Shown here piece by piece: positions 1 through 64,000 of a stretch of DNA of 64,000 nucleotides. Within the stretch, counting starts at the first letter, position 1. Each line of letters begins with the position of its first letter. The position numbers and the translations under genes were made by a program. This DNA comes from Escherichia phage AnYang: sequence record MK234886; one strand, 5' to 3'. The notes below the pieces were generated by a model that saw only the letters and a list, made by a program, of their open reading frames with translations, searched no databases and was not told the origin of the DNA.

Positions 1-52
1 CTCAGGTTTGTTTTTACATTATACTCCAAGGGAGGAGATTCCTCCCTATGCT

Positions 53-751
53 TTAGAACGAGTGGCTTGAGCCTGCTTCCATAGCCAATACATAAGAAGC
101 TTGTGAACCTTCAAACTTGGCTGCGAAACGAGCGTCCTGTCCTTCACCACGAGCCCATAGCAATACATGATAATCAGCCGGCATCATTTTCATATTAGTT
201 TTGTTAATAATGAATTTGAATTCGGGGCCATCATGGTCTGCAACCACTAAGGAATACAATGGACGTGCCAGGTCCTTATCATCAACTTGTTTGTAACCGT
301 TGATAACGATTTTACCATTGTCCGTGGTGATAGCAAATGTATCAATACTCAGTCCAGAGGACACACGCATCAACTGTTGGTAATCTTCGGCTTTAAGGTC
401 AAAAATAACTTCAGCCACTGGGAATGGAATAGCTTTGCTTGGGAATGCAATTGTGCTTGGGTCGGCAATAGGCCACTTAATAGTTGAACGTTGGTCTTTA
501 ATAATTAAAGTGGTTTGGTCTTCACTTACCGAAACTTCAGCACTATCGGATACCAATGACAGAATACTTAAGAAGCCGTTCAAATCATAAATTGCGGCTT
601 CGATATCAAAGGTATCAGATACGGTAGCTTCACCATAACTTGCACCCGTTACTGAACGAGTTAGAATAGTGTTACCAGGTTTAAGCATGATACCTGGGTT
701 AATACCGGAGAAGTTTTTCAGAATGTTCAGAGTTTCTTTAGAGAATTTCAT
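53..751 (-). CDS. 45: DNA polymerase sliding clamp gp45
   Basis: 232 aa; near full-length similarity to T4 gp45 as I recall it; synteny upstream of 46/47. Confidence 0.93.
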   Translation of the reverse strand: MKFSKETLNILKNFSGINPGIMLKPGNTILTRSVTGASYGEATVSDTFDIEAAIYDLNGFLSILSLVSDSAEVSVSEDQTTLIIKDQRSTIKWPIADPSTIAFPSKAIPFPVAEVIFDLKAEDYQQLMRVSSGLSIDTFAITTDNGKIVINGYKQVDDKDLARPLYSLVVADHDGPEFKFIINKTNMKMMPADYHVLLWARGEGQDARFAAKFEGSQASYVLAMEAGSSHSF

Positions 752-776
752 AATGTTTCCTTATCAAGTCAAATTA

Positions 777-1190
777 TTAAGCAATAACGATCATTTGTTT
801 ACGAATGGATTCAGGCAGAGATTCAATATACTCTGGAATCTGGGAAGCAACAATAGCACCAGCTTCAAGCAGTTGTTCGTCAAAATCTACGCAATAATCA
901 TCTTCGAGACGTTCAGAACCATCACGGTCGATAACCAGTTTAGCACCTGCGGCCAGTGAATCATTATAGTGGCGACGCATAATTTCTACCCACTTATCGG
1001 ATACGTCGTTATCAATGATACCGTAGAGCATGAACTTAGTTTCTTGTGGAAGAGACTGCAGACGACGTGCAGAGTCGGTATCAATATTCAGTACCCATGA
1101 TTTACGGATACGGTTTTGGTTATGTGGGTTGGAATCAGTACGGATAGTTTTAACTTGGATATCTTTAACAGTAATAGCGTTAGCAAACAT
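777..1190 (-). CDS. RpbA-like protein (RNA polymerase binding), start uncertain
   Basis: ORF between 45 and 45.2 as in T4; ORF-track start is TTG at 1232, internal ATG at 1190 or 1205. Confidence 0.45.
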   Translation of the reverse strand: MFANAITVKDIQVKTIRTDSNPHNQNRIRKSWVLNIDTDSARRLQSLPQETKFMLYGIIDNDVSDKWVEIMRRHYNDSLAAGAKLVIDRDGSERLEDDYCVDFDEQLLEAGAIVASQIPEYIESLPESIRKQMIVIA

Positions 1191-1252
1191 AATATTTTCT
1201 CTCATTTGGTTGGTAGATGTATTATAAATCAATATTTTAAAGCACTTAATGT

Positions 1253-1444
1253 TTAATCAAAGTATTCATAAACGAACCAGGCAGGGTTCCTGTTAGCCAT
1301 GATTTTAACATACTCTGACTTAAAAGCATTTTGGAGATAATCTTCAGTAACAAGGTGTTCGTCACCAGAGAAGTTGTTAACTAAAACATATCTCTTTATT
1401 TCCGGAACGGCCAACAAATGCTGGCCTGTTATAAAATCACTCAT
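1253..1444 (-). CDS. hypothetical protein (gp45.2 position)
   Basis: 63 aa ORF, ATGA overlap with gene 46 stop; T4 synteny. Confidence 0.5.
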   Translation of the reverse strand: MSDFITGQHLLAVPEIKRYVLVNNFSGDEHLVTEDYLQNAFKSEYVKIMANRNPAWFVYEYFD

Positions 1445-3123
1445 TCCATCACCGTGAATCGTCCAACTTTCTTCATCTGAAGATGTTGGCCATAAGCTTG
1501 TGGGTCATGGTCTCGGTGAGAGATAATGAACACGTTCGTATCCTCAAGGCTATTCAAGATGGTTGCAATGGTCTTAACGCCTTCAGCGTCAGTAGCACTG
1601 TCAAATACCTCATCAAGAATTAACGTGCTGATATTAACACCTGATACCTTAGAAGCAATATCACGCCATGTAAAAAGGAGTGCGATATCAATACGTGCTT
1701 TCTCACCCTGTGAAAATGAAGCATAACTAAAGTCTTCACGTCCACGTGATTTAATCGTCTCATTGAACTCTTCGTCTAGTGTAAAGACGTAGTCGGCTTC
1801 CATAATCTTCAAATAAGAATTTATCTGCTTATTAAAGATAGGAATGTATTTCTTAATAATGGAACCTTTAATACCGGTATCCTTCAACATTTCTGTCAGA
1901 ATTCCACGATGATATTTTTCCATTACCAAGGACGATTTGGTAGAGACGATTTTATCAAGCTCTGCTTGAAGCGTGGCAATCTCTTCGGCATTACTTACGA
2001 ACTCAGCAGCTGCTTGGTCAATTAATACTTTAACCTTTTTAGCTTTCTCTACAGCAGTAATGGCTTGTTGCTTATGAGTAGCTATCTGAGATTTAATGGC
2101 CAGCGCTTTATTACGTTGTTCGGTTACTTGGTCCTTAATGAGCTTGAGTTCTTGGTACTGCTCATTAATCTTATCCAAAGATTTTTGAAGCTCAAAGTTC
2201 TTATCCTTAATTTTAGTAAGGATGTTTCCATGCTCTTCCAGTCCTTGCATACATGTAGGACAACTACCACCGGTTTCGTATAATTTCACGACCTTAGTAA
2301 AGGTTGCCATATCATTCTTGATTGCAAATCCTTTATTGCTCAGGTCACTCATAGAGTCGCTAGGGTCATCATCGACTATGACATTGAGTAATTCATCAGT
2401 TAGTTTTTCTATATTGCCCTTCGCAGTCCTGGCTTCTTTAACGAGCTCGTCATACATTACTTGTAGACGTGCAGCGTTCTCACCAGATAATTTACGCTGG
2501 CGTTCTTCGTTGTCATTATAAATTTTAATCTGTTGGGTAATAGAATCCTGTTTAACGTCGATTACTTGGATTTGGCTATTAGTCTCACGAATCAAAGATT
2601 TGTTCAACTTGTCCATATCCGCTAATACAGAAACCTCTAACAGGTCTTCCACAAGCTTTCGGCGCGCAGGGGTCGACAAACCCATGAAAGGGGTATACCC
2701 TGCTGTACCAAGTACGACAATCTGTTTGAAACTGGCATATGACATTCCGATAAGCTGTTCAAATTCTGCTTGGAAGTCTTTACTGCTGGCAGATTCATCA
2801 AGACGTTCACCGCCACAAGAGATTTCAAAAATATTGGGTTTTTGCCCGCGTTTGATATAGTATTCTTTGCCATCATATTCCATCCACAGTTCGACCAAAA
2901 GGTCTTTCTTATTACTTGAGTTAATCAACTGCCCTTTCTTAACATCACGAAAAGGCTTACCGAACAGAGCAAATGTAACGGCTTCAAGGAACGTAGATTT
3001 CCCAGCGCCATTTTTACCCGTGACTAAGGTCTTTTGGACCTTATCAAGTTGGATTGTAATAGGTTGCTGGCCTACCGACATAATATTTTTATATGTTACT
3101 TTCTTTAACTTAAAAGTCTTCAT
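1441..3123 (-). CDS. 46: recombination endonuclease subunit gp46 (Rad50/SbcC-like ATPase)
   Basis: Walker A GKNGAGKST, Walker B LILDEVFD, coiled-coil middle; start set to MKTFKL as in T4 (560 aa). Confidence 0.93.
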   Translation of the reverse strand: MKTFKLKKVTYKNIMSVGQQPITIQLDKVQKTLVTGKNGAGKSTFLEAVTFALFGKPFRDVKKGQLINSSNKKDLLVELWMEYDGKEYYIKRGQKPNIFEISCGGERLDESASSKDFQAEFEQLIGMSYASFKQIVVLGTAGYTPFMGLSTPARRKLVEDLLEVSVLADMDKLNKSLIRETNSQIQVIDVKQDSITQQIKIYNDNEERQRKLSGENAARLQVMYDELVKEARTAKGNIEKLTDELLNVIVDDDPSDSMSDLSNKGFAIKNDMATFTKVVKLYETGGSCPTCMQGLEEHGNILTKIKDKNFELQKSLDKINEQYQELKLIKDQVTEQRNKALAIKSQIATHKQQAITAVEKAKKVKVLIDQAAAEFVSNAEEIATLQAELDKIVSTKSSLVMEKYHRGILTEMLKDTGIKGSIIKKYIPIFNKQINSYLKIMEADYVFTLDEEFNETIKSRGREDFSYASFSQGEKARIDIALLFTWRDIASKVSGVNISTLILDEVFDSATDAEGVKTIATILNSLEDTNVFIISHRDHDPQAYGQHLQMKKVGRFTVME

Positions 3124-3373
3124 CGTTATAAGCATCCTTGATGCATGATTCAGCCATATGAATTAATGTTTCTGGAGTATCATCTACCATTACATTAAAG
3201 CTAAATTCCACAGCCCAATCAGTAGCAACATAAACTTTAATAAGCTCGTTGGTATCACGAGTGCTCACGGCTTCAAACCAGAACTTAATGACACTCGTTT
3301 GGTTATCGTCATCAATAACGATACAGTCGTGTTCTAGTTCAAGGCCTGATTTTTTGAATTCATCTAAAGTCAT
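3110..3373 (-). CDS. hypothetical protein (gp46.1 position)
   Basis: 87 aa ORF wedged between 47 and 46 with ATGA overlap. Confidence 0.5.
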   Translation of the reverse strand: MTLDEFKKSGLELEHDCIVIDDDNQTSVIKFWFEAVSTRDTNELIKVYVATDWAVEFSFNVMVDDTPETLIHMAESCIKDAYNDEDF

Positions 3374-4392
3374 CGTGTAACCTCATTATAAAGTTGTGCA
3401 GCCATAGTCTTAAGGGCTTTAACATCGTCTTCAGTGTGGCCGTCAGGAAGGGCATCGATATAATCATACATCATATCCAAGAGGGACTTAACTTCATCTT
3501 CCTCTTCAGAATCATCGATATCAACACTGTTATCTACCTTAGACACAATACGTAAAGAATGGACAACCTTTTCAAGCTCTGATTCGAACTTAGTAAGGCC
3601 GTCATCAATTTTATCGACTATAACACGAACTGCGATATTTGTAAAATCTTTGTAATCGATAGTCGCGTTAGGATAATGAATCTTACGATGCCAACAGGTT
3701 TCATTGATGATGAAGTCCATCTTATGAGTTTCTGTATCGAAAATCCAGAAGCCGCGAGGGTCGTTCTCATCTCCAGCAGTCAGGGTCCATGGCGTACCAA
3801 TATATTTAACGTTTGCTGCATCAGAAATAGTGTGGAAGTGGCCTGACCAAACTTGCTTATACTTCTTAAGGAAATCAGGTTCTAAACCATGAGATTTCAT
3901 TCCTTTATAGAAATAAAAACCATTTAATTCCCAGTGGCCAATACAAAAGTCTGCTGTGGTATTTTTGATATGGTCCATGATATCAGTCGTGTTTTCTTCA
4001 CACATCCATGGAATCAAATCAATTTCGGTGCCATCAAAGTTAACAGTAGTAGGTTTCTCAATAACCTTGATATGGTCATATTTACCCAGAACTTCAGAAG
4101 CAGCGTTCGGAGTCAAGGTATTTTTGTAGTGCATATCATGGTTGCCAACAATGGTATACATGGTGATGCCGTTGGCTTTAAGCAAATCGGAGATTTCGCG
4201 AGCGAATTCCATGCACTTGTGGGTAATTGCTTTACGGACATCAAAGATATCGCCGTACTGAATCCATACAGTAATACCATTTGCTTTAGAATAATCAATA
4301 GCGTCTTGGATACCTTGACGTTGGATATTTTGTACCCATACATCATCGGCCTTAACTCCAAGGTGCCAATCACCTGTGTTTAATATTTTCAT
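3370..4392 (-). CDS. 47: recombination endonuclease subunit gp47 (Mre11/SbcD-like)
   Basis: 340 aa; phosphoesterase motifs GDWHLG, GDIFD, GNHD. Confidence 0.93.
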   Translation of the reverse strand: MKILNTGDWHLGVKADDVWVQNIQRQGIQDAIDYSKANGITVWIQYGDIFDVRKAITHKCMEFAREISDLLKANGITMYTIVGNHDMHYKNTLTPNAASEVLGKYDHIKVIEKPTTVNFDGTEIDLIPWMCEENTTDIMDHIKNTTADFCIGHWELNGFYFYKGMKSHGLEPDFLKKYKQVWSGHFHTISDAANVKYIGTPWTLTAGDENDPRGFWIFDTETHKMDFIINETCWHRKIHYPNATIDYKDFTNIAVRVIVDKIDDGLTKFESELEKVVHSLRIVSKVDNSVDIDDSEEEDEVKSLLDMMYDYIDALPDGHTEDDVKALKTMAAQLYNEVTR

Positions 4393-4437
4393 AATATCCT
4401 CGCTTAATTAAACCTATTTTATCATCCATTCAGAAAG

Positions 4438-4462
4438 CAAAAAAGGAGCCTAAGCTCCTTTA
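4438..4462 (-). terminator. hairpin plus U-tract on minus strand
   Basis: AAAGGAGC-TTAG-GCTCCTTT stem followed by T-run on minus strand. Confidence 0.35.
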
Positions 4463-4623
4463 CCAACTAATACACCATACAGAGGTTCACGATTAGACGT
4501 GAACTTGATTTTCTTATAGGTAATAGTACCTTCATTTTCTGCTTTAATACGAGCGGCTTCAAATTGAAGAATCATCTCGTTTTTGTCAGATTTAATCTTA
4601 TCAAAATCCGTCGAATTCGTCAT
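4450..4623 (-). CDS. hypothetical small protein (57 aa, below ORF-track cutoff)
   Basis: ATG with AAGAGG SD; stop lies inside the hairpin; hand-translated. Confidence 0.3.
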   Translation of the reverse strand: MTNSTDFDKIKSDKNEMILQFEAARIKAENEGTITYKKIKFTSNREPLYGVLVGKGA

Positions 4624-4681
4624 TCATACAACCTCTTAAACTTTTTCGTATTCGTCTTTCATTAGCCACCGGTCCATGTTA

Positions 4682-4882
4682 TCATCGTTGCCACCATTTC
4701 TTAAGTTGGTGTGAATCCACCCAAACCTTGGCTACAGGCTCAATCTGAAAAATACCATCAGAATATTGACCCATCATTTTGTATTCGGTTTCGGTCTGCT
4801 TAATACAAATATTACCATATGAGCGAAGTCTAAAGGCGGCTCCAATAAGAAGCCGTTTAAAAGGTTTATTTACTAGAGCCAT
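4682..4882 (-). CDS. hypothetical protein
   Basis: 66 aa ORF, ATG start, minus-strand gene tiling. Confidence 0.35.
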   Translation of the reverse strand: MALVNKPFKRLLIGAAFRLRSYGNICIKQTETEYKMMGQYSDGIFQIEPVAKVWVDSHQLKKWWQR

Positions 4883-5177
4883 TGACGATTTCCCAAATTT
4901 GTTTGCGGGTAGATTCCCACATCAATTGAACAAGTTCATCAGTAACAGGTTGACGGTAAATACCGCGTAATTTAATTAAAGCGTACTTATATGCTTCAAA
5001 GTTGTTTTCAAGTACAGCGCCTTGGGCATGGAGATTTAAACGACGGATTTCACGAGCATTCTTCTTAAGAATCTTAGCCGCTTGAGAATTAGCTTCTTTA
5101 ATATTGTGCTCTTCTAAACGTTGCTGGGCTTCTTCAATTTGCTCATCAGTCAATTGAGAAATGTCGTGGCTTTGCAT
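4866..5177 (-). CDS. hypothetical protein
   Basis: 103 aa, AAAGGAT SD, abuts upstream gene stop. Confidence 0.5.
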   Translation of the reverse strand: MQSHDISQLTDEQIEEAQQRLEEHNIKEANSQAAKILKKNAREIRRLNLHAQGAVLENNFEAYKYALIKLRGIYRQPVTDELVQLMWESTRKQIWEIVNGSSK

Positions 5178-5178
5178 A

Positions 5179-5409
5179 TTAATCCTTTGGAGTCAATTCA
5201 ATAGTGAAGTAGAAATTAGCGTTCTCGACATGATAACGATAATCTACGTTATTGTCAGGGGAAGTGAATTCAATATTCCTGACGTTAAGTGGGTCAATAT
5301 CAATAGGAAGGCCTTTAACATCCCGTAATATCAATTTAATAAAATATGGGAGTGCTTCGAAGTCTTCCATTCCATCTAAAAGTGGAGTGATATTAATCTG
5401 ATGTTCCAT
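5179..5409 (-). CDS. hypothetical protein (start uncertain)
   Basis: ORF 5179-5445 overlaps gp55 3' end; internal ATG at 5409 or 5370 more likely. Confidence 0.4.
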
Positions 5410-5950
5410 ATAAAAAATCCAGTTCACCAACTTTAGGTTCGGCACTCTTATCAGACCCTGGTGCTTTAGTTAAAGAGGTTTCATACTGAGTCATTTTGTC
5501 ATAGATATCTTGGATAAAGGTTTCATCTGCAATACCTACCATGTCGTCATCATTACTGTCATAGACATTATGGACGAAGTAGCTATATTTCTTTGCCATT
5601 TCTTTACGTTCTTTCTTGATACGCTGAACGAAGGCATTAAAACAAGCCATAGTGATATATGCATGTGGGTTGTCGTATTTTGTTTCGTCGAAGTTGTGAA
5701 GACCTTTAATCGAAGCTTCGATTCCGTCAGCAATCATTTCTTGCTTCCAAGATTGGGTATATCCTGAGAAGTTGAAACGTTTACTTAGTCCTTCAGCAAT
5801 GAGCATAATAGCCAAGCCAATAACATCGTTCTGTCGAACTATTTTATTAGGATCGGTATTTTCTCTGAGCTCTGTTTTCCATTGGGTAATAGCTTTAAGA
5901 AGCTCCTTATTATTTACATAGTTATTTTTAGTCAGTTTAATTTCGGTCAT
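5393..5950 (-). CDS. 55: late-transcription sigma factor gp55
   Basis: 185 aa; strong similarity to T4 gp55 as recalled (NYVNNKELL...[48 protein letters not shown]). Confidence 0.93.
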
Positions 5951-6016
5951 TGTTACCTCAGATAACTCAAATCATAGGTCTATTATATCATGGTATTTGA
6001 AGACCCTTTTAAAGCA

Positions 6017-6280
6017 TCAACGGAGTAAGCAATAAGCCTGAAATACTGTTTCAAGGATTTTTTTGAACTCTTCAAAGGAAGGAGCTCCTTCAAACCCTTG
6101 GCTTTGAATGTAAAGACAGAATTGTTGGTAAAGGGCCAAATATTCACGATGGTTGTATTTGGAAATATGAGACTTCCATACTTCAGAAGTCTCACCACAA
6201 ACAAACTCAACATCCATACAGTTATCTATTAAGAAAAATCCGAGACCTTCGTAGGCGAGGGTAGTGGATACAGGGGTCAT
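6017..6280 (-). CDS. hypothetical protein
   Basis: 87 aa ORF, ATGA-coupled to upstream gene. Confidence 0.5.
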   Translation of the reverse strand: MTPVSTTLAYEGLGFFLIDNCMDVEFVCGETSEVWKSHISKYNHREYLALYQQFCLYIQSQGFEGAPSFEEFKKILETVFQAYCLLR

Positions 6281-6543
6281 TGTAGGAACCGAGCTCCTTC
6301 TAGTGCGTCATCAAGATTATCAAACTCATCGACGTAATCAACACCGCCAACTTCATCCTTCGCATAAAGCCAGTACTGTTTAAATTCGTATTCGATGATA
6401 AAGTGGTCACCCTCAATCTGGAGAGTCCCATCACCATTAAATTGAACTGCATAACCTGTAAAGCGGACATCATTCAAGAGTTCTTCTTTCATAGCAATCA
6501 TTTCCAAGTTTTTATCGTAATTAGAGAGTTTTATTTTAATCAT
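6277..6543 (-). CDS. hypothetical protein
   Basis: 88 aa ORF in tiled minus-strand operon. Confidence 0.5.
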   Translation of the reverse strand: MIKIKLSNYDKNLEMIAMKEELLNDVRFTGYAVQFNGDGTLQIEGDHFIIEYEFKQYWLYAKDEVGGVDYVDEFDNLDDALEGARFLQ

Positions 6544-6784
6544 TCAAATAATCCTCAAATTCATTTAATGTCATGCCTTCATCCCAAGCTATTTTTGGGT
6601 CAGGCATTTTCATATAAGTGGTTTTAGAGCTTATAGGAAATATCCTGAAATCACGATGACTTCCACTTAGCATCTTAGCCGCTTTTATAATAGTTTCAAT
6701 ATTATTCATCATGGGTGTACGTTGGAACCCGGCTAAAGCTTTAAGGACTATTATAACCGATACACCCTCAGGCAAATTATTCAT
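6536..6784 (-). CDS. hypothetical protein
   Basis: 82 aa ORF in tiled minus-strand operon. Confidence 0.5.
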   Translation of the reverse strand: MNNLPEGVSVIIVLKALAGFQRTPMMNNIETIIKAAKMLSGSHRDFRIFPISSKTTYMKMPDPKIAWDEGMTLNEFEDYLND

Positions 6785-7110
6785 TTAGCTGCCTTAACAA
6801 TTTTCAGGTCGACGAATTTTTTCTTACGTTGGTTTTTCATACGACGGATAGTTTTATCCGTGATTTCACCAGGGCACCAAGCTTTGGATTCAACACCAAA
6901 GGCAGCGACATCGAATTCATCAAGGATATATTGAACCAGGATTTCACGAATACCGTTCTTACCAATTTTCTGGTCTTTAGAGTGCATGATAGGTAACAGC
7001 TCAGCAACCCATTGGTCGAGAATTTCAGGAGTCACAAAACCTGTTTTCATCAGTTCGTTTACTTTATCGAAAGCGAAAGAGTTCAGTACGTTTTTAATAG
7101 CTTGTGACAT
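6781..7110 (-). CDS. hypothetical protein
   Basis: start moved to internal ATG (MSQAIKN) with AAGGAAA SD, downstream of the early promoter at 7150-7179. Confidence 0.5.
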   Translation of the reverse strand: MSQAIKNVLNSFAFDKVNELMKTGFVTPEILDQWVAELLPIMHSKDQKIGKNGIREILVQYILDEFDVAAFGVESKAWCPGEITDKTIRRMKNQRKKKFVDLKIVKAAK

Positions 7111-7149
7111 AATAATTTCCTTAGTTTTAAAGTTATAATCCGTAGGACC

Positions 7150-7179
7150 ATTATACTCTGGTCCCAAGAGTTTGTAAAC
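7150..7179 (-). promoter_or_regulatory. T4-type early promoter (GTTTAC -35, TATAAT -10) with flanking inverted repeat
   Basis: minus strand GTTTAC-N18-TATAAT; GGGACCA/TGGTCC arms flank the -10. Confidence 0.5.
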
Positions 7180-7379
7180 TATTTTTGTGCTTTGGCGCCT
7201 TTCCAACCTTCGAACATCATTGCTGCGGAAATTAACAAAGCACCCGAGCAACTTGAATATTTGTGATTCCAAAACCAGTTTAGAAAAACTTCGTCATCAA
7301 TACCTTGAGCTATCATATTTTCAAAGAACTGACGACGAGCTTCAGCAATTCGCTGTGATAATTTAGATTCAGGATTCAT
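7179..7379 (-). CDS. hypothetical protein
   Basis: 66 aa ORF, ATG start. Confidence 0.4.
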   Translation of the reverse strand: MNPESKLSQRIAEARRQFFENMIAQGIDDEVFLNWFWNHKYSSCSGALLISAAMMFEGWKGAKAQK

Positions 7380-7511
7380 TTAAATTTTCCAGTTTCCGTG
7401 TTTATCAATGAATTTAATCCAGTCATTTACTGACCACGTGGTTGTATCGCCTTTTGGAGCCACATTTAAAGTATATAACCCTTGCTTAAAAAGCATTCGT
7501 TTGATATTCAT
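7380..7511 (-). CDS. hypothetical small protein (43 aa from internal ATG)
   Basis: GAGGAAA SD before ATG at 7511; the longer ORF would overlap the upstream gene. Confidence 0.3.
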   Translation of the reverse strand: MNIKRMLFKQGLYTLNVAPKGDTTTWSVNDWIKFIDKHGNWKI

Positions 7512-7518
7512 ATTTTCC

Positions 7519-7812
7519 TCAGCTGTAACGATAACATTCGTTTGATTTACGTTTTGCAACTTGATGAGAAGTATTGTAATCAGGTTCATCGTCGTTGTAA
7601 ACATCTTTTTTCAGCTTTCTCACTTCTTTACGAAGCTGGCGATTCATTTCGTTCTTAACTTCAGAATCAACACCGCGCATACGTTTCCACTTGTCAGAAC
7701 GGAAGATATTTTCTTCAACCAAATCCTGACTTACGCCGTCCGGTGCTTTACGACGTCCGGAATAATAAAAATCTTTTACAGACAATTCTTTACGACGGAT
7801 AGTTTTACCCAT
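7519..7812 (-). CDS. hypothetical basic protein
   Basis: 97 aa, Lys/Arg-rich, GAGGTAA SD. Confidence 0.5.
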   Translation of the reverse strand: MGKTIRRKELSVKDFYYSGRRKAPDGVSQDLVEENIFRSDKWKRMRGVDSEVKNEMNRQLRKEVRKLKKDVYNDDEPDYNTSHQVAKRKSNECYRYS

Positions 7813-7814
7813 AG

Positions 7815-8069
7815 TTACCTCAGCAGTTTGTATCCAATAAGATTTTTAATGTATTGGACATCTTTGACATCCAAATCCAACTTAATATCTTTCAGGCGTT
7901 CGGCCAGAGTAAGAAATGTTACGCGTTTCCAATTCTTAACAGGACAGCAATAAGTTTTCGGGCCATTAGCGATTTCAATATTCTTATCAGTGATGGTGAT
8001 AAAAATCAAACGTTCATCATCAAGATTAAGGGTGACTACATTTTTCATTGAATGTAATTTCAGGCTCAT
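7815..8069 (-). CDS. hypothetical protein
   Basis: 84 aa ORF, ATGA-coupled. Confidence 0.5.
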   Translation of the reverse strand: MSLKLHSMKNVVTLNLDDERLIFITITDKNIEIANGPKTYCCPVKNWKRVTFLTLAERLKDIKLDLDVKDVQYIKNLIGYKLLR

Positions 8070-8242
8070 AATTTGATTTCCTTAGCTATCGAACAAAATA
8101 CAGCACGGTCACAAATCATTTTAATATTAAGCTCAATTACGGTATACCACACATCCAGGCTAGATATTTCAGTTACTAGAACAGCTTTGCCGTTGATTGA
8201 ATAATACTGGTTGACTTTAATTTCTTTATCTTGGATAGTCAT
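8066..8242 (-). CDS. hypothetical small protein (58 aa, below ORF-track cutoff)
   Basis: GAGGAGAA SD, ATGA overlap with downstream gene, early promoter upstream; hand-translated. Confidence 0.45.
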   Translation of the reverse strand: MTIQDKEIKVNQYYSINGKAVLVTEISSLDVWYTVIELNIKMICDRAVFCSIAKEIKL

Positions 8243-8272
8243 AATGTTCTCCTCATGTGTTGATAGGATAGA

Positions 8273-8300
8273 CTATAACACGTGAGGAGAGGAAGTAAAC
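8273..8300 (-). promoter_or_regulatory. T4-type early promoter
   Basis: minus strand GTTTAC ... TTATAG upstream of the 58 aa ORF. Confidence 0.4.
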
Positions 8301-8301
8301 A

Positions 8302-8619
8302 CTAATCTTCAATTAAATCTTGGTCATAGCCAAGTTCAATCAAAAGTGATTTGAAGGCAGGAATATTTTCTATTTTCTTATTATCGACAAAGATGACAGG
8401 ATAGCGTATCGCTAAGCTCTTGAAGCCTGCACGTTTGGCCAATGATACTATAAGAGGCTTGTCATATACTGCGCCTGACGGCGTCTGGTTAATCACAGGA
8501 TAGAAAGTATGTGGGATAGAAAGGGAATTTAGGAGCGATAGAACTGCAATGCACCCTGGACAGCGCATGACTGTCTCAGGGATACCGTAAATCTCAATTT
8601 TAGTTAACTTTTGGTCCAC
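8302..8619 (-). CDS. glutaredoxin/thioredoxin-like redoxin (CPGC motif)
   Basis: 105 aa; IEIYG...CPGC active-site-like motif; GTG start with AAGGAG SD. Confidence 0.5.
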   Translation of the reverse strand: MDQKLTKIEIYGIPETVMRCPGCIAVLSLLNSLSIPHTFYPVINQTPSGAVYDKPLIVSLAKRAGFKSLAIRYPVIFVDNKKIENIPAFKSLLIELGYDQDLIED

Positions 8620-8896
8620 AGGAAATAACTCCTTGGTAGTCCCAGGTTTTTAGAACTTCGTCCTCAGTAGTTCCATACGGGACGTAAATCTGAATAAGAA
8701 AACCAGTGTCATCGAAAGAGAAATAAACAGTCGGTTTAATACCATGAATCTCTGACAGGGCATAGATGTCCTTGAGGTCTTCTTCCTTACCGACAAAGAA
8801 TTCCGGGTTCAGGTCACAGTCATGGAAGTACCAATCATCACCGAATTTGTCCCATGCGGTCCAATTGGTAGCTACATATTCTTCAAAACGTTTCAT
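8600..8896 (-). CDS. hypothetical protein
   Basis: 98 aa ORF. Confidence 0.5.
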   Translation of the reverse strand: MKRFEEYVATNWTAWDKFGDDWYFHDCDLNPEFFVGKEEDLKDIYALSEIHGIKPTVYFSFDDTGFLIQIYVPYGTTEDEVLKTWDYQGVISCGPKVN

Positions 8897-9108
8897 TCTT
8901 TCACCTTCATCATTTTGGAAATAACACCATGAACAGACTGGATTCGTTTTTCGAACTCAGACCCTTCAAGACCTTTTTCAGTACTCAGGGCACCAATAAT
9001 CACAAACAGCAATCCAAATGGGATGACCAGGATTAAAAGGCACACGATAAACAGGGCAAATGTAATATTGGCCAGGATATCGGAAACAGCATTACGAAAT
9101 TTGTTCAT
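8893..9108 (-). CDS. small membrane protein
   Basis: hydrophobic core; start at internal ATG coupled (TAATG) to the upstream micro-ORF. Confidence 0.45.
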   Translation of the reverse strand: MNKFRNAVSDILANITFALFIVCLLILVIPFGLLFVIIGALSTEKGLEGSEFEKRIQSVHGVISKMMKVKE

Positions 9109-9233
9109 TAAAGAACCCACATGTTAGTTACAACAAATAACCATTGAGCAGGATACTCAACACCCATAATACGCACCGCATCGTTCAGAGATTCGGCTAA
9201 AGCATAAAATGTGTAGCCATAAAAATTAATCAT
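9108..9233 (-). CDS. micro-ORF (41 aa) translationally coupled between gene 49 and the downstream gene
   Basis: ATGA overlap with gp49 stop and TAATG overlap with next start; hand-translated. Confidence 0.3.
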   Translation of the reverse strand: MINFYGYTFYALAESLNDAVRIMGVEYPAQWLFVVTNMWVL

Positions 9234-9703
9234 TTAAGCGATTTCCTCAGTTGTTTTTTAAACGAATCGACCATTTGTTTCTTAGTGGCAGATTCATTAT
9301 AAGTCATTCCATGTGAAAGCATTTCAGCAATCATTTCTTCCTTACCCAACCTGCTGAACTCTTTGGTTTTATCAGGAACGAAATTAGGATGAATATTGTT
9401 TTCAGTATAATCAGCTTTCAGATAGACAAGCAAATTCTCTAACCATTCGAGGTAGTCAACGTTTTGACCTTTAAGACCAGAACGGTTGAACTTATGCTTC
9501 ATTTGTCCTTCTGCAGCATTGCACAGGTTACATAGTAAACCACGAACCTTACCGGCTTTTGGCCCATTTAACTCGTGGTCGTGGTCAAGGTGGTTACTTT
9601 GAACATCAGGGTTTAATTCACGTTTACAAATCAAACACTTACCACATTGTGCATCATAAAGTTTTTGTTTTTCTTCTTTGTATAATTTGCCGGTCAACAA
9701 CAT
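9230..9703 (-). CDS. 49: endonuclease VII (Holliday junction resolvase) gp49
   Basis: 157 aa; near-identical to T4 EndoVII as recalled, with Cys-rich zinc site and HLDHDH motif. Confidence 0.95.
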   Translation of the reverse strand: MLLTGKLYKEEKQKLYDAQCGKCLICKRELNPDVQSNHLDHDHELNGPKAGKVRGLLCNLCNAAEGQMKHKFNRSGLKGQNVDYLEWLENLLVYLKADYTENNIHPNFVPDKTKEFSRLGKEEMIAEMLSHGMTYNESATKKQMVDSFKKQLRKSLK

Positions 9704-9738
9704 AATAAACCCTTACCATTATTAGATAAGGGTATTTA

Positions 9739-9924
9739 TTATTTTTCAAATGTACTATAGAACGAACGATGCAACCGTTTAAATTGACGAATCATCTTTT
9801 TGGTAGGGCGAGTATACAATCCTACACAGGTGGCCATAAACTGGTCGGTAGGACTTCCTTTGATAAGAAGTTTCCAGACCTTACTGCCATCCAACTTTTC
9901 GGTATAAACCAGTACAGTTTTCAT
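9739..9924 (-). CDS. hypothetical protein
   Basis: 61 aa ORF. Confidence 0.4.
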   Translation of the reverse strand: MKTVLVYTEKLDGSKVWKLLIKGSPTDQFMATCVGLYTRPTKKMIRQFKRLHRSFYSTFEK

Positions 9925-10097
9925 CAGAACGCCTTATCAGCAAAGCGAAGTTGAGCTTCAAGCCAATGAATATAATCGGCTGCAGCTTTAATCAAATCGG
10001 ATTCTAAGTCAGGTAAAGAACCTGAATCCGACAACTCGTAAAGCGAATGTTCAATAAGACGGCCTTTATGGCGACCAATTTCAATTTTGGTACTCAT
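9924..10097 (-). CDS. hypothetical protein (start uncertain)
   Basis: ORF-track ATG at 10139 lies inside the promoter -10; internal ATG with GGAG SD chosen. Confidence 0.35.
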   Translation of the reverse strand: MSTKIEIGRHKGRLIEHSLYELSDSGSLPDLESDLIKAAADYIHWLEAQLRFADKAF

Positions 10098-10137
10098 ATC
10101 CAAACTCCATATCGATGAAATCATTGTTTGAAGGTTC

Positions 10138-10167
10138 ATTATACTCTATTTCGGAATCGTTGTAAAC
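10138..10167 (-). promoter_or_regulatory. T4-type early promoter
   Basis: minus strand GTTTAC-N18-TATAAT preceded by a GCTCGGT/ACCGAGC hairpin. Confidence 0.45.
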
Positions 10168-10213
10168 CGGTTCCTCTGGCTCGGTAGTTTCCCACCGAGC
10201 GACATACCATGGC

Positions 10214-10522
10214 TTAACGGTCACACCACCAACTCGATACTTCAAAATCGGGTTCACCATCTTCCCAGTACCAAGGACCTACTGGATGCCAATCGCCATG
10301 TTCATCTTCTTCAAATTCTTCAGATTCAAGCCCAACGTATTGCCATTGGACTTCATAAGCAGTACCACCGATTACAACGGTGTTCTCACCGTATGGGTGA
10401 GCTACAGCAAAGTCAATACCTTCTGCTTTAGCCAGCCAAACCATATATTCGTATAGTTTATATTCCAGGTCATCTTCGGTACCATCACCTAGAAAAATAG
10501 TCTGTTCATTTAATTCAATCAT
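10214..10522 (-). CDS. hypothetical acidic Trp-rich protein
   Basis: 102 aa ORF, ATGA-coupled to nrdC. Confidence 0.5.
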   Translation of the reverse strand: MIELNEQTIFLGDGTEDDLEYKLYEYMVWLAKAEGIDFAVAHPYGENTVVIGGTAYEVQWQYVGLESEEFEEDEHGDWHPVGPWYWEDGEPDFEVSSWWCDR

Positions 10523-10782
10523 TTGAAATACGCTCTCAGCTGGTCAAACCCACCAATATGACTTCCGTCTGGAGCGAATACCTGAGGCATAGTCAAACCT
10601 ACCTGAGATTCACGTCCAAGAGCAGCCAAGAGTTCGGCAATCTTCTCATCATCAAATACACCTTTTTCAGGCATCACGTTAATGAATTCGTAAGGTTGTT
10701 TCTTAACATCAAGCAGACGTTTGGCATTATCACAGAAAACACAACGGTGAATATTTGAATCGTAACCATAAACTTTAAACAT
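10519..10782 (-). CDS. nrdC: thioredoxin NrdC
   Basis: 87 aa; CVFCDNAK active site; near-identical to T4 NrdC as recalled. Confidence 0.92.
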   Translation of the reverse strand: MFKVYGYDSNIHRCVFCDNAKRLLDVKKQPYEFINVMPEKGVFDDEKIAELLAALGRESQVGLTMPQVFAPDGSHIGGFDQLRAYFK

Positions 10783-10783
10783 T

Positions 10784-11020
10784 TTAAATTCCTAATATTT
10801 GTTTGAATGCTTCAGAACGGTCAAGTTCTGTTCCATATTTTTCCAGGTGCTCATATTTTAAATCATACACATCAGATAGTATATTATTATACGAACGAGT
10901 TAAAGCAGATTTTAAAACTGAATAACTGTCCGGAAATTTACCATGCTCTTTATAATAAGCTAGAGTAAGTTCGCGGACTGCCTTATCGGCAGCCTCTACA
11001 TATTCTTTACGCTTTGCCAT
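10784..11020 (-). CDS. hypothetical protein
   Basis: ORF-track start is TTG; ATG at 11020 chosen. Confidence 0.4.
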
Positions 11021-11315
11021 TTTCGTCTCGCTCAAATCGGTGTTTGCAATGGCGGCATTTGTAACAAAGATTACTAGTCTGCCAATGGACTAACTGAACC
11101 TGTTCTGTACCACACTTAGGACAGTTCGGAACGTTCTTAGAAGCTTGTTCTCGTCGTGCAACCATAGCCGTTACGGCATCCCAATTAACGACATCACTAT
11201 ACTCATCACCATGAATTTTACCAACCAATTCAGCTTCAACATCCTCGGCTTTAATAAATTTCAATAAACCGGTATTAGATGCTGAAGCAATATCTTCAGC
11301 TAAACGTTGTTTCAT
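11007..11315 (-). CDS. zinc-ribbon protein (CPKC ... CRHC)
   Basis: 102 aa; two CxxC pairs at C-terminus. Confidence 0.5.
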
Positions 11316-12322
11316 TTCAGCAGCTCCAGAGCCTGTTCAAGACGGTCTAAACGATTGGTAGACTCTTCCCAAAGTTTCTTGGCAGCGGTATATTGTCCAG
11401 TCAGTTTTTTGTTGATAGCAAGGGCATCTTTATACGCTTTTTCTAAGGCAACGATTTCCGGTAACTTGGATTTAGTAATTGGTGTAGGGGCCATGATAGG
11501 GCTGTTCAAGTCGTTAATCAAGTCTTCTAATGTAGCAGGCTCTTTATCAGTATTCACAATTTCCTCACATTTTTCTTGGTAAATTTCAGCATCAGTTTTT
11601 GGAACAGGGCATTTGATTTCACGAACTGTTACTAAAACTTCGTATCCTTTCCAGCCTAAGTGGTGTTTAACTTCTTGGGTCTCATATTTCTCTACTGTAT
11701 CCATCAAAGCTAAGGCTTGTTCGATAGTATTCAAGGTATCGTAAGCAATATCTTGATACTTTACAACTTCCGCATCATCTTTAGGTTTCCTATTAGGTGA
11801 CCAAATAACAGAAATAATAGCTTTTCCTTTATAACTATTTGTTTTAATCATGCAATTAGCCATTGGGTGAATAGTACGACAATCACCGGAAACTATAGTT
11901 TTAGAGCCCGCTTTGAGAATTAATGCAGAGTTAGCCTTGAATTCGCTAACCCAACGTTGCGGAAATAAACTACTAGGGTCCATACCTTTAATTTTGACAT
12001 AACCTTTTATGGTATCACCAAACCATTTGTAGCTAACAACATGGCTAGAACCCGGATATTTCTCTTTACCGAACTCAGAAAGGATATCCTTATTGACCAG
12101 ACGCGAAAGCAGTCGAGAACTTTTAAATGTATCTACGATATCAGTAATAAACAAACGACCCGCAATCTTTTCGATTTCAGCTTTGAAACAGCGCGATAAT
12201 GCATCATCAATTTGGTCGACCCATTTATTGATATTAGAAACTATTACCACATATGGGGTTAATGGAGGGGTGTTGGCAGTGATATACGTAGTAAAGGCAT
12301 TAATGTATTCAGTACGAGTCAT
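11312..12322 (-). CDS. hypothetical protein (336 aa)
   Basis: long ORF, GAGGAGAA SD, early promoter upstream. Confidence 0.6.
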   Translation of the reverse strand: MTRTEYINAFTTYITANTPPLTPYVVIVSNINKWVDQIDDALSRCFKAEIEKIAGRLFITDIVDTFKSSRLLSRLVNKDILSEFGKEKYPGSSHVVSYKWFGDTIKGYVKIKGMDPSSLFPQRWVSEFKANSALILKAGSKTIVSGDCRTIHPMANCMIKTNSYKGKAIISVIWSPNRKPKDDAEVVKYQDIAYDTLNTIEQALALMDTVEKYETQEVKHHLGWKGYEVLVTVREIKCPVPKTDAEIYQEKCEEIVNTDKEPATLEDLINDLNSPIMAPTPITKSKLPEIVALEKAYKDALAINKKLTGQYTAAKKLWEESTNRLDRLEQALELLK

Positions 12323-12348
12323 GATATTCTCCTCAAGTTGATAGAAAG

Positions 12349-12378
12349 ATTATACTCCATCCGTCCTTGGATGTAAAC
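12349..12378 (-). promoter_or_regulatory. T4-type early promoter
   Basis: minus strand GTTTAC-N18-TATAAT with CATCC/GGATG hairpin in the spacer. Confidence 0.5.
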
Positions 12379-12379
12379 A

Positions 12380-13279
12380 TTATTTTAGAGCTAATACTGC
12401 CGCGCGGAGCTTGTCACGCTGGAGTTCCATGTTCTTGATGCGAATCAATACGTCTTGGATACTCTTTTTCTCATCTTCGATCTGACCGTTTAAACGGTGG
12501 ATTGATTCCTGGATGTGGTCCTCATGATACTTCTCGATAGGTTTCATCGTAGGGTTAGTAACCACCATAGAATTATCAGGTGTAATTTTCCAATGATACG
12601 GTTTGGAATTGAATGGACTCGGTACAGCCGTGGTTTTGAATTTGTCATAGGCTGCATACTGGCCTACGCTATCACATGATACTGCAGAGGTAGAGATACG
12701 TCGTTCCATTTGTGGGTCCTTTTGTTGGGATTGATAAGGGGCATAAGACAAAAGATATTCGCGAGTTAGTTTAACATTAAAATAAACCGCATCAGCCCGA
12801 CCAGAACAATCAGCGTATTCATCGGTTGTAACTTTATATGATTCTACAGCCTTAATACGAGTCATTGCTTCCCTGAATAAGGTTTCGAATGCTTCACGAA
12901 GGGCCTTATTACCTTTTGAGGTAGGACGGAAACGAACTTGAATACCGTCATTCAGAATATTAATGACTAGGTTACGAGCCGTAAAATTAATATTCTTGAT
13001 ATTAACAGGAACCGTAGAAATACGTCCTGCAGTAGCCAATAGGTCTTTGATATTAGCTCGTAATGTTGCACCAAACAGATGGGCTGGGCAACGGCAATAA
13101 TCGTTCAAAGAACTGATGTAAGTTCCTTTACGGCCTACGCCATAAGTATAATTACCATTACAAATATGGCCAAAGTCGGCCAGCCGATCGATAGCGATAC
13201 GACGTGTGGTATCAAAATCATATCGAGAATATTCTTTACGTGTTTTAATGTTCATATTAAAGTCCAAATAATTTTTCAT
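12380..13279 (-). CDS. hypothetical protein (299 aa)
   Basis: long ORF, no recognised motif. Confidence 0.6.
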   Translation of the reverse strand: MKNYLDFNMNIKTRKEYSRYDFDTTRRIAIDRLADFGHICNGNYTYGVGRKGTYISSLNDYCRCPAHLFGATLRANIKDLLATAGRISTVPVNIKNINFTARNLVINILNDGIQVRFRPTSKGNKALREAFETLFREAMTRIKAVESYKVTTDEYADCSGRADAVYFNVKLTREYLLSYAPYQSQQKDPQMERRISTSAVSCDSVGQYAAYDKFKTTAVPSPFNSKPYHWKITPDNSMVVTNPTMKPIEKYHEDHIQESIHRLNGQIEDEKKSIQDVLIRIKNMELQRDKLRAAVLALK

Positions 13280-13460
13280 AGAATTTAGCGATTGGCCAGG
13301 TTATAATAAAAACTATCCCAAACATAGCAAGAACTGGCCAGATAAAGGTGGCAAACGCCGCTTCACCACCTGAGTTAATTTCCATATGATTACGACCAAT
13401 AAGGACAGTAATGAATCCTATCACAAGGTATCCAAAAATAAAACTGATAATTATAGCCAT
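13257..13460 (-). CDS. small membrane protein
   Basis: 67 aa, two hydrophobic helices, AAGGAT SD. Confidence 0.5.
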   Translation of the reverse strand: MAIIISFIFGYLVIGFITVLIGRNHMEINSGGEAAFATFIWPVLAMFGIVFIITWPIAKFYEKLFGL

Positions 13461-13461
13461 A

Positions 13462-14307
13462 TTAATCCTTAAGAAGATTTAGGATATCGATATATTTTTG
13501 ACGTTCGGCCTTGGCTTTAGCGTTCAGTCCAGAGAGTCGGAAAATCTCATCATCTTGTTGTTGGATTGTAACATTCAAGCAAGTAAGCAAATTGCTAAAA
13601 TACCCAATCTGGGCTTGATGCTTCTCATTGCTGCGCACTGGCACAGGTTCCGGTTTAGGAGCTTGTTCTGGATGCTCTTCAGCCAGGTCTTTAATTTTAT
13701 AAAGTTTAATACGCTGACCCACTCCAGTTTCGGCATCACCAAAACTAAGAACACCGTGCTGTTCTAATTCAGACAGGGCTAAGCGCAGGTGGAACTTCCA
13801 GTTGTCGTATTGACATCCACTGTAGTGGGAAATAGTATACTCATTTTCATTTCCGGGGTGGTTAACAATATTAAAGATAATCCAATCACCCGAACCATTG
13901 GTCTTAAAGATCATTTGTTTATCAAGACCTTTTGCAAGGCGAGCGCCAAGAGCCAGTAGACGTCGTTGGTTGGCATGAAGGTCTTGAACAACTTCGTCAA
14001 ATGACATCGCCGGGATTAAACGACCATAAAGGTCGTAGCCTTTGTTATAATTTTTAAGAATAATTTTGGCATTAGCACGAGACAACATACCTGTTTTACG
14101 AAGAGTTTTCATGACTCGGTCTTCTAACGTAAACGAACCTTTAGTCCTGTCAAAGATTTTAGTGAAGTCATCTTTAACAGTACAAACATTGAACTTGTCC
14201 CACATCATATATAGAACCTTTTCAACAACTTCTTTAGAACTCGGAATACGACCAAATTTAATAACTTTTTTAACTTCAGAACGAATTTGATTAATTGCCT
14301 GTGACAT
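13462..14307 (-). CDS. hypothetical protein (281 aa)
   Basis: long ORF with GAGGAAA SD. Confidence 0.6.
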   Translation of the reverse strand: MSQAINQIRSEVKKVIKFGRIPSSKEVVEKVLYMMWDKFNVCTVKDDFTKIFDRTKGSFTLEDRVMKTLRKTGMLSRANAKIILKNYNKGYDLYGRLIPAMSFDEVVQDLHANQRRLLALGARLAKGLDKQMIFKTNGSGDWIIFNIVNHPGNENEYTISHYSGCQYDNWKFHLRLALSELEQHGVLSFGDAETGVGQRIKLYKIKDLAEEHPEQAPKPEPVPVRSNEKHQAQIGYFSNLLTCLNVTIQQQDDEIFRLSGLNAKAKAERQKYIDILNLLKD

Positions 14308-14370
14308 AATAATTTCCTCAGTAAGTAATTAAGAACCTAGAACCATTATACCATCCTTGGTATAAAGCGT

Positions 14371-14895
14371 TTATGCGAGAACCGTCTTTAAACGCTCTTC
14401 AAATTTCTGAAGCAGAGCTTGGCGTTCAGCTCGTTGTGATTTGTACTGCTCGATACGACCTGAAGTGAGGGCGTACTGTTCATTTACTGATTCCCGCATG
14501 AATTCAGGAATCTCTTTACAAGCTTTGATTTCGTCAAACTTATCAATAACCGCTTGTTCCTCGGCAATCAGATTATCGAAATAAGCGATATCAGATTTAA
14601 CGTTTGCCAGGTCAGATTCAGTAGGCATTAAACGTTTGTTACGTTCAGCTTGATAAGCTTGATTGGTTTCACGACTCCAGTGAAGAGTACGTTTTTTGTT
14701 AGTATTTTTATAGAGCTCTACAATACCAACTGAATCGATGATAACAATCCAGTTCCAACGGCTTTTGTAAATCTCTCCTCCAGATACGGTAATCTCATTA
14801 CCACAAGCAACGTCGTTAAAGAACTTGCTTTGTTTTTCAGATTTGAAATTACCGTTGTTGAAATTAATCAGTGAAAAAATATCTTTAGCGTTCAT
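14371..14895 (-). CDS. hypothetical protein (174 aa)
   Basis: GGAGG SD embedded in the 3' arm of the promoter-flanking inverted repeat. Confidence 0.55.
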   Translation of the reverse strand: MNAKDIFSLINFNNGNFKSEKQSKFFNDVACGNEITVSGGEIYKSRWNWIVIIDSVGIVELYKNTNKKRTLHWSRETNQAYQAERNKRLMPTESDLANVKSDIAYFDNLIAEEQAVIDKFDEIKACKEIPEFMRESVNEQYALTSGRIEQYKSQRAERQALLQKFEERLKTVLA

Positions 14896-14921
14896 GATAA
14901 CCTCCAGTAGTTGATAGGTCT

Positions 14922-14950
14922 ATAGTATCATTTCTACTGGAGATGTAAAC
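14922..14950 (-). promoter_or_regulatory. T4-type early promoter with CTCCAGTAG/CTACTGGAG inverted repeat (PeSL-like cassette)
   Basis: GTTTAC -35, TACTAT -10; downstream arm contains the SD of the 14371-14895 gene. Confidence 0.5.
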
Positions 14951-14952
14951 AA

Positions 14953-15294
14953 CTAATAGAAACTTTTTTCACCTGCTTGTCCACTAAACCACACTGATTG
15001 GGTGTTCTCTTTCCGTTGGTGTTCAATACGAATGCGATATTCATTCCTGATGGCACAGAGTTCACCTCGGAAGTCGCCTGTCAACTTTACCTGCTTGTGG
15101 TCTAGATTTATTAAGGCCTGAGTCTTAGCTGCCAAGGCCAGTCTCTTATAGTCTCCTTCTTCACAATCGGTTTTATAAACCTTCTCGGCGAATTTGTATT
15201 TAAATTCATTATCATAGTCCTCGACGGACTGTTTCATGGCATTAGAGTACTTCAACTCTGCTTTTATAAGGTCATAACTAAATTGTTCAAACAT
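14953..15294 (-). CDS. hypothetical protein (113 aa)
   Basis: ORF with AAGGTG SD. Confidence 0.5.
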   Translation of the reverse strand: MFEQFSYDLIKAELKYSNAMKQSVEDYDNEFKYKFAEKVYKTDCEEGDYKRLALAAKTQALINLDHKQVKLTGDFRGELCAIRNEYRIRIEHQRKENTQSVWFSGQAGEKSFY

Positions 15295-15304
15295 AATTTC
15301 ACCT

Positions 15305-16297
15305 TTATTTCAGAAGGGTAACTTCAGCAATTTCGTTCCAGTCATTTTTATCGGTGGCAATGAAGTCCGCCAGATAAAGAGCTGTACGTAATGATACGTT
15401 ACGAAGACGAGATACATTAGCCTTCATCCATGCTAAAGCTTGATAAGTCTCAGCATCAGTCAGACCTCGATTTTGCATCATATCAGTGGACAGGATAACG
15501 TCTTCAACACGAACCATAATCTCTTCGTTCGAGTGAACTCCGAGGTCTAAGTAAACTGAACGAGATACTAAAGCCTGGAGGTGTGGAGCAAGTTTAGTTC
15601 CACGTTCTAATTCACGGTCAATATCAACGTTGGTGATGAATACGATGGTGCCTTCGTATTCGAATTCTTTATCGATATTTTTATCATCGAGGTAAGAACT
15701 TGAAGTGCTCCAGCACACCTTACGTTTTTCACCAGTATCTAATGCCGCTTTTAACAGGTTCAGGATATCCATATCAGAGAATACATCAACATCATCGATA
15801 AGAAGAACACTATTAGGGCCGCGGTTATTCCAAAGCTGCTCGTAAAGACCGATTCCACTAATCTTTCCGTTGATTGATTTATATTCGATAGTTTCATTTT
15901 CGTGGGCATTCTGTAATGCTTTATCCAAAGAATATGTTTTACCAATACCTGCGGCACCAGAGATGATAAGGGAACGAATTTTACCATCGATGATTCCGTT
16001 AGTCATCATGTTCATTACTTTAAAACGTTTGTTGATGCGATGTTTCATTTCTTCAGAGGATTCAGTAACAACTGCAGGAGCTTCAGCACCTTCCATTTCA
16101 ACGTCACATTTGAACACCCATACACCACGTTCAACACCATCAATCTGTACGAATACCTTGCCATCACCGAGGTGAGCTTCGGATTCATGAATTTTATTAG
16201 GGAACCAGGTTTTACCTGAACTCATGAACGTACCAGAGATTTCATTACCGCGATAGATACCTTTGTTGATTTTGATAGTTAACATTATATTCTCCAT
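15305..16297 (-). CDS. AAA-type P-loop ATPase
   Basis: Walker A GAAGIGKT, Walker B VLLIDDVD; ORF-track ATG at 16324 lies inside the promoter -10, so start moved to the next ATG. Confidence 0.7.
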   Translation of the reverse strand: MENIMLTIKINKGIYRGNEISGTFMSSGKTWFPNKIHESEAHLGDGKVFVQIDGVERGVWVFKCDVEMEGAEAPAVVTESSEEMKHRINKRFKVMNMMTNGIIDGKIRSLIISGAAGIGKTYSLDKALQNAHENETIEYKSINGKISGIGLYEQLWNNRGPNSVLLIDDVDVFSDMDILNLLKAALDTGEKRKVCWSTSSSYLDDKNIDKEFEYEGTIVFITNVDIDRELERGTKLAPHLQALVSRSVYLDLGVHSNEEIMVRVEDVILSTDMMQNRGLTDAETYQALAWMKANVSRLRNVSLRTALYLADFIATDKNDWNEIAEVTLLK

Positions 16298-16323
16298 TTC
16301 ACTCAGTAGATTTGATAGGTCCA

Positions 16324-16351
16324 TAATAACATGCTCTACGAGGTTGTAAAC
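16324..16351 (-). promoter_or_regulatory. T4-type early promoter
   Basis: minus strand GTTTAC ... TATTAT. Confidence 0.45.
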
Positions 16352-16357
16352 TACTTT

Positions 16358-16365
16358 TATAAATA
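16358..16365 (+). promoter_or_regulatory. T4 late promoter TATAAATA
   Basis: exact TATAAATA 22 nt upstream of the collagen-like gene ATG, followed by AGGAGAAGG SD. Confidence 0.5.
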
Positions 16366-16387
16366 TTTTATTTAAAGGAGAAGGTTT

Positions 16388-17146
16388 ATGATTATATCAG
16401 CAAAAACCATCGATGAATTGAACGAGAAGGTCCAGTTAGCATTAGACGATAACTGGCATCTTTTTGGTTCAACGGTAGTCCTTCCTAATACTGTAACTGA
16501 TAACAGCGAACGATTCTTTCAAACGATGTCAAAATCAGTTACCCAGATTCCAGGACCTCCTGGACAAAAGGGCGATAAAGGCGATCCCGGGAATACCGGT
16601 GCCCCGGGAGTTCAAGGTGAACCAGGAAAGTCTTCATACCAATTATGGATTGATGAAGGTAATAGTGGAACAGTAGATGATTTTTTGACTGCAACAGCAG
16701 GAAAGAGAAGAAAATCAGAAGTGTTTTGGACTGGACTAAACATTGCACTGCAGTCTGGAGCGACGGTTAATCTTATTGAAATATTAAAATCAACTCCTCC
16801 AACATTCGGAATTCTTGAACCATTCTTCAAAGTGTCTGACAATAAACTTTGGCCATTTAATGAAGACAGAACATTGAATTTCAAACTAAATTTAACCGGA
16901 GCATTTGCGGGCCCGTCGCAGGCAAGAAGCATAACATTAAATTTTGTTGGAACAAATGGAAATACTTTAATACAAAGCAGACCGGAAGGTAATGTAACTG
17001 ACGTGCTGTCATTTAACACATTTTTCAGTGTTGATAAAAATGGAGTAATGACAACTAATGGGACAGCAGTAACTTTAACTGCTAATGGAGGGACTTTTAC
17101 AATAAACTCAGTTCTACTTGTTGCTGAACAAACTGTTACAACATAA
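16388..17146 (+). CDS. collagen-like repeat protein (G-x-y triple-helix segment plus Thr/Asn-rich C-terminal domain)
   Basis: 252 aa; GPPGQKGDKGDPGNTGAPGVQGEPGKS; strong SD; only plus-strand gene in the early region; own terminator. Confidence 0.7.
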   Translation: MIISAKTIDELNEKVQLALDDNWHLFGSTVVLPNTVTDNSERFFQTMSKSVTQIPGPPGQKGDKGDPGNTGAPGVQGEPGKSSYQLWIDEGNSGTVDDFLTATAGKRRKSEVFWTGLNIALQSGATVNLIEILKSTPPTFGILEPFFKVSDNKLWPFNEDRTLNFKLNLTGAFAGPSQARSITLNFVGTNGNTLIQSRPEGNVTDVLSFNTFFSVDKNGVMTTNGTAVTLTANGGTFTINSVLLVAEQTVTT

Positions 17147-17149
17147 ATA

Positions 17150-17166
17150 AGGGGGAATTCCCCCTT
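17150..17166. terminator. bidirectional hairpin terminator GGGGGAATTCCCCC
   Basis: perfect palindrome between convergent genes with T-runs on both strands. Confidence 0.6.
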
Positions 17167-17169
17167 TCA

Positions 17170-18180
17170 TTAACTATAATAAGCGTTGTGGTTGTCAAGG
17201 TACACCTCTTCAACGAACTTGTCCCAGAACTTCATGTCTACCTTATCAGGCATACCATTCTTAGCGGCCCAGATAGCATTAGTTTCGACTTCATCAACGA
17301 TAGCTTCAAGTTCGGCCTGTACATCTTTAAAAGCATGAAGCCCTTGTTTGATTTCAAGGATAAATGGTGCTGTACGTAAAGGGTATTGGAGGTCACCTGT
17401 TTGATAGATTTCCTTCAACTGGTATCCAGCACGATAAGCATGGCTCAGAGCTTTCCAGTCAATACCTTCATTGGCTTCTGCCTTACGAGCACGTTCACCA
17501 TATTCGGCATCGAGCTTATTCAGAGATTGCTTGAGCTCGATTAAAGACAGGGTGGTTTGGTACTTACGTCCAAGAACAGTATAGAACGTTTGAGGACCTG
17601 TTTTCTCGTGGTTATGGAATACCCATTCACAGAACTCATTTTCAGGGAGTCGATGTTTGATATCTTCTACCTTAGTTCGACGTTGCTTAGTCGAACCATC
17701 TTCTTGATAGTCGACCCACTGTTCAGGAATCCGGTTAATGATTGTCAGTACACCACGTAGAGCGGCCAATCGTGAACCTTTAACACCATATTTGGAAGCT
17801 TGCTTACGGACATACCCCAAATAGGCTTTCATGTTGGTTGTATAGAACCGCGAACGGTTATCCTGAATAAACTTCCATACATCTGGTAAATCGGATTTGA
17901 CAACCAGGTCAGCCGGCGTGTGAATCATGTCCAGAGCAACGGTTTCGCCTTCGGCTGCCAGTTTAAAGAAATATTTCAGACTATAAAGTTCATGGTCAAC
18001 ATCATCTTTTGTATTTTTGGTGGCCGTGTTATTCGTGTTCAGGTTGGTATGGTTCATCGCCGTCCCAAGTAGAATATCACGAGGATGTGGAACAAAGATT
18101 TCTTTAAAATCGACATCAGATTCCGGAGTACTTGTTCCATAAAGGTGGCTACCGAAGTAGCCTTTCATAACTGTTCTCAT
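17170..18180 (-). CDS. Pol-beta superfamily nucleotidyltransferase
   Basis: 336 aa; N-terminal GSHLYGTSTPESDVDF (hG[GS]...[DE]hD) nucleotidyltransferase signature. Confidence 0.65.
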   Translation of the reverse strand: MRTVMKGYFGSHLYGTSTPESDVDFKEIFVPHPRDILLGTAMNHTNLNTNNTATKNTKDDVDHELYSLKYFFKLAAEGETVALDMIHTPADLVVKSDLPDVWKFIQDNRSRFYTTNMKAYLGYVRKQASKYGVKGSRLAALRGVLTIINRIPEQWVDYQEDGSTKQRRTKVEDIKHRLPENEFCEWVFHNHEKTGPQTFYTVLGRKYQTTLSLIELKQSLNKLDAEYGERARKAEANEGIDWKALSHAYRAGYQLKEIYQTGDLQYPLRTAPFILEIKQGLHAFKDVQAELEAIVDEVETNAIWAAKNGMPDKVDMKFWDKFVEEVYLDNHNAYYS

Positions 18181-18629
18181 TCTTTGTCCTCGAAGTGGAT
18201 TACCGGACAGACCTTAGATTTACGAGCTTTGATATATTGAATAACGATATTTTCTTTAATTTCCTTTCCTTCACGTTTAGCTTTAATTAGTTCCCATTCT
18301 TTTTCTTCTTTACGTAAATCATACCAGGCCCAGAAACTCATTATACAATACACAATACCAACAGCTACCGCTAGAATAAGAGCCAGCGTAACCAGTCCTA
18401 AAATAAAACCTAAACCCAAACCAACAGGAGTACTCAATACAAAGAACTGCTCCAATATACCGGCACCTGCAACAGTTAAGCCGAAAATAGTACTACCTGC
18501 AAGCACAGAACACATAAAGAACACCCAAACCATTTTCCAGAAGTATGCGCATAATGAGCGCGGACGTGAATAACTGGCATAAAAACGGTCATGTAGTTTA
18601 ACGTGCCAAGAGTTTGTATTGATAATCAT
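18177..18629 (-). CDS. membrane protein
   Basis: 150 aa, several hydrophobic helices, AAGGAAA SD. Confidence 0.55.
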   Translation of the reverse strand: MIINTNSWHVKLHDRFYASYSRPRSLCAYFWKMVWVFFMCSVLAGSTIFGLTVAGAGILEQFFVLSTPVGLGLGFILGLVTLALILAVAVGIVYCIMSFWAWYDLRKEEKEWELIKAKREGKEIKENIVIQYIKARKSKVCPVIHFEDKE

Positions 18630-18639
18630 AATATTTTCC

Positions 18640-19200
18640 TTAAGCGTTCATAGTTGGGATAACAGAGTTCAGATAAGAGACTAAAGCTTTGAGCTCGTCC
18701 TTAGTAAATACCACTTCATTTTCACCGTCGTGTCTTTGGGTCAAGGATAGCAAATCACGACCCTGATGTTGATACACGGACAATTCGGTGTCATAATCCA
18801 GTTCTTCTTCATCACCTTCAAATGTTTCACTAGAACGAATCACTGCATCTTGGCCAGGGACTTTCCATTCAACTTCTGGCTTACATTCTTCTTGGAACAG
18901 TTTAAAAATACATTTAAAGAAATTAGCAGAATCACTAATGCTTAGGCATTCTGCATCCGTTTCTAAATTAAACCCGTTGTCATGGTTATAAATCTGGGCC
19001 CACATATCATCGTTAATATCAAATACACCTCTAAAACTACCCTTAAGATATTCATGTTTGTCCAAAACCTTTAAATTATAAAGCGGCTTGATATCTTGGA
19101 TAGTCAGTACGATTTTATCGTCTTCTTGTGAAAGCACAATTGCATTATCAACTACTTCAGCAGTCAGGTCACCAAACAGCCCAGATGTTTCAATAATCAT
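18640..19200 (-). CDS. hypothetical acidic protein (186 aa)
   Basis: ORF with GAGGAA SD. Confidence 0.55.
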   Translation of the reverse strand: MIIETSGLFGDLTAEVVDNAIVLSQEDDKIVLTIQDIKPLYNLKVLDKHEYLKGSFRGVFDINDDMWAQIYNHDNGFNLETDAECLSISDSANFFKCIFKLFQEECKPEVEWKVPGQDAVIRSSETFEGDEEELDYDTELSVYQHQGRDLLSLTQRHDGENEVVFTKDELKALVSYLNSVIPTMNA

Positions 19201-19210
19201 TTTCCGTTCC

Positions 19211-19393
19211 TCATTTCACATTTTGTTTAATAAAATTTAACAACTCTTTAAGAGCTTCATCTTCTTCTTTAGAAAGCCTGCTGCATTCACTAGCTGGGTA
19301 ATCATTGCAAAACGCAGTTTCAAATCTGGCCACTGCTCCAGAATATATCTCGATAAGCTCTTCAAGTTTTAAATGCTTTTCTTCGGTTTTCAT
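19211..19393 (-). CDS. hypothetical protein
   Basis: 60 aa ORF. Confidence 0.4.
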   Translation of the reverse strand: MKTEEKHLKLEELIEIYSGAVARFETAFCNDYPASECSRLSKEEDEALKELLNFIKQNVK

Positions 19394-19396
19394 AAA

Positions 19397-19606
19397 TCAC
19401 CGGTTGTGTTTTAAAATACTATAAAGCTCTTCAACTTGGCTTGCATCCAGATAAATGACCTCGTCATCTTGTTCCAGAACAATACCACCTTTAACAAGGT
19501 TCCATTCTACCACTTCAACAGTCATATCATCACCAGAACCGGCTAATGTCTCAGGTTCTAGAACAATAATACCATCTTCAGAATTACCACTCGGGTCATA
19601 TAACAT
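19397..19606 (-). CDS. hypothetical acidic protein (start uncertain)
   Basis: ORF-track start is TTG at 19681; ATG at 19606 has GAGGAAA SD. Confidence 0.4.
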   Translation of the reverse strand: MLYDPSGNSEDGIIVLEPETLAGSGDDMTVEVVEWNLVKGGIVLEQDDEVIYLDASQVEELYSILKHNR

Positions 19607-19701
19607 TACAGTTTCCTCGCTAACCATGAAAAGAATAAACCAATTAAAACTGGCCCTACAGCCATTGTTAGCCAAGCCCAAGGTTCAAGATAGTAAATCA
19701 T
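19606..19701 (-). CDS. possible 31 aa hydrophobic micro-protein
   Basis: AGGAG SD; TAATG coupling to downstream gene; hand-translated. Confidence 0.25.
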   Translation of the reverse strand: MIYYLEPWAWLTMAVGPVLIGLFFSWLARKL

Positions 19702-19725
19702 CTCATGCTCCTGTGCCATCAGCCA

Positions 19726-19908
19726 TTATGCTTTCAATTCTTCTAAATAATCAACCAAAGCCTGTTTTGATTTAGCCAAATCTCGTTTACACCGTTCTAT
19801 TCCGGAATATGAATAACCTTCACACATCTCAACCGCAAGGTCGTTAGAATCTCTTTCAATTTCAATAGCCAATTTAAGAATTTTTGCACACTGTTCAGTA
19901 GTTAACAT
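19726..19908 (-). CDS. hypothetical protein
   Basis: 60 aa ORF. Confidence 0.4.
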   Translation of the reverse strand: MLTTEQCAKILKLAIEIERDSNDLAVEMCEGYSYSGIERCKRDLAKSKQALVDYLEELKA

Positions 19909-19912
19909 AATA

Positions 19913-20149
19913 TCACCAGTATTTGTTGATGGTAGAAATTAATTCTTGGACCTGGGCTGTATTCAGTTTACATCCACATCCCTTTAATGTGTCTTTAAGG
20001 AGCCACGGTTCCTTGAGCTCGTCCTTTTCTAGACGAATTCTGTATCCTCGATAATCGGCGAAGATACTTCGATCGTCGAATATCTTAATCTCAAGGATAC
20101 GACCGTTGATTTCATATTCTAATGAAACCGTAGTACTTGCAAGTTTCAT
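19913..20149 (-). CDS. hypothetical protein
   Basis: 78 aa, GAGGAAAA SD, early promoter upstream. Confidence 0.5.
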   Translation of the reverse strand: MKLASTTVSLEYEINGRILEIKIFDDRSIFADYRGYRIRLEKDELKEPWLLKDTLKGCGCKLNTAQVQELISTINKYW

Positions 20150-20177
20150 ACTGTTTTCCTCATTAGTTGATAGGTCT

Positions 20178-20206
20178 ATAGTATCATGTTCCTAGAGGAT
20201 GTAAAC
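20178..20206 (-). promoter_or_regulatory. T4-type early promoter
   Basis: GTTTAC -35, TACTAT -10. Confidence 0.5.
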
Positions 20207-20213
20207 ACCTAAA

Positions 20214-20241
20214 CGAAAAAAGGTCCCACCGAAGTGAGACC
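20214..20241 (-). terminator. rho-independent terminator (minus strand)
   Basis: GGTCTCAC-TTCG-GTGGGACC hairpin (G-U wobble only on minus strand) followed by U6. Confidence 0.55.
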
Positions 20242-20246
20242 TTTGA

Positions 20247-20630
20247 TTATTCTAACGTCAGCAAATACTTAGTCTGGTAAAAGACACCAGTGATATCGTC
20301 CAAAGTCGACTGGATGGCCTTAGGAAGAGTGTCATAGATTTTATCAGATGCTTTAAGAAGCTCGTCAAGAAAATCTACCGGGTCCTTAGGCAAGTCTGAA
20401 GCAGACGGTAATGATGCTTTATATTCTTTGCCACTGAATCCAAGATATTGCTCACTAAATTGGTCCAGAGGTCCTTGAACTTCTACATAATAGAAGTCAT
20501 ACGCTTTGTGTCTTGCATAGCTTTTGGTTTCTAAATGGGCTGACTTAAAATAGGCTAAAGAAACCAGTAGCCAGCCAATATAAGAATCCACTTCAGACCC
20601 TCGACCGGGTACGAAATCATTGAATTTCAT
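20247..20630 (-). CDS. hypothetical protein (127 aa)
   Basis: ORF ending at terminator. Confidence 0.5.
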   Translation of the reverse strand: MKFNDFVPGRGSEVDSYIGWLLVSLAYFKSAHLETKSYARHKAYDFYYVEVQGPLDQFSEQYLGFSGKEYKASLPSASDLPKDPVDFLDELLKASDKIYDTLPKAIQSTLDDITGVFYQTKYLLTLE

Positions 20631-20910
20631 CTTCTACCTTCATTAGTTTTACATAACGCTCTCCGATGGCACGACCTTCAATTGAGCACGTTTCTATAGT
20701 CCGACAACTTGAAATCTTCCAAGACGTCTTAAGATAGGCCCAATAGTCTTCGGAGGCCTTTACGCTGGGTCTACTCATTTGCGCATAAACAGGCATCGCA
20801 CTACTAGCAAATGCATCCATCAATTTATCATTGGTATTATTTGCTAGTGAAACTGTAGGGCTTAAACATCCCGCCATAAGGATACAAGCCGCTGTACGGA
20901 AAATATCCAT
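20617..20910 (-). CDS. rI: lysis-inhibition regulator rI-like membrane-anchored protein
   Basis: 97 aa with N-terminal signal anchor; position upstream of tk as in T4; sequence similarity only loosely recalled. Confidence 0.45.
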   Translation of the reverse strand: MDIFRTAACILMAGCLSPTVSLANNTNDKLMDAFASSAMPVYAQMSRPSVKASEDYWAYLKTSWKISSCRTIETCSIEGRAIGERYVKLMKVEDEIQ

Positions 20911-21002
20911 ACAAAAGTCCTTTGTTGTTTTATACTATTTGCCTTTCGGCCTTAACCGATAGCGATTACCAAAAGCTAAAGCTCTACGGTTAGTATTATT
21001 AT

Positions 21003-21281
21003 TTATAGCTTTTTAAGCTTACTACAATAAGAATAGAACACGTCGTTAAAATTATATTCAACCCAATTCCTCTGTATAGGCGAGGTAATAGAAAGCATAT
21101 AATGCGCTTTAATTAAATCCATCCCATTTTTATTAGGACACTCTTTATTATTAGCATTATACGTCGCTGCTACAACCTCTATCTCTCTTTTGTAAGCCAC
21201 ACCATCCATGATAGGCAAAAGAACAATATAAGAAATAGCCACAGCGAGCGCTAGAATTAAAATCTTTGAATTTAGGTCCAT
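21003..21281 (-). CDS. small membrane protein
   Basis: 92 aa, N-terminal TM helix. Confidence 0.5.
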   Translation of the reverse strand: MDLNSKILILALAVAISYIVLLPIMDGVAYKREIEVVAATYNANNKECPNKNGMDLIKAHYMLSITSPIQRNWVEYNFNDVFYSYCSKLKKL

Positions 21282-21288
21282 AGTACCC

Positions 21289-21861
21289 TCAACTCGTTAT
21301 TTCTATCCAGTGCTTCCTGCACAATGACACGTAAGAATCGTTGCCACCTATAGAAACTTGGGCTCCGTCCTTAATTGCGATACCATCTTGGATACGAGCC
21401 GTCATAGTAGCTTTACGGCCGCAATGGCACACACCTTTGTACTCAACGAGTTTATCTGCTGTAGCGAGTAATTCAGCAGAGCCAGGAAACAGTTTACCCT
21501 GAAAATCAGTTCTTAGTCCATAGCACATAACCGGAACATTATAATTGTCTACTATCTTTGCCAGTTGTTTTATCTGTACAGGTTCTAAGAACTGCGCTTC
21601 ATCCACAAACACACAGTGGATATCTTTTTGAGATTCAGCCCAACGATAGAACTCGTATAGGTCCATATCCGGAGTCACTGCATTAGCCTCTTGGCTAATC
21701 CCTATACGAGACGAAATGCTATGGCTTGATTCTCTATTGTCTATCGCAGGCTTTAAAAGAAGTACGCCCATACCACGTTCTTTGTAGTTATGAGCGGCTG
21801 TTAGCAATGAAGCGGTCTTCCCGGAATTCATTGCTGCGTAGTGAAAATAAAGTTGGGCCAT
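21289..21861 (-). CDS. tk: thymidine kinase
   Basis: 190 aa; P-loop MNSGKT, C-terminal Cys cluster typical of type II thymidine kinase. Confidence 0.9.
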   Translation of the reverse strand: MAQLYFHYAAMNSGKTASLLTAAHNYKERGMGVLLLKPAIDNRESSHSISSRIGISQEANAVTPDMDLYEFYRWAESQKDIHCVFVDEAQFLEPVQIKQLAKIVDNYNVPVMCYGLRTDFQGKLFPGSAELLATADKLVEYKGVCHCGRKATMTARIQDGIAIKDGAQVSIGGNDSYVSLCRKHWIEITS

Positions 21862-21870
21862 ATTACCTTC

Positions 21871-22062
21871 TTAAAGACTATTTACATAAGCTATTAATTC
21901 ATTTTCTTTCTCATCAAATCGATTGGCAAATTCTTCCTGATGTTCGGGAGATAGTGGGCCGTATTCATCATAAAAGGCGTTTGCTTCTGTATGCTCGTCC
22001 AAAAGCTCATGGATAAGCTCAAACAATTTATCTTTCTGTTCTTTACTCAGACTCATAACCAT
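21871..22062 (-). CDS. hypothetical protein
   Basis: ORF-track start is TTG; ATG with AAAGGTG SD chosen. Confidence 0.4.
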   Translation of the reverse strand: MVMSLSKEQKDKLFELIHELLDEHTEANAFYDEYGPLSPEHQEEFANRFDEKENELIAYVNSL

Positions 22063-22265
22063 TGCACCTTTAAGCAATATTCTTCTACATGCTGTTTACG
22101 TTTATTTTTATCTATAAAAGTATATTCAACGTATTCACCGATATACCATTTATCGGTGTTGTGTTGACTTTTTATAGGGCATTTAGTTACTCGGGTTTCG
22201 GTCCAGCGTCGAATAATTTCCGCTTTGTTTTTAGGGTCAAACGGATGCGGGTAATGGGCTTTCAT
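22053..22265 (-). CDS. hypothetical protein
   Basis: 70 aa ORF. Confidence 0.4.
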   Translation of the reverse strand: MKAHYPHPFDPKNKAEIIRRWTETRVTKCPIKSQHNTDKWYIGEYVEYTFIDKNKRKQHVEEYCLKVQWL

Positions 22266-22704
22266 AATCTACCACCACTAAATTAATATCAGGAGTAAAC
22301 AAATTAATCAATTGATAAACCTTGTCCCAATCACCACCAGCAATACCACAACCAATGCGAGGAATATAAATTCTTGGTTTAAACAAAAGACCTTTTGCGG
22401 TACGGTTTAATTCTATCATACAGTTTACTAAAGCACCGTAATCAAGATTAGGGCCTGGTTCGTATTGGGTGTATAAATTATAGCAAATTTGCCCATTATT
22501 ACCTGTGGCTTGAGTAAACGTGCCAAGTTTTTCCAAATGGCCTAAATAAGTGGTTTTATCGATAGCGAGAATAGGCGGATAAGCCTTAGCTAATTGCCCG
22601 GCTACACCTGAACCCATTGTGTGGAAACAGTTGCACCCGTGTGCAACATTATTACCTTGAAGAAACAGGGCGACAATATCGCCCTTAATATAATCAATAA
22701 TCAT
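22237..22704 (-). CDS. macro-domain-like protein (possible ADP-ribose binding or hydrolase)
   Basis: 155 aa; VAHGCNC...MGSGVAGQ and RIGCGIAGGDW resemble macro-domain glycine-rich loops. Confidence 0.5.
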   Translation of the reverse strand: MIIDYIKGDIVALFLQGNNVAHGCNCFHTMGSGVAGQLAKAYPPILAIDKTTYLGHLEKLGTFTQATGNNGQICYNLYTQYEPGPNLDYGALVNCMIELNRTAKGLLFKPRIYIPRIGCGIAGGDWDKVYQLINLFTPDINLVVVDYESPLPASV

Positions 22705-23057
22705 TTAGAGTTTAATCCTCGATTGTATGAATCAACGAGTCTGTCTACCATAGACGCGCACATTTCTTTGTACTTTTTATCAGATGGAACACATTCAGTA
22801 ACATTTAGACGTTGCTCGTACCTTTTAGAAAGAGTTTTCTCTTTCATTCTGCGATGCTCTACGTCGTTCTGTCCATCTTTAAAAGCCGCTGTGATTTTTG
22901 AACTGAATTCGATAACACATTCAGTATTACTTGGATGACAATAATCTTTTGCTGTGCGGGTAGCATACTCAACAATTGAATTATTGCTATCATCAACTTG
23001 TGACGCTAATACTCCCGGAGCGATCAACATAAGCGCTATAGTCATCTGCTTAATCAT
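22701..23057 (-). CDS. secreted/periplasmic protein
   Basis: 118 aa with N-terminal signal peptide. Confidence 0.5.
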   Translation of the reverse strand: MIKQMTIALMLIAPGVLASQVDDSNNSIVEYATRTAKDYCHPSNTECVIEFSSKITAAFKDGQNDVEHRRMKEKTLSKRYEQRLNVTECVPSDKKYKEMCASMVDRLVDSYNRGLNSK

Positions 23058-23597
23058 TTAATATACCGCCTCAAACATCTTTTTAGATTTTAGGTAATTG
23101 GCCTTTTCTAGAACTTCAGAAGCATACTTACTGCCTGCTTTGACGTTCCAGCCCGCATTATAAGAAGCAATCGCTTTTCTCAGGTCACCTTTGTGAACAT
23201 CAATCCAATAAGACAGCTCAATGTAGGCCCAAGAGGCACTGTTCTGTCGTTTTTGGACCATACGAATTATTTCTTTGTCAGACATCTTCCAACCTACCTG
23301 TTGAACACGACTTCTTAACGTAGGCAAGTAATTTTGGAACATGCCATAAGCATGGTGCTTATCTTTATTTAAACCCTGATTAATTCCGGCGGATGATTCC
23401 TGCCATAGTAATCCGGCCATGATATATCCTAATCCTTTTTGATTAGGGTTTTCTTTGAACTTTCCCGACTTTTGGTATTGTTCACCGAAAGCATACGCAT
23501 AATGTAAATTATCGAGTTGTTCATTACTGAAAGTAGGCTCTACGCTATGGGCAGACATACTAACTGTCAATAGTAAAGTGGCTAATACTTTTTTCAT
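23058..23597 (-). CDS. secreted lytic-transglycosylase-like protein
   Basis: 179 aa; signal peptide; LLWQESSAG...AYGMFQ resembles SLT catalytic motif. Confidence 0.55.
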   Translation of the reverse strand: MKKVLATLLLTVSMSAHSVEPTFSNEQLDNLHYAYAFGEQYQKSGKFKENPNQKGLGYIMAGLLWQESSAGINQGLNKDKHHAYGMFQNYLPTLRSRVQQVGWKMSDKEIIRMVQKRQNSASWAYIELSYWIDVHKGDLRKAIASYNAGWNVKAGSKYASEVLEKANYLKSKKMFEAVY

Positions 23598-23609
23598 GAG
23601 ACCTCATTA

Positions 23610-24068
23610 TTAAAGATAGATTACTTTAGTGCTTGTTTTACCTTCTAAACGTTTAGAGTTAACAAATGCCATACGGCATTTAAGGGAATATCCTTTATCA
23701 GGATGTTTACGGTCTACTGTCATACCTAGCCATAAGGTTTTATCGGTAATTTCGAGACGCAATGGACGATACACTTTACCAGGGACAATTTCGGATTCTA
23801 CATCAGGCAGAGGTTCCTGGATTAAGAATTCATGGATTTCTTTAACATGGTTATGGAGTTGCTTGAATAAAGCAAAAACGTATTTTTCGTCGATTTCACG
23901 TTGGATAGCACGGTCCAACAAATGATTAGAGTACTTAATAAAGAAGGCTGGGACTCCGCTCTTAACGGCGGCTTTTTTGATGGACGCATTCAGTTCGCGG
24001 AATTCGGTTTCGAACTGACGACGTAATTTGTTGCGGCGGATGAATACTTCTGAATTAATTTCTGACAT
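23610..24068 (-). CDS. regB: endoribonuclease RegB
   Basis: 152 aa; strong similarity to T4 RegB as recalled (EVFIRRNKLRR...HLLDRAIQREIDE). Confidence 0.9.
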   Translation of the reverse strand: MSEINSEVFIRRNKLRRQFETEFRELNASIKKAAVKSGVPAFFIKYSNHLLDRAIQREIDEKYVFALFKQLHNHVKEIHEFLIQEPLPDVESEIVPGKVYRPLRLEITDKTLWLGMTVDRKHPDKGYSLKCRMAFVNSKRLEGKTSTKVIYL

Positions 24069-24096
24069 TTTGTAATCTCCTGTAGTTGATAGGGTT

Positions 24097-24125
24097 ATAG
24101 TATCACGTCTACAGGAGATGTAAAC
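24097..24125 (-). promoter_or_regulatory. T4-type early promoter with CTCCTGTAG/CTACAGGAG inverted repeat
   Basis: GTTTAC -35, TACTAT -10; downstream arm holds the regB SD. Confidence 0.5.
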
Positions 24126-24129
24126 AGCT

Positions 24130-24339
24130 TTATTCTTGGAATGGGGTAAGTTTTCCAGCAGCAGAACAAATTTCTACCAATACAGGATAAAACTCTTTCA
24201 CCTGTTCAAGGCGTTGGGCTGCATACTGTACTTCACCTTCTTCGAGACAAGCCATTTGGTCGTCAAGCAAGTATTTGTGGTAGCCAGTACAGGCTTCACC
24301 GATGATACGCTGGAAATCTTGTAAACTTTCAATTTTCAT
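24130..24339 (-). CDS. hypothetical protein
   Basis: 69 aa ORF. Confidence 0.45.
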   Translation of the reverse strand: MKIESLQDFQRIIGEACTGYHKYLLDDQMACLEEGEVQYAAQRLEQVKEFYPVLVEICSAAGKLTPFQE

Positions 24340-24617
24340 CAGTATTTTTCCTCAGGTTGGAAAACGGAACGACACGCCCACATGCTTGCTTCTTTCAAGC
24401 GTTCGATTGCCGTACGAATCTGGGTGATGCGTTCATGAGCCTGGTCTAGTTCTTGTTCAGAAACCTCTTCGGTGTCTAAACCCATATAATGGTTGACATG
24501 CTCTTCTTCCAGAGCTTTAAACATTAACCCAAGACGAACTTCAGCATCTTTGATAGCGTTCACTTTACCGATTTTATCGTCGGTATGCGGCTTATAACCC
24601 TTAATATCTTCAATCAT
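24339..24617 (-). CDS. hypothetical protein (vs.4 position)
   Basis: 92 aa ORF downstream of regB in tiled operon. Confidence 0.5.
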   Translation of the reverse strand: MIEDIKGYKPHTDDKIGKVNAIKDAEVRLGLMFKALEEEHVNHYMGLDTEEVSEQELDQAHERITQIRTAIERLKEASMWACRSVFQPEEKY

Positions 24618-24832
24618 TTCACTTCCTCATCAGATGCAATATCGTATTCAACTAAATGAATCCCATCATATCCACCACGAACAGAGATATATGTGCTAGG
24701 ATAAACGGTTTCTTTACCATTCCATTGTCCGCTATCCCAGCATTCCAAAAAGCCTTGTTCGCCCTGTTCGTGGAACCAGTCAACAAACATCTTCAGAGCT
24801 TCATCAGAGCCTTCAATTGTCAATTTAGACAT
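24614..24832 (-). CDS. hypothetical protein
   Basis: 72 aa ORF. Confidence 0.45.
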   Translation of the reverse strand: MSKLTIEGSDEALKMFVDWFHEQGEQGFLECWDSGQWNGKETVYPSTYISVRGGYDGIHLVEYDIASDEEVK

Positions 24833-25121
24833 ATTTTTTCCAGTCAGAAATCATATGAATCTCTTGGTCATAAGTTAAGAGACTGCGAGTAATAATACCC
24901 TTACAAGGCCCTGAGATGAACTCGAGAGTGAAGTAAGGAACCTGTTTCATTAATCGGATGCTTGGGGCATGACATCTAAAACGAGAGCCCTTAAAGGGCC
25001 CTGTCATGAACACGTATTCTAGTGGGTAAAAATAAGCATATTCAAAATTCGCGGTAAGGTCCTCTCTTCGAACCTTACGTGAGAAATAACAGAACTCAAA
25101 AAGTTCTTCATCAGTCATCAT
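24825..25121 (-). CDS. hypothetical protein
   Basis: ORF-track start is GTG; ATG ATG with AGGAA SD chosen. Confidence 0.45.
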   Translation of the reverse strand: MMTDEELFEFCYFSRKVRREDLTANFEYAYFYPLEYVFMTGPFKGSRFRCHAPSIRLMKQVPYFTLEFISGPCKGIITRSLLTYDQEIHMISDWKKYV

Positions 25122-25645
25122 TGCATTCCTATCACAAAGAACAGAGGCAAAGGCTTGTCGCCTTGGCACATAAATTTATTAATCATTACCTGATAAGCTT
25201 CATAGAACTTATCCATTGCCGGAAGACGCATCGGCTCTTCAATAATAATCAATAATCGAGTAACAGATAGTCCACGATACTTATGAAAATTGTCTTCATC
25301 AAGGAAACTGCGCACAGTATCATAGACAACAAAACCAGGACCTTCGACTTGGAGATGTGGGTATGCCTTAGAAACCTGTTTTATTACATTACAAATTTCT
25401 CGCGAGCGATGCGAAGAACTTGACATAACAATCACATCATTACCCTTAGAAACCCAATCAGCCGCGAACTGAGCAAGGGCACTTGTTTTACCTGTTTGGC
25501 GTCCGCCATCAAGTCGAAGAGTACCAAACTCTTGCATTCTTGAAGCTGGTTCATACCAGGTGTATTGGTCTGAATCTAAACGTTCAATGGCGCGTTCAGC
25601 GAAGGCGTGCATTAAGGTTAGATAAATGGGAGTTAAAAATTTCAT
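25118..25645 (-). CDS. small P-loop NTPase
   Basis: 175 aa; Walker A GGRQTGKTS, Walker B LLIIIEE. Confidence 0.55.
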   Translation of the reverse strand: MKFLTPIYLTLMHAFAERAIERLDSDQYTWYEPASRMQEFGTLRLDGGRQTGKTSALAQFAADWVSKGNDVIVMSSSSHRSREICNVIKQVSKAYPHLQVEGPGFVVYDTVRSFLDEDNFHKYRGLSVTRLLIIIEEPMRLPAMDKFYEAYQVMINKFMCQGDKPLPLFFVIGMQ

Positions 25646-25806
25646 AGTAGTCTCTTAGCGGTGGGGCCATTCCTTGGCACATTAAGTCGTCCATGTATCC
25701 GTATGTAAACCCTTTACCGCACTTGGGCTCGACCTTATTACAGGTAGGGAAAGGTCCATCACTCAGAGGACGCGACGTTCATGAGGAGAGGGCCGGCTTG
25801 CCTTTA

Positions 25807-26106
25807 TTAGAAAGAACCAGAGCCTTTAATTGTGTTCTGGCGACCTTTATTTTCTAATTCAGAGTGGTCGATTTCATATGCTTGTGCTACGCCAAAGGCC
25901 TTTTTAACTTTAGCTAAAGAACCTTTAGATGTAACAATATTAAAAGTATTACCTTTGGTAAAATCAACCAAATCGACTTGTACACCCTGTTTACCAAGGC
26001 TTGCTACAATAGCGTCAACATATTCTTGGTCTAAATTACCTTGAACTCCAATTTGAAATGCTTTAGGAGCTTTGGCTTCTGTAATAAATTCTTGATAAGT
26101 TTTCAT
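25807..26106 (-). CDS. internal-protein-like protein with capsid targeting sequence (CTS)
   Basis: 99 aa; N-terminus MKTYQEFITE matches the T4 IP leader with Glu at position 10. Confidence 0.65.
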   Translation of the reverse strand: MKTYQEFITEAKAPKAFQIGVQGNLDQEYVDAIVASLGKQGVQVDLVDFTKGNTFNIVTSKGSLAKVKKAFGVAQAYEIDHSELENKGRQNTIKGSGSF

Positions 26107-26114
26107 ATTATTCC

Positions 26115-26474
26115 TTAAAGATGGTCAAGCGCCGGGTTATGAGGTTTTTCTGCTTTAGTAGTGTTTTTATGCCAATCTGATTTGGAAACACGAATTGCAT
26201 CAGCACCATAAGAACTCTTAAGGATACCTTTTTTATTGTACACGCTTATTGAAGTAAGAGAATCGCCATTCCAAGTAGCATGGACAAAGTTAGATTTAGA
26301 TTTAAGTTCTTTAGCCAAGCTCTGGTTAGATGCCATAGAAGCGAAATCTTTACCCGTAACTTTAAAAACTTCAGATGGGTTCAACCCTTCTTTAGCTTTA
26401 GCCAACTGTTCAGGCGACATAGCTTCATTAAGACGCTGAGTTGATTCTGTAATAAATTCTTGATAAGTTTTCAT
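26115..26474 (-). CDS. internal-protein-like protein with CTS
   Basis: 119 aa; N-terminus MKTYQEFITE. Confidence 0.65.
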   Translation of the reverse strand: MKTYQEFITESTQRLNEAMSPEQLAKAKEGLNPSEVFKVTGKDFASMASNQSLAKELKSKSNFVHATWNGDSLTSISVYNKKGILKSSYGADAIRVSKSDWHKNTTKAEKPHNPALDHL

Positions 26475-26516
26475 ATTATTCCTTAAGTTGATAGAAGTAT
26501 TCTATCACGGATTTAA

Positions 26517-26933
26517 TTAAGCGTAAATAGCCTTGCCATAATATTTGTACCAAGTAGGTCGCTGTGCAATTTTTTCGTCCAAACGGGCCTGAGATATAGC
26601 TATAGAAGCTTCGTGAGGAGTATAGTCACCACGGAATTCCTGAGGAATATCACTAATGTCCTGGACCGTAGTGTCCTTGATATTAAAACCACGTTTTAAA
26701 CATTCGGCTATAAGCTCGATTTGACGTTTACGTAAAAATTCAAGCTTATCATAAAAGAAAGTAACATGGCCTGTACCGAGGATAAAAGTAGAGCTAATTT
26801 TAAAATCACGAACACGTTTACCATTAGCAACATGCTTACGAACTGTGCCGAAAACACGTGGTAATTCGCGATATTCAGCCATTAAGTGCTGGTCGGCCAA
26901 TTCAGATACTAAGGTAAGGTTGATACGAGTCAT
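26517..26933 (-). CDS. denV: endonuclease V (pyrimidine dimer DNA glycosylase) DenV
   Basis: 138 aa; near-identical to T4 DenV as recalled. Confidence 0.95.
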
Positions 26934-26993
26934 TTTAGTGTTCTCCGTGTTTGTATGAGAACACTATATCACAGCTGTTGTAAAAGTAAACTG

Positions 26994-27296
26994 TTATTTA
27001 GCTTTAATTGCTTTAGCTGCTTCGGTAGCCGCTTGCTGAAGGTCATCCATAGACATACCGAACTTAGAAGCAAAGTTATCAATTTTCTTTTCGACAGAAT
27101 TCAAAGGCTTGGCCTGTTTACCTTCATTAGCGCCAGGGAGAGCGAGAATACGCTCTTTCTCAATATAAAGGCTTACAAGTTTCTTACGGTCTTTATCTGA
27201 CAAATCATGAAATGAATGGGCCTTTTTATTTACAGCGGCTTCTAATTTACCTGCGGTTACGCGGGCTTCAGTGATAAATTCTTGGTAGGTTTTCAT
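26994..27296 (-). CDS. ipII: internal protein II
   Basis: 100 aa; MKTYQEFITEARVTAGKLEAAVNKK...; matches T4 IPII as recalled; synteny. Confidence 0.8.
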   Translation of the reverse strand: MKTYQEFITEARVTAGKLEAAVNKKAHSFHDLSDKDRKKLVSLYIEKERILALPGANEGKQAKPLNSVEKKIDNFASKFGMSMDDLQQAATEAAKAIKAK

Positions 27297-27324
27297 ATGT
27301 TTCCTTTAAAGGTAAATCGCTTTA

Positions 27325-27921
27325 TTAATTACCACGGGCTGCATTAGCAACGGCGTAAGCGTACTGAATATTAGCATCTTTAAACGTACCTTTAGAGGTA
27401 TCTATCTCTGCCTTAAAGCCGCCTTTAGCCATAACATCGGCAAATTCTTTACGGAAGGCCATTGCATCAAGACCCTTCCATGTTGATTTGTGCTTGGCAA
27501 ATTCAAGACCGGCGAAGTTGACCGCCTTAGCCAATTTATTATCAATAGTCCATTTACCTGCTTTAGGTACAAATACCGGACCTTTCTGTTTAGAGAACAG
27601 TTTTAAATTCCAGCGACGAAGGTCACCATCAGCTTTAACAAAAGCTGCGTCCAAGTTACTAGCAACAACATCCTGAATATGGCCAAATTTAAGTCCATCA
27701 GTTTCAATATTTAGGTCGTTACGCCAGCGAAGTCCTTCCCAGGCGAAAGCTTTAAAGTCGGAAGCCTTTGTAGCTAAATACCGTTCAATAGGAGTTGTTT
27801 TAGCGTCAAAACCGTTTCCTGGGTTGTCAACGCCGTTTCCTCGGTAAGTCCACTCATCTTTATTAATGCCTTGGACCTTTCCTACAGAAGCTTCGGCGAT
27901 AAATTCTTTATACGTTTTCAT
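27325..27921 (-). CDS. ipIII: internal protein III-like
   Basis: 198 aa; CTS MKTYKEFIAE; position between ipII and e. Confidence 0.65.
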   Translation of the reverse strand: MKTYKEFIAEASVGKVQGINKDEWTYRGNGVDNPGNGFDAKTTPIERYLATKASDFKAFAWEGLRWRNDLNIETDGLKFGHIQDVVASNLDAAFVKADGDLRRWNLKLFSKQKGPVFVPKAGKWTIDNKLAKAVNFAGLEFAKHKSTWKGLDAMAFRKEFADVMAKGGFKAEIDTSKGTFKDANIQYAYAVANAARGN

Positions 27922-27974
27922 ACGGGTTCCTTAAAGGTAAATATTTTAATTGGTATGTTCAAGTAACTGTAGAT

Positions 27975-28003
27975 ATACTATCACAATTCTAGGAGATGTA
28001 AAC
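27975..28003 (-). promoter_or_regulatory. T4-type early promoter
   Basis: GTTTAC -35, TAGTAT -10, 17 nt spacer. Confidence 0.45.
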
Positions 28004-28402
28004 TTATTTGTAGGTTTTCATCCAATTCTTGAACAAAGCCGCGACGTCTTTCTCTTTAACGTTCAGTTTAACGTCCAACATTTTACCACCCGCTGCTCTC
28101 GTTTGGCGAATCTTAGCAGTACCGGTTTCGCCATTCCACTCAACATAATACTGTCCAGTGTTCATTGCAATACCGTCGCCGTAGTCTTCATTTTTAGAAG
28201 TGGTGAAGGCCAGCTTCATAGTCTTAGAGACGCGGGCCTGCATGCCTGTCTTCAGAGCGTTACGAACGCGAATAACCTGAGGAGTGGCCTGGGTCAGGTT
28301 CTCATTCAGGTCTTCAGTGAACTCTTCAGATTCAAACATCGCCAAAAGTTCTTTAGATGCAGGAATTACATTCTCTGCGATAAATTCATTATAAGTTTTC
28401 AT
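28004..28402 (-). CDS. internal-protein-like protein with CTS
   Basis: 132 aa; N-terminus [10 protein letters not shown]; overlaps start of e by 14 nt. Confidence 0.6.
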
Positions 28403-28883
28403 ATGCTTTCCAAGTACCTGTTTTAAATGTTGAAATCACGCGCTTAGCACGATTAGGAGTTTGTTTATACCAACGGGATTGAGCCAGGTTAACTGCCGCA
28501 TCATCCCAACGTTTCTGTTGGAGCATACGTAAAGAGTTAGTGAACCCAGCTACACCTGCTTCACCCATCTGGAAGACCATGTTAATTAAAGCACAACGAC
28601 GAACTTCGTCCAGTACATCATAAACAGGTTTCAATTTAGGATTACGCAGAATAGCTCTACGAGCATTTTCAACTGATCGGTTAAAGAGTTGTTCAGCTTC
28701 AGCCATAGTAATACGACCGTTGCAAACTCGGCCTATAAGCTTATCTAGTTCAGCGCGAGCAACATCTTTAGATGGGTTCTTGGTAACTAACTGGCCAATA
28801 CCAATAGTCCAATAACCTTCAGTGTCTTTATAAAGATTTAAATCAAGACCTTCGTCTTGACGTAACATATCAAAAATATCCAT
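28389..28883 (-). CDS. e: lysozyme (endolysin) e
   Basis: 164 aa; T4 lysozyme fold with catalytic Glu11/Asp20 context ([21 protein letters not shown]). Confidence 0.95.
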
Positions 28884-28884
28884 A

Positions 28885-28914
28885 ATACCTCCTGAGTATA
28901 GGAGGTATTTATAT
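28885..28914 (-). promoter_or_regulatory. gene e translational-control hairpin with embedded late promoter
   Basis: ATACCTCCT/AGGAGGTAT inverted repeat holding the SD; minus-strand TATAAATA overlaps the 5' arm. Confidence 0.6.
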
Positions 28915-29363
28915 CAAAAGAGCGAATCTAAAACCTTAAACATCGACTTACCCATGACATATTCCCATTGCGGACGTTTAATCAAGGCGAACGCATCGAA
29001 TTCAGGAATCGTACGACCATCAGGGAACGTATGGTAAGCCGTACATTTGCAATTCTTGAACTGCTCGTGTTCCACAGGCACTGTATATAAGAACAGATGT
29101 AGATTCTTATTGCTTGAATATTTGAACTCACCTAGGTCTTTCAGGAATGCAGGATCGTATGCTGTGAATCCAATCTCTTCTTCGGTTTCGCGCATTGCCG
29201 CTTGAATAGGCTCTTCGCCTGGTTCGACATGACCTTTAGGAATGTCCCATTTATGACGCATGTTCTCTGGATTACGAGAGCCTGTTACACGACCCATGAC
29301 CAGTTCTTTATCAACGGTCATGAACAAAATACCTGCCGATAATTCCTTAGCTTTCTTACCCAT
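28914..29363 (-). CDS. nudE: Nudix hydrolase NudE
   Basis: Nudix box GHVEPGEEPIQAAMRETEEEIGF; start set to MGKKAKEL (149 aa). Confidence 0.85.
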   Translation of the reverse strand: MGKKAKELSAGILFMTVDKELVMGRVTGSRNPENMRHKWDIPKGHVEPGEEPIQAAMRETEEEIGFTAYDPAFLKDLGEFKYSSNKNLHLFLYTVPVEHEQFKNCKCTAYHTFPDGRTIPEFDAFALIKRPQWEYVMGKSMFKVLDSLF

Positions 29364-29592
29364 CGTCTCGTTCCCATGATTGTTTAAAAATATCTTGCAT
29401 AATAATTTGAAGTCTATTTTCTGATGATGGACTTTCACTATCAGACACTTGAAGCATATAGTCACCAATAGGACAGAACATATCCATATCGCTTTCTAAA
29501 TCTTCTTTGATTTTCTCTTCTGATGTTCCGGTATCATAGGAATATAGATATGAATCGCATGACTCAGATTTAATATAAATTGCAATGCTCAT
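29356..29592 (-). CDS. hypothetical acidic protein
   Basis: 78 aa ORF, ATGA-coupled. Confidence 0.45.
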   Translation of the reverse strand: MSIAIYIKSESCDSYLYSYDTGTSEEKIKEDLESDMDMFCPIGDYMLQVSDSESPSSENRLQIIMQDIFKQSWERDDG

Positions 29593-30176
29593 TTACGACA
29601 TTCCTTAATAAAAGAGTTTAATGTATTTTTCTTAGTGATATCGTCATATACCTTTTTAACTTTAGAAATACGAAAAGGTACTTCGATAACAGAGGTCCAT
29701 AAAAATGATGCGATAAGACCTAAGATAGCAGCAGACATCGCTGAAGCGAATACACAAATAGGCAGGTCATTATCTGTTGTCAGGAAAAACCCTAGGAGTG
29801 GGAAAAATAATATACCCATCCAAACATAGAATCTAGAACTCACCAATTTGTCGTATTCATCACTCCAGGCACGGAAGCCGTATTTTTTGCTATAACAAAT
29901 CAATGGGTCTGGAGTCTGTTCTTTATGTGGTTCCGCTTGCCAGCCGTTTACGATATAGCCCATTTTATATTCCTCAATTAAAAGCTGTTTCATTTCGGCA
30001 GTACAACCTGACCAATCTATTGTACTGGCTGAAATTCCTTCATCACCGTCATCGATATTTCGCCAGGACTTTTTAATAATCATAGTCTCACCACTTGGGA
30101 TAATAATTCCAGCATTTTCCGACCGACGGATGAAGTTTGTATCAATACCCATACACCCGGGTTCATAAAGGGCCAT
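29589..30176 (-). CDS. membrane protein
   Basis: 195 aa; C-terminal TM helices; GGAGGG SD. Confidence 0.55.
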   Translation of the reverse strand: MALYEPGCMGIDTNFIRRSENAGIIIPSGETMIIKKSWRNIDDGDEGISASTIDWSGCTAEMKQLLIEEYKMGYIVNGWQAEPHKEQTPDPLICYSKKYGFRAWSDEYDKLVSSRFYVWMGILFFPLLGFFLTTDNDLPICVFASAMSAAILGLIASFLWTSVIEVPFRISKVKKVYDDITKKNTLNSFIKECRK

Positions 30177-30865
30177 TACCAGCCCTCCATAGGGAATTCC
30201 AGATAAACTTGAGCATTAACACGGATTTCATTAGTAATCTTTTTAACACGGTCGGTATTACGAGAGACACGACCAAACCAGCGCCACCCGTTACTTACTG
30301 CACGAGAACCTGTATGCCATGTCTGCCAATCAAACTGGAGCAACGTGCGGTCAGGAGCATCCCACTTGGTTAATTCATTGGACTCAATTTTTTCCAGAAC
30401 TTCTTTATGCCACTGGCGATAGATAAGTTCGCCTTCAGGAATCTGACTAAATTGTGCAGTTCCGGTTGCAAAATGGGTAGGACACACATCAGCGTTAACA
30501 AGACCAAGAATATGTTCAGAATGGTAACGAGGATTATCATAATCAGGTTGCCCTGCGGTAATAAAGTGTTGACCAACCGGAATATCCGGGCGTGGTACAT
30601 CATCATGGTGGAAGCCTGGAATTGCAGGGTACCAGCCGGGCATTAACATGTGTACACGGGAATCAAATACAATATCAGGCCCACATTGCCAATCTTCAGG
30701 CAGGTTTTCAATAAAGCTACGAGTAATAGGACCGCCGTGTTTATGAGCAAAATAAGCATCGCAATTAAAGAACATAGGCTCATTTTTAATCATATCATTA
30801 CTGATATCTTGAGCAAAATTACCTACTATAGAAGCTTTGGAATTAAAAGTTTTTGGACCATTCAT
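30176..30865 (-). CDS. hypothetical protein (His/Asp-rich, possible metal-dependent enzyme)
   Basis: 229 aa; GAGGAAA SD; FHHDDVP and HF motifs but no firm family assignment. Confidence 0.55.
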   Translation of the reverse strand: MNGPKTFNSKASIVGNFAQDISNDMIKNEPMFFNCDAYFAHKHGGPITRSFIENLPEDWQCGPDIVFDSRVHMLMPGWYPAIPGFHHDDVPRPDIPVGQHFITAGQPDYDNPRYHSEHILGLVNADVCPTHFATGTAQFSQIPEGELIYRQWHKEVLEKIESNELTKWDAPDRTLLQFDWQTWHTGSRAVSNGWRWFGRVSRNTDRVKKITNEIRVNAQVYLEFPMEGW

Positions 30866-30879
30866 AATATTTTCCTCAC

Positions 30880-31104
30880 TTACTTTTTGTTGAAAAAGTA
30901 CATTTTACCTTTAGGAGATAAAGATACACGAAGTGCGTTACCAATACCAACTGAACATTTAACCAGGTCAGCAGATTTCAATTCACCAAATGCTTGACGA
31001 AGGTCACCGTCACGAGTGTTAACCATCAGGCATTTAGCGCCAGCTGCACGAACTTCGTTTAACATGTTGATTGCTTGATTAGAAAGTTTCATTTTATTCT
31101 CCAT
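30880..31104 (-). CDS. hypothetical protein
   Basis: ORF-track TTG start lies upstream of the promoter; ATG at 31104 or 31092 chosen. Confidence 0.45.
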   Translation of the reverse strand: MENKMKLSNQAINMLNEVRAAGAKCLMVNTRDGDLRQAFGELKSADLVKCSVGIGNALRVSLSPKGKMYFFNKK

Positions 31105-31129
31105 TTCACTCTGTTGTTTTGATAGGTCT

Positions 31130-31159
31130 ATAGTATCACACCTATAGACCTTGTACACT
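31130..31159 (-). promoter_or_regulatory. T4-type early promoter with AGGTCTATAG/CTATAGACCT inverted repeat
   Basis: GTGTAC -35 variant, TACTAT -10; cassette nearly identical to those at 36608 and 40958. Confidence 0.45.
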
Positions 31160-31170
31160 GTTTTGTGCAA

Positions 31171-32130
31171 TTATTTTTCGAAAGGACGAATTAAATGATG
31201 GTTATCTTGGAAACGCTTGATGTAGTCGTTTTCACCTAAAGTCTTGTACATATTAACCACAGCTTGGTAGTTTTCCCAGGCGTACTCACGGAACCAACCT
31301 GAAGTGATTGAGGTGCACACTTTCTCAAGAGCCATATAGAAACTTAATGATGGTGAAATATTGAAGTCATTAGGAACCTGCGAACGTTCTAGCGCCAGGA
31401 CACAAGTTTCTTCATACACACCAGCCAATTTAATAGCTTCAGGCAAAGCCTCGAACTTCTCACGAGAGGTCATGACTTCAGAACCTTCCTTCATATAAAA
31501 GGTATATGCAGGGCGCCCTGCCAATGCCACGGCTTCATGGATAGAGTCATGGTCTAGCGTATAAATGGTGTCATTAAAGAACGATGATTTGTTTACATCC
31601 AATTTAGGATGAGAATAGCTCAACGTTTCTTTTTGGCGTTGCAGCATAATTTCCTGGAGTTCTTCATTCAGGGTGATACCTTTATTACGAAGGTATTTGA
31701 TGTGGGACATAGTTTTCAGGAAGAAAGGATTATTCTTCAGGAAACGATGAGAGGTTTTGATAGCCAGACAGATATCAGGCGTCGCCCAATAGAAGCCTGT
31801 CATACGGTCCTTTTTAATATGCTTTTTAGCATAATTCAGAAGGCGGTAGCTTGAGGTGTAGTCTTCATCTTGGAGCTCACCGGTGATTTCTCGTACGTTA
31901 GTCAGGGCACGGACGATATAAGCTTCGAAATAGGTTTCTTTACCATTATGCATACATTTGAAAGCCTGGACATCAGGGTTATCAACGTGTACATGGGCAC
32001 CGAACATCTGTGCTTTAAAATTATTCCATGAACCTTGGTCGGCAATGAAATCCCAATCAGAATTTTCGATATACTTACTTTCAATCAGACCAGCATGGTG
32101 CAGTGCACGAGAACCAATAACTAACATCAT
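31171..32130 (-). CDS. hypothetical protein with nucleotidyltransferase-like N-terminal motif
   Basis: 319 aa from MMLVIGSRAL...; GS...SDWDF resembles Pol-beta NTase signature; GAGGAAA SD. Confidence 0.55.
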   Translation of the reverse strand: MMLVIGSRALHHAGLIESKYIENSDWDFIADQGSWNNFKAQMFGAHVHVDNPDVQAFKCMHNGKETYFEAYIVRALTNVREITGELQDEDYTSSYRLLNYAKKHIKKDRMTGFYWATPDICLAIKTSHRFLKNNPFFLKTMSHIKYLRNKGITLNEELQEIMLQRQKETLSYSHPKLDVNKSSFFNDTIYTLDHDSIHEAVALAGRPAYTFYMKEGSEVMTSREKFEALPEAIKLAGVYEETCVLALERSQVPNDFNISPSLSFYMALEKVCTSITSGWFREYAWENYQAVVNMYKTLGENDYIKRFQDNHHLIRPFEK

Positions 32131-32149
32131 AATATTTTCCTCAGTAAAC

Positions 32150-32389
32150 TTAAATTTCGGCAACATAAGTATTATGCAATTCCCACATATCATCGGAATT
32201 ACTCTCAACGATAGGAATTATCTCATTAGAGATTTCTTCTGCATAAGGGTCATTGATACAATGGGCATCTTCAAAACGAACACCGTAATCAGACTTCTTA
32301 TAAGCAAAGCCATAAATCTTTTTAAACTTGGCACGAGTAATGCGTACCGGTTCATTAGACTTATCGGACATCGGAGCGTAATACCACAT
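32150..32389 (-). CDS. hypothetical protein
   Basis: 79 aa, GAGGAGAA SD. Confidence 0.5.
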   Translation of the reverse strand: MWYYAPMSDKSNEPVRITRAKFKKIYGFAYKKSDYGVRFEDAHCINDPYAEEISNEIIPIVESNSDDMWELHNTYVAEI

Positions 32390-32432
32390 ATGTTCTCCTC
32401 ATGTTTGTGTAGGGTAATAGTAACACGTATTT

Positions 32433-32762
32433 TTAGAGTTGTACATCACTTCTGCAATATTCTAAAAATAATTTATCGTTGTCTACCGTATCCCAACGAC
32501 GCCAAGATGGATTCCAGACCAGAGCGTTGTCACCACAATCATTGAGCTTAAAATGGTCGTAGTACATAGCTATACGTTTAGTCTCGTCGCCAGAGAACCC
32601 CAGTATAGGCTCACCGTGGGTATGATACATATGATGGTGCATTGAGAGGTCGCATTTGTAAAACATCTCACGTTTACCACGAACGAACAAGAAGGCTTGC
32701 CCATTCATATAGAATTCTTTATCTGTTTTCAAAAGATATTTGAATACTGAATCTTTATGCAT
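32433..32762 (-). CDS. hypothetical His/Cys-rich protein
   Basis: start at internal ATG with AGGAGGA SD; contains CDLSMHHHMYHTHGE. Confidence 0.5.
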   Translation of the reverse strand: MHKDSVFKYLLKTDKEFYMNGQAFLFVRGKREMFYKCDLSMHHHMYHTHGEPILGFSGDETKRIAMYYDHFKLNDCGDNALVWNPSWRRWDTVDNDKLFLEYCRSDVQL

Positions 32763-32792
32763 AAGTCCTCCTATCACATCCATGTGGTTAAA

Positions 32793-33020
32793 TTATTTTC
32801 CTAACGAAACACGAGTAGGTTTTTTACCAAAATAGTCCTCATAAGAACCATCTAAACGACCCGCTTTAGACCGACAATATGAATCGTACTTTTTGTAATA
32901 AGTCATCTCAGTATTATAACGTGGGTGTCTATCAGCCATAATAATACTTAGTGGCCAACCTTTGGCATAATCGCGAAGACCATTTATTTTACGAATGTAT
33001 CGTTTTTTCAATTTTAGCAT
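32793..33020 (-). CDS. hypothetical basic protein
   Basis: 75 aa, Lys/Arg/Tyr-rich. Confidence 0.45.
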   Translation of the reverse strand: MLKLKKRYIRKINGLRDYAKGWPLSIIMADRHPRYNTEMTYYKKYDSYCRSKAGRLDGSYEDYFGKKPTRVSLGK

Positions 33021-33238
33021 GAGCTTGGGTACCAGATTTTACCATCGGAACGAGCAACGAAGGTGCGACCAGCTTCTTCACCATAACAAGAGCTATTCAG
33101 CCAATCTTCGAGACGAACTTCACCGTCATAATCATCGAGCTCAACGCCAAAATCCTGAGCAGAAGCCATATCTTTTACTTTCTTATACAGTGCAGCCAGT
33201 TCAAGTGCAGCTTTTTCTAATTCATTAATATCAGTCAT
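33014..33238 (-). CDS. C-terminal W-x-S-S-Cys family protein (member 1)
   Basis: 74 aa from ATG with AAGGTGA SD; ends ...WYPSSC; also internal WLNSSC. Confidence 0.5.
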   Translation of the reverse strand: MTDINELEKAALELAALYKKVKDMASAQDFGVELDDYDGEVRLEDWLNSSCYGEEAGRTFVARSDGKIWYPSSC

Positions 33239-33248
33239 TTTTATCACC

Positions 33249-33458
33249 TTAGCAAGACATAGAGGAGCTAAACCAGAAACCTTCACCTTCTGGAATACCG
33301 TAATCATCACGGGCCCATTCGTAATCATCATATTCCGGACTAGAAGCTGGAATATATTCTTCGCCACCAGCGTGGAAGTGTTGACCTGTTTCGTCAGCCA
33401 CGGACTGGCCTTTACGTACTAATTCACGGATTTGTTTTTCAATTTCATCAATAGTCAT
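33249..33458 (-). CDS. C-terminal W-x-S-S-S-x-x-Cys family protein (member 2)
   Basis: 69 aa; ends ...GFWFSSSMSC; AAGGAAA SD overlapping upstream stop. Confidence 0.55.
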   Translation of the reverse strand: MTIDEIEKQIRELVRKGQSVADETGQHFHAGGEEYIPASSPEYDDYEWARDDYGIPEGEGFWFSSSMSC

Positions 33459-33467
33459 TTTATTTCC

Positions 33468-33665
33468 TTAGCATTCGTAAGAGGAGGACACCCAAGAGGT
33501 ACCACTAATAGTAATACAACCGTTATAAAGCGTGATATGTCGTTCTAGGTCACGAACACCATCGATATAGATATCAGCTTCTTCGCGTTCTTCTTTACAA
33601 ATCTGGATAACGTTTTCAATAGCTGCGGCTGCAGTACGGATTGCACAATCTAGTTCACGAGACAT
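33468..33665 (-). CDS. C-terminal W-V-S-S-S-x-x-Cys family protein (member 3)
   Basis: 65 aa; ends ...TSWVSSSYEC. Confidence 0.55.
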   Translation of the reverse strand: MSRELDCAIRTAAAAIENVIQICKEEREEADIYIDGVRDLERHITLYNGCITISGTSWVSSSYEC

Positions 33666-33674
33666 AATAATTCC

Positions 33675-33956
33675 TTAACATTCAGAAGAAGAGGACACCC
33701 ATCCACCATTTTCTAGGCTGGTGGTGTAATCATGTTGGTTTACAATAGCGTACTGAGCTTCACCGTATTCTTCCCAGTGGGCAAGGTCGGCTTTCAGGGC
33801 GCCAGGAGAATAATAGTCACCGCCCATACCGCGAGCAGGGTATATATTAAAATGAGTCTCATATTTGTTAGCAATTTCCTCAGCACGACGAATAGCTTTA
33901 TGAATATCATTTACTGCTTCAGCCAGCTCTTTATTTTTACGGTAATCATTCATCAT
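33675..33956 (-). CDS. C-terminal W-V-S-S-S-x-x-Cys family protein (member 4)
   Basis: 93 aa; ends ...GGWVSSSSEC. Confidence 0.55.
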   Translation of the reverse strand: MMNDYRKNKELAEAVNDIHKAIRRAEEIANKYETHFNIYPARGMGGDYYSPGALKADLAHWEEYGEAQYAIVNQHDYTTSLENGGWVSSSSEC

Positions 33957-33965
33957 AGCGTTTCC

Positions 33966-34256
33966 TTAGCACATTGCCGAAGAGGAGACCCAAGCACCGA
34001 CTGTAACGACACCGTTTTCAACTTCACCGCCATTGTTTTCAATTTCATCTTTAAACCACTGGGAGCATTCATAACCGACAGGATAATATGTACGGCCTGA
34101 ACCATAATCACCTGTACCGAATTGGATACCATACTTATCGGCAATAGCTTCACATTCATGTTCGATGGTATTCACTTTATTCAGAAGAGCATAGATAGCC
34201 TTTTCTGCAGATTTCTCATCATTGTGTTCTGGGATTTCAATTTCAATTTTATTCAT
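33966..34256 (-). CDS. C-terminal W-V-S-S-S-x-x-Cys family protein (member 5)
   Basis: 96 aa; ends ...GAWVSSSAMC. Confidence 0.55.
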   Translation of the reverse strand: MNKIEIEIPEHNDEKSAEKAIYALLNKVNTIEHECEAIADKYGIQFGTGDYGSGRTYYPVGYECSQWFKDEIENNGGEVENGVVTVGAWVSSSAMC

Positions 34257-34606
34257 GATTTACATTCCTTAATAAAGGTTTCAAGGTCATTACGATTGGT
34301 TTGTTTTACATACTCATTATAATTAGCCATCGATACAGCATATCTCTTACGGATGGGAGCATTCAAAGCATTTGTATGGCAAATATCATACACTACAGGG
34401 ATAAAATAAGCCACGACAGCCGGAGCGATTATCATATAGAAACCCATCTCAATAGGTGTGACTCCTTCGATTACAGCCATAACCACGGTCATTACCAGGC
34501 CAATTAGGCCGCCAAGCATGGCTGTAACAATCCCTAATAATAAATTGGCACCAATATCATATTCAGCCAATTGATAAACATGTGATGAAAGACTAGGCCG
34601 CTCCAT
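34253..34606 (-). CDS. membrane protein
   Basis: 117 aa from MERPSL... with AAAGAGG SD; TM helices; C-terminal ...ETFIKECKS. Confidence 0.45.
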   Translation of the reverse strand: MERPSLSSHVYQLAEYDIGANLLLGIVTAMLGGLIGLVMTVVMAVIEGVTPIEMGFYMIIAPAVVAYFIPVVYDICHTNALNAPIRKRYAVSMANYNEYVKQTNRNDLETFIKECKS

Positions 34607-35135
34607 TTTGAACCTCTTTAGCGTATTCGCGACATTCAGCAATAAAACGATTAAGCTTCCGTTGTTGTTTTCGAATCTCTGATGTATACTCATTAGCCAA
34701 AATAATAAGCTCATCTTTATCGTAATTTTTAATATCCGAATAACTCGGGCGGCGGTCGACCATACCAAAGTGGTCACCATTTTCTAACATCAAATAGCAT
34801 ACTAAATGGTAATCATCGTCAGCATCAACAAGCTGTTTACAATCACTTGGTTCATTTAAAGCGTATACTGAATAGCATAATCCAGCGAATTCCACTCGTT
34901 GAATACCTAGATTTAAGTCAATAATTTCTAAAGCTTCTGCAAAAGAAAGGTCCTCAGCTAAAGCAAAGATAAAAGGTAATTTGCTAGTGTATCCACGGCT
35001 ATTTGTTCGACTTAAGAAATCATTGGAATAACCTAAGTCTTGGCGAATTCTATAAAGAACTGAATTAGTTTCATGGGAAAGACCACTATGCTTAAACCAG
35101 TCAATATTTGATATCAGGTCGTCATATAAACTCAT
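34593..35135 (-). CDS. hypothetical protein (180 aa)
   Basis: strong GGAGGAGAGGAG SD; C-terminal ...NRFIAECRE. Confidence 0.55.
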   Translation of the reverse strand: MSLYDDLISNIDWFKHSGLSHETNSVLYRIRQDLGYSNDFLSRTNSRGYTSKLPFIFALAEDLSFAEALEIIDLNLGIQRVEFAGLCYSVYALNEPSDCKQLVDADDDYHLVCYLMLENGDHFGMVDRRPSYSDIKNYDKDELIILANEYTSEIRKQQRKLNRFIAECREYAKEVQNGAA

Positions 35136-35158
35136 AATATTCTCCTCTCCTCCAAATA

Positions 35159-35176
35159 GGGAGACCGAAGTCTCCC
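35159..35176 (-). terminator. hairpin GGGAGAC-CGAA-GTCTCCC (minus strand)
   Basis: perfect 7 bp stem downstream of 35184-35777; same core as the terminator at 36664-36690. Confidence 0.4.
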
Positions 35177-35183
35177 AGTAACA

Positions 35184-35777
35184 TTACTTAAGTGAATTAA
35201 TGTAGTCGTCGATATCGGCAGAAGTCGTATCCATTCCAACTTGTGGGCCTTTAAACGTTTCTACACGCAGCAGGGTATCTTCAATATCAATCTTAGTCAG
35301 TGCAGCGATTTCAACAACATCATCGGCAGTAGCAATACCAAGGGCAGCCATATTGCGAGTTTCACGGATGTACTCGAGCTTAACGGCCAGTTCCTGACGA
35401 GAGTCATCAAGTTCCTTGACCTTCAGTTTAATTTCATTACGCATTTCGATATAATCATCGGCCTTCTTACGAAGCTGAGTAGCTGTACGACGATAAAGGA
35501 GGCCAAGTTTAGCATGTACCTGGACATCAGCACCTTCGGCAATCAGTTTACGAATTTCACGTTCTTTAGAAGCGGCAAGCTGGTCTTTTTCATTAGCCAA
35601 CGCACGAATACGTTTTTCTTCATTCACAGACTTAACATGAGCGGTCTGGAGTTCAGTAATTTTATCAATCAGGGTAGAAGCAGCTTTGGTGTATTGGTCT
35701 TCGATTGACAGGTTCTGAGCCATTGCAGTACCCAGTTTAGAACGGATGAATTCAACGATTTTCTTTAAAGTGTTCAT
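35184..35777 (-). CDS. coiled-coil protein
   Basis: 197 aa, heptad-rich helical sequence, AAGGAAA SD. Confidence 0.55.
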
Positions 35778-35852
35778 AGTATTTCCTTCAGTTGATTAAG
35801 ATTTATAATCCATGAGGACATTATACCCTGTCCTCTGAGGTTTGTAAATATT

Positions 35853-36251
35853 TTATTTCATTTTTGCGAGGCAAATTTCATTGGCTTCCCATTGAGCTTG
35901 CTTAATAATAGCTTTGGATACAGGAACCCTTTGGCCATAAGTTTTTGACGTTGAGAGAACAATATGTTTGTTTGCTTCATTATGCCAGCCCCATGATTTT
36001 TCGCCATGAGTACCTTTAACTACAGCTGACACCTCAACAGAGCAACCACCATCAGAAATCTTGGTTTCGACAATCCATTCATTTCTTTCGACGGCTTCAA
36101 GTTCTAATCTAGTTTTTTCTTCATACATAGCGGCCCAATCAGTTTTTGCCAAGTTGAAAGTAAGAGCTTTCTCCAATTCTTTGGCAGCTTTTTGTTGTTC
36201 AGGCGTTAATGAATTATACAACTCTTGCATTTCTTTATCTTCGATATTCAT
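35853..36251 (-). CDS. hypothetical protein (132 aa)
   Basis: GAGGAGAA SD. Confidence 0.55.
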   Translation of the reverse strand: MNIEDKEMQELYNSLTPEQQKAAKELEKALTFNLAKTDWAAMYEEKTRLELEAVERNEWIVETKISDGGCSVEVSAVVKGTHGEKSWGWHNEANKHIVLSTSKTYGQRVPVSKAIIKQAQWEANEICLAKMK

Positions 36252-36269
36252 TATGTTCTCCTCAAATTA

Positions 36270-36299
36270 CGGGCTCATAATATCTTAATCATGAGCCCG
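36270..36299 (-). terminator. stem-loop CGGGCTCAT/ATGAGCCCG
   Basis: 9 bp inverted repeat immediately downstream of 36309-36572. Confidence 0.35.
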
Positions 36300-36308
36300 T
36301 GTAAACAA

Positions 36309-36572
36309 TTATTTCATATTATTGAAATAATCTTCCGCATCAAAATCGTTATCATGATAAACTTTGGTAGACAATTTAGCATAACCTTCAGCTGAGAACA
36401 TATTAATCACAACCTTAATTGTATACCATTGTCCATCATCATTACCCATTACTGCGTAAGTTTCAAATATAGGATGGTCATCACCTATAACCTTAATATC
36501 GTTAACAGTAGCACCAAATTCTTCAGGAACGCATTTCATAAAGAAATTAAACAATTCACCATAATTATCCAT
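36309..36572 (-). CDS. hypothetical acidic protein
   Basis: ORF-track start is GTG; ATG at 36572 with AAGGAG SD chosen. Confidence 0.5.
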   Translation of the reverse strand: MDNYGELFNFFMKCVPEEFGATVNDIKVIGDDHPIFETYAVMGNDDGQWYTIKVVINMFSAEGYAKLSTKVYHDNDFDAEDYFNNMK

Positions 36573-36607
36573 TTTACTCTCCTTCACTCTGTTGTTTTGA
36601 TAGGTCT

Positions 36608-36636
36608 ATAGTATCATGTTTAAAGGAGGTGTAAAC
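36608..36636 (-). promoter_or_regulatory. T4-type early promoter
   Basis: GTTTAC -35, TACTAT -10. Confidence 0.5.
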
Positions 36637-36663
36637 AACTTTGTGAAATTATTTTTAGTCTAA

Positions 36664-36690
36664 CCCCCAAAAAGGAGACCGAAGTCTCCT
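36664..36690 (-). terminator. rho-independent terminator (minus strand)
   Basis: AGGAGAC-TTCG-GTCTCCT hairpin followed by TTTTTGGGGG. Confidence 0.6.
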
Positions 36691-36694
36691 TTCA

Positions 36695-37303
36695 TTATTT
36701 ACGAGTCTTTTCGAACTGGGCTGCGTCACCTGCAAGGCGGCCGGCTTGGCGAAGTTTGTTATTGATTTCTTCGCGCATAGGCTGGGTATACTTAAGGCCT
36801 TCAACCGTCAGATAGAGACGATACAGGTCTGGGGTATCCAGGTTGTTAATGTGTTGACCATTACGAAGAGCGTTGAATTCACGAACAAGGTGTTTAGTTT
36901 CAGATTCGATTTCAGAAACTAAAGAAGCCAGTTGGTTATATTTTTTAACTATAGTGCTGGTGTCAAACTTGATTTTAGGTTTAGGAGCTTCTTTTACAGG
37001 TTCTGGTTTAGGCGTCGGTTTCGGTGTTGCAACTTTGGGCTGAGCCGCAGGTTTAGCAACAGGAGCTTTAGTAGGTTTAGTAGCGCCACCAGCTACGATA
37101 TCTTTAAAAGCTTTGGAAGCTTTGTAATATTCTTTCTGGTTACTGGTGTCGAGCCCATACATATCATAGACGTTTTTAAAGAATTCGGTGGTGGTTTTAG
37201 TCCCAGAAATTTTATCATAAGCTGCTTGCCACATATCTTTAGTCATGCGAACGCCGGCTTCACTCAGAATGCTTTCGTTCAAAAATTCATTGTAAGTTTT
37301 CAT
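36695..37303 (-). CDS. internal-protein-like protein with CTS and Pro/Ala/Lys-rich linker
   Basis: 202 aa; N-terminus MKTYNEFLNE; KPTKAPVAKPAAQPKVATPKPTPKPEPVKEAPKPK low-complexity segment. Confidence 0.6.
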   Translation of the reverse strand: MKTYNEFLNESILSEAGVRMTKDMWQAAYDKISGTKTTTEFFKNVYDMYGLDTSNQKEYYKASKAFKDIVAGGATKPTKAPVAKPAAQPKVATPKPTPKPEPVKEAPKPKIKFDTSTIVKKYNQLASLVSEIESETKHLVREFNALRNGQHINNLDTPDLYRLYLTVEGLKYTQPMREEINNKLRQAGRLAGDAAQFEKTRK

Positions 37304-37331
37304 TGGTATTTCCTAAGTTAATTAACTTATC

Positions 37332-37366
37332 TATTTATACAAAAAGCCCAACCTTTCGGAAGGGCT
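37332..37366 (-). promoter_or_regulatory. terminator plus late promoter (TATAAATA) module
   Basis: minus-strand hairpin AGCCC...GGGCT with U-run, then TATAAATA about 28 nt upstream of the CTS gene ATG. Confidence 0.5.
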
Positions 37367-37371
37367 GTAAA

Positions 37372-37926
37372 TCAGTTCTTATAGAATCGGAACGGGTTTA
37401 CGTGGAAGGCTAACATAGCCTTAGGGATTTTACGAGACAAAAGACTCTTAAGTTTCCAACCACAGTACACGCGAAGGTAAAAGGTAATACCTCCAACCTT
37501 AAGATAAGGAACCGAAGCAAAAACTCCCCATGCGTCATCATTCCACATCCATAGCCACCCGTGATGAGCTTTATCAGGGGAACCTGATTCCACATCAGGA
37601 TTACCGCGATAATGGAATTCTGAGCTACAATCACGTCCGAGTTTATGGTAAGCAAAGTTATAAGCTTTATTTCGCCATAGCCAAGCTACTCTCTGGAGAT
37701 AAACGCCAAAAGGTAGTTTTCTGATTTTAGCCCAACGTTTAATGTGACCTTTATCACCGTCAATTGGATTATCGTATGTCATCATCCAATCAAAGCCATA
37801 TGGTAATTTACCGGTCTTTTTATTGTGGAAAGGGACTACAAAAGGTGCAAGGATAACAGCCAGAACCATAGAGATAAAATCTAGAGGGACCAACAGAACC
37901 CAACTCAAATATTTTAAAAGTTTCAT
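37372..37926 (-). CDS. membrane-anchored Trp-rich protein expressed from a late promoter
   Basis: 184 aa, N-terminal TM helix, AGGAAAT SD. Confidence 0.55.
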   Translation of the reverse strand: MKLLKYLSWVLLVPLDFISMVLAVILAPFVVPFHNKKTGKLPYGFDWMMTYDNPIDGDKGHIKRWAKIRKLPFGVYLQRVAWLWRNKAYNFAYHKLGRDCSSEFHYRGNPDVESGSPDKAHHGWLWMWNDDAWGVFASVPYLKVGGITFYLRVYCGWKLKSLLSRKIPKAMLAFHVNPFRFYKN

Positions 37927-37952
37927 ATTATTTCCTAAGTTAGTTTACTACA

Positions 37953-37989
37953 TATTTATACAAAAAAGGCCCGACCTTTCGGAAGGGCC
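37953..37989 (-). promoter_or_regulatory. terminator plus late promoter (TATAAATA) module, second copy
   Basis: GGCCCTTCCGAAAGGTCGGGCC hairpin with U6, then TATAAATA; near-duplicate of the module at 37332-37366. Confidence 0.5.
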
Positions 37990-38225
37990 TTTAACCTAGG
38001 GTAACCTTGTCGGGGTTCCACCTGCTAGGCAAGTGTTCGGTGCGCCGTTTCAGCTGTGATATAAGGGACTTTAAGAGGAACTCATGTACGCCTTAAAGTC
38101 GGGTCTTATTCAGGGAACTTCAGTCCGACGACTTACCGGTAGCGACCCGGTTTCTTGTTTGTTGCGCCGGTGAATGCTGGTAATCAGTCTTCATACGACG
38201 GCTTGACTATATAATAGTCTTCATT
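37990..38225 (-). ncRNA. candidate small stable RNA(s) distal to tRNA-Arg
   Basis: 236 nt non-coding gap between tRNA-Arg and a terminator; internal hairpin GACTTTAAG/CTTAAAGTC; T4 has stable RNA species 1/2 at this position as I recall. Confidence 0.3.
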
Positions 38226-38300
38226 TGGTATCCCGCCCTGGGATCGAACCAGGACCGCAAACTTAGAAGGATCGTATGCTATCCATTACACCAGCGGGAC
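38226..38300 (-). tRNA. tRNA-Arg (anticodon UCU)
   Basis: hand-folded cloverleaf: acceptor GTCCCGC/GCGGGAT, T-arm CCTGG-TTCGATC-CCAGG, anticodon loop CTTCTAA, encoded CCA. Confidence 0.8.
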
Positions 38301-38305
38301 GTAAT

Positions 38306-38971
38306 TCAAAATTTTATTTTACGGCCTTTATTCCAACCTTCAGGAATAATATCCGTTTTGTTAATACGTTTAGAAACTTTTTCTTCTAAAGAATGAATCC
38401 ACATTTTTCCATATCCGGAATTATTTTCACCTTGTTGGTGTTTATTTCTGGCGTGAGATTCTTTCATTTTATTTTTGGTTTCATCTGAATGGGTCTTACC
38501 CAAGAAAGATTTAGTATTTGAAAATTTCTCTCTATACTTAGGATTATCCCAAAGTTGTTTAAACCTTTCTGAACCCATTTTACGATATTTTTCTTTAAGG
38601 TCTGGGTCGTTCTCAAATCTGGTTTTAAAAGCGGCAACTCCTTTTAAGGAAGCTTCTTTCTTTTTATCTAAATATTCTTCAGTGTTTAAATGGTCCCAAC
38701 CACCTTCACCGCCTAATTTCAAATTATAAACATCGGGGCGCTTTAAAAACTCTTCAGTCACAATATTCTTTTCTGACTCAAACATAGAGATTTTATCGTC
38801 AAAGAACTCTAATATTTCTTTAGAGAAATTTTCTATACCGTATTTGGCCTGGGCCCTTTTCAAGAGTTTACCGGAACCAAAATATGCATCATTCAAATTT
38901 TCGGTTGAATGGGCTCCTATATAGATTTTATTATTAATTTTGTTTGTTATTTTATAAGTGTAATGGAACAT
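38306..38971 (-). CDS. segB: GIY-YIG homing endonuclease (SegB-like)
   Basis: 221 aa; N-terminal YKITNKINNKIYIG GIY-YIG motif; sits between the two tRNA genes. Confidence 0.8.
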   Translation of the reverse strand: MFHYTYKITNKINNKIYIGAHSTENLNDAYFGSGKLLKRAQAKYGIENFSKEILEFFDDKISMFESEKNIVTEEFLKRPDVYNLKLGGEGGWDHLNTEEYLDKKKEASLKGVAAFKTRFENDPDLKEKYRKMGSERFKQLWDNPKYREKFSNTKSFLGKTHSDETKNKMKESHARNKHQQGENNSGYGKMWIHSLEEKVSKRINKTDIIPEGWNKGRKIKF

Positions 38972-39012
38972 AAATATCTCCTATTTCTAAGAGTATTTAT
39001 GTTCTCAAAATA

Positions 39013-39083
39013 TGGCCCTGGGTGGAATCGAACCACCATCCAGCGATTATGAGTCGCTCGCTTGACCGTCCAGCTACAGGGCC
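39013..39083 (-). tRNA. tRNA with CAU anticodon (Ile-lysidine type or Met)
   Basis: hand-folded cloverleaf: acceptor GGCCCTG/CAGGGCC, anticodon stem AGCGA/TCGCT, loop CTCATAA, T-arm GGTGG-TTCGATT-CCACC; CCA not encoded. Confidence 0.7.
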
Positions 39084-39088
39084 TTAAT

Positions 39089-39355
39089 TTAAATTACAAA
39101 TCCAGCAGGAGCATTATCATCTTTAGCCATGTGCTGAATTGTATGATAAGTCATTTCTTCAGGAGCAACCAGATAAGCCGCAGCGTTAACTAGTGGAATT
39201 ATTTTTGGTTTAGCGAATGTGCTATCGGCAATTGCCATAAAGGGCTCGCCGTCGGTCTCAACTTCACCAAATTGGCATTCATATGAAATAGAACAACGTT
39301 TGGTAGTTGTTGTCTTGGTTTCCGGGTCATAAAAAGCTAATTTTAATACTAACAT
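39089..39355 (-). CDS. hypothetical protein
   Basis: ORF-track start is GTG; ATG at 39355 with GAGGTG SD chosen. Confidence 0.45.
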   Translation of the reverse strand: MLVLKLAFYDPETKTTTTKRCSISYECQFGEVETDGEPFMAIADSTFAKPKIIPLVNAAAYLVAPEEMTYHTIQHMAKDDNAPAGFVI

Positions 39356-39484
39356 AAACACCTCAAATAAAATTAAGTAAAGTAAGTTTGATTAATAGAC
39401 CTTGTCTATTATGAAAGGTTCTTTGAGGGAAGAACCTTTGGTAATAGAGGGTATTAATGATAGAGTAATAATATCACATAATTC

Positions 39485-39769
39485 TTAAAGCATATTAATG
39501 TAATCAAGTTTAATAGAAGCAATCTTCAAAGGATTTTTAAAGATGTCATATTCGACCAATCCATTTTCAGTTGCGGTATAAAAAGTAAAGTTAACAGAAT
39601 TATAACGATGGCTGTTAACTTTGAGTTTAACATCGCTTGAACTACGGCCAATATTAACCTGTTGAACATCAAGCACAGCATCTTTGCCATAATTGCGAAT
39701 CAACAACTCAGCTGCAACCTGGTCTGAATTATAGCCATTCTCTGGATTAGTAACCTTAACGTATAGCAT
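39485..39769 (-). CDS. hypothetical protein
   Basis: 94 aa ORF. Confidence 0.5.
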   Translation of the reverse strand: MLYVKVTNPENGYNSDQVAAELLIRNYGKDAVLDVQQVNIGRSSSDVKLKVNSHRYNSVNFTFYTATENGLVEYDIFKNPLKIASIKLDYINML

Positions 39770-40171
39770 TTAACCCTCGTCTACAATGGTGTGGGTGTTG
39801 GCATTAACAATTTGCCACCAGTCAAAACGATTAGACCCATAAAGAGGCTTATTCTCGTTTTCTTTAATAATATCACGCAGTTCATCTTCAGAGAATGCTT
39901 TAGCGATTAAATCAGTATATCCACCACGTGGATAATAGTTGTCACCCGCGAACAAAAGGAAATTTACCTTTCCAGAAGGAATATATGCTTCCTTAGGATA
40001 CTTGTTTCCTGCATGGTCTAACACTTCAATATAACGATAAGGGATATCAGTACTTTCAACCCATTGCCAAGCCGCAGCAGGAGAGTCAAAAGCATCTACA
40101 CCTAAACGGTTATCTTCATCTTTAGACGGATTATTTTCATAATCCGCATATACATAATATTCAACGTTCAT
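39770..40171 (-). CDS. hypothetical protein (133 aa)
   Basis: ORF coupled to upstream gene. Confidence 0.5.
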   Translation of the reverse strand: MNVEYYVYADYENNPSKDEDNRLGVDAFDSPAAAWQWVESTDIPYRYIEVLDHAGNKYPKEAYIPSGKVNFLLFAGDNYYPRGGYTDLIAKAFSEDELRDIIKENENKPLYGSNRFDWWQIVNANTHTIVDEG

Positions 40172-40356
40172 TATTCACCTTTAGAGATTTTATCCATAAC
40201 AAAAGAGATTGAACCAATTAAAAATGCCACTACTAAAGAGATTATATTCTCGGAAGTTGAAAGCATATCGAGCATGAATCCTGCAAACATACTAAAGCCA
40301 AAAGCAGTAACGGCGGCCAGTGCAGTAACATTTCTAATTAATTCGCAACGTTTCAT
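40171..40356 (-). CDS. small membrane protein
   Basis: ORF-track start is TTG; ATG at 40356 with GGAGAA SD chosen; two TM helices. Confidence 0.45.
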   Translation of the reverse strand: MKRCELIRNVTALAAVTAFGFSMFAGFMLDMLSTSENIISLVVAFLIGSISFVMDKISKGE

Positions 40357-40392
40357 TTTATTCTCCAATCACTCATTTGTTTTGATAGGGCT

Positions 40393-40422
40393 ATAGTATC
40401 ACCACTAGAGCCCGTTGTAAAC
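40393..40422 (-). promoter_or_regulatory. T4-type early promoter
   Basis: GTTTAC -35, TACTAT -10, GGGCTCTAG/CTATAGCCC imperfect inverted repeat. Confidence 0.5.
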
Positions 40423-40424
40423 AA

Positions 40425-40697
40425 TTATTTTAGATAAATTGCATACTTTTTATAACCAGCCGTTTCGTGACGCAGTCCTTTTTCATTAGCAAAACGTTCA
40501 ATATTGTTAATTTGATTCTGGTCAAGTTCTGAAGTATCAAAAACAAAAAAGTTTCGCTTATTGCCTAAAGTTACATGATTAGTCAAATCAATGTTATAGA
40601 GATGATTTATATTATCAATCATGGTCTTAACAGATTTGTTAATTTTTACTTCTTCATTAAGAACAGATTCAGCGATAAATTCTTGATAAGTTTTCAT
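40425..40697 (-). CDS. internal-protein-like protein with CTS
   Basis: 90 aa; N-terminus MKTYQEFIAE. Confidence 0.65.
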   Translation of the reverse strand: MKTYQEFIAESVLNEEVKINKSVKTMIDNINHLYNIDLTNHVTLGNKRNFFVFDTSELDQNQINNIERFANEKGLRHETAGYKKYAIYLK

Positions 40698-40698
40698 T

Positions 40699-40920
40699 TT
40701 ATTCTACGCCAGCGGCTTTCAAAAGTTTTTTAAGATTGGCGGTGCCTTGAGCAGAAAATGTGACCTTGCCGCCTTTTTCGCTGATGCTCCCAGTCAATTT
40801 AGCAAGTTTATCACTAGAGACTTTTTTAAAATCAGCCAATGTACCGTCAAAGGTTTTTGTAACAACCGGCAGTTGGTCATGTTTTTTAGCTTCTGTAATA
40901 AATTCTTGATAAGCTTTCAT
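40699..40920 (-). CDS. internal-protein-like protein with CTS (ipI position)
   Basis: 73 aa; N-terminus MKAYQEFITE; immediately upstream of 57B as ipI is in T4. Confidence 0.6.
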   Translation of the reverse strand: MKAYQEFITEAKKHDQLPVVTKTFDGTLADFKKVSSDKLAKLTGSISEKGGKVTFSAQGTANLKKLLKAAGVE

Positions 40921-40957
40921 TTTGATTTCCGTTTGGTTAGTTTGTTTTGATAGGTCT

Positions 40958-40986
40958 ATAGTATCACGCCTATAGACCTTGTAAAC
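40958..40986 (-). promoter_or_regulatory. T4-type early promoter with AGGTCTATAG/CTATAGACCT inverted repeat
   Basis: GTTTAC -35, 17 nt spacer, TACTAT -10. Confidence 0.5.
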
Positions 40987-40998
40987 ACCTTTTTTAAA

Positions 40999-41676
<678 letters not shown>

Positions 41677-41684
<8 letters not shown>

Positions 41685-42438
41685 TTTTATTTCCTAATAA
41701 TTTATCAATAGTAGTGTATAGTTCAGAAAGAGTGCCGTTATTTTCAACAACAACGTCACCAGGTAAAATTGGTAGACCCGCTTCAGTGATGTGCGAGTCT
41801 TGTACTTGACCGGTTTCAGAGCGAACTACATGAATAATCGTAGCACCCATCGCTCTGAGCGAATCAATTTCGTGTGTTTGACGAACATCAGGTACGACAT
41901 AGTATTTCGCATCAGAGTATATTTTATCAAAATAGTCTAAAGCGAACAACTTAACCCAATACATCTTATCAAATTGGTTAACAATAATATCAGTCCCAAG
42001 GGTCTGCATGAGACGACGTACTGACCAATTGTTATTTTTATTTATTACTTCAAACAGTTGGTCTTTTGTTTCTTCAGACAGATACTGGACTGGGGTAAGA
42101 CCATAATGATATGCGGTACGAACGTCCATTCCTGGAATAGGAAGGATATTATTCAGTTTGACAATAGCATTTTCAAAGATATCAACCACATCATATGGTT
42201 TTAAAGGAAGGATTTCTTCACGGTCGTAACCGATACCTTCAAAACAGTTGAAATCCAGTTTAGGCATATAACTACGGTCGAATACAGGGTCATCAGAGAT
42301 GTATTCATAGGCTTCAGCCAGATACTTTTTAATAGGACCTGCGAGCTGAAATTTTACCGAATCCATATTTTCGATTACATAGTTAGCAACGGTATCCTTA
42401 CCGCTACGTTTGATTCCTACAATTGATATTAGTTTCAT
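41677..42438 (-). CDS. 1: dNMP kinase gp1
   Basis: 253 aa; P-loop GIKRSGKDT; synteny. Confidence 0.85.
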
Positions 42439-43028
42439 TATTTTCTCATAGATGGATGCATAGACATACGAGCCACACGTTGTTCGGCATACGAATCAAT
42501 TTGTGGACGACCTGTAACTATTGTACCATCTATTTCTACAGCAAACGATTTGAAGTTGAATGTTGCTGTAGCGATTATCGCAGGGTCAGAATCTTCTTTA
42601 TACGAATACTGGATTTCCGAGAGGTCGGATGGCCAACCACCGTAGTAATGAATGCTCATTACTATTTTCTGTTTGTTATTATCAAGGATATGGAGGGTAA
42701 TTGCTTCAGGTAAGCCTTTAGGATGCCAAGCTTCGGATTCGTGGGTTACATAGTTGTTTAATGACAACATCCACTTATAAACGTCAAGCCATGATTTCAA
42801 TTCACGGTCCACAAGAAAGTTCACAATCAATGGGTCGAATTCTACTGTAGAACCTGGCAGCTTAGCACGATGTATGCCCTGGGTCGATCCTGGGACGTCT
42901 GAGATCGGAATATGGATACCAGGTAGTGTTACATCTTGTACGTTCAATTTGAATGACTGTGTCATTCCTGAGTCACTAACCTCTAAGATAAAGTTGGTGG
43001 TGTTAGTTTGGTTAAATAAACCGTTCAT
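42438..43028 (-). CDS. 3: tail completion / sheath stabiliser gp3
   Basis: 196 aa; position between genes 1 and 2. Confidence 0.7.
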   Translation of the reverse strand: MNGLFNQTNTTNFILEVSDSGMTQSFKLNVQDVTLPGIHIPISDVPGSTQGIHRAKLPGSTVEFDPLIVNFLVDRELKSWLDVYKWMLSLNNYVTHESEAWHPKGLPEAITLHILDNNKQKIVMSIHYYGGWPSDLSEIQYSYKEDSDPAIIATATFNFKSFAVEIDGTIVTGRPQIDSYAEQRVARMSMHPSMRK

Positions 43029-43110
43029 AGGATTCCTATATTGCTTAAATCCCGGACAGGGTATAATGGTCCTAGGTCTGTTCCATTCAATAACTGGCCG
43101 GGATAATAGA

Positions 43111-43947
43111 TTATGAATTCTTCCATACTTTCTGAGCTGAGTAACGCTTGCCTTTAGACATGAACTGTTGGAGAGGCATCATGACCACATTAGCCCAATC
43201 AGCAGGTTTTATCTCTACTAAAGGTCCTTTAATATTTCCTGGGATATAGGCCTTAATCATAACGTCTGCGCCAGCGAATCCTTTTACCTTACTCCAATCG
43301 ATTTTTAATTTAGTCGAGTTGGTAATGGTAGGTGTACTCGCGTATTGCTTCAGCAATTCTTCTAGAAATTGTTGGCGTGCTTTAGGCGGGATATAGTGTA
43401 GGTTCAGCCCATACATTAAATTATGCTTACCTAACCCAAGATAAATGATTAAAGGATATTTGTCCCAGTATGGCAGGGTATCCTTGTGTTTAGCGTCATA
43501 GATATAAGCATAAAGCTTACCGGGTTGTGGTTTAGATACCTGGTGTCCACGAATTCCTTTCTTTAATGTTTCTGTAAACCATTTAGCTGATTTATTGTTT
43601 ACAGCAGCGCCTTCGTTAGCAATCTTATCACGAATACTCTTTCTAAAACTATTCACCAAAATTAATTGACGTTCGGCTTTGGTTAATTTATTGCCAGGTT
43701 TCTTCTGAAGTTTTTCAACCTGTACAGCAGTTTTAATTCGACTCGAGTATCGAGACATCGCAGATGTAAAGCTAGAATACTTAATGCCTTTATCTTCAGC
43801 GAATTTCTTAGCCGAGACACCTTTAGCCTTAGCTTTGGCATATTCAACACCTAAAGCTATCCATTGTTGTTCTGAACGGGTAGGCTTAGAACCTTTTGTG
43901 GTTTCAGTAGCCTCATTGATGTAGGAAAATATACTCATCCTTTCCAT
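43111..43947 (-). CDS. 2: DNA end protector gp2
   Basis: 278 aa basic protein; position between genes 3 and 4. Confidence 0.7.
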
Positions 43948-44384
43948 CCTAATTTTTTCAGTGAATGTTCGGTAATCAATCTAAAGGTGATACCCATTTT
44001 ATCTGCAGTAGCTTTAGCTGCTTTCCACTTATCGGTATTAACAGACCAAGTATAGTGTTCGTTGATATATCTCTTTTTAGCAGCCGTAGTCATTTTAACA
44101 GGCACCGCAGGAGCATGGGTTTCTTTAAAAGGTTTGACTTCAAAAAAGAATTGTTGGCCTGTATCAAATTTAACCCAGAAGTCCATAAAATATCGTCTTT
44201 TCTTTCCTTCGGCATTGCAAAAGTATGGGATAACCACCTCTTCTGAATTCCACTGGACTACATTAGGATGGTTGTCAAGCCAACGCATAAACCATGCTTC
44301 CCAAGAGGAACGATATTGGATTTTCTTCCAGTCACCTTTATATTTTTGTAAGTTTGTAGGTTTAAATTTCCCTGAGTAAGCCAT
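43935..44384 (-). CDS. 4: head completion protein gp4
   Basis: start set to MAYSGKF with AAGGAGG SD (149 aa); minus-strand late promoter upstream. Confidence 0.75.
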
Positions 44385-44395
44385 AGTTGCCTCCT

Positions 44396-44418
44396 TATAA
44401 ATATTAATATTATTTATA
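44396..44418. promoter_or_regulatory. divergent late promoters (TATAAATA on each strand)
   Basis: plus-strand TATAAATA at 44396-44403 for gene 53; minus-strand TATAAATA at 44411-44418 for gene 4. Confidence 0.6.
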
Positions 44419-44430
44419 CTCGGAGGCCCT

Positions 44431-45033
44431 ATGCTCTTCTCATTTTTCGATCCCATCGATTACGAATCAAAAACAGTCAAGCCAGATTCGGGCTCATTAA
44501 CAAATGCCGATGTACTGAGCGTGCCGATGACTGATATATTTAGAAATTATAAAGAATATTTTGATAAAGTGGCTAAAAACTATACACTAAAGACTTATTA
44601 TATCAACGGGGCCCCTCGTCCGGAAGAATTGGCCAATCAACTTTATGGTAACGTTCAGTTATACTGGGTTTTATTGATGTGTAACAATATCTATGACCCT
44701 TATTATGGTTGGATTACAGGTCAAGAAGCAGCCTACCAAGCGGCAATCCAAAGATATTCTACTGCAGGCGGTAATCAAGTTCTTTATCACGTTAATGAAA
44801 AGGGTGAGAAATTCTGGAATCTTGTTAATACTCCAGAAAACCCGTATACTTGGTATGATAAAGGCGATACAGAAAAACGTTATCCTCAATATGAGGGCCC
44901 TTTGGCTGCAGTAGATATTTATGAGGATGCTATTCGTAAAAATGAATATAAGCGCGAAATAAAGATTGTAGACCCTAATGATATTGAGTCCTTTATTTCT
45001 GCCCTTATTCGCGAAATGGAGAAAGCCCTCTAA
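44431..45033 (+). CDS. 53: baseplate wedge protein gp53
   Basis: 200 aa; position and size as T4 gp53; late promoter and SD. Confidence 0.8.
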   Translation: MLFSFFDPIDYESKTVKPDSGSLTNADVLSVPMTDIFRNYKEYFDKVAKNYTLKTYYINGAPRPEELANQLYGNVQLYWVLLMCNNIYDPYYGWITGQEAAYQAAIQRYSTAGGNQVLYHVNEKGEKFWNLVNTPENPYTWYDKGDTEKRYPQYEGPLAAVDIYEDAIRKNEYKREIKIVDPNDIESFISALIREMEKAL

Positions 45034-46775
45034 TGATTAACATGTCTGATAATGTAAGTTGGTTCGTCGGTGTAGTTGAAGACCGAATGGACCCGCTCAA
45101 ACAAGGCCGAGTACGCGTACGTGTATGGGGTATGCATCCCTATGAAAAAGTTCAAGGCCCTGTAAAAGGCCTTCGTACAGAAGATTTACCATGGATGTCG
45201 GTATTAATGCCTACATCTTCTGCCTCTGTTTCTGGTATACAAACCGCCATGACTGGTATGGTCCCGGGTACACAAGTTTATGGTCACTTTCTTGATAAGT
45301 GGAAATTAAACGGACTTGTCCTTGGTACATACGGTTCTGCTTCAAAACAAAAAGCGAATCCTAATGAAGGTTTTAGTGACCCAACAGGCCAATATCCACT
45401 TTATTTAGGTAACGATGCTGCTGCACTAAACCGAGGTGGTGAAGTTGGATATGATGCAACTTCTAACGTAATACAGGATGCAAACACCGATGTAGGTATT
45501 AATCCTGATGGTTTAGATTTAAGTCAAGTCAAGCCTGACGATAATCCTAATTTCACAATAGAAAACATGCTTCATCGTGATGAGGGTCTTCGTCTTAAAG
45601 TATATTGGGACACTGAAGGATATCCTACTATAGGTATAGGTCACCTTATTACGCCACAACCTATTAGAGATATGAACCAGATAAACAAAATATTATCTAA
45701 TCAGGTAGGACGGGAAGTTAAAGGTAACCCTGGTGCAATATCAATGGACGAGGCTTCTAAATTATTTCAAGAAGACCTTAAAAAAGTCCAAAACGATATA
45801 GGCAGGCATAGTGTTGTAGGTCCTGTTTACAATAAAGAAAACCGTTCAAGACAAATGGCTCTTGAAAACATGGCTTTCCAAATGGGATTAGGTGGATTGG
45901 CTAAATTCCGTGGAATGCTTAGTGCAATGTTAATAGGCGATTATAAAAAGGCATTTGAAGAAGCTCGTAATTCAGTGTGGTTTAACCAAACTAAAGGACG
46001 TGCATCAAGGGTATCAATGATTATCCTTACAGGTAATATGGAATCATACGGTATTATGGCCCCTAAAGAAAGGTCATTTAAAGGGCGTTCGTATAGAATG
46101 ATTCAAACCTTTGCGGCCCCTACAAATTCTGACCCGGCCGATCCGTGGACCCCAGAAGACACAAGGATTCTTTTTAAAGAACCTGATTCTAGTTATAAAG
46201 GTGAGTACCCATATGTCCAAACCATGCAAACTGAAGGTGGACACGTCCAAGAATTTGATAACACCCCAGGGCAAGAACGTTATCGTTTAATCCATCCAAC
46301 CGGTAGTTATGAAGAAGTTGCTCCTGATGGTCGCAAAACTTCTAAGACGGTAGCCGATGGGTATTATATGACCCAAGGCGATTCTAATACTTATGTTGGT
46401 GGTAATAATAAAGTCAACATAGGTGGTGATGAAACCTATTATAATATGGCAAACGTGCGCCGTCAAACTGATGGGTCTGAAAGCATCCATATTCGTGGTA
46501 ATGAAACCAAAACGGTAGAAGGTGACGGAACCCTTATTGTTAAAGGGAACGTTACGGTTATTGTTGAAGGCAATGCAGATATAACTGTTAAAGGTGATGC
46601 AAAAACACTAGTTGAAGGCAATCACGACTATACCGTAAATGGAAACGTTAAATGGTCTGTAAACGGAAACGTTGATATGACTGTTGCCGGTAATTGGTCT
46701 GAAACTATGTCAACCATGAGTTCTATCGCATCAGGTCAATATACTATTGATGGTTCGAGGATTGACATTGGCTAA
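45033..46775 (+). CDS. 5: baseplate hub and tail lysozyme gp5
   Basis: 580 aa; central T4-lysozyme-like domain (RDEGLRLKVYWDTEGYPTIGIGHL) and C-terminal VxGxxxxxV beta-helix repeats. Confidence 0.93.
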   Translation: MINMSDNVSWFVGVVEDRMDPLKQGRVRVRVWGMHPYEKVQGPVKGLRTEDLPWMSVLMPTSSASVSGIQTAMTGMVPGTQVYGHFLDKWKLNGLVLGTYGSASKQKANPNEGFSDPTGQYPLYLGNDAAALNRGGEVGYDATSNVIQDANTDVGINPDGLDLSQVKPDDNPNFTIENMLHRDEGLRLKVYWDTEGYPTIGIGHLITPQPIRDMNQINKILSNQVGREVKGNPGAISMDEASKLFQEDLKKVQNDIGRHSVVGPVYNKENRSRQMALENMAFQMGLGGLAKFRGMLSAMLIGDYKKAFEEARNSVWFNQTKGRASRVSMIILTGNMESYGIMAPKERSFKGRSYRMIQTFAAPTNSDPADPWTPEDTRILFKEPDSSYKGEYPYVQTMQTEGGHVQEFDNTPGQERYRLIHPTGSYEEVAPDGRKTSKTVADGYYMTQGDSNTYVGGNNKVNIGGDETYYNMANVRRQTDGSESIHIRGNETKTVEGDGTLIVKGNVTVIVEGNADITVKGDAKTLVEGNHDYTVNGNVKWSVNGNVDMTVAGNWSETMSTMSSIASGQYTIDGSRIDIG

Positions 46776-46809
46776 TATTTTACCTATGAGCACAGATTTA
46801 GGAGACTCC

Positions 46810-47307
46810 ATGGAAGGGGCCTCAATCGATGTTACGTTTACTGCTCAATTAGAAACAAACGAAACATTAGTTGAAATAAATATAACAGAATATGAGCCTA
46901 CAGAAGGCATTATTGTCGATGGAGCCCATTTATATGGAACCTACGAATCGGTATTTGGATTCTCTGAGGATGCATTAAAATACCGATTAAACGATGAATT
47001 TAAAACTGCCGGTTCATGGAAAGATTTACCAGAGGACGAGAGCACTCAATTATACCTCTGGAAAGCCCCTAGCAATCTCCAGAAGACTTTTTCTTATACT
47101 GTCACATTAATCTATGACTTTCAGGAAGAGACGTCAGGAGGTGATACAGGGAGCTCAGGAGGGAGTAATTCTAGAGCCGGTAACGAAACAGACCCTCCTC
47201 CAGCACCAGTAAGAAAAACCCTTACTAAGGTTTATACCAAGGTTATAGTGGGTAATTGGAGCAAATGGGCTAACCAATTAAGAGAATACGTATATGCGAG
47301 GCCATAA
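46810..47307 (+). CDS. 5.1: gp5.1-like protein
   Basis: start at ATG with AGGAGA SD downstream of gp5 stop; Ser/Gly-rich C-terminus. Confidence 0.6.
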
Positions 47308-47600
47308 TGTCAGGCTTAAGTTACAACCAATGCGTAACGGCAGGTCATGAAGCATGGCCTCCTACAGTAATAAATGCCACCCAAGGTAAAGTATTTACGG
47401 GCGGTATTCCTGTATTAGTTGCAGGAGACCCTATTACAGAACATACAGAAATTAAAAAACCATATGAAACCCACGGTGGGGTAACCCAACCTAGAACATC
47501 AAAGGTATATGTTACAGGCAAAAAGGCTGTCCAGATGGCAGACCCTATTTCATGCGGAGATACAGTCGCACAAGCCTCATCCAAAGTATTCATAAAATAG
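47307..47600 (+). CDS. 5.4: PAAR-repeat spike tip protein gp5.4
   Basis: 97 aa; size and position as T4 gp5.4; PAAR-like fold motifs. Confidence 0.8.
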
Positions 47601-47608
47601 GAATTAAA

Positions 47609-49567
47609 ATGGCTACTCCTACGAATTACCAATTAACAAGAACCGTTAACGCTATCCCAAAAGTATTTGTGGGAGCTACGTTTGAAGAAATTAAAAAGAA
47701 TATTATAGACTGGCTTTCTAGCCAGGACGAATTTAAGGATTATGATTTCGTTGGTTCTCGAATGAATATCCTTATTGATATGCTTGCTTATAATACCCTT
47801 TATATGCAACAATTTGCTAACACAGCTTTATACGAATCTTTTATAGGAACCGCAAACCTTCGTTCTTCGGTTGTCCAGGCTGCACAAGATAATGGATATC
47901 TTCCTAGTTCTAAATCAGCGGCAAAAACCACCGTAATGCTTACGTGTACTCAAGCCCTTAATGAAAAGAATATTCGTATTCCAAGAGGCACTAAATTCTT
48001 AGCTTATGCCCGTGATACATCCGCCGATCCATATTCTTTTGTGACGACCGATAACGTTATTGCAGTGCGTGATGTTAATAACCAGTATTGGCCTATTGTT
48101 TCTCTGGCTCAAGGACGTATTATTCGTACCGAACTTAAATACGACCCTAAAACTCCTATTCTTATTCGTGACCCGGATATTGATAGACAAGAAGTTAAAC
48201 TTTATGTTGATGGCGCGGAATGGATTAACTGGACCAACAAATCAATGGTTCACGCTGGTAGCACCTCTACCATTTACTATATGCGCGAAACCGTAGATGG
48301 TAATACTGAATTCTTCTTTGGTGAGGGTGAAGCCGAGAAATCTGTTGCAGGTGGAGTATTAGAAGCTAATTATATTGGCGGTCTAAAACCTGTTAAAGAT
48401 TCTACCATTGTTATAGAATACCTTCGTACCGATGGTGAAGTTGCAAACGGTGCGGTTGACTTCAGTTATGCCGACTCCTTGGCTTATATTACTGTAGAAA
48501 AAATTACTGAAAACTATAACGATGACCCTGATTATGTTGGTGCCGATGGTGGTGGTGACCCTGAAGATATTGAACGAATCCGTGAATTAGCTGTAGTTAA
48601 ACGTGAAGCCCAGATGCGTGCTGTAACAGGAACCGACTACGATACATTCGTGTCCGAACGTTTTGGTTCTATTGTACAAGCAGTACAAACCTTTACAGAC
48701 CCAAATAAACCAGGTTATGCTTTTGTCACCATTAAACCTAAATCAGGGCTATATTTGACAGCAGTCCAACGTGAAGATATCCAAGACTACCTAAAAGAAT
48801 TTAACTTAGCCCCTATTACCGCTTCTGTTATTTCTCCCGATTATTTGTTCTTAAAGCATAAAATTAAGGTGTCGTATGCCTTGAATAAATTACAGGAATC
48901 TGAACAGTGGTTATCGGCTCAAATTCTTTCTCAGATAGACCGTTATTATATTAACGAAGTAGAAATTTTTAACCACGGGTTCGCCAAGTCAAAAATGCTG
49001 ACTTATATTGATAATGCTGACCATAGTATTTTAGGCTCCTCTGCTACCATAACAATGGTTCGTGAGGTATTGAACTTTTTCAAAACCCCTGAATCAGGTA
49101 TTAAATACTATAATCAATACACTAACCGTTCTGTGGTTTCTAGTGAATTTGAGTTTGTCCCTACTATCGTTTCTGAAGACAGTCCTGCATATAATGTCAG
49201 AATTGCTGCTACAGATAAAGACGAACGTGGTGATGGTAAAATTGTTATTGGGCCTTTCCGTCCAGGAGATGTAATTGAAAACCAATATATTAAACCATAT
49301 ACAGGAAATGACTTTGATAAAATGCCTGCTCCTGCAGACCAATCCGTTTATTACGTTATAGGTGAAATTGATTATTATTCAGATTTCATTTTCTGGGACA
49401 TTGCGGCTATAGGTTTAACGTCCGATCGTTTTGAAGTTCAATCTATAGAACTTTATGCGGGACCTGACCAAGATAACATCTTTACAAAAGACGGTTCGTT
49501 AATCGTATTTGAAGATGACCTCCGCCCTCAATACACGACCATTGAATTAGAACCTATTACAATATAA
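47609..49567 (+). CDS. 6: baseplate wedge protein gp6
   Basis: start at MATPTNYQ after gp5.4 stop; about 652 aa as in T4 gp6. Confidence 0.85.
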   Translation: MATPTNYQLTRTVNAIPKVFVGATFEEIKKNIIDWLSSQDEFKDYDFVGSRMNILIDMLAYNTLYMQQFANTALYESFIGTANLRSSVVQAAQDNGYLPSSKSAAKTTVMLTCTQALNEKNIRIPRGTKFLAYARDTSADPYSFVTTDNVIAVRDVNNQYWPIVSLAQGRIIRTELKYDPKTPILIRDPDIDRQEVKLYVDGAEWINWTNKSMVHAGSTSTIYYMRETVDGNTEFFFGEGEAEKSVAGGVLEANYIGGLKPVKDSTIVIEYLRTDGEVANGAVDFSYADSLAYITVEKITENYNDDPDYVGADGGGDPEDIERIRELAVVKREAQMRAVTGTDYDTFVSERFGSIVQAVQTFTDPNKPGYAFVTIKPKSGLYLTAVQREDIQDYLKEFNLAPITASVISPDYLFLKHKIKVSYALNKLQESEQWLSAQILSQIDRYYINEVEIFNHGFAKSKMLTYIDNADHSILGSSATITMVREVLNFFKTPESGIKYYNQYTNRSVVSSEFEFVPTIVSEDSPAYNVRIAATDKDERGDGKIVIGPFRPGDVIENQYIKPYTGNDFDKMPAPADQSVYYVIGEIDYYSDFIFWDIAAIGLTSDRFEVQSIELYAGPDQDNIFTKDGSLIVFEDDLRPQYTTIELEPITI

Positions 49568-49595
49568 GCCTCTTAGGAGGCTTTGAGGAGATTTA

Positions 49596-52500
49596 ATGTC
49601 TGTGCAAGCGCCTTCCGTTACTAGTTTGAGAATTGATAAACTCTCGGCTAACCATGTAAGTATTCTTTGGGATGACGTAGGCGCCAATTTCTATTATTTC
49701 GTAGAACTGGCCCAAACCAAGGATGCGGGTGAATCTATACCCGATGATAAGTTATTTTGGAGAAATTTAGGTTACACCCCGAACAATAACTGGTTCGAAG
49801 AAAGATTTATTTCTCCTAATTCGTTTTATAAAATGCGTGTCGCTGTAGCTGCTCAAGGATTTGAACAATCCGACTGGGTTTATACAGAAGAATTCGAGAC
49901 ATTTTCTACTAACGCATATACCTTCGAGCATATGCGTGAATTCACTTTATCCAATAAATTCATTGAAGAAAAATTTACCAAAAATAACCAGAGTTACGTG
50001 GATTTTAATAGCGACGCTATTATGGCCTCTATGATGACCGAAGATTTTACTTGGACTCCGGCATATTCACACCTTTCTTCAATTTCCAATTATGTATTAA
50101 AGGCCGACCGCTTCCATGAGATTCAAGGAAGTATCCAAGCCGTTTGTAAAGACCCTAATCGTTCTATTTTAATGGAGCTTGGTGGTGTACTTTACCTTTT
50201 AGAAAGATTCCAGAACACCGCTAAGGTATCTAACGATAAGGCCCAGAACTGGCATTATATCCGTTTGTTTAATGATAGAGTAGGTAATCCGGTTTCACGT
50301 ACGGCTCATTATCAAACAGACACAACAACTTATGTTCTAGGGTATGACCGTATATTTTACGGACGTAAATCAAGTGATATTCGTTGGTCTGCTGATGATG
50401 TACGTTTTAGCTCACAAGACGTGACATTTGCCAAAATTGGTAGTGATATCGATTTGGACTTCGAAATCGAAATTTTCGGTTCTTATGCCCGTTTACCATT
50501 AGCTATTTCTACTATCGCAGAAGCTATGTGTGCTTCGGATGATTTTATTTACGTTGCAGCCCGAGACAGAGTTTACAAAGCAAAAACTACTGATGCCCCT
50601 ATTGATACCGACCCAGGCTCTCCTACTTACGGTGAGAAAATATTTGAAAGTGGCTATTCGACCATAACCGGTAATCCTAAAGCGGTTTGTTATAAATTGG
50701 ATTCTATTCAAGGAAATACCTTTGCCTTAATTACGGGTGAAGTTAAAGAAGAAAGAATGGACCCTACTAAAGAAGAAAATGTGGTTGATTCTGAATCTAA
50801 AGGTGTTTATTGGTTGGATGTTGAAACTGATACATGGACCCGAGTATTTGGTAATACTGTAGAAGAGAGACGTCGTATTGAGCATGGCTATACTAGCATG
50901 TCTACCGATGGCGAAGAAATATTCTTTAGCTCAAGTAACTTCAAATATGAAGTAGAAGTTGATAACGAATTACCTTTAGAATACCCTATTGTGGCCTCAG
51001 CGGTAAAATATGTTAAGGATGAACAGTGGATTCACGATAAACATTATCTGATGATGAGCTTTAGAGCTAACAGTAAATCAGATTTTAAAGAATTCAAACC
51101 CGGTCGAATGGCTTATTATGCTGAACCGTTCTTTAGTTGGTCTAGACGCGACGGGACCCGTTCTTGGATTACCACAAGTAATCATGCAATGGTTGTTTAT
51201 AATGATGCCTTATACCAGAAAATTATTGATTTAAACAGCGGTTCTTCTCCTGAACGTATTATTCGTGAAATTTGGGATAAAGGCTTTTGTACCGTAACAT
51301 GCCCTAATATCGAATTCAATGGATTTAAAAAATACTCTTCAGGTATAATGATTCACAAATCATCAGGTGAATTGGTTGGATATTTCGAGTTCGACTACCG
51401 AGTTCGAGATGAAGTTAGAATAATCTGGAAGCCTAAAGAAATAATGTTTACGGCTGAACTTCAAAACCAAGAGCATGAAATTCCATGGACCCCTAAAGAG
51501 GAAACCGGTGAACAAGACCCTGATTTGCGTCCTTTATTGGTTAAAATGGTTCCTGATAGTTATTTGCTTCAAGATTCTAACTTTGAAAAATTCTGCGAAT
51601 ATTATCTCCAGTTTATTAGTGATGGCTCCGGCACCCATTATAATAATCTATTAAATCTTATTCGTAACCAATATCCTAGAGAAGAAGATGCCTGGGAATA
51701 CTTATGGTCTGAAATCTATAAACGCAATATCTATTTGTCTAAAGAAAAACGCGACGAAGTAGTTCGTTTCTTCCAAGCAAGACAATCGGATTTCTGGTCT
51801 ACAAAAGGTACCGAAGCTTCATATAAATTCCTGTTTAAATTGCTTTATAACGAAGATGTTGAAATTGACATCGAGTCCAAGAACTCGATTGAATATGATA
51901 TCATCGTAGAATCCGACAATATCAGTGAAGATATCGTAGGCCAAACGATTTATACCCCTACAGGAAGAAGTAATGTTACTTATATAGAACGAAATTACAA
52001 AGATGGTAAATTGCAATGGCGTTTAACCATTCACAATCTTTTAGGCCGTTTTATAGTTGGACAAGAGATTAAATCTGAACGCACCTCATTTAAAGGTATG
52101 ATAGTGCAGGGTGTACGCGGTAAAGAATTGTTAAGTAACAATATCGATTATATTAACCGTAACCGTTCTTATTATGTTATGACTATTAAATCCAACCTCC
52201 CTACTTCTCGATACCGTAATGACGTGTTGAGATTTGTCCACCCTGTAGGATTTGGTTTTATAGGTATTACGTTGCTTTCTATGTTTGTTAATGTTGGTTT
52301 GACATTAAAGCACACGGAAACCATTATTAATATACTTAAGAACTATAAGTGGGACTCAGGTCTTCCGTCCGAGTGGTACGATAGAGTTGCTGTAATCGGA
52401 TTTGATGGTAATATAGAAAGAGACCCTAGAACAGGACTTCCGGTTTATAACGTTGGGCCTAAAGCAGGCGAACCGTTCCCTATTCCTGATGGTTATGATG

Positions 52501-52688
52501 CAGAAAATGATTTCTCTGTATTCCAAGGTCAATTACCTCATGAACGTATTAAAAAGCATAGTCCTTTATTTGACCAAAGTGCAGTAACATTTTCAAAATG
52601 GCGTGCTTTAGTTGATGACAGACTTAAAGCTGATATTGGAAACCCTAGAGACCCGCAAGACCCAACTCAGGTAAAAATTGATGATTAA
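49596..52688 (+). CDS. 7: baseplate wedge protein gp7
   Basis: 1030 aa (T4 gp7 is about 1032 aa); synteny. Confidence 0.88.
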   Translation: MSVQAPSVTSLRIDKLSANHVSILWDDVGANFYYFVELAQTKDAGESIPDDKLFWRNLGYTPNNNWFEERFISPNSFYKMRVAVAAQGFEQSDWVYTEEFETFSTNAYTFEHMREFTLSNKFIEEKFTKNNQSYVDFNSDAIMASMMTEDFTWTPAYSHLSSISNYVLKADRFHEIQGSIQAVCKDPNRSILMELGGVLYLLERFQNTAKVSNDKAQNWHYIRLFNDRVGNPVSRTAHYQTDTTTYVLGYDRIFYGRKSSDIRWSADDVRFSSQDVTFAKIGSDIDLDFEIEIFGSYARLPLAISTIAEAMCASDDFIYVAARDRVYKAKTTDAPIDTDPGSPTYGEKIFESGYSTITGNPKAVCYKLDSIQGNTFALITGEVKEERMDPTKEENVVDSESKGVYWLDVETDTWTRVFGNTVEERRRIEHGYTSMSTDGEEIFFSSSNFKYEVEVDNELPLEYPIVASAVKYVKDEQWIHDKHYLMMSFRANSKSDFKEFKPGRMAYYAEPFFSWSRRDGTRSWITTSNHAMVVYNDALYQKIIDLNSGSSPERIIREIWDKGFCTVTCPNIEFNGFKKYSSGIMIHKSSGELVGYFEFDYRVRDEVRIIWKPKEIMFTAELQNQEHEIPWTPKEETGEQDPDLRPLLVKMVPDSYLLQDSNFEKFCEYYLQFISDGSGTHYNNLLNLIRNQYPREEDAWEYLWSEIYKRNIYLSKEKRDEVVRFFQARQSDFWSTKGTEASYKFLFKLLYNEDVEIDIESKNSIEYDIIVESDNISEDIVGQTIYTPTGRSNVTYIERNYKDGKLQWRLTIHNLLGRFIVGQEIKSERTSFKGMIVQGVRGKELLSNNIDYINRNRSYYVMTIKSNLPTSRYRNDVLRFVHPVGFGFIGITLLSMFVNVGLTLKHTETIINILKNYKWDSGLPSEWYDRVAVIGFDGNIERDPRTGLPVYNVGPKAGEPFPIPDGYDAENDFSVFQGQLPHERIKKHSPLFDQSAVTFSKWRALVDDRLKADIGNPRDPQDPTQVKIDD

Positions 52689-53685
52689 TTCAACAGTAAT
52701 ATACCGTTCTATTGTTACTTCTAAATTTAGAACGGAAAAGATGTATAACTTTTACAGAACAATCGGTGATGGTGAAGACCAGAACACAATGTATGTATCT
52801 TTCGGGAGAGCCCAACCATGGGCTCCTAACGAAAACGACCCAGGCTTTGCTCCACCTTATCCTGTAGATGATTCTGAGGGCGTAGAAGACGTCTGGACAA
52901 ACATGATGGGTTGTGTTAAGGTTTATAAGAGTATGTTGGATTGTGTTGTTCCTCGCAAAGACTGGGGCGATACCTCTTATCCTAACCCTTTCACTTTCCA
53001 AATCGGTGAAATTGTAGTGGCTAACAGCCAACCTCAAAACCGTACTGATGTTGGTGCAGGTTGGATGGTTTATCGTTGTGTAGACGTGCCTGAATCAGGA
53101 GCATGTTCTATTTTGTCCCTTGATAATAAAACCGAGTGTATTAAACTTGGTGGTAAATGGACTGCTAACGTTCCTTCAGTTAAAGCCCCGGCCGGACAAG
53201 GCGATACGGAAGGTATGGTAGACACCGGTGACGGTTACCTTTGGGAATATCTTTATGAGATTCCACCTGATGTAAGTATCAACCGTTGTACTAATGAATA
53301 TATTGTAGTACCATGGCCAGAAGAAATTGCCGAAGACCCTGAACGTTGGGGATACGAGAATAACCTTACTTGGCAGCAAGACGATTATGGGTTAATTTAT
53401 CGTATTAAAGGCAATACTATTCGTTTTAAAGCATTCTTAGATTCGGTTTATTTCCCTGAATTTAGTCTGCCTGGTAACAAAGGGTTTAGACAGCTTTCGA
53501 TAATTTCTAACCCATTAAAAGCTAAAGCTCACCCATCCGATCCGATCATTAAAGCTGAAAAAGAGTACTATGATGTTATAGACCTCTCCCGCCATTCAGG
53601 TGAAATGATTTATATGGAAAACCGTCCTCCGGTTATTCGTTCCATGGACCAAACAGAAGAAATTAACATTATCTTCGAATTCTAA
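52678..53685 (+). CDS. 8: baseplate wedge protein gp8
   Basis: 335 aa; synteny. Confidence 0.85.
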   Translation: MMINSTVIYRSIVTSKFRTEKMYNFYRTIGDGEDQNTMYVSFGRAQPWAPNENDPGFAPPYPVDDSEGVEDVWTNMMGCVKVYKSMLDCVVPRKDWGDTSYPNPFTFQIGEIVVANSQPQNRTDVGAGWMVYRCVDVPESGACSILSLDNKTECIKLGGKWTANVPSVKAPAGQGDTEGMVDTGDGYLWEYLYEIPPDVSINRCTNEYIVVPWPEEIAEDPERWGYENNLTWQQDDYGLIYRIKGNTIRFKAFLDSVYFPEFSLPGNKGFRQLSIISNPLKAKAHPSDPIIKAEKEYYDVIDLSRHSGEMIYMENRPPVIRSMDQTEEINIIFEF

Positions 53686-53688
53686 TAA

Positions 53689-53719
53689 GGGCCGCAAGGC
53701 CCTTTCGGGGGTATAAATA
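53689..53719 (+). promoter_or_regulatory. terminator hairpin followed by late promoter TATAAATA
   Basis: GGGCC-GCAA-GGCCC plus T-run, then TATAAATA at 53712-53719 upstream of gene 9. Confidence 0.6.
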
Positions 53720-53745
53720 CATTATATCAATAATGAGGCATACCT

Positions 53746-54606
53746 ATGATTAAGCAAACTGGTAAGTTACTAATTGACGTCGGTGAGATTGGTAATGCCA
53801 GCACCGGCGACATCTTATATGACGGCGGTGTTAAACTGAACACCGACTTAAACAACATCTATAATACTTTTGGTGACCAACGTAAAGCAGCCCTTACAGG
53901 TGAAACTACCGGTCAAAAATTACATGCCACTGGATACTATCAAAAATTCGGTGATACTGACCAAGCGGGTTCTGTTGATTTAGGCTCTTTGGTGGATATC
54001 GATGCTTCTACCGGTTCTATAGTTTTAACAACTGTAAAAGGGGCTGTGGGTGAAGGTATTGAAATAATTAACTCTAACGGAAGCATTTCAGCTACTAACT
54101 ATCTTGAAATCCGTATATTGGATTCATTTTTAAATCACCCTACATCAACCTTAAGAATAGTAACTCCTTATACTCGAGTTCTTTTATGGTGTGTAAGTGA
54201 TATAAATGGTATAGCTGTATGGGATTATTCTATTGAGAGTATGTTTGGTGACAAACGAGTACCATTAAATAGAACATATAACATTTCTAACGTACCTAGA
54301 GATATCCCAGTGGTTTTTTCAGGTCAATATTCTTTAGTTAAGCTTTTAGTTACGGCAGTAAATGCCAATGAAACCATTTATAAAGCTTCTGAATATCTTT
54401 TGTTTATGGATAACCAAGCTAAAAAAATATATTCTACGGAATACGCTGTTATCCGTCGTGGACAAGCCACTGATGAAGACGAAATTTACAATCTCGATTT
54501 TAAATTTGATACATCCAACTATATAGTGGCTACGGCATCATCTGAAATCCCTATGAGATTGGCAATTAAAGTCGTAGATACCCAAACTATTGGAGTCCCA
54601 GTATAA
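53746..54606 (+). CDS. 9: baseplate protein gp9 (long tail fiber socket)
   Basis: 286 aa; synteny. Confidence 0.85.
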   Translation: MIKQTGKLLIDVGEIGNASTGDILYDGGVKLNTDLNNIYNTFGDQRKAALTGETTGQKLHATGYYQKFGDTDQAGSVDLGSLVDIDASTGSIVLTTVKGAVGEGIEIINSNGSISATNYLEIRILDSFLNHPTSTLRIVTPYTRVLLWCVSDINGIAVWDYSIESMFGDKRVPLNRTYNISNVPRDIPVVFSGQYSLVKLLVTAVNANETIYKASEYLLFMDNQAKKIYSTEYAVIRRGQATDEDEIYNLDFKFDTSNYIVATASSEIPMRLAIKVVDTQTIGVPV

Positions 54607-56417
54607 TGAAACAAGAATTAAAAATCGGCCAGGCCGTTGACGATGGCTCCGGAGATTACCTGCGCGCAGGTGGTCTAAAAATCAATAATAACTTTAATGA
54701 GTTATATTATCAATTAGGTGATGGAGATAATCCACACGCTGCTGGTGCCTGGAAACAATATTCTACTGCAGACGGTCCTTTACTTAATGCCGTTATGGGT
54801 CATAGCTATACATTGAATACTCAAGGTGGAAGGATTAACGTTCAACTTCCTAAAGGCACCCCATCAGAATATAACTTTGTAATTCGTTTACGTGACGTTT
54901 ATTCCTCTTGGCAAGCTAACCCTGTGACTATTATACCGGCCCCAGGCGATACAATTAAAGGTTCCGCTGTACAGGTTGAAATAGCTCGTAATTTTGCTGA
55001 CCTTGAACTTGTTTACTGTGCCCCAGGACGTTGGGAATATGTTGAGAACAAACAAGTTAACCGTATCCCAAATAACGACCTCGCTACTGTAGCAACTAAA
55101 CAGTTTATTGCCACTGAAGGCCAGACCGATTTCTTGGATATTTTCCCAGGTCTAACCTATAATATTTCAAGTCTTAGCGTTATCCAACGTGGTAACAACT
55201 TGTTCTACGGTGTGGATGATGTATTTGATGAAGCTACTTCTGAGTTTGGTAGCCCAGGCGCAAACCCGGGTGAATTAGTTGAATTGAACGGTAAAGATAT
55301 CCGTTTGAAATATCCTTGTGAAGCTGGCGATACGGTAATTATTAAATCATATAACGATGGATTGGCCCAATGGCGTAGTTCTTATAATCGTCGCGATATT
55401 ACTATTTTAGATAGAACCCTGACCCATGAAACCACAGTTAATGGTTCTAAAGTAGTATTAGACCTTTCTACCGTACAGACTATTACATCAGCAGAATTAA
55501 ACGTTTCTCCTACAAGCCCTATTAACCCTAATGCTTGCCAGGTAATGCTTAACAGTACTTTATTGCATCAAGCTGGTACTGCAGGGTTCCCTGCTTTCTA
55601 TTGTGAAGGTGTTGATACGGATGATGCAGGCCTTTGTGCAGATTCTGGTGGTGTATGGACCCAATCTAAATCTGATTATATTTTGAATATAGCAGATGAC
55701 GATAAAATCGAGTCATTTGAATTTGGACGTAAACTGGAACATGGTGATATCCTTACTGTAATTTGGTATAATAACGATATCGGTACCACTATGACTATTG
55801 ACGAGATTTTAGATACTACAAATGATATCTACATTTCTCAAGGTCCTTCGGTATCTTTGACTGGCCAGGTTCGTATTACTGATGTGGATAATCCATTTTC
55901 TCCTAACTTTGAACCTGTAGCAGAATCTGAAGTTTCTATTAATACGGCAGCAGTGATGTTTGATTTGTTCCATCCTATCGGAACCATTTATGAGAACACC
56001 GTGAACCCTAATAACCCTGCAACTTATATGGGTATGGGTAGCTGGAAACGTCTATCTGATAGTTTCCTTGTAGGTTGGTCTCCGGATGCTGACTCGTTGT
56101 TCAATGCGAACAATAATGATTTAGACTCTGGTGGTGCTCCTAAATCTACTGCAGGCGGTACAGGTGGTTCTCATAATATTTCCATTAAATATGAAAACGT
56201 TCCTGAACTTAATACAGACGACAATGTATTAGTTGCTGATGATAATGGTCCTATTGTTATTGGTGGATGTTTGGTAGACCCGGATGCCCAAGGCCCGGCT
56301 TATACAAAATATCGTGAAGATAAAGCTACTATAAACAAACAGCAATCTACAACGCCTATTCCTATTGATACTTTGCCTCCATATACAACCGTTTATCGCT
56401 GGGTGAGGATTGCGTAA
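54606..56417 (+). CDS. 10: baseplate wedge protein gp10
   Basis: 603 aa; synteny. Confidence 0.88.
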   Translation: MKQELKIGQAVDDGSGDYLRAGGLKINNNFNELYYQLGDGDNPHAAGAWKQYSTADGPLLNAVMGHSYTLNTQGGRINVQLPKGTPSEYNFVIRLRDVYSSWQANPVTIIPAPGDTIKGSAVQVEIARNFADLELVYCAPGRWEYVENKQVNRIPNNDLATVATKQFIATEGQTDFLDIFPGLTYNISSLSVIQRGNNLFYGVDDVFDEATSEFGSPGANPGELVELNGKDIRLKYPCEAGDTVIIKSYNDGLAQWRSSYNRRDITILDRTLTHETTVNGSKVVLDLSTVQTITSAELNVSPTSPINPNACQVMLNSTLLHQAGTAGFPAFYCEGVDTDDAGLCADSGGVWTQSKSDYILNIADDDKIESFEFGRKLEHGDILTVIWYNNDIGTTMTIDEILDTTNDIYISQGPSVSLTGQVRITDVDNPFSPNFEPVAESEVSINTAAVMFDLFHPIGTIYENTVNPNNPATYMGMGSWKRLSDSFLVGWSPDADSLFNANNNDLDSGGAPKSTAGGTGGSHNISIKYENVPELNTDDNVLVADDNGPIVIGGCLVDPDAQGPAYTKYREDKATINKQQSTTPIPIDTLPPYTTVYRWVRIA

Positions 56418-57082
56418 TGACTTTAACAGAAATGAAAAGCGGGTTAAAATCCCGCCTTGCCGACTTTTTAGAATTTTCTTTTACAACTAATCAACCTGCC
56501 GCAGTGGCAGGTCAACGCCCTATTGGTGGTCCATCGGCAAACCAAACCCAAAAAGGCGTTTATTATCCTACAGTCCAAAGTGCTATTGATGATATTGCTT
56601 TCCGTGCAGAACTTCCTGTCAATGCGGTGGTAACTACTACTGAAAACAGAGCACCTGGCTTTATTCAACAATCAGATAAATTAACTTTCTCCGGCTCCAT
56701 TTCTTCCGGTGGCGAATTAGGCGATACGGTTATTATTAAGGTATTCGGTTTGCCTGTTGAAGTTATTGTAGGTGATTCTTCGGTCCTGGTTGCTTCTAAA
56801 GTTAACGATGCTTTTATAAGCGCTATTGCCGATAGTTATATTTTGGCAGAAACGTCTATTGACCCTCTAGACCAGTCTACTTTAAACATTAAATATAACG
56901 ACTACCAAAACCATATTTTTGAGCCATTTAAACAAGCAGGATGCACCATTTCTCAGACCATAGTTCAAGAGCCTCGTGCAGGTTATGGATACTGGGAATA
57001 TTTAGGTTCTACTACAGAATCTATGACAGGTGGAACCGTAAATGGAACAACAACCTTATATCACTATAAGCGAGTAAGTTAA
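56417..57082 (+). CDS. 11: baseplate wedge protein gp11
   Basis: 221 aa; synteny. Confidence 0.85.
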   Translation: MTLTEMKSGLKSRLADFLEFSFTTNQPAAVAGQRPIGGPSANQTQKGVYYPTVQSAIDDIAFRAELPVNAVVTTTENRAPGFIQQSDKLTFSGSISSGGELGDTVIIKVFGLPVEVIVGDSSVLVASKVNDAFISAIADSYILAETSIDPLDQSTLNIKYNDYQNHIFEPFKQAGCTISQTIVQEPRAGYGYWEYLGSTTESMTGGTVNGTTTLYHYKRVS

Positions 57083-58614
57083 TGTCTACAAATACACTAA
57101 AACACATAAGTGATAAATCAGAATTTAAAACATTCGACCCTACCGGGTCGAATTTTGACCCCTCTATTACTAATGTCCAGGATGCATTGGCGTCTATTTC
57201 CGCTATAGGTGTTACAGGTAATATACCTTCGGCTTCTGAAACAGAACAGGGTATTATTAGATTAGCGACCCAACAAGAAGTTATTGATGGTACTGATACT
57301 TTCTCTGCGGTAACTCCGGCCACTTTAAAAGGTCGTTTAGATATTCCTACTCAAGCAACAGAAACTTATGTGGGTATCACCCGTTATGCCACTAATGCTG
57401 AAGCCATTGCCGGAACAGAAACCCAGGCTGCAATCGTAGCATCGTCTTTGAAAGCTACTATAGATTATACATTCACCAATCGTTTAGCCACAGAGAACAC
57501 TACAGGCGTACTCAAGATTTCAACCCTGCCTGCTGCTCTAGCAGGTACAGACGATACGACGGCAATGACACCTCTGAAAACCGCTCAGGCAATTGGTGCC
57601 GCTACATCCGCATTACCGACTTATGCCAGTGCTACTCAAACTACTGAGGGTATTGTTAGAATCGCAACAAATGCTGAAGTGGCAAATGGTACATTGACCA
57701 ACGGTGTAGCGATTTCTCCTTCCGGGTTAAAATCTTTAACTTCTACCCAAGGACGAGCAGGTATTATTAGATTAGCCACCCCGCAAGAAGCTTCTGCCGG
57801 CAGCGATTCCAATATAGCTTTATCTCCTTCAACTCTTCTTTCTCGTACTGGCACTACCGGAAGGTTGGGTGTTGTTAAATTATCGACTACGGTCGGTTCT
57901 GGTGATGGTAATACGGCATTGGCATATAATGCTAACGTTATTTCTACCACAGGTGGCACCATTAATGGTACTTTAAACGTTAATGGTACTTTACGTCGCA
58001 ATGGGCGTGATGTTGTTACTATCGACCAATTAAAAGATTCTGTCCCTATCGGTACTATTGTTATGTGGGGAGGCCAGATTAATAATATTCCTGCGGGTTG
58101 GGCTGTTTGTGATGGCGGTAACTCCGGTGAACAAGGATTCCGAAATGTAGTTGGTAGTAAATGGGGTTCAACCGGAGCACGTCCTGACTTCCGTGGATTA
58201 TATCCTAGAGGCGCAAACCAGACTAATGATGGTGGATTAAAAGAATGGGACGCTAACGTCAGAATTAGAGATGCTAAAGGTAATGATGCTAAAGGTAAAC
58301 CTAAATTAGGTGTAGGCTGTGGTTCATATGGTCACGGCACTGTACAAGCCCAGCAACTTCGTTTCCATAAACACGCCGGCGGCTTTGGTGAACACGACAA
58401 TGCGGGTGCATTTGGTAATACCGTTCGTTCTAATTTTGCCGGCACTCGTAAAGGCCTGGACTGGGATAACCGTTCTTACTTTACAAACGAAGGATACGAA
58501 ATTGATGGTTCAGGTTCACGAGATTCAAGAACTACTCTAAACAGTGAAGGGTTAATTGGTAACGAAAACCGTCCTTGGACTATGTCCATCCTATTCATTA
58601 TTAAAGTTGCTTAA
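57082..58614 (+). CDS. 12: short tail fiber gp12
   Basis: 510 aa; N-terminal tandem repeats (GIIRLATQQE..., GITRYATNAE..., GIVRIATNAE...); His-rich C-terminal head. Confidence 0.88.
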   Translation: MSTNTLKHISDKSEFKTFDPTGSNFDPSITNVQDALASISAIGVTGNIPSASETEQGIIRLATQQEVIDGTDTFSAVTPATLKGRLDIPTQATETYVGITRYATNAEAIAGTETQAAIVASSLKATIDYTFTNRLATENTTGVLKISTLPAALAGTDDTTAMTPLKTAQAIGAATSALPTYASATQTTEGIVRIATNAEVANGTLTNGVAISPSGLKSLTSTQGRAGIIRLATPQEASAGSDSNIALSPSTLLSRTGTTGRLGVVKLSTTVGSGDGNTALAYNANVISTTGGTINGTLNVNGTLRRNGRDVVTIDQLKDSVPIGTIVMWGGQINNIPAGWAVCDGGNSGEQGFRNVVGSKWGSTGARPDFRGLYPRGANQTNDGGLKEWDANVRIRDAKGNDAKGKPKLGVGCGSYGHGTVQAQQLRFHKHAGGFGEHDNAGAFGNTVRSNFAGTRKGLDWDNRSYFTNEGYEIDGSGSRDSRTTLNSEGLIGNENRPWTMSILFIIKVA

Positions 58615-58624
58615 GGAAATAAAA

Positions 58625-60169
58625 ATGATTGACAAACTGAGTATTAAAGAACTTCCGTTTGTCGATGGTGTACCCGATGCATCCCAAGAGCGTATCCGTT
58701 GGATACGCAATGGAGAATGTATTGAAGGAGCCACGACTAAATACGGTCACGACGGTAATTTGAATGCCCCTGCTTTAGGAGTACAAACCAACGTAGTTAG
58801 ATTAGAAGAAAACAGTATAGCTTCTAAAGACAAAATTAACGAGCTTGTGGATAACGTTAATTTGATTAATGAAGCCCTAGATATTTCTACTGATACAGGT
58901 GTTATTCAGCAAATTGAAAAGAACCGTGTCGATATACTGGCTGTGGATGAAAAGGCTTCCGAAACTAAACAAGAATTAGGTGACTTAACCGTTAATTTTA
59001 ATTTTTTAGAAGAAGATGTAGGTTATTATGACCCTTCTTTAGACGGCCCGTATCTCACTGTCAGAGAAAATATAAATCTTCTTAAATCTGAAATAGGTCA
59101 TTATGCGAACCAGGATATAAACAGCCAACCGCTTCCTCCAGGTGAAACTTCTGAAGCCACCGGCATGAAACGTCGCATTATGGATAATACCAGTGCTATT
59201 GTCGACCATTCACAACGTATAGATACCCTTGAAAAGAATTACGAAGATTCTGATGTAGGGCAGCTTGGGCTTAAGATTAACGAAATTCGTGAAGAACTTG
59301 GCCCTCATATCGATACCATAGGTAAACAACCGGCGTATACCAGGATTTCCACTCTTGAAACTGCTGCTGTAAGCTTTAACGAATCAATAGATTCTATCAA
59401 AACCAGTATAGGTTTTAATAAAGGCCCTATTGATACAAGAGTAACCACGCTGGAAACTAAAACTTCCACTTTAGAAAACACTGTTAATAACGGTTTGACC
59501 CCTAGAGTTACTGCAGTGGAAACCGCTATCGGTGCAGCAGATACCCCTACTTCTATTAACGGTAGATTAGGTGGCTTACGTACTGATGTTAACGAACTAA
59601 AAACTATAGTAGGTGCTAGTTCATCCGAAGGGCTTCGTTTCCAGATTTCTGATATTGACCGTAAAATTGGTGCCGATGTAAGTCCGGCTGCAGGAACAAT
59701 TAATAAACGTCTGAATGACCTTACGACTCAAGGTAATACTTCAGCCTCTACTATTCAGGACTTGCAGGCCGAAATTGGTAATAACCAAACGGGTATTAAA
59801 GGGTCTATTCTTAAAATTACCAACCAAATTGAAGGAACAAACCCTAACGGTAGTACTGTAGAAGAACGAGGGTTAATAAACTCTGTTAAAGGCCTTGAAG
59901 CTCAAATGCCTACTAAATTGGGTGACGCCCCTGCTGATGGTAAATTATACGGACGCAAAGATGCGGCTTGGGCTGAAATCCTTGGCACTACAGAAATTGA
60001 TACAGTCAAAGCTTCTTTATTGGTGGCTGAAGGTAAAATCACTGCACTAGAAACTGAGTTGGCTAAACGCCCTCCTGTTGCTCCTGTGGCTGACGGACTT
60101 CCGTATGTTCTGGTTAATAACGCATGGGTACTATTGTCAGATTTTGTGACTTTAAACCCAGCACCATAA
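58625..60169 (+). CDS. wac: fibritin (whisker) wac
   Basis: start at MIDKLSIKEL after gp12 stop; coiled-coil segments; C-terminal foldon-like DGKLYGRKDAAW motif plus extension. Confidence 0.8.
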   Translation: MIDKLSIKELPFVDGVPDASQERIRWIRNGECIEGATTKYGHDGNLNAPALGVQTNVVRLEENSIASKDKINELVDNVNLINEALDISTDTGVIQQIEKNRVDILAVDEKASETKQELGDLTVNFNFLEEDVGYYDPSLDGPYLTVRENINLLKSEIGHYANQDINSQPLPPGETSEATGMKRRIMDNTSAIVDHSQRIDTLEKNYEDSDVGQLGLKINEIREELGPHIDTIGKQPAYTRISTLETAAVSFNESIDSIKTSIGFNKGPIDTRVTTLETKTSTLENTVNNGLTPRVTAVETAIGAADTPTSINGRLGGLRTDVNELKTIVGASSSEGLRFQISDIDRKIGADVSPAAGTINKRLNDLTTQGNTSASTIQDLQAEIGNNQTGIKGSILKITNQIEGTNPNGSTVEERGLINSVKGLEAQMPTKLGDAPADGKLYGRKDAAWAEILGTTEIDTVKASLLVAEGKITALETELAKRPPVAPVADGLPYVLVNNAWVLLSDFVTLNPAP

Positions 60170-60174
60170 TAAAA

Positions 60175-60203
60175 GGGCTTCGGCCCTTTTTTTGCTATAA
60201 ATA
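60175..60203 (+). promoter_or_regulatory. rho-independent terminator followed by late promoter TATAAATA
   Basis: GGGC-TTCG-GCCC plus T7, then TATAAATA at 60196-60203 upstream of gene 13. Confidence 0.65.
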
Positions 60204-60224
60204 CGGTTATTAGAGGAATAAAAC

Positions 60225-61157
60225 ATGGCAAGCGAATCATTTAACCCTAAGCAACTCAAGGACGCTATCCTGCGCCGCCTGGGTGCGCCGATTACAAATA
60301 TTGAAGTAACTACAGACCAAGTATACGATTGCATCCAGCGGGCCCTAGAGCTCTACGGTGAGTATCATTATAACGGGTATAACAAAGGTTATCAGGCTTT
60401 TTATATCGGTCATGATGATGAAGAAAAATTCCGTAATGGAGTGTTTGACCTTAAAGGACGTAATATATTTGCAGTGACACAAATTTTGAGAACTAACGTG
60501 GGTTCTTTAACATCTATGGACGGGCAAGCAACTTATCCATGGTTTACTGATTTTGTATTAGGCTTAGCAGGTATTAATGGCGGGTTAGGGTCTTCGTGTA
60601 ACAGTTTTGGACCTAATGCCTTCGGCGCCGACCTTGGTTATTTTACCCAGTTAATGCAATATCGTTCTATGATGCAGGACCTTTTGGTTCCACTACCTGA
60701 TTATTGGTATAACGACGCCACCGAACAGTTGAAGGTAATGGGTAACTTTGTTAAAGGCGATTTTATTGTAATTGAAGTTTATACTCGCTCTTTTAATGGA
60801 GTGGATTCTATGGTAGGAAATACTGTAGGATATGGTTATGCTTCAGCTTGTGGTGAAGATGCATGGAGCCCGGGTGCTGTTTGGGATAACCCGTCACGTC
60901 GTATTTCTGGTATGCGTGTAGGTGAGGACCTTGGTCTTCAAGATGGTGCATATAATAACCGTTGGGTTAAAGATTATGCTACTGCATTGGTTAAAGAAGT
61001 CAATGGTAATATTTTGGCCAAACACCAAGGCATGCAACTTGCAGGTGGAACCACTGTAGATGGTATTCGATTGATTGAAGAGGCTCGTTTAGAAAAAGAA
61101 CGTCTTCGTGAAGAATTAGATTTGCTCGACCCACCAACACCTATTTTAATTGGATAA
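60225..61157 (+). CDS. 13: neck protein gp13
   Basis: 310 aa; synteny. Confidence 0.85.
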
Positions 61158-61159
61158 TT

Positions 61160-61933
61160 ATGGCTACTTTCGATTCGAGTTTATTCGCTAAGCTAGAAGA
61201 TAATACTGGCTATGCTAATACGAACGAAACTGAAATAATGAACCCTTTCGTCAACTTTTACAAGCATGAGAATACCCAAACATTGGCTGATGCTTTAGTT
61301 GCTGAGTCTATCCAGATGCGTGGTATTGAGCTTTATTATATACCACGTGAATATGTTAAACCGGACCAGCTATTTGGCGAAGACCTTCAGAACAAATTTA
61401 CTAAAGCCTGGAAGTTTGCAGGATATTTGGATTCCTTTGAAGGTTATTCAGGTGACAATACTTATTTCAGTAAGTTCGGTATGATGGTTAATGATGAAGT
61501 AACAATCACAATTAACCCTAACCTTTTTAAACATCAATGCAATGGCACTGAACCCGTTTCAGGCGACTTGATTTATTTCCCAATGGACAACAGCCTATTT
61601 GAAATTAACTGGGTTCAACCTTACGACCCGTTCTATCAAGTGGGTGCTAACGTCCAGCGTCGAATCACTGCTACCAAGTTCATTTACAACGGTGAAGAAC
61701 TTCGTCCTGAATTACAGAGAAATGAAGGTATTAATATTCCTGAGTTTAGTGAGCTTGATTTAATGCCTGTTAAGAATATCGACGGATTAGCTGATATCTC
61801 CGACATTCAATACGAAGAGGTCAATGAGATTAATGCTGAAGCGGCGGAATTCGTACATCCTTATGTTGTAATTAATGGACGAGGAGAAGATGCTCCTCCT
61901 ACAGCATTTGATGATGCTTTTTTAGATGATTAA
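61160..61933 (+). CDS. 14: neck protein gp14
   Basis: 257 aa; synteny. Confidence 0.85.
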
Positions 61934-61940
61934 ATAATAC

Positions 61941-61959
61941 ATGGCGCATGGTGCGCCAT
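61941..61959 (+). promoter_or_regulatory. intergenic hairpin ATGGCGCA-TGG-TGCGCCAT
   Basis: 8 bp inverted repeat between gene 14 stop and gene 15 SD. Confidence 0.35.
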
Positions 61960-61971
61960 TTAGGAGGTTTG

Positions 61972-62834
61972 ATGTTTGGACATTGGTATAATAGTTCGCT
62001 ACGTCGCTATATTGTTTTGATGGGTGATTTATTTTCCCATGTTCAAGTAGCACGTCAAAGAGAAGATACAGGGCTTAAATTTATTAAAGTTCCTATCACG
62101 TATGCTTCTAAAGAAAGATTTATGGCAAATTTGGGTAAATGGACTGCTGTTCAAAATATTCCAAACCCTAATATGTCTCCTAAAGAACGAGCTGAACAAA
62201 AAGCTAAAGTGGAAACAGTTCTTCCACGTATGAACCTTCAAATGGTCGATATGCTTTATAACTCACAATACAAAACAGCTCTTCAGAACAGAACCCAAAT
62301 TCAATTTGAGAATGGTGACCCGAGAAAACGAGTTAGCCAATATTCTCCTACTCCGGTTAAAATGATTTTCGAACTGGGTATTTACACTAGAACCCAAGAT
62401 GATATGTTCCAAATTGTGGAACAGATTATGCCTTATTTCCAACCTCATTTTAATACAACAATCACTGAACTCTATACAAACGAGATTAAATTTGACCGCG
62501 ATATTCGTATTGTGTTCCAGTCTATTGCAATGGACGAACAATTAGAAGGTGATACCACTTCACGTCGTCGTTTAGAATGGTCTATGATGTTTGAGGTTAA
62601 CGGGTGGTTATATCCTCCTGTGAAAGAAATGGAAGGCGAAATTAAAACCATTTATCTTGATTTCTTTGCTAACTCAAAGGAACTCGCTCCTGAAGGTAAT
62701 TTCGAATCGGTTGATAGCGAAGTGGTTCCGAGAGGTGTAGAACAAACAGAATGGGACGGAAGTTCCGTTCAAACATATTCACAAGATATTCCAGTGCCTG
62801 TCGAGCCAGCGCCTCCAGCCCCAAGGAGAAACCC

Positions 62835-62838
<4 letters not shown>
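61972..62838 (+). CDS. 15: tail sheath stabiliser / tail terminator gp15
   Basis: start at [13 protein letters not shown] with GGAGG SD (T4 gp15 begins MFGYFYNSSFRRY as recalled). Confidence 0.88.

Positions 62839-64000
<1,162 letters not shown>

What the first reader, a model, noticed from the sequence alone, without database searches (positions are those of the whole stretch)
25807..28402. Expanded set of capsid-targeted internal proteins around denV, ipII, ipIII and e
Five adjacent genes begin with the T4 capsid-targeting leader MKTY(Q/K/N)EFI(A/T)E, with Glu at position 10 as expected for prohead protease cleavage. Two match ipII and ipIII; three (25807-26106, 26115-26474, 28004-28402) have cargo sequences I do not recognise. 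T4 internal proteins are packaged and injected with the DNA, and IPI is known to inhibit a host type IV restriction enzyme, so novel CTS cargos are candidate injected anti-defence effectors.
Basis: partly seen in the sequence, partly recalled or inferred. Interest (0 to 1): 0.75.

Follow-up and report, generated by a model that had tools for sequence, protein, structure and literature searches.

The report
T4-type injected internal protein cassettes
A T4-like coliphage carries a shuffled set of small genes that all start with the same ten-residue tag for loading proteins into the phage head; this is a well-known arms-race gene family, and only two of its members here are still unlabelled in databases.

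Summary
Five minus-strand ORFs (25807-26106, 26115-26474, 26994-27296, 27325-27921, 28004-28402) begin MKTY(Q/K/N)EFI(A/T)E. Two more lie outside the stated range (36695-37303, 40425-40697). That is seven matches against none expected by chance.

The window is a JS98-like Dhakavirus; its proteins are identical to those of Escherichia phage AnYang. Two ORFs are ipII (92% identical to T4) and ipIII (87%). The 99-aa ORF is not new: it belongs to the named Ip7 family and is already annotated as an internal head protein. The 119-aa (phrog_3966) and 132-aa (phrog_15461) ORFs are labelled "hypothetical" in every record examined. They have no Pfam, NCBIfam, PDB or fold match.

Closely related phages differ in which cargos they carry and in what order. 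The 119-aa cassette is an insertion flanked by an exact 42-nt repeat of ribosome-binding site plus leader, so shuffling occurs by recombination within the leader.

The concept has been known since 1994. Ip1, Ip2 and Ip3 are now each shown to inhibit a distinct GmrSD type IV restriction enzyme, and a further leader-tagged protein inhibits McrBC. Packaging and function remain untested.

The parts
25807..26106 (-). Ip7-family internal head protein (99 aa; leader MKTYQEFITE, mature pI 9.0)
   Evidence: ORF. Matches phrog_2667 'internal head protein' at E 2.7e-43. It is 47-52% identical to CC31 ip7 and to the T2 and RB69 internal head proteins. Its 90% cluster includes VR7 'Ip7 putative internal head protein', and the exact sequence is AnYang QAU03587 'internal head protein'.
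26115..26474 (-). Unannotated CTS-tagged protein (119 aa; leader MKTYQEFITE, mature pI 9.5); a variable cassette missing from the closest relatives
26077..26118 (-). Copy 1 of the exact 42-nt direct repeat (ribosome-binding site plus the first 10 codons) bounding the 119-aa cassette
   Evidence: The C6 deletion end-points fall inside this repeat.
26445..26486 (-). Copy 2 of the same 42-nt repeat
26517..26933 (-). denV endonuclease V. Not an Ip; a conserved landmark embedded in the Ip hotspot
   Evidence: Matches phrog_1183 at E 5.6e-63 and Pfam Pyr_excise.
26994..27296 (-). ipII orthologue (100 aa)
   Evidence: 92% identical to T4 IPII; matches phrog_7857. T4 Ip2 inhibits the GmrSD of ECOR21 (PMC12373910).
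27325..27921 (-). ipIII orthologue (198 aa)
   Evidence: 87% identical to T4 IPIII; matches phrog_5341. T4 Ip3 inhibits the GmrSD of ECOR17 (PMC12373910, PMC9391042).
28004..28402 (-). Unannotated CTS-tagged protein (132 aa; leader [10 protein letters not shown], mature pI 9.1). Its start overlaps the end of e by 14 nt
   Evidence: ORF. Matches phrog_15461 (unknown function) at E 1.4e-90. Found in 48 phage records, all labelled 'hypothetical'. It lies directly downstream of e in Erwinia phage Cronus and Serratia phage WSPA, and the leader is kept there. The AF2 model has pLDDT 57 and gives no fold match.
28389..28883 (-). e lysozyme, a landmark. Its late promoter probably also drives the downstream Ip genes
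   Evidence: Pfam Phage_lysozyme; exact TATAAATA upstream.
28906..28913 (-). Exact T4-type late promoter box TATAAATA upstream of e
   Evidence: The scan found no terminator-like site between e and 25807 other than one inside e.
27975..28002 (-). Early-type sigma-70-like promoter (TTTACA, 16-nt spacer, TAGTAT, with TG) upstream of ipIII
   Evidence: Consensus match only.
26499..26527 (-). Early-type sigma-70-like promoter (TTTACG, 17-nt spacer, TAGAAT, with TG) upstream of the 119-aa gene
   Evidence: Consensus match only.
36695..37303 (-). Additional CTS-tagged protein outside the finding (202 aa; leader MKTYNEFLNE; Pro/Lys-rich central linker; mature pI 9.6)
   Evidence: Matches phrog_2280 (unknown function) at E 5.6e-60. 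Found in 142 phage records; all 25 listed rows read 'hypothetical'. An exact late promoter lies at 37332-37339.
40425..40697 (-). Additional CTS-tagged internal head protein (90 aa; leader MKTYQEFIAE), placed where the ipI/57B locus is expected from the gene order of relatives
   Evidence: Matches phrog_7673 'internal head protein' at E 3.5e-56. The locus assignment is inferred from ORF sizes and order compared with T4, CC31 and RB69; 57B itself was not searched in the window.

Best explanation
These genes are members of the polymorphic internal protein (Ip) repertoire of a T4-type phage (Dhakavirus, identical in these proteins to phage AnYang).

Each gene fuses the conserved ten-residue capsid targeting sequence (CTS) MKTYxEF(I/L)xE to an unrelated small basic cargo.

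Inferred mechanism, by analogy with T4 IPIII:
- The leader docks the protein onto the gp22 scaffolding core of the prohead.
- The gp21 prohead protease cuts after Glu10.
- The mature cargo stays in the head with the DNA and is injected with it into the next host.
- There it acts before any phage gene is expressed.

The most likely activity of the uncharacterised cargos (Ip7-like 99 aa, 119 aa, 132 aa, plus the 202-aa and 90-aa proteins elsewhere in the window) is stoichiometric inhibition of particular first-line host nucleases. The best candidates are variants of type IV restriction enzymes that attack modified phage DNA (GmrSD or McrBC type), one cargo per enzyme variant.

The repertoire is diversified by homologous recombination within the shared ribosome-binding-site-plus-leader DNA. 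This inserts, deletes and reorders cargo cassettes around denV and e.

Shown here: the leader, its conservation, the family assignments, the cassette polymorphism and its junctions. Inferred: packaging, cleavage, injection and target.
For: Leader and chance:
- The leader occurs seven times against zero expected.
- Tyr4, Phe7, Ile/Leu8 and Glu10 are invariant, while codons vary synonymously (ACT/ACC/ACG, TAT/TAC, ATT/ATC, GAA/GAG). This indicates selection on the peptide rather than on the DNA.
- These are the positions reported as critical for targeting and processing (PMC9026906).

Family assignments:
- ipII and ipIII orthologues are 92% and 87% identical to T4.
- The 99-aa protein falls in the Ip7 family.
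- All mature cargos are basic, pI 8.0-9.7, like T4 internal proteins.

Leader retained across divergence:
- 132-aa family homologues at 45-50% identity keep it ([30 protein letters not shown]).
- 119-aa family homologues at 37% identity keep it.

Machinery and expression:
- The close relative C6 (96.6% DNA identity over this locus) encodes the gp21-type protease and gp22-type scaffold.
- A late promoter lies upstream of e, and the scan found no terminator-like site through the cluster.

Cassette behaviour:
- The 369-bp 119-aa cassette is bounded by an exact 42-nt repeat of ribosome-binding site plus leader.
- Six different cargo arrangements were seen among Dhakaviruses.
- In IME341, ipII sits in the slot next to e with a chimeric leader, MKTYN+EFITE.

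Function precedent:
- Ip1, Ip2 and Ip3 each inhibit one GmrSD variant (PMC12373910).
- IPIII without its leader still works from the host cytoplasm (PMC9391042).
- The CTS protein Bas37_0260 inhibits McrBC (10.1101/2025.11.20.689424).
- The cargos have no enzyme domain or known fold, as expected for small dedicated binders.
Against: - There is no direct evidence that the 99-, 119- or 132-aa proteins are in virions, are cleaved at Glu10 or are injected. I found no virion proteome for a Dhakavirus in the searchable literature.
- None of the uncharacterised cargos is homologous to a functionally characterised Ip: IPI, IPII, IPIII or Bas37_0260. The target class is therefore extrapolation.
- The only exact late promoter in the cluster is upstream of e. 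The promoter-like sites directly upstream of ipIII, denV and the 119-aa gene look early-type, so late expression relies on read-through.
- The 132-aa structure model is of low confidence (pLDDT 57), so the absence of a fold match says little for that protein.
Confidence: 0.72

Rival explanations
1. The extra leader-tagged proteins are packaged, but they act only as bulk basic internal proteins (DNA counter-ions, or aids to head filling and ejection) with no specific host target.
For: All mature cargos are basic (pI 8.0-9.7), and none has an identifiable domain. T4 heads hold about 1000 internal protein molecules embedded in the DNA (PMC3012670).
Against: A bulk role would not explain the rapid turnover and mutually unrelated cargo folds among phages that are about 95% identical elsewhere. 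All three T4 Ips once thought of this way now have specific restriction-enzyme targets (PMC12373910).
Confidence: 0.12
2. The cargos are injected anti-defence proteins, but they act on systems other than type IV restriction. Candidates include other nucleases, abortive-infection or toxin-antitoxin systems, or host transcription.
For: The cargos are unrelated to Ip1-3 and to Bas37_0260. Alt, another T4 head-targeted protein, is an ADP-ribosyltransferase rather than a restriction inhibitor (PMC9026906). Comparative genomics suggests Dhakavirus DNA carries an RB69-like arabinosylation pathway rather than T4-type glucosylation (PMC13326640), so its set of enemies may differ.
Against: Every small Ip with a known target so far inhibits a type IV restriction enzyme (PMC12373910; 10.1101/2025.11.20.689424). 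Nothing in the sequences points to another target.
Confidence: 0.2
3. The shared start is only a portable translation-initiation and recombination module. Some of these proteins are ordinary cytoplasmic phage proteins that are never packaged.
For: The ribosome-binding site plus leader is conserved at the DNA level and clearly serves as a recombination substrate. Early-type promoter-like sites precede several of the genes.
Against: The leader peptide is conserved through synonymous codon changes and in distant homologues. In T4 the ten residues alone suffice to load foreign proteins into heads (PMC9026906), so any protein made late with this leader should be packaged.
Confidence: 0.05

Closest known systems
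T4 internal proteins IPII and IPIII (CTS-tagged, gp21-processed, injected GmrSD inhibitors)
   Same: The ten-residue leader is identical or nearly so. The proteins are of similar size and basicity and sit in the same denV-e locus. Two of the five genes are direct orthologues (92% and 87%).
   Different: The 99-, 119- and 132-aa cargos share no detectable sequence similarity with IPII or IPIII. T4 has only two Ip genes at this locus; the window has five.
Ip7, a polymorphic internal head protein named in the T-even and T4-like literature and annotation (CC31 ip7, VR7 Ip7; homologues in T2 and RB69)
   Same: The 99-aa protein is a family member: phrog_2667 at E 2.7e-43, 47-52% identity to CC31, T2 and RB69, and in the same 90% cluster as VR7 Ip7.
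   Different: In CC31, T2 and RB69 the gene lies at the ipI/57B locus. In Dhakaviruses it lies between vs.8 and denV. The function of Ip7 is unknown.
T4 IPI* (GmrSD CT596 inhibitor) and Bas37_0260 (McrBC inhibitor)
   Same: They follow the same design: a CTS leader plus a small unrelated cargo encoded in a hypervariable locus. They are the functional precedent for the anti-restriction reading.
   Different: No homology to any window cargo. IPI has a longer 19-residue leader.
Anti-CRISPR and anti-restriction 'islands' in other phages
   Same: Clusters of small, unrelated, fast-turnover inhibitor genes in a fixed genomic slot. PMC12373910 draws this analogy.
   Different: Here the proteins are delivered pre-made inside the virion through a shared targeting peptide. 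That shared peptide-coding DNA also serves as the recombination handle.

Membership tests
T4-type CTS-tagged internal proteins (Ips) | N-terminal ten-residue capsid targeting sequence resembling IPII/IPIII MKTYQEFIAE | tested here: met
   All five ORFs, plus two more in the window, start MKTY(Q/K/N)EF(I/L)xE. The T4 reference leaders were read from NC_000866.
T4-type CTS-tagged internal proteins (Ips) | Residues 4 and 7 (targeting) and residues 8 and 10 (gp21 processing: Ile/Leu-x-Glu, then cut) conserved | tested here: met
   Tyr4, Phe7, Ile/Leu8 and Glu10 are invariant in all seven leaders. The criteria come from Mullaney & Black 1996, as summarised in PMC9026906.
T4-type CTS-tagged internal proteins (Ips) | Genome encodes the gp21 prohead protease and the gp22 scaffolding core that the leader uses | tested here: met
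   The genes were not looked for in the window; gene order in T4 places them beyond its end. In phage C6 (96.6% DNA identity over this locus) they are annotated 'prohead core scaffold protein and protease' and 'prohead core scaffold protein'.
T4-type CTS-tagged internal proteins (Ips) | Small, basic mature protein | tested here: met
   Mature lengths are 80-192 aa and pI 8.0-9.7, against 9.0-9.7 for T4 IPI, IPII and IPIII.
T4-type CTS-tagged internal proteins (Ips) | Encoded in the polymorphic Ip loci (denV-e or ipI-57B) | tested here: met
   The locus map was compared with T4, RB69, CC31, T2, moskry, Cronus and WSPA. The 202-aa gene lies at a third position, between the two loci.
T4-type CTS-tagged internal proteins (Ips) | Physically present in the virion in the Glu10-processed form and injected with the DNA | not testable with these tools
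   Needs virion mass spectrometry. No Dhakavirus virion proteome was found in the searchable literature.
Ip7 family | Sequence homology of the cargo to named Ip7 proteins | tested here: met
   The 99-aa ORF matches phrog_2667 at E 2.7e-43, is 52% identical to CC31 ip7, and shares a 90% cluster with VR7 'Ip7 putative internal head protein'.
Characterised type IV restriction inhibitors (IPI*, IPII, IPIII, Bas37_0260) | Cargo homologous to a protein with a demonstrated target | tested here: not met
   Met only by the ipII and ipIII orthologues. The 99-, 119-, 132-, 202- and 90-aa cargos give no BLASTP match better than E 0.04, over 22 residues.
Cytosine-5 DNA methyltransferase target-recognition domain (M.HhaI residues 189-275) | Significant sequence and fold similarity | tested here: inconclusive
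   phmmer of the 132-aa protein gives E 0.004 for the whole sequence and 0.011 for the domain. Foldseek of the model against the PDB does not return M.HhaI, but the model is of low confidence (pLDDT 57).
Alt-type ADP-ribosyltransferase (one GenBank record labels the 119-aa family 'RNA polymerase ADP-ribosylase') | ADP-ribosyltransferase domain | tested here: not met

The most novel reading that the evidence does not exclude
The 132-aa protein is conserved immediately downstream of e from Escherichia to Erwinia and Serratia T4-like phages, and it shows marginal similarity to the DNA-contacting target-recognition domain of M.HhaI. On the most novel reading, this protein, or the 119-aa protein with no known fold, is not a type IV restriction inhibitor. 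It would instead be an injected effector of a new mechanistic class. Examples would be a protein that binds and shields the phage's modified cytosines, or one that disarms a non-restriction defence system at the moment of DNA entry.
Probability: 0.12. Interest if true: 0.6.

Novelty: new member of a known kind. Interest (0 to 1): 0.3.

Why it matters
Injected internal proteins are the first phage molecules to meet host immunity. Each one so far characterised defines a specific restriction-enzyme variant that it defeats.

A catalogue of leader-tagged cargos therefore gives ready-made probes for finding new type IV restriction (or other first-line defence) variants. It also helps to predict or engineer the host range of therapeutic T4-like phages.

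The practical gains here are modest:
- Two widespread families (phrog_3966 and phrog_15461), and a third elsewhere in the window (phrog_2280), are labelled 'hypothetical' in every record examined (apart from one mislabelled entry for the 119-aa family) and can be re-annotated as putative internal proteins.
- The junction analysis gives a clean example of cargo shuffling through recombination inside the leader.

It does not change the known picture.

Tried and rejected
1. C-terminal MKTYK as a recombination scar. The 132-aa protein ends ...WMKTYK, which looked like the start of a leader left behind by recombination. I rejected this because the motif belongs to the family's C-terminal helix. Variants WMKTHK, WMKSYK and WLK-K occur, and the 46%-identical Serratia WSPA homologue has WMKTYAK.

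2. M.HhaI target-recognition-domain similarity of the 132-aa protein (E 0.004). Foldseek against the PDB does not support it. The model is poor, so the question stays open.

3. Hits of the 132-aa protein to 985-aa and 1336-aa cell-surface repeat proteins (P0021, P0022). These come from one short motif (GxAxNTGxxxVEWxG) repeated five to eight times. I read it as a shared beta-hairpin-like motif, not homology.

4. The PDB hit of the 119-aa protein to 9hnh_A. It is a 27-residue helical repeat segment, with per-domain E-values of 0.73 and above, so I dismissed it.

6. Pfam and NCBIfam scans of all the cargos gave nothing above threshold.

7. Literature searches found no virion proteomics for JS98, Dhakavirus or AnYang, and nothing for 'Ip7' by name. 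Repoila 1994 is not held in the library, so I cite it only through papers that summarise it.

8. I tested whether Bas37_0260, the new McrBC inhibitor, is an Ip7 relative, which would have given the 99-aa protein a function. I retrieved its sequence from MZ501089. It is unrelated.
Full report
**What is there**

Between 25.8 and 28.9 kb, every gene is on the minus strand. The order of transcription is as follows:
- e lysozyme (28389-28883)
- a 132-aa ORF (28004-28402) whose ATG overlaps the end of e by 14 nt
- a 198-aa ORF (27325-27921)
- a 100-aa ORF (26994-27296)
- denV (26517-26933)
- a 119-aa ORF (26115-26474)
- a 99-aa ORF (25807-26106)

The five non-enzyme ORFs begin [40 protein letters not shown] and MKTYQEFITE. 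T4 IPII and IPIII, read from NC_000866, both begin MKTYQEFIAE.

A degenerate DNA pattern for the leader finds seven sites in the 64-kb window, against none in 100 shuffles. The two extra sites are full ORFs at 36695-37303 (202 aa, MKTYNEFLNE) and 40425-40697 (90 aa, MKTYQEFIAE).

**Where the window comes from**

The region matches JS98-like T4-type phages (genus Dhakavirus) at 93-97% DNA identity. The exact 99-, 119- and 132-aa proteins are those of Escherichia phage AnYang (QAU03587, QAU03588, QAU03592).

**What each gene is**

- The 100-aa and 198-aa proteins are orthologues of T4 IPII (92%) and IPIII (87%).
- The 99-aa protein hits phrog_2667 'internal head protein' at E 2.7e-43. It is 47-52% identical to CC31 ip7 and to the internal head proteins of T2 and RB69, which lie next to 57B at the ipI locus. 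Its 90% cluster contains VR7 'Ip7 putative internal head protein', and it is already annotated 'internal head protein' in AnYang. It is not a new cargo.
- The 119-aa protein belongs to phrog_3966 (unknown function). It occurs at 93-97% identity in 11 phage records and at about 37% in 78 records, mostly RB69-like Mosigviruses. In moskry, the one such record whose context was examined, it sits in the same locus. It is called 'hypothetical' in nearly all rows shown. The exceptions are two unannotated records, one where no feature lies under the match, and two evident mislabels: 'RNA polymerase ADP-ribosylase' in ESCO10 and 'endonuclease repair enzyme' in JQD51.
- The 132-aa protein belongs to phrog_15461 (unknown function). 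It occurs in 48 phage records from Escherichia, Klebsiella, Salmonella, Serratia and Erwinia phages, always as 'hypothetical'.
- Of the two extra ORFs, the 90-aa one is phrog_7673 'internal head protein', at the position expected for the ipI locus. The 202-aa one is phrog_2280 (unknown function), has an exact late promoter just upstream, and is 'hypothetical' in all 25 rows listed out of 142 matching records.

**Is the leader functional?**

The positions reported as critical in T4 are residues 4 and 7 for targeting and residues 8 and 10 for gp21 cleavage (Mullaney & Black 1996, summarised in PMC9026906). They are invariant in all seven leaders: Tyr4, Phe7, Ile/Leu8 and Glu10. Position 5 varies, and position 9 varies among Thr, Ala and Asn.

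The seven leader DNAs differ mainly by synonymous changes (ACT/ACC/ACG, TAT/TAC, ATT/ATC, GAA/GAG). This points to selection on the peptide.

The leader is also retained when the cargo has drifted far:
- 132-aa family members at 45-50% identity start [20 protein letters not shown] or MKSYNQFLDE.
- The 37%-identical Mosigvirus homologue of the 119-aa protein starts MKTYQEFITE.

All mature cargos are basic (pI 8.0-9.7), like T4 IPI, IPII and IPIII. By T4 gene order the protease and scaffold genes should lie beyond the window's end; in the close relative C6 they are present.

An exact late promoter (TATAAATA, 28906-28913) precedes e. The scan found no terminator-like hairpin between e and the end of the cluster, so a late read-through transcript is plausible. 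Early-type promoter-like sites precede ipIII, denV and the 119-aa gene. Expression timing is inferred, not shown.

**How the set expanded**

The closest genomes cover only 88% of the region, because they lack the 119-aa gene.

Alignment with C6 shows a clean 369-bp indel. Its ends fall inside an exact 42-nt direct repeat (26077-26118 and 26445-26486), which consists of the ribosome-binding site plus the ten leader codons. In C6 the upstream promoter and leader join directly to the Ip7 cargo. In the window they join to the 119-aa cargo, and a second copy of the repeat then precedes Ip7.

The window and five Dhakavirus records examined (one, JS98, with JS10-like coverage) show six arrangements:

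| Phage | Order from vs.8 to e |
|---|---|
| window | Ip7, 119, denV, ipII, ipIII, 132, e |
| C6 | Ip7, denV, ipII, ipIII, 132, e |
| LHE83 | Ip7, denV, ipII, ipIII, e |
| FB | Ip7, denV, ipIII, 132, e |
| JS98 | Ip7, denV, 132, ipIII, e |
| IME341 | Ip7, denV, ipII, e |

In IME341, ipII occupies the slot that overlaps the stop codon of e. Its leader is a chimera, MKTYN+EFITE. It carries the Asn5 found in that slot in the window, which is compatible with the overlapping TAA stop of e, followed by ipII's own second half. That places a recombination junction inside the leader.

More distant T4-like phages show the same theme. Moskry has four leader-type ORFs around denV. In Cronus and WSPA the 132-aa family protein is the only gene annotated between e and denV.

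The denV-e interval is therefore a second Ip hotspot beside ipI-57B, and the window carries the fullest version among the arrangements examined.

**What the cargos might do**

Nothing can be read from the sequences themselves. There are no Pfam or NCBIfam domains and no convincing PDB sequence match.

- The 132-aa model is poor (pLDDT 57) and finds nothing. Its marginal phmmer match to the target-recognition domain of M.HhaI (E 0.004) is therefore neither supported nor excluded.

The functional inference rests on precedent:
- IPI* inhibits GmrSD (PMC3012670).
- Ip2 and Ip3 each inhibit a different GmrSD variant, with no cross-protection (PMC12373910).
- Leaderless IPIII works from the host cytoplasm (PMC9391042).
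- Bas37_0260, a CTS protein at the ipI locus, inhibits McrBC (bioRxiv 10.1101/2025.11.20.689424).

I retrieved Bas37_0260 from MZ501089 and found it unrelated to any window cargo. No characterised function can therefore be transferred by homology.

Comparative genomics suggests that Dhakaviruses carry an RB69-like cytosine arabinosylation pathway (PMC13326640). If so, the relevant host enzymes may differ from those that T4 faces.

**Comparison with what is known, and novelty**

The design is textbook T-even biology: one shared targeting peptide, many unrelated small cargos, hypervariable loci and an anti-restriction role.

- Silas et al. (PMC12373910) state that at least ten Ips had been reported from the signal sequence alone, citing Repoila et al. 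1994.

What is arguably new is small. Two widespread families (phrog_3966 and phrog_15461), and a third elsewhere in the window (phrog_2280), carry the leader yet are described as proteins of unknown function in every record and library I examined, apart from the occasional mislabel. The junction evidence for leader-mediated cassette exchange is also clean. I rate this as new members of a known kind, with low to moderate interest.

**Confidence**

| Claim | Confidence |
|---|---|
| These are genuine CTS-tagged Ips that are packaged and processed | about 0.85 |
| They are anti-defence inhibitors | about 0.6 |
| Their targets are type IV restriction enzymes | about 0.45 |
| Overall for the combined statement | 0.72 |

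Virion mass spectrometry for the Glu10-processed N-termini, and deletion and rescue plating on wild E. coli or on cloned restriction systems, would settle each step.

Noticed in passing
window 36695-37303 (-), promoter box 37332-37339: A sixth leader-bearing ORF (202 aa, MKTYNEFLNE) with a Pro/Lys-rich central linker and an exact late promoter TATAAATA just upstream. It belongs to phrog_2280 (unknown function). It matches 142 phage records, and all 25 listed rows read 'hypothetical'. It lies outside both classical Ip loci.
   Followed up: partly
window 40425-40697 (-): A seventh leader-bearing ORF (90 aa, MKTYQEFIAE), phrog_7673 'internal head protein'. It sits where the ipI locus is expected, a few hundred bases from a 151-aa ORF (40999-41454) in the position that 57B holds in relatives. 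Its cargo is unrelated to T4 IPI.
   Followed up: partly
window 28389-28402: The 132-aa gene starts inside the last codons of e (14-nt overlap). The TAA stop of e overlaps codons 4-5 of the leader and is compatible with Asn or Lys at position 5 but not Gln. In phage IME341, ipII occupies this slot and has acquired Asn5, giving a chimeric leader [10 protein letters not shown].
   Followed up: yes
window 28884-28913 (-): Upstream of e, the late promoter TATAAATA is followed directly by a hairpin (ACCTCC ... GGAGGT) whose 3' arm contains the Shine-Dalgarno sequence. From my own knowledge, this is the arrangement known in T4 that limits e translation to late transcripts. It appears conserved here.
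   Followed up: no
window 28004-28021: The 132-aa protein ends ...WMKTYK, which mimics the start of a leader. The motif is conserved in distant family members (WMKTYAK in Serratia phage WSPA), so it is a family feature and not a recombination scar.
   Followed up: yes
window 28004-28402 (protein residues 56-100): The motif [17 protein letters not shown] gives marginal matches to the target-recognition domain of M.HhaI (E 0.004). It also matches a motif repeated five to eight times in 985-aa and 1336-aa cell-surface proteins (P0021, P0022). This is probably a shared beta-hairpin motif; it remains unresolved because the structure model is poor.
   Followed up: partly
window 38226-38300 and 39013-39083 (-): ARAGORN finds only two tRNA genes (Arg-TCT and Met-CAT). 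That is the same pair annotated in RB69, against eight in T4.
   Followed up: no
window 25118-25645 (-): The 175-aa gene just downstream of the Ip cluster sits where JS98 and T4 have vs.8. It belongs to phrog_1488 (unknown function), contains a Walker-A-like motif (GGRQTGKTS), and weakly matches a terminase large-subunit PHROG (E 0.0015).
   Followed up: no
GenBank record OM386655 (phage ESCO10), homologue of window 26115-26474: The 119-aa family member is annotated 'RNA polymerase ADP-ribosylase'. This is almost certainly an annotation error carried over from Alt through the shared N-terminal leader. No ADP-ribosyltransferase domain or fold is detectable.
   Followed up: yes

Follow-up and report, generated by a model that had tools for sequence, protein, structure and literature searches.

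A widespread family of small acidic phage proteins with a shared Trp-Ser-Ser-Cys end, tentatively placed as partners of a MenT/AbiEii-like nucleotidyltransferase

The window analysed here is a stretch of 64,000 nucleotides from Escherichia phage AnYang (record MK234886), a T4-like phage belonging to Dhakavirus (JS98-like). As shown in Table 1, it contains five consecutive small genes on the minus strand at positions 33014-34256, and the coordinates and strand assigned to them in a preliminary description of this DNA were confirmed. The five products (A to E) share 24-32% protein identity and have a common C-terminal signature, W-x(1,2)-S-S-x(0,2)-C-stop. The window has 1253 stop-to-stop open reading frames (ORFs) with a length of 25 aa or more; of these, 33 end in Cys and only the five adjacent ORFs of the array match the whole pattern. 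By profile search A, B, D, and E were assigned to PHROG 899 and C to PHROG 4882, with matches extending along the protein length. A gene for a larger protein, the putative partner enzyme, lies downstream and is transcribed in the same direction.

Table 1. Features of the small-protein array and its surroundings in the AnYang window.
Feature	Positions	Strand	Description
Small protein A	33966..34256	-	96 aa, pI 4.4; 'GDYGSGRTYYP' subtype; C-terminus GAWVSSSAMC; PHROG 899, E 1.4e-23
Small protein B	33675..33956	-	93 aa, pI 5.1; 'YGMGG' subtype (here ARGMGGDYY); C-terminus GGWVSSSSEC; PHROG 899, E 2.6e-20
Small protein C	33468..33665	-	65 aa, pI 4.5; C-terminus TSWVSSSYEC; PHROG 4882, E 2.4e-36; forms a separate cluster
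Small protein D	33249..33458	-	69 aa, pI 4.2; C-terminus GFWFSSSMSC; PHROG 899, E 2.2e-13
Small protein E	33014..33238	-	74 aa, pI 4.3; motif present twice, internal DWLNSSC-YGEE and terminal KIWYPSSC; PHROG 899, E 4.9e-10
Partner enzyme	31171..32130	-	319 aa; DUF7277 + DUF7275; 0.9 kb downstream of the array, same transcription direction
Three intervening small genes	32150..33020	-	79, 116, and 75 aa; PHROG 3723, 9796, and 7065
Junction repeat, 3 copies	33448..33992	-	47 nt, 66-79% identical; tail codons + TAA + GGA Shine-Dalgarno + next ATG
Sigma-70-like promoter	35820..35848	-	TTTACA-17-TATAAT, 11/12

The repeated junction, in which the last codons of one gene are followed closely by the Shine-Dalgarno element and start codon of the next, indicates that successive array genes may be translationally coupled. 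No longer DNA repeat than this 47-nt element was found among the array genes. The predicted promoter upstream probably drives an operon that includes both the array and the enzyme gene, and no terminator-like site was found on the minus strand between it and position 30500. The three small genes that separate the array from the enzyme in AnYang lie outside the conserved core: none of them belongs to a family that tracks the enzyme across lineages, and in other phage groups the array directly abuts the enzyme gene.

The preliminary description had proposed that the C-terminus is conserved at the protein level in a family of paralogues, and our results agree with this. The codons of the serine run differ between copies (TCC TCT TCG, TCC TCT TCT, TCC TCC TCT, AGC TCC TCT, and AGC TCA), and for every paralogue there are separate orthologues in distant phages. 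Given these orthologues and the low identity between paralogues, a recent DNA duplication was ruled out. We also rejected an origin of the motif as a consequence of overlapping stop codons and Shine-Dalgarno sequences, since the last gene of the array (E), which has no downstream Shine-Dalgarno sequence, keeps it, as do phages with other junction sequences. The subtypes A, B (YGMGG), C, D, and E are each maintained as an orthologous line of their own across long evolutionary distances. Orthologues of protein A were found in 367 phage records, B represents the subtype spread most widely over phage groups, and the double-motif subtype (E) is kept in T4-like, Aeromonas, and Phapecoctavirus phages. 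The remark that the family is not recognizable from T4 held for the part of the T4 genome that was checked (50-100 kb, including the syntenic nrdC-e-tRNA interval), where no member was found.

As the defining feature of the family, the C-terminal motif is retained far beyond AnYang, homologues carrying W-x-x-S-S-(x0-3)-Cys. Among the 146 most distant cluster representatives, 133 end exactly in Cys, while in about 10 more (~7%) the Cys is followed by one or two residues, so that the terminal carboxylate does not appear to be strictly required. An alignment of 46 diverse members left only W, S, and C as invariant residues. The distance between the S-S pair and the Cys ranges from 0 to 3 residues, and in the E subtype the Cys follows immediately (W-x-x-S-S-C).

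A profile search and a structure prediction, both proposed earlier as checks, were carried out. The former, in addition to the PHROG matches, showed the motif to be widespread in distant homologues, whereas comparison of the five small proteins with Pfam, NCBIfam, and PADLOC returned nothing significant. The latter, an AlphaFold (AF2) model of protein A with a pLDDT of 91.8, gave an acidic helix-plus-sheet fold that resembles no solved structure. In general, a family member combines a helix at the N-terminus with a Y-G-x-G-G/Y-Y loop and a small sheet. In the model of A the Trp is located in the last beta-strand and SSxxC forms a short (helical) turn, which would place the motif within the folded domain, although the last 10 residues were predicted with less confidence (pLDDT 78).

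The enzyme is predicted to consist of two parts. Its N-terminal part (DUF7277) was modelled as a Pol-beta-type nucleotidyltransferase core, with MenT1 as the closest fold and further matches to ANT(2''), TglT, MenT4, LnuA, and JHP933. It has the features expected of the Pol-beta superfamily, that is hG[GS], [DE]h[DE]h, a third carboxylate, and an alpha-beta-alpha-beta-alpha-beta core, and residues G6 and S7, D25xD27, and E69 show no variation across 49 sequences. Judged by sequence and model, the enzyme thus looks catalytically competent. The C-terminal part (DUF7275) is a helical, strongly conserved extra domain of ~130 aa with the invariant residues H128, H174, D193-H194-D195, H198, C243, and C272. 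Sequence searches of the enzyme against the PDB gave chance matches only, and there was no Pfam match to DUF1814 (MenT/AbiEii). T4 nrdC.11, annotated as a nucleotidyltransferase, was considered as its T4 counterpart and rejected, as the two show no similarity. In total, the enzyme is present in 733 of 50,697 phage records. PHROG 899, PHROG 4882, PHROG 2141, DUF7275, and DUF7277 are existing catalogue entries for the five proteins and the enzyme, and all of them are entries without function. In the searchable literature we found no description of the motif, the small family, or its linkage to the enzyme.

The two families are closely linked. Of 80 metagenomic (IMG/VR) loci that surround a homologue of the enzyme, 78 contain a motif ORF, the number of small genes ranging from one to six. 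The 3 kb upstream of the enzyme contain 194 of these motif ORFs on its own strand, and 6 are situated elsewhere, which corresponds to 0.81 vs. 0.003 per kb. A motif ORF stands beside the enzyme in 22 of 24 enzyme lineages; those with the pair include T4-like, Aeromonas, Otagovirus, Phapecoctavirus, Menderavirus, and Acinetobacter phages as well as jumbo-phage contigs of 355-371 kb. The statement in the preliminary description that no obvious modification enzyme is adjacent can therefore no longer be upheld, given a predicted nucleotidyltransferase 0.9 kb away and tied to the family in so many lineages. Searching from the opposite side, with a pattern for the YGMGG subtype, we obtained 18 testable loci, and in all 18 the enzyme was encoded 0.2-1.6 kb downstream. 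No third gene family accompanies the enzyme from lineage to lineage; the runner-up was found with it in 4. The dependence is one-way: the enzyme may occur alone, while small proteins without the enzyme were never found (18/18 testable loci). The whole genome of phage CC31 encodes an intact enzyme (E 6e-147) and no member of the small family, its enzyme gene adjoining a cluster of eight tRNA genes; the remote homologues that Vibrio phage nt-1 and Gordonia phage Cucurbita encode are likewise without the family. It follows from these three cases that the enzyme must have some activity independent of the small proteins.

It could be argued that the enzyme is a mere syntenic neighbor in a block of early genes, and that the role of the motif is to bind a host factor or to act as a degradation or localization signal. 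Neither partner has a known function, and both reside in variable early regions rich in genes of nucleotide and NAD metabolism (NudE, MazG, NAMPT, Sir2), as such an explanation would have it. Yet in no fewer than 22 enzyme lineages, in phages of 93 kb up to jumbo phages of 370 kb, the linkage has outlasted complete turnover of neighboring genes, no other family travels with the pair, and the small proteins were not seen without the enzyme at any testable locus. We consider an absence of direct coupling quite improbable.

Instead, we tentatively favor, with rather less than even confidence, the interpretation that the five genes are paralogous members of a family of small acidic proteins spread widely among phages, and that these proteins work, through their W-x-x-S-S-(x0-3)-Cys end, with a dedicated MenT/AbiEii-like nucleotidyltransferase whose gene follows in the same early operon. 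From these comparisons we infer that the small proteins may be clients of the enzyme, the Ser/Cys end being its docking or acceptor site. A more specific version, possible but on balance somewhat doubtful, is that of an unrecognized phage modification system, in which the C-terminal W-x-x-S-S-x-x-Cys of the folded small proteins is the acceptor of a MenT-like enzyme that arms one to six early effectors against host functions or defences. The products conceivable under this version are Ser-O-NMP, protein-primed oligonucleotide tails, or NMP-activated Ser-to-Cys cross-links. In the favored interpretation itself, the C-terminal turn of each small protein would be presented to the active site of the enzyme, which would pass NMP from an NTP to the hydroxyl of one of the paired Ser residues or, with lower probability, to the Cys thiol. 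The Trp would anchor the last strand, while the terminal Cys might assist in docking or in binding a metal, or might take part in later chemistry within the His/Asp/Cys-rich C-terminal domain of the enzyme. Paralogues with differing bodies would then be different clients or effectors, all dependent on one enzyme, and their biological role would probably be early host takeover or counter-defence.

Pol-beta-fold enzymes are known to use protein hydroxyls as acceptors, as in the case of GlnD/GlnE (Tyr), MntA acting on HepT (Tyr), and CitX/MdcG (Ser of small acidic carriers). In favor of the acceptor role we also count that the invariant residues of the family are, apart from W, nucleophiles (S, S, C). 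Several observations were counted against it: the motif is modelled within the fold and not as a free tail, the number of residues from S-S to Cys is not fixed (0, 2, or 3), and ~7% of distant members have residues after the Cys. Moreover, the closest structural relatives of the enzyme, MenT1/3/4, are tRNA 3'-end nucleotidyltransferases and do not act on proteins (PMC10435456).

The last point favors a view of the small proteins as unmodified adaptors or regulators, which dock via the C-terminal element and whose bodies steer or tune the enzyme to its targets, e.g., tRNAs or host proteins. This view accounts for the linkage and the one-way dependence as well as the acceptor model does. It is also in line with the CC31 enzyme gene standing next to tRNA genes with no small proteins in the genome, and with the conservation of subtypes A to E over long distances, as would be seen for specificity subunits. 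On the other hand, pure docking does not obviously need an invariant S-S pair and Cys, one small fold is common to all subtypes with differences mostly in short acidic loops, and the strong acidity of the proteins (pI 4.2-5.1) disfavors RNA binding. We regard the adaptor role as unlikely.

As MenT1 is the best structural match of the enzyme, a toxin-antitoxin-like arrangement had to be weighed too, in which the enzyme is a MenT/AbiEii-type toxin and the upstream small proteins are inhibitors that plug its active site with their C-terminal end. MenT1 is blocked by MenA1, an antitoxin of 68 aa (PMC10435456), and the phage proteins, which are small, acidic, and helical, have their genes immediately ahead of the enzyme gene with the same orientation. 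However, the intact enzyme of CC31 and the remote homologues do without any family member, the DUF1814 match is missing, and up to five or six divergent paralogues per genome are kept as separate lines, while redundant inhibitors would not be expected to persist in this manner. The arrangement appears highly doubtful.

The preliminary description had also suggested that the Ser-rich end might be a modified-peptide (lanthionine-like) core or a C-terminal recognition tag. Of the two, the recognition tag fits our results better. A classical lanthipeptide does not appear to be supported, because the Ser-Cys spacing varies (0-3); besides, the motif appears to be folded, and neither the enzyme nor the six neighboring genes at 32150-35777 gave a LanB/LanC/LanM/LanKC/LanL-type match in Pfam, NCBIfam, or PHROG. 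A less classical ring-forming maturation would require the enzyme to nucleotidylylate Ser, its C-terminal domain to eliminate the product to dehydroalanine, and the terminal Cys to add to it, giving a thioether ring that locks the turn. Known lanthipeptide synthetases likewise convert Ser/Thr to an activated ester (phosphate or glutamate) ahead of the elimination step. The chemistry would suit the invariant and closely placed Ser, Ser, and Cys, which the modelled helical turn would bring near at i and i+3/i+4, the invariant His, Asp, and Cys residues of the C-terminal domain of the enzyme, and the presence of one enzyme for a number of substrate genes, a trait shared with RiPP clusters that have several precursors. 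Nevertheless, no known dehydratase or cyclase family was detected, genes for a protease or for export are not conserved with the pair, the substrates would be folded proteins of 60-100 aa rather than leader-plus-core peptides, and, apart from the variable spacing in general, the E subtype would yield an implausibly small ring. We thus find ring formation highly improbable.

Returning to the enzyme-and-client reading, our data point to an undescribed system of this kind in hundreds of sequenced phages, in which neither partner has had a known function. Its carriers include the RB69/Mosigvirus, JS98/Dhakavirus, and Aeromonas 25 groups, all studied for a long time, Klebsiella and Acinetobacter phages that are therapeutic candidates, and jumbo phages. 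Seeing five 'hypothetical proteins' and an enzyme as one unit yields a concrete biochemical hypothesis. Should the enzyme modify the tails, both the protein modification and this function of the MenT/AbiEii fold would be new; should tRNA be its substrate, with the small proteins as adaptors, phages would be seen to possess a counterpart of a bacterial toxin family.

Among known systems, lanthipeptide and RiPP arrays also combine tandem small genes that share a Ser/Cys segment with one nearby enzyme. In contrast to them, the phage array lacks LanB/C/M/KC/L, its proteins are predicted to be folded, its conserved part is a short terminal element in proteins whose bodies are also related, and its Ser-Cys spacing is inconsistent. 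MenT/AbiEii (DUF1814) with MenA (MenAT1: PDB 8an4, 8an5) resembles the phage pair in hG[GS], DxD, and the third carboxylate, and in the linkage of a small gene to a nucleotidyltransferase gene. The phage enzyme differs by the absence of a sequence match to DUF1814, a family with a C-terminal motif IV of its own, by its extra, highly conserved domain of ~130 aa, and by occurring in CC31 with no neutralizing partner, which a toxin should not tolerate; the module is found in lytic phages, with one to six partner genes instead of one. To our knowledge, the invariant W-x-x-S-S-x-x-C end occurs in no MenA antitoxin. CitX/MdcG, enzymes of the nucleotidyltransferase superfamily, modify the acidic acyl-carrier subunits CitD/MdcC (~100 aa) at a Ser hydroxyl with a group derived from a nucleotide. 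No similarity in sequence or fold to the phage module was detected, and these systems belong to metabolic lyase/decarboxylase operons, not phages, with a single carrier that has no terminal Cys motif. In the HEPN-MNT system, MntA poly-AMPylates the neighbor-encoded HepT on Tyr. The small phage proteins give no HEPN match, the candidate acceptor is a C-terminal Ser/Cys and not an internal Tyr, and there are many partners per enzyme; with a minimal Pol-beta nucleotidyltransferase encoded beside the protein that it modifies, HEPN-MNT is nevertheless the closest precedent for the mechanism proposed here.

The preliminary description placed five consecutive minus-strand genes with a common tail motif at 33014-34256, and this array (A–E) was confirmed. 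An ORF census of the window (stop-to-stop, minimum length 25 aa) counted 1253 ORFs, of which 33 ended in Cys; the pattern W-x(1,2)-S-S-x(0,2)-C-stop was found only in A–E, all adjacent. The proteins are all acidic (pI 4.2–5.1), with 24–32% identity to A. As was also claimed, the motif is not a nucleotide repeat: the Ser codons vary from copy to copy (AGC vs. TCN among the differences) and the sole DNA repeat in the array is a 47-nt junction element, with copies 66–79% identical, made up of the tail codons, TAA, a GGA Shine-Dalgarno and the next ATG. The junctions share TGY-TAA-GGA-(5–8 nt)-ATG. This overlap of the stop codon with the next gene's Shine-Dalgarno suggests that successive genes are translationally coupled and similarly expressed along the array.

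Coordinates of the array, its partner enzyme and related sites
Feature	Position	Strand	Details
A	33966-34256	minus	96 aa; C-terminus GAWVSSSAMC
B	33675-33956	minus	93 aa; C-terminus GGWVSSSSEC
C	33468-33665	minus	65 aa; C-terminus TSWVSSSYEC
D	33249-33458	minus	69 aa; C-terminus GFWFSSSMSC
E	33014-33238	minus	74 aa; C-terminus KIWYPSSC
Junction repeat copies (window)	33448-33494, 33655-33701, 33946-33992		
Sigma-70-like promoter	35848-35820	minus	11/12 matches; strong; upstream of array
Enzyme	31171-32130	minus	Pfam DUF7277 (E 2.9e-27) and DUF7275 (E 1.7e-77); PHROG 2141
CC31 enzyme/tRNA site	L036 5615-6567; NC_014662 69066-70111 (L115 19066-20111)		
nt-1 ORF300	L012 4705-5001		alternative small neighbour of remote enzyme homologue
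Cucurbita gp16	L013 4630-4920		alternative small neighbour of remote enzyme homologue

The window belongs to a JS98-like T4-type phage (Dhakavirus; top match vB_EcoM_IME281, 97.5% identity), and the array lies in the lysozyme-to-tRNA interval, between e.2-like and e.4/e.6-like genes. It is probably part of an early operon, since no minus-strand terminator-like site was found after the strong upstream promoter. T4 positions 50–100 kb (nrdC to gene 18) contain no member of the small family and no counterpart of the enzyme described below. The T4 nrdC.11 'nucleotidyltransferase' (L094 5435-6445) was rejected as a counterpart of the enzyme, being unrelated in sequence; CC31 has both.

Proteins A, B, D, and E matched PHROG 899 and C matched PHROG 4882, both of unknown function, while Pfam, NCBIfam, and PADLOC scans of A–E gave no match. 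A tblastn search with A returned 367 phage records from hosts including Escherichia, Aeromonas, Enterobacter, Klebsiella, and Serratia. When 1.84 billion cluster representatives were searched exhaustively with a profile, 219 matched at E ≤ 1e-3, nearly all of them 70–130 aa long and aligned to the final residue. The tail is conserved in these homologues: 133 of the best 146 representatives end in Cys, and about 10 more have 1–2 residues past it. Comparison of 217 unique members extracted from phage loci revealed several subtypes on one common plan: first an amphipathic helix that closes with A-D-E-h-G-h-x-F, then a loop of the form (P)AYG(M/S)GG-x-YY-P and an acidic aromatic linker, and finally a G-x-W-x-x-S-S-x-x-C end. 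In a comparison of 46 diverse members, W, S, and C alone did not vary, the second S being >90% conserved. For A, AlphaFold2 (pLDDT 91.8, from a 41-sequence alignment) predicts a long helix (residues 14–42) packed on a small sheet, with W89 in the final strand and residues 92–95 in a short turn; mean pLDDT over the ten C-terminal residues is 78. The B orthologue is named 'tail completion protein' in the phage C6 record, an annotation that looks spurious, and one family protein (P0309, 155 aa) consists of two complete domains fused in tandem.

E carries a second, internal motif copy (DWLNSSC-YGEE), and its orthologues keep this double form (internal W-x-x-S-S-C-Y-G-E, terminal W-x-x-S-S-C), so a C-terminal position is not needed for the element to persist, and perhaps not for it to function. 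The lanthionine-type ring considered in the preliminary description fits this subtype poorly, and the known enzymes for such maturation had no match in the enzyme described below or in six neighboring genes (32150 to 35777); we regard it as improbable.

The same description saw no modification enzyme nearby, but a predicted nucleotidyltransferase is encoded downstream of the array. A gene of this kind (~300–320 aa) lies 1–4 genes downstream of the array in every related phage examined, and Aeromonas phage 25 keeps it although the neighbours differ (nrdD, nrdH). It has 2032 homologues; in 49 diverse ones G6 S7, D25 x D27, and E69 never vary, by sequence the Pol-beta nucleotidyltransferase signature. 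The C-terminal part is also very conserved (H128, H174, D193-H194-D195, H198, E240-E241, C243, E248-R249, C272). Structural matches to its predicted fold were the MenT1 toxin (10.1), ANT(2'') (8.8), TglT/MenT3 (8.6), MenT4 (7.8), JHP933 (7.7), and LnuA (7.3); MenT1 was also top in Foldseek, aligned over its whole length. The last ~130 residues had no clear structural match, and no sequence-level match was found among PDB chains or to DUF1814. A few Acinetobacter phage records name the protein 'putative nucleotidyltransferase'; it is apparently mislabeled in the records of phage JQD51 ('major capsid protein') and Klebsiella phage VAC36 ('prohead assembly scaffold protein').

Array and enzyme are strongly and specifically linked, in both directions. 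Of 80 IMG/VR loci around the enzyme, 78 had one or more ORFs with the end W-x-x-S-S-x(0-3)-C; 194 such ORFs were on the same strand within 3 kb upstream vs. 6 anywhere else (0.81 vs. 0.003 per kb). Small genes lay within 3.5 kb of the enzyme in 22 of 24 lineages (groups at 60% identity); confirmed examples are four copies in Otagovirus phiPsa374, three in Phapecoctavirus ukendt, two in Acinetobacter phage KARL-1, and, downstream of the enzyme, copies in Stenotrophomonas phage Moby. The pair also occurs on contigs of 355–371 kb. Starting from YGMGG-subtype small proteins, the enzyme was found 0.2–1.6 kb downstream in 18 of 19 loci, the nineteenth being a 3.6-kb contig ending at the array. Mere synteny is an unlikely explanation, as the linkage outlasts complete turnover of neighboring genes. 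No other gene family tracks the enzyme across lineages (the runner-up appears in 4), and the three genes between array and enzyme (32150-33020) are absent from the enzyme-tracking families; the unit thus consists of 1–6 small proteins and one enzyme. We are highly confident that these form one functional unit.

One group of metagenomic phage contigs (L070, L071, L077, L085) departs from the usual position immediately upstream: the sole motif protein, of 139 aa and ending YAWCSSSMEC (e.g., L070 13546-13989, minus), is encoded on the other strand, ~6 kb downstream of the enzyme. In unrelated phages, as in the window (30500-36000), the module is often found among nucleotide/NAD metabolism genes (NudE/Nudix, MazG pyrophosphatase, NAMPT/NMN adenylyltransferase, Sir2, ribonucleotide reductase; L004, L008, L009, L010, L012), which may be merely a common early-gene region or hint at the nucleotide substrate.

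The complete CC31 genome has an intact enzyme (CC31p140, E 6e-147) with no motif ORF or HMM match to the small family anywhere; 7–8 tRNA genes fill the slot upstream, where relatives carry the array. Its close relatives of the PG7 group retain 1–2 small genes. Vibrio phage nt-1 and Gordonia phage Cucurbita encode remote enzyme homologues (25–30% identity), and there the small neighbor is of another family, rich in Tyr, Gly and Asp, which starts (R/K)Y-x-x-x-E-I-x-G-E and lacks the terminal Cys; the 139-aa 'WCSSSM-x-C' subtype (e.g., L054 5192-5611) looks like this neighbor family at its N-terminus. The enzyme can therefore exist without the small proteins, while the reverse was never seen in the loci examined. 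A toxin-antitoxin pair is improbable in view of CC31 and of the multiple conserved paralogues.

Divergent bodies, an invariant nucleophile-rich end, an intact nucleotidyltransferase, and one-way dependence fit a client role for the small proteins, served by the enzyme. Protein nucleotidylylation has precedents in GlnD/GlnE and in MntA acting on HepT, and CitX/MdcG act on a Ser of small acidic carrier proteins. By analogy, the mechanism that we tentatively prefer is one in which the enzyme would transfer a nucleotide onto a tail Ser, less likely the Cys, of its client. The main rival, in which the small proteins are adaptors or regulators, is rather unlikely; it ranks ahead of the other rivals because the nearest structural relatives of the enzyme, of MenT type, act on and modify tRNA 3' ends (PMC10435456).

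A literature search for the motif, family, and linkage found no description, and both partners are catalogued solely as function-unknown families. There is a real chance that array and enzyme make up a new protein modification system. In outline they resemble MenAT and HEPN-MNT, each a module of nucleotidyltransferase and partner protein, but the partner family, its fold, the motif, and the arrangement of one enzyme with many partners are new here.

Follow-up and report, generated by a model that had tools for sequence, protein, structure and literature searches.

Internal head proteins (IPs) are, to our knowledge, the only phage proteins that enter the host cytoplasm together with the DNA. 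In T4 IPIII, the first ten residues suffice for targeting to the head and package foreign proteins (PMC9026906). Targeting by this capsid targeting sequence (CTS) is governed mainly by residues 4 and 7, processing by residues 8 and 10 (PMC9026906). After injection, IPI counters GmrSD, and IPIII is needed on ECOR17 and acts in the cytoplasm. These two IPs, the ones with a demonstrated role, defeat host defences and set the host range (PMC9391042). Polymorphic CTS-bearing genes have already been described for T-even phages (PMC9026906). Another known system to be compared here is the promoter-early stem-loop (PeSL) cassette of T4-type phages (Arbiol et al., 2010, PMC2839356).

The gene described here was found in Escherichia phage AnYang (sequence record MK234886). 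The window, i.e. the whole stretch of DNA that was analysed, comprises 64,000 nt and represents a JS98-like Dhakavirus. As read from the sequence and as the preliminary description had stated, the ORF (36695..37303, minus strand) encodes 202 aa plus stop and starts with MKTYNEFLNE; its start codon is ATG, and its stop codon TAA is followed by TGA. Over the locus, the DNA is 97% identical to that of Escherichia phage KIT01 and 91% identical to that of JS98 (genus Dhakavirus), and the counterparts in these phages are KIT01_139 and JS98 orf135. The gene is located between e.8 on one side and a tRNA/stable-RNA cluster on the other, in an otherwise early region. The corresponding place in T4 is occupied by the stable RNAs rnaC and rnaD alone. 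When the flanks were scanned with Rfam for an RNA element, two tRNAs and nothing else were found. The neighbouring upstream gene (37372..37926, minus strand) encodes a 184-aa membrane protein. An artefactual ORF or an antisense gene was considered and ruled out by cross-genus conservation and in-frame indels: Since the indels are in frame and confined to the linker, and conservation extends down to 25-50% identity, coding on the minus strand is supported. We propose that the gene specifies an internal head protein synthesised late, which enters the head via the scaffold, is cleaved by gp21 and leaves the head together with the DNA on ejection, and we assign a probability of roughly 0.66 to this reading.

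The tag (codons 1-10, 37274..37303, minus strand) resembles that of T4 IPIII and IPII. MKTYNEFLNE is identical to their MKTYQEFIAE at positions 1-4, 6, 7 and 10, ends in the gp21-type motif L-N-E and carries Y4, F7, L8 and E10 at the key CTS positions. These positions were compared in 21 relatives, a diverse set in which overall identity falls to 25-40% for some members. Position 4 is occupied by Y or F in 19 of them and position 7 by F, I or L in every one, while L or I at position 8 and E at position 10 were each found in 19/21. Codons 11-15 (SILSE; 37259..37273, minus strand) constitute a putative second gp21 site (L-S-E) that abuts the conserved N-terminal domain. Most relatives likewise have a second [LIV]xE motif that ends at residues 14-18 and abuts an (A/S)G-x-RMTK block, and where the short spacer after the CTS is missing, it is the first site that abuts this block. 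This placement of the second motif suggests a propeptide of 10 to ~17 residues, comparable to the 10-19 residues in T4 IPs; the propeptide of T4 IPI has 19 residues and ends in ITE. Past residue 15, the AnYang protein contains no [LI]xE motif. Depletion of such motifs would have pointed indirectly to contact with the protease. Across 19 relatives, 18 internal [LI]xE sites were observed versus 20.3 expected (P = 0.34); selection against internal gp21 cleavage has thus left no signature, which, if anything, speaks against an internal head protein.

A late promoter about 28 nt before the ATG and behind a terminator had been proposed for this gene, and both elements are present. TATAAATA, an exact match to the T4-type late promoter, is located at 37332..37339 on the minus strand, and the distance from its last A to the ATG is exactly 28 nt. 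In T4, this octamer is established as the gp55-dependent late promoter, and its first base is less constrained. A Shine-Dalgarno sequence, AGGA (37311..37314, minus strand), was read 7 nt before the ATG. Between the promoter and the end of the upstream gene (stop codon at 37372-37374), RNA folding revealed a terminator-like hairpin, AGCCC..CC-GAAA-GG..GGGCU (37345..37366, minus strand; -12.8 kcal/mol, z -2.7), with U5 at 37341-37345. The same hairpin plus a T-run ahead of the promoter is present in JS98 and in Mosigvirus JS09. It is a putative terminator, which would end the transcript of the 184-aa gene and shield the CTS gene from read-through.

The number of octamers alone is uninformative in this AT-rich window, with 9 copies of TATAAATA found versus 8.0 expected; that the octamer is no rarer than chance counts against the internal head protein reading. 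Eight of the nine copies are followed at a distance of 21-28 nt by an ATG with which an ORF of 50 aa or more starts; the copies ahead of e and of the divergent genes 4 and 53 belong to these. The ten orthologous loci investigated, which represent eight genera, all have an ATAAATA core 35-43 nt before the start codon and a hairpin just upstream of it; the flanks have diverged. Directly before ATAAATA, JS98, JS09, fHe-Yen9-01 and PG7 have a T, whereas EcS1, CBH8, Kosakonia 305 and CIP9 have a G and Marfa has a C. On the other side of the gene, immediately behind the double stop TAATGA, a second terminator hairpin with 10 bp, a UUCG loop and a U-run (36670..36693, minus strand; -14.8 kcal/mol) was found. 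A hairpin 3' of the gene is shared by 9/10 loci, the exception being fHe-Yen9-01, where a paralogue directly follows. Because there are terminators on both sides, the gene would form a single-gene late unit within the early region.

Downstream of this unit, a sigma-70-like early promoter, TTTACA-16-TACTAT with TG (36608..36635, minus strand), would restart transcription for e.8; together with the downstream hairpin it forms a PeSL-type cassette. As in PeSL arrangements, the gene is bracketed by conserved cassettes of stem-loop and promoter, and a near-identical copy is found before the neighbour: The 184-aa gene is preceded at 37953..37989 (minus strand) by a hairpin (37968-37989), T6 and TATAAATA (37953-37960). 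Unlike in PeSL, the upstream cassettes carry the late TATAAATA and not a sigma-70-type promoter, so that only the downstream cassette is a classical PeSL. The neighbour gene is present in some phages and absent from others, which fits recombination between cassettes.

A CTS-like start of the form MK(T/A)Y.EF(I/L).E is found on eight ORFs in the window, far above chance. Five of them are located downstream of the lysozyme gene e (25.8-28.4 kb), with clear ipIII and ipII homologues among them, and two in the ipI/57B locus (40.4-40.9 kb). Five of these seven other ORFs belong to PHROGs annotated as internal head or virion protein. According to the preliminary description, 36695..37303 is the only CTS gene with TATAAATA. 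This is correct as far as directly adjacent promoters are concerned but not for late transcription: The gene e (28389..28883) is preceded by TATAAATA at 28906-28913, and since the CTS gene 28004..28402 reaches into the 3' end of e, this CTS gene must share the late transcript of e. In a simple scan, no terminator-like sites were found on the way from e to ipIII, ipII and two further CTS genes behind it. The arrangement in T4 is alike, with two copies of TATAAATA before e and sigma-70-like promoters before ipIII and ipII. Judged from promoters and terminators, the distinctive feature of 36695..37303 appears to be that it is late-only, and not that the other CTS genes lack late transcription.

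The protein consists of two helical domains connected by a spacer. The N-terminal domain (residues 16-72; 37088..37258, minus strand) comprises three helices, is predicted by AlphaFold with a pLDDT of ~80-86 and contains conserved columns with the motifs RMTK..W and QKEYYKASKAFK. It is followed by a disordered Pro/Lys/Ala-rich spacer (residues 73-112; 36968..37087, minus strand) with a pLDDT below 50 over residues 73-104. Among its 40 residues are 11 P, 10 K and 7 A (70%), and it has a pI of 10.4 and a net charge of about +8. Between relatives, the spacer differs in length by in-frame indels; its composition is kept and its sequence drifts. The C-terminal domain (residues 113-202; 36698..36967, minus strand; pLDDT ~75-86) is composed of a long helix and two further ones and carries the motifs FDTS..KKY and NNLDTPDLY. 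In the AlphaFold model, which is based on an alignment of 11 sequences and has a mean pLDDT of 70, the helical domains extend over residues 22-72 and 116-200. Composition and model thus agree with the Pro/Ala/Lys-rich linker before a C-terminal domain reported earlier, and the structure prediction for the latter that had been suggested as a check yields a three-helix domain at residues 116-200. Upon removal of ten residues, the mature protein would have 21.6 kDa and a pI of 9.6. The other IPs in the window are alike in charge, with pI values of 8-9.9.

Searches for known folds or families were negative and gave no hint of a function, which is a further point against the internal head protein reading. 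Neither Pfam nor NCBIfam has a family that matches the protein above threshold, and sequence searches in Pfam, NCBIfam and PDB yielded only sub-threshold or compositional matches (COMP coiled coil, TonB, PspA, antibody light chains). With Foldseek, only orthologues were recovered from BFVD, and PDB contained no match below E = 3 but only generic helical-bundle or coiled-coil folds. Membership in the TonB family was rejected, as the match scored 17.9 bits versus a cutoff of 315 and the alignment is confined to the proline-rich spacer. The spacers of TonB and PspA have alternating Pro-Lys/Pro-Ala and are predicted to be extended and disordered, and the same applies to the spacer found here. This likeness is compositional only, with E values of ~0.002-0.005 and scores that stay far under the family cutoffs, and the flanking domains are not homologous.

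The protein matches phrog_2280 (function unknown) over its full length (E 5.6e-60, residues 1-197 versus profile positions 1-178 of 178). Homologues were found in 142 phage records and are annotated as 'hypothetical protein' in 142/142. They occur in Dhakavirus, Mosigvirus, Kagamiyamavirus, Winklervirus, Kanagawavirus, Tegunavirus, Marfavirus and Karamvirus, and the genome position of the gene is constant across these eight genera. An exhaustive profile search yielded 14 clusters at 50% identity with one type throughout. By locus-tag and literature searches, no virion proteome, N-terminal sequence or transcript map was found for any homologue. A paper on virion mass spectrometry of a Jiaodavirus gives only low counts for hypothetical proteins.

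With T4 IPIII, IPII and IPI, the protein shares the MKTYxEF(I/L)xE tag, the (L/I)xE cleavage motif and its basic character. In size it is close to T4 IPIII (202 versus 193 aa). As is the case for the T4 IPs, its gene is located on the same strand and in the same arm of the genome where early and late genes are mixed, and true ipII and ipIII homologues reside in the same genome. Homology to T4 IPIII beyond the tag was rejected, as BLASTP aligns residues 1-25 only; that the mature part does not resemble IPI, IPII or IPIII speaks against the proposed reading. In the PHROG search, matches to IP families (phrog_5341, phrog_7857 and relatives) were N-terminal only, with E >0.05. Unlike the T4 IPs, the protein has two domains and a 40-residue Pro/Lys/Ala spacer, and its gene is found between the tRNA/stable-RNA cluster and e.8 instead of in the e-ipIII-ipII or ipI/57B loci; this location outside both classical IP loci counts against the internal head protein reading. 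T4 ipIII and ipII are transcribed late only from the e promoters, whereas the gene described here is equipped with a proximal late promoter of its own and is flanked by terminators. The polymorphic T-even IPs, encoded by CTS-bearing ORFs at the ipI locus (PHROGs 2667, 7673, 8765, 'internal head protein'), provide a further comparison: They, too, combine unrelated mature sequences with one tag and show evidence of modular exchange. However, they have 70-130 aa and a single domain, are clustered and vary highly between close relatives, whereas the phrog_2280 family is larger and conserved in position. At the level of sequence, the gene product has the hallmarks of the IP class, yet it is not homologous to IPI, IPII or IPIII.

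From these features we infer the following course of events. The self-contained late unit composed of terminator, TATAAATA, ribosome site, gene and terminator would be transcribed late within an otherwise early region, so that the protein would be made at the time of prohead assembly. MKTYNEFLNE would bring it into the gp22 scaffolding core. The prohead protease gp21 may then cut off the tag after Glu10 and probably five further residues after Glu15. In favour of this course, the close relative JS98 has the genes for processing and scaffold, gp21, gp22, gp67 and gp68; those for gp21 and gp22 are not contained in the window. This would leave a basic protein of ~21 kDa, with two helical domains and the 40-residue spacer, in the head with the DNA. 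Most likely, it is ejected with the DNA into the host, as are T4 IPI and IPIII, and would serve there, in the first moments of infection, as a counter-defence or DNA-associated factor. By analogy with these IPs, first-response counter-defence is the most likely function after ejection. As an alternative or in addition, a DNA-associated role might be conferred by the lysine-rich spacer, which could provide DNA affinity or reach.

The tag and the late timing could also belong to an accessory of the prohead core or of head assembly like gp67, gp68 or gp22. Such a protein would be targeted to the scaffold, made late, act in head assembly (size or shape control, tethering by the spacer) and then be largely degraded or expelled, but not injected. 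Cross-genus conservation of the family is near that of structural genes: An identity of ~65% between Dhakavirus and Mosigvirus is above that of a typical arms-race IP, which could point to a role in assembly over that of an ejected effector. Furthermore, the C-terminal domain is predicted to be a helical bundle resembling a coiled coil, with a weak match to the COMP coiled coil, and in T4, mutation of IPIII slows head assembly and gives rise to polyheads (PMC9026906). However, with no [LI]xE beyond residue 15, degradation is not predicted. The gene is absent from T4 and apparently also from phiR1-RT, for which a structural proteome has reportedly been published, and this argues against a core assembly function. 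In one related phage, it is apparently split into a 68-aa and a 158-aa piece, suggesting that it is dispensable. Taken together, an assembly accessory seems unlikely.

It is conceivable, if improbable, that the product is never packaged but remains a late cytoplasmic protein, and that its resemblance to a CTS stems from IP genes having recombined at their conserved 5' ends and does not constitute a working targeting signal. These 5' ends are alike at the DNA level, too, and T4-type phages shuffle genes via short conserved cassettes (PMC2839356). On the other hand, the tag is kept at exactly the functional positions in relatives that have diverged to 25-40% identity, which argues for selection on the peptide. 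Moreover, as ten T4 residues alone package foreign proteins (PMC9026906), a late-made protein that bears them would be packaged anyway. Very improbable is a DNA-condensing protein similar to histone H1, in which the spacer binds DNA, the helical domains bridge or oligomerise, and the main role is fulfilled inside the head and not in the host. Such a function would be in line with the basic spacer (net charge ~+8, pI 10.4), which is conserved in composition as sequence and length drift, and with the T4 IPs being basic, DNA-binding and present in several hundred copies per head (PMC9026906). But the spacer also resembles the rigid linkers of TonB and PspA, which do not bind DNA, no DNA-binding fold was among the structure matches, and the T4 IPs are dispensable for DNA packaging (PMC9026906).

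If the protein is an internal head protein, a family that is present in at least 142 sequenced T4-like phages, including several candidates for phage therapy, but has so far lacked an annotation can be recognized as probably head-delivered. It would then be a concrete candidate, amenable to experiment, for a new factor that counters host defence or associates with DNA. The combination of CTS tag and conserved late-promoter cassette might also serve as a search rule for such proteins outside the classical IP loci. Since the CTS tag on diverse cargo is already established, known biology is extended here and not changed. From IPI, IPII and IPIII, the protein is set apart by the location of its gene, the dedicated late-promoter cassette, the build of two domains plus spacer and an unusually broad conservation.

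Parts of the protein have been replaced in some relatives. In CIP9 and P0023, tag, N-terminal domain and spacer are retained and the C-terminal domain is unrelated. In P0025 and P0027, by contrast, tag, spacer and C-terminal domain are retained and the N-terminal domain is different. These differences in one or the other domain fit an arms-race evolution. One might go further and regard the family as a distinct modular class of head-delivered proteins in which a CTS is followed by an adaptor domain, a rigid Pro/Lys/Ala spacer and, as 'warhead', a helical part that can be exchanged, and which are encoded by a portable cassette of stem-loop and late promoter in early regions. In this rather doubtful scenario, the conserved N-terminal domain would attach to the incoming DNA or a conserved host target after ejection, and the swappable C-terminal domain would neutralise a first-response defence of the host. 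If it were true, a widely conserved and hitherto unrecognised counter-defence effector would be present in at least eight genera of T4-like phages. Two Klebsiella phage records, which we take to be Jiaodavirus, match residues 4-69 only, and this genus may perhaps have just a partial relative of the N-terminal domain. In fHe-Yen9-01, gp153 has the same alternative N-terminal domain as P0025 and P0027 and a more divergent C-terminal part. This phage carries two family genes in tandem, one of them a paralogue with the N-domain variant, and all other loci that were read contain a single gene.

Two adjacent genes on the minus strand of the window are each preceded by one of two near-identical cassettes, which comprise, in this order, GGCCCTTCCGAAAGGTCGGGCC, a T-run, a G, the T4-type late promoter motif TATAAATA, about 25 nt, aacttaggaaata and the ATG. 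Copy 1 (37953-37989, minus strand) is located 5' of a 184-aa gene, copy 2 (37332-37366, minus strand) 5' of the CTS gene, the 202-aa ORF with an N-terminal capsid targeting sequence (CTS). In Mosigvirus JS09, the CTS gene comes immediately 3' of the sequence that in the window stands 5' of the first cassette. Because of the twin cassettes and the gene order in JS09, it looks as if the 184-aa gene was gained or lost via recombination between two stem-loop + late-promoter cassettes. The twin cassettes would be a late-promoter counterpart of the promoter-early stem-loop (PeSL) cassettes of T4-type phages (PMC2839356). The 184-aa ORF (37372..37926, minus strand) has its own TATAAATA 26 nt 5' of the ATG and is a second predicted late-only gene of unknown function within the early region. 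Its product has a hydrophobic N-terminus and is probably a membrane protein. The protein is a member of phrog_2143, a family of unknown function, and corresponds to orf136 of the Dhakavirus JS98, whose record notes similarity to RB43 ORF080w.

The region 5' of the CTS gene was also read in related phages. In EcS1, CBH8, Kosakonia 305 and CIP9 (loci L005, L006, L007 and L011; Kagamiyamavirus, Winklervirus and Kanagawavirus), the conserved non-coding sequence ggtatctgagcaagcggtgcgc is found immediately 5' of the late promoter. In the case of P0020, a metagenomic homologue of 278 aa, the gene call translates ggtatctgagcaagcggtgcgc as an N-terminal extension; the CTS begins at an internal Met, and this Met is very probably the true start. 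The CTS gene is seemingly present in two pieces of 68 aa and 158 aa in at least one related phage (P0024, 68 aa; BFVD A0A220NR89 / A0A220NR92, 68 and 158 aa). The 68-aa piece represents the N-terminal part with a frameshifted tail, and the 158-aa piece is 96% identical to the AnYang protein. The frameshift is either natural or a sequencing error; in the former case, the CTS gene would not be required for growth on the host used for isolation. Yersinia phage fHe-Yen9-01 encodes two paralogues in tandem, gp154 and gp153 (locus L008, 1501-2616), with the CTS-like starts MLQYNEFLKE and MLEYSEFLKE. They have a Pro/Lys/Ala spacer in common and differ in their N-domains. No separate promoter was found between them in this locus.

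Two other ORFs on the minus strand of the window bear a CTS and probably encode further unannotated internal proteins: one of 132 aa (28004..28402; phrog_15461) and one of 119 aa (26115..26474; phrog_3966), both phrogs being of unknown function. Since the 132-aa gene and the 3' end of the lysozyme gene e overlap by 14 nt, the prediction is that it must be part of the late transcript of e.

The interval that separates tRNA-Arg (38229-38300) from the first late cassette contains a non-coding stretch (about 38020-38160, minus strand) with homology to the T4 stable RNAs of species 2 and 1, namely the 5' part of rnaD and the 3' end of rnaC. About 150 nt found between these two parts in T4 and JS09 are absent here, so the stable RNA of AnYang appears to be a fused or shortened one. 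An Rfam search assigned no family to this stretch. A 221-aa ORF (38306..38971, minus strand; start MFHYTYKITNKINNKIYIGAHS) lies between the tRNAs at 39013-39083 and 38229-38300 and is missing at the equivalent position in JS98 and in Escherichia phage KIT01. Judged by eye from its N-terminal motif, it looks like a GIY-YIG homing endonuclease; T4 segB is likewise located within the tRNA cluster.

Follow-up and report, generated by a model that had tools for sequence, protein, structure and literature searches.

Two near-identical modules on the minus strand of this JS98-like Dhakavirus are probably copies of one composite element, made up of a terminator, a late promoter and a leader, that serves both gene regulation and genome plasticity; we put the probability of this reading at about 0.7. 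The regulatory role, i.e. termination and use of the late promoters, is one that we infer from sequence features. Copy A would end the prereplicative tRNA-Met/segB/tRNA-Arg/rnaD transcript where T4 does and would then start a gp55-dependent late transcript for a membrane protein of the DUF7338 family. Copy B would attenuate this transcript and start another late one, encoding an internal protein targeted to the capsid (the CTS gene), and a further terminator would close the late unit ahead of the e.8 early promoter. The role in genome plasticity emerges from the comparison of related phage sequences. Here, the 25-60 bp of identity between modules probably provide a transferable stretch of homology on which the recombination enzymes of the phage can act, so that any hairpin already in place could become a site where a 623-bp unit consisting of late promoter, leader, gene and hairpin is lost, gained or moved in from elsewhere. 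The hairpin would be doubled where the unit is present and single where it is absent, and the duplication seen here would be the footprint of an insertion at the tRNA-operon terminator.

In the window, i.e. the whole stretch of 64,000 nucleotides that was analysed, a GC hairpin capped by a GAAA loop is followed by a T-run and the octamer TATAAATA; this arrangement occurs twice on the minus strand at a spacing of 623 nt. Module A is composed of the hairpin GGCCCTTCCGAAAGGTCGGGCC (GGCCC-UU-CC-GAAA-GG-UC-GGGCC; 37968-37989) with T6 at 37962-37967, the late-type box TATAAATA at 37953-37960, 26 nt before the ATG of the DUF7338 gene, and a leader with the Shine-Dalgarno (SD) sequence AACTTAGGAAAT (37927-37952), 21 nt of which recur in module B. 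Module B contains the hairpin GCCCTTCCGAAAGGTTGGGC (GCCC-UU-CC-GAAA-GG-UU-GGGC; 37346-37365) with T5 at 37341-37345, the late-type box TATAAATA at 37332-37339, 28 nt before the ATG of the CTS gene, and a leader with the SD sequence ACTTAGGAAATA (37304-37331). Its hairpin and U5 start 6 nt past the stop codon of the DUF7338 gene and form the right end of the DUF7338 cassette. A repeat search returned a 37-nt direct repeat between the modules, again with 623-nt spacing, and the 20-mer GCCCTTCCGAAAGGTYGGGC was found exactly twice in the 64 kb, even at 3 mismatches, and in none of 100 shuffles. The two minus-strand copies lie where the original prediction had put them. The length of approximately 40 nt given there does not hold: a second repeat (37307-37327 versus 37929-37949, 90%) extends the homology over the 5′ UTR and the SD sequence, and each module therefore measures approx. 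60-65 nt.

The flanks of the locus, all on the minus strand, are of T4 type. The upstream prereplicative unit has tRNA-Arg(TCT) as its last tRNA (38226-38300; ARAGORN; Rfam RF00005, 48.8 bits), which is identical to T4 tRNA-Arg at 75/75 positions, and an Rfam scan of 34-44 kb at gathering thresholds returned only two tRNAs and nothing else. A homologue of rnaD, the species 2 stable RNA of T4, lies at 38039-38156 (93/118 identical to T4 rnaD); because Rfam holds neither an rnaC nor an rnaD family, its homology is based on the T4 alignment. It is followed by a conserved 3′ trailer beginning CACTTGCCTAGCAGGTGGAACCCCGACAAGG (37990-38038), the left flank of the insertion site, which leads into the terminator. 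The alignment showed this block to be invariant in T4, Dhakavirus, Mosigvirus and Gaprivervirus, and in T4 it lies 3′ of rnaC. The body of rnaC itself, present in T4, is missing from the window, where the two late cassettes come next. The late unit closes at a strong perfect-stem terminator, AAAGGAGAC-UUCG-GUCUCCUUU (36671-36692; −18.5 kcal/mol, z = −3.8). The right flank consists of a T4-type early promoter (TTTACA-16-TACTAT) and the conserved e.8 leader (36577-36635), of which the window contains a second copy at 31099-31137.

In both modules, a GC-rich stem-loop is directly followed by a U-run, as in intrinsic terminators. Both hairpins fold as predicted, with −16.9 and −13.4 kcal/mol in 56-nt contexts and z of about −2.1. 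A consensus terminator scan of the window detected copy A in part and did not list the hairpin of module B. The outer two stem pairs covary across lineages (GC/CG/AU/UA) and no pair is broken. A covariation test gave 13 double-change cells in these two pairs and 0 unpaired, which none of 500 shuffles equalled; it comprised 15 sequences, 6 of which were found via the inner 18-mer, inflating the invariance of the inner pairs. In addition, the UU/UU internal loop is replaced by GA or AA in T4 and ECO111 5-P, resulting in perfect stems. Such compensatory changes argue that the hairpin is under structural selection. Together with its left flank, the hairpin of module A aligns with the T4 hairpin after rnaC and is, on sequence grounds, orthologous to the terminator that closes the T4 tRNA/rnaD/rnaC operon. 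The primary transcript of the T4 tRNAs, a precursor of about 1.75 kb, was reported to end after rnaC (PMC2330249). Hairpin B is weak, consisting of 7 pairs around a 2x2 U·U loop and followed by U5, which makes it likely that transcription reads through it.

The T4 late promoter is a TATAAATA −10 element that requires no −35 element (PMC2988020). Exact TATAAATA octamers are present in both modules and are their sole promoter element; a −35/−10 early promoter match was not found in either. The octamer is not enriched in the AT-rich window (9 found versus 8.0 ± 3.3 expected). In eight of the nine cases, the ATG of a real ORF follows 21-28 nt downstream of the box; the lysozyme gene e is one of these ORFs. 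Moreover, TATAAATA is present wherever a cassette gene comes after the hairpin, whereas empty sites lack it (T4, GGTATCTAAG; RB69, GGCATCTATCAG; JS10, GTTTCTAAAAG). The box before DUF7338 is kept in Dhakavirus, Mosigvirus and VR20-type Gaprivervirus, and the box before CTS genes in Mosigvirus. The designation of the modules as a terminator plus a late promoter is well supported by their sequence anatomy, owing to the orthology of hairpin A, the spacing to the start codon shared with most other boxes and the absence of the box at empty sites. Expression of both genes may be late-only, as originally proposed, although read-through at the weak hairpin B is likely. That such an arrangement is unusual for this region was overstated, since the e box lies at 28906 and the late region has the same design of hairpin, T-run and TATAAATA at 53712 and 60196. 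Late promoters embedded in the early region are standard in T4-type phages.

An occlusion of the ribosome binding site in read-through RNA, which in T4 e and soc restricts translation to the late phase, was considered as well. For module A, a 9-bp helix CCUAGGUUA/UAACUUAGG is predicted in the read-through RNA. The calculated SD accessibility rises from 0.24 in read-through RNA to 0.41 in late RNA for A and from 0.44 to 0.81 for B; the Mosigvirus copies show either no such rise or the opposite trend, and covariation was not seen.

What the original prediction overlooked is that the modules are seams at which, as judged from the sequences of relatives, whole genes are gained, lost and moved. IME08 carries the left flank of A, one hybrid hairpin plus box and then the CTS gene behind its module B leader, and DUF7338 is absent. 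In JS10, module A, DUF7338 and the 3′ hairpin are followed by an early promoter, and neither the CTS gene nor e.8 is present. DUF7338 and the CTS gene stand in reversed order in QL01 and vB_EcoM_005, and in L058 just a 3′ remnant of DUF7338 and the hairpin are left. T4 represents the empty site, with a hairpin that lacks TATAAATA and no gene before e.8. Each junction was counted among approx. 60 Dhakavirus-like records of the GenBank phage set with 181-nt junction queries, at least 80% of which had to be covered; GenBank was used because a left-flank scan of IMG/VR gave just 15 loci. The left flank was joined to DUF7338 in 33 cases and to the CTS gene in 10, and DUF7338 was joined to the CTS gene in 10 and to the early promoter in 23. 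The modules thus resemble PeSL-type repeats, in that they flank ORFs whose presence varies between close relatives, with one chimeric copy where the site is empty.

A second site was found in Mosigvirus. Here, rI is followed by just one hairpin in RB69 and some 150 further records, whereas in 23 Mosigvirus records, including LF82-2 and ECO111 5-P, TATAAATA, the leader, DUF7338 and a hairpin are located exactly at the rI terminator. This cassette also has a 623-nt period and a duplicated hairpin. The DUF7338 coding sequences of Mosigvirus and the window are 72% identical (398/555) and the 18-nt core of the hairpin is identical. In IME08, JS10 and the comparison of RB69 with LF82-2, the breakpoints map with single-nucleotide precision to the shared hairpin or box, and what is left there is a clean hybrid or a single copy.

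Could the duplication be purely regulatory, with one terminator and promoter for each late gene, presence or absence of genes caused by ordinary illegitimate deletions between genes, and modules that have no role in mobility? The generic design repeated at 53712 and 60196 is compatible with this. So is the observation, from an IMG/VR scan, that the same 18-nt hairpin core is a terminator in many unrelated contigs. The core alone is consequently not diagnostic of a cassette, and because it terminates in so many contigs, the identity of the hairpins at the two sites could in part reflect convergence on a favoured hairpin, not shared descent. Furthermore, different hairpins bound some cassettes, at the 3′ end in DK-13 and at the 5′ end in QL01, so that the GCCC/GGGC hairpin sequence is not obligatory. 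Against this stand the nucleotide-precise breakpoints described above, the occurrence of the 623-nt unit at two unrelated loci with a doubled hairpin at each, the existence of all four junction combinations and the 100% conservation of the hairpin core versus a gene diverged to 72%. We therefore regard a purely regulatory duplication as unlikely.

A second alternative is a site-specific mobile element, whose hairpin would be an attC-like or homing target of a specialised phage protein, either a recombinase or a nuclease of the Seg/Mob kind, and which would move as a mini-circle or by double-strand-break repair, not by general homologous recombination. The far better conservation of the hairpin than of its payload and the presence of the same unit at two different hairpin sites fit this idea, which Arbiol et al. 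raised for the PeSL stem-loops, citing T4 deletions that end at GGGC/GCCC (PMC2839356). It also finds some support in segB, which lies about 340 nt upstream of the locus in the window. Yet KIT01, JS98 and JS10 carry cassettes without segB, and for this reason homing driven by SegB was rejected as their cause. A recombinase was not found in or beside the cassette among the window ORFs or by Pfam and PHROG searches, joints occur also at the T-run/box and at different hairpins, and 25-60 bp of homology are enough for T4 recombination (PMC2839356). A dedicated site-specific system is accordingly very unlikely. It is hardly credible that the hairpins are mainly RNA 3′-end stabilisers or processing signals, the TATAAATA boxes chance AT-rich sequence and the genes expressed by read-through from upstream early or middle promoters: the chance frequency of the octamer, the weakness of hairpin B and the leakiness often seen in T4 terminators are outweighed by the spacing of 8/9 boxes to a real start codon, by the retention of the box before DUF7338 in three genera and before the Mosigvirus CTS genes together with its loss at every empty site, and by the need for a CTS protein at prohead assembly, which is late.

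Our preferred reading, a composite regulatory element that doubles as a recombination linker, has precedents among T4-type phages in their PeSL (early) and PmSL (middle) cassettes (Arbiol et al. 2010, PMC2839356; Comeau et al. 2014, PMC4122927), and T4-type recombination needs less than 50 bp of homology. Like PeSL and PmSL, the modules combine a small terminator stem-loop, a promoter and an SD element, are intergenic and repeated in hyperplastic regions, flank single non-essential ORFs at the boundaries of indels with one chimeric element at the empty site, and would keep the cassette transcriptionally autonomous. Unlike them, they have a gp55-type late box, TATAAATA, instead of a σ70-like early or a Mot-dependent middle promoter, and a GCCC/GGGC stem with a GAAA loop instead of a polyG/polyC stem; the same cassette occurs at two loci in two genera. 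As TATAAATA is the sole promoter and there is no early match, the modules are an analogue of PeSL and not PeSL in the strict sense. By their sequence, they represent the late-promoter counterpart of the early and middle cassettes. Neither of the two papers mentions late promoters, and a literature search did not find the term 'PlSL'.

Other known loci share part of this organisation. The internal protein (IP) loci of T-even phages (Repoila et al. 1994), as far as they are described in PMC2839356, are built on early-promoter-based elements with weak AT-rich stem-loops. According to that account, they likewise hold CTS-bearing genes in small hypervariable loci whose conserved promoter and stem-loop boundaries are thought to mediate exchange; they differ from the present locus, which follows the tRNA/rnaC terminator, is empty in T4, has late promoters and a GC-rich hairpin and includes a non-IP payload, DUF7338. 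The resemblance of module A to the T4 tRNA/rnaD/rnaC terminator comprises the hairpin and left flank: T4 has TTTTTGGTATCTAAG in place of TATAAATA next to it and no gene before e.8, whereas the window lacks the body of rnaC and has two late cassettes behind the terminator. Like lambdoid morons and integron cassettes, the units consist of a single accessory gene with its own expression or termination signals, have one recombination element per cassette and insert at a resident copy. There is no integrase or attI as in integrons, and unlike in morons, it is apparently the regulatory sequences that recombination acts on (discussed in PMC2839356).

The finding reveals no new mechanism of gene regulation. 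It would carry the idea of regulatory cassettes that are at once recombination linkers over to late promoters, the third promoter class of T4, with an unusually clean natural example of one 623-bp late cassette filled and empty at two terminators in two genera. In this way, T-even phages may swap late accessory functions, such as injected anti-defence internal proteins or a widespread membrane protein, without upsetting neighbouring transcription units. The tRNA-operon terminator would be a third internal-protein locus, empty in T4, and the modules may mark predictable, safe insertion points for engineered therapeutic T4-like phages. A bolder proposal, which we consider unlikely, is that the GCCC-UUCC-GAAA-GGUU-GGGC terminator is a 'landing pad' across T-even genera (at the tRNA operon, rI and uvsW.1) and that units of approx. 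623 bp, each comprising a late promoter, a gene and the hairpin, travel separately from pad to pad and from genus to genus, possibly in the form of mini-circles or aided by a hairpin-recognising protein. If true, this would amount to an integrase-less, integron-like system for late accessory genes, among them those for injected internal proteins and DUF7338.

Both payloads correspond to what the original prediction described. The CTS gene (36695-37303, minus strand; 202 aa) encodes a candidate internal head protein with the N-terminus MKTYNEFLNE|SILSE|A, which contains two gp21-type L-x-E sites. It resembles the CTS of T4 IPIII (MKTYQEFIAE), with a gp21 L/I-x-E cleavage site at its end, and that of IPI (MKTFKEF). 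CTS proteins such as the T4 internal proteins must be made at prohead assembly, i.e. late. The best family of the 202-aa protein is phrog_2280, annotated 'unknown function'. QL01 and vB_EcoM_005 have an allelic version of 154/157 aa, and the QL01 allele shows a weak N-terminal match to the internal-virion-protein family phrog_7857 (E = 7e-4).

The other gene (37372-37926, minus strand) encodes a protein of 184 aa that belongs to DUF7338 (Pfam PF24027, E = 4.7e-64; phrog_2143), with 215.8 bits versus a cut-off of 27 over residues 1-183. In agreement with the predicted N-terminal membrane helix and Trp-rich domain, it has a single strongly hydrophobic segment at its N-terminus (KD19 = 2.44 at residues 9-27; next best 1.13) and 10 Trp (5.4%). 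Together with an AF2 model of high confidence (pLDDT 93.4), this predicts a membrane helix followed by a conserved Trp-rich alpha/beta domain of approx. 150 folded residues. Foldseek against BFVD returned only members of the family, no protein of known function matched the structure, an NCBIfam search gave no match, and none of the papers found in a literature search mentions DUF7338. Some Felixounavirus homologues are labelled 'holin', a database name without reference. The Felix O1 genome paper names other holin candidates, and the Bas63 essentiality preprint contains nothing specific on the 'holin'-labelled DUF7338 protein. The protein has one transmembrane segment followed by a folded domain, and an endolysin neighbour occurs only in Aeromonas PX29. 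The gene is dispensable, being missing in some close relatives. With homologues in 591 phage records (tblastn), this putatively late membrane protein of approx. 590 phage genomes is worth characterising. DUF7338 recurs inside the tRNA arrays of unrelated phage families.

The 1.9 kb around the modules match JS98-like coliphages of the T4 type (genus Dhakavirus; top match KIT01, 95.7%), and all relevant genes at this locus lie on the minus strand. Read along that strand, tRNA-Met (39083-39013) is followed by the GIY-YIG gene segB (38971-38306), tRNA-Arg (38300-38226), a conserved non-coding stretch of about 225 nt (38225-37990), module A (37989-37927), the 184-aa DUF7338 gene (37926-37372), module B (37365-37304), the 202-aa gene with a capsid-targeting sequence (CTS; 37303-36695), a strong terminator with a perfect stem (36692-36671), a T4-type early promoter (36635-36608) and, 3′ of the latter, e.8. 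The original prediction of two near-identical minus-strand modules, each composed of a hairpin, a T-run and a late promoter box, was confirmed, with starts 623 nt apart. Module A reads GGCCCTTCCGAAAGGTCGGGCC-T6-G-TATAAATA and module B GCCCTTCCGAAAGGTTGGGC-T5-G-TATAAATA; a second repeat of 21 nt (90%) spans the module leader and Shine-Dalgarno (SD) region. Exactly two copies of the hairpin 20-mer occur in the 64 kb at up to three mismatches, and none in 100 shuffles. Each hairpin folds as a 5-bp GC stem with a U-rich 2x2 internal loop, capped by a C-G-closed GAAA tetraloop.

Most likely, the modules are the seams of late-gene cassettes, a reading more informative than regulation alone. It is precisely at the modules that close relatives differ. 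In IME08, the left flank of A leads to one hairpin with its box and then to the B leader and the CTS gene; the DUF7338 gene is absent. JS10 runs from module A through DUF7338 and the second hairpin directly into an early promoter, with neither late box nor CTS gene nor e.8. In QL01 and vB_EcoM_005, the module precedes another allele of the CTS gene, a small unrelated hairpin, DUF7338, the module hairpin and an early promoter. One IMG/VR genome (L058) has only the last ~25 nt of DUF7338 and the hairpin left, and T4 represents an empty site at the tRNA-operon terminator. In a junction census of about 60 Dhakavirus-like GenBank records (181-nt queries, coverage of at least 80%), every combination occurs: flank to DUF7338 in 33 records, flank to CTS gene in 10, DUF7338 to CTS gene, as in the window, in 10 and DUF7338 to early promoter in 23.

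Indel breakpoints coincide with the module at a second locus. RB69 and about 150 further Mosigvirus records carry rI, a single hairpin AGCCCCTTCCGAAAGGTTGGGGC-TTTTTGGCATCTATCAG... and an early promoter. Exactly at this rI hairpin, 23 Mosigvirus records (LF82-2 and ECO111 5-P included) have an insertion of TATAAATA, leader, DUF7338 and hairpin; the flank after the insert is unchanged, and the hairpin-to-hairpin period is 623 nt, as in the window. The DUF7338 coding sequences of Mosigvirus and the window are only 72% identical, whereas the 18-nt hairpin core is identical. VR20-type Gaprivervirus has the left flank and hairpin of the window, carrying TATAAATA and DUF7338. In DK-13 the box is degenerate and the 3′ hairpin different, and a sister genome has the empty site. 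In the Mosigviruses JK45 and G2469, a late box and CTS-like genes (MKSYAEFL..., MYTFNEFL...) come after the post-tRNA terminator.

The resident hairpin can be traced to T4, where tRNA-Arg is followed by rnaD, rnaC, CACTTGCCTTGGCAGGTGGAACCCCGACAAGG..., the hairpin AGCCCCGACCGAAAGGTTGGGGC-T5, ~180 nt of non-coding sequence and the e.8 early promoter. The window has kept an rnaD (species 2 RNA) homologue (38039-38156, 79% identical to T4) and lost the rnaC body; the rnaD homologue is fused directly to the rnaC 3′ trailer, and the conserved trailer and hairpin are retained (alignment A2 with T4). Given this alignment and the report that transcription of the T4 tRNA cluster ends downstream of the gene for species I RNA (PMC2330249), the module A hairpin is orthologous to the terminator of the tRNA operon. 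Only the outer two pairs of the stem are informative, as six of the aligned sequences were retrieved via an inner 18-mer match; these pairs show double substitutions across lineages (GC, CG, AU, UA) and no broken pair, and the UU/UU internal loop is replaced by Watson-Crick or wobble pairs in T4 and ECO111 5-P. These compensatory changes and the filled loop support selection for stem pairing.

The stable-RNA region itself is polymorphic in length. At ~446 nt (3929-4373 of its retrieved locus, L001), the interval from DUF7338 to tRNA-Arg in KIT01 is longer than that in the window (299 nt) or JS98 (236 nt); the ~70 nt between tRNA-Arg and rnaD (38157-38225) have no counterpart in T4, JS98 or IME08, and Rfam lacks a family for the rnaD/rnaC stable RNAs. 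The block 38226-38971, comprising segB and a tRNA-Arg identical to that of T4 at 75/75 positions, is 80% identical to T4 as a whole. None of the closest relatives (KIT01, JS98, IME08, JS10) carries segB; their tRNA-Arg differs, and they have an additional tRNA-Asn. The block looks like the product of SegB homing in which the flank was co-converted.

That the modules act as terminator plus late promoter, as originally proposed, is plausible from their anatomy, box spacing and the T4 terminator orthology, and partly supported. The two genes may be strictly late. Hairpin B is weak, and a predicted helix masking the ribosome-binding site in read-through RNA has only modest support in Dhakavirus and is absent from Mosigvirus. 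The TATAAATA octamer is not above chance in the AT-rich window (9 observed versus 8.0 ± 3.3 expected), but all except one of the nine copies precede a real ORF, 21-28 nt from its ATG. These ORFs include the lysozyme e homologue, and the distance is 26 nt in module A and 28 nt in module B. Composites of GC hairpin, T-run and TATAAATA also occur in the late baseplate region at 53690-53719 and 60170-60203 (+), with boxes at 53712 and 60196. At 44396-44418, a divergent back-to-back TATAAATA pair, 8 nt apart, serves genes on either strand. Behind the late promoter of the e homologue (28880-28913, minus strand) comes CCTCCTATACTCAGGAGG, whose inverted repeat includes the SD, an arrangement known from T4 e, where the ribosome site is hidden in early read-through RNA.

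The modules would combine two roles. Copy A would end the prereplicative tRNA/rnaD transcript and start a gp55-dependent late DUF7338 mRNA, copy B would attenuate this mRNA and restart transcription for the internal protein, and the perfect-stem terminator (36671-36692) would close the late unit. Module identity of 25-60 bp may be the substrate by which phage recombination, reported to need <50 bp of homology (PMC2839356), excises or inserts the unit of late box, leader, gene and hairpin. The duplicated hairpin would result equally from unequal crossover, from copy-choice or from the integration of a circle at a hairpin already present.

Among published systems, PeSL (promoter-early stem-loop) cassettes come nearest; they were described in RB49/phi1, then in T4/PST and, in a middle-promoter form (PmSL), in nt-1 (PMC2839356, PMC4122927). 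Like PeSLs, the window modules are terminator/promoter/SD composites, are repeated within a hyperplastic region, flank dispensable ORFs and leave a single chimeric copy at empty sites. In contrast, they carry a late instead of the defining early promoter and are thus a late-promoter analogue rather than PeSLs proper. Late promoters are mentioned in neither PMC2839356 nor PMC4122927, and a literature search for an equivalent late term found nothing. The elements of Repoila et al. at the two classical IP loci, as far as described in PMC2839356, are early-promoter based with weak AT-rich stems. Early-type promoters likewise precede the IP-like genes of the window (40425-40920), whereas the CTS gene (36695-37303) differs. 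A PeSL-like early element is present at the same locus as the late modules: the early-promoter leader GATACTATAGACCTATCAAAACAACAGAGTGAA..GGAGA is repeated on the minus strand at 36577-36615 (5′ of e.8) and 31099-31137 (5′ of the gene at ~31.1 kb) with 3 mismatches (0 expected by chance), and in JS10, which lacks e.8 and the CTS gene, this leader module forms the joint.

Beyond the window, Dhakaviruses have a third hairpin copy between uvsW.1 and the convergent uvsY-side genes (3690-3745 of JS98 locus L039; also loci L065, L072, L075, L036 and L023). This copy resembles a bidirectional terminator and might be another landing pad. The exact 18-mer CCCTTCCGAAAGGTTGGG, including both U.U mismatches, serves as a T-run terminator in many unrelated IMG/VR contigs (L017, L019, L020, L024, L028, L041 and others), which suggests that it is a preferred kind of terminator, not one that marks a lineage.

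The 184-aa protein, predicted to be membrane-anchored and Trp-rich, is clearly hydrophobic in a single segment at its N-terminus and contains 5.4% Trp. It is a full-length DUF7338 member (E = 4.7e-64), a family found in 591 phage records from T4-like genera, Felixounavirus, Otagovirus and jumbo phages, with the conserved motifs T-x-D-N-x3-G-D-x-G-H, W-L-W-R-N-K-x-Y-N and R-x-Y-x-G-W-K-x-K. In the confident AlphaFold model (pLDDT 93.4), residues 2-33 form an N-terminal helix, and there is also a helical region plus a five-stranded sheet; a structure search gave no match of known function. Being dispensable among close relatives, DUF7338 is an accessory protein, and we tentatively suggest that it is made late, sits in the inner membrane and acts on the envelope, e.g. 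in lysis timing or superinfection exclusion. The label 'holin' on some homologues is unsupported. The 202-aa protein starts with MKTYNEFLNE|SILSE|, a close likeness of MKTYQEFIAE, the CTS of T4 IPIII. Together with the late promoter, this N-terminus makes the protein a candidate injected internal protein.

DUF7338 genes lie within or immediately beside tRNA arrays in unrelated phage lineages (window 37372-37926; local coordinates in retrieved loci: L011 2001-2558, L013 2001-2558, L086 2995-3555, L012 2001-2567, L085 3001-3525, the exception PX29 included). The gene follows tRNA-Arg and rnaD in Dhakavirus and tRNA-Phe in Karamvirus Pet-CM3-4, is enclosed by tRNA-Arg and tRNA-Gln in Felix O1 and by tRNA-Val and tRNA-Trp in Otagovirus phiPsa381, and lies ~1 kb from tRNA-Ile in RB43. 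This adjacency could reflect a functional link or mere common hyperplastic territory. The exception is Aeromonas phage PX29, in which the DUF7338 gene adjoins the endolysin gene.
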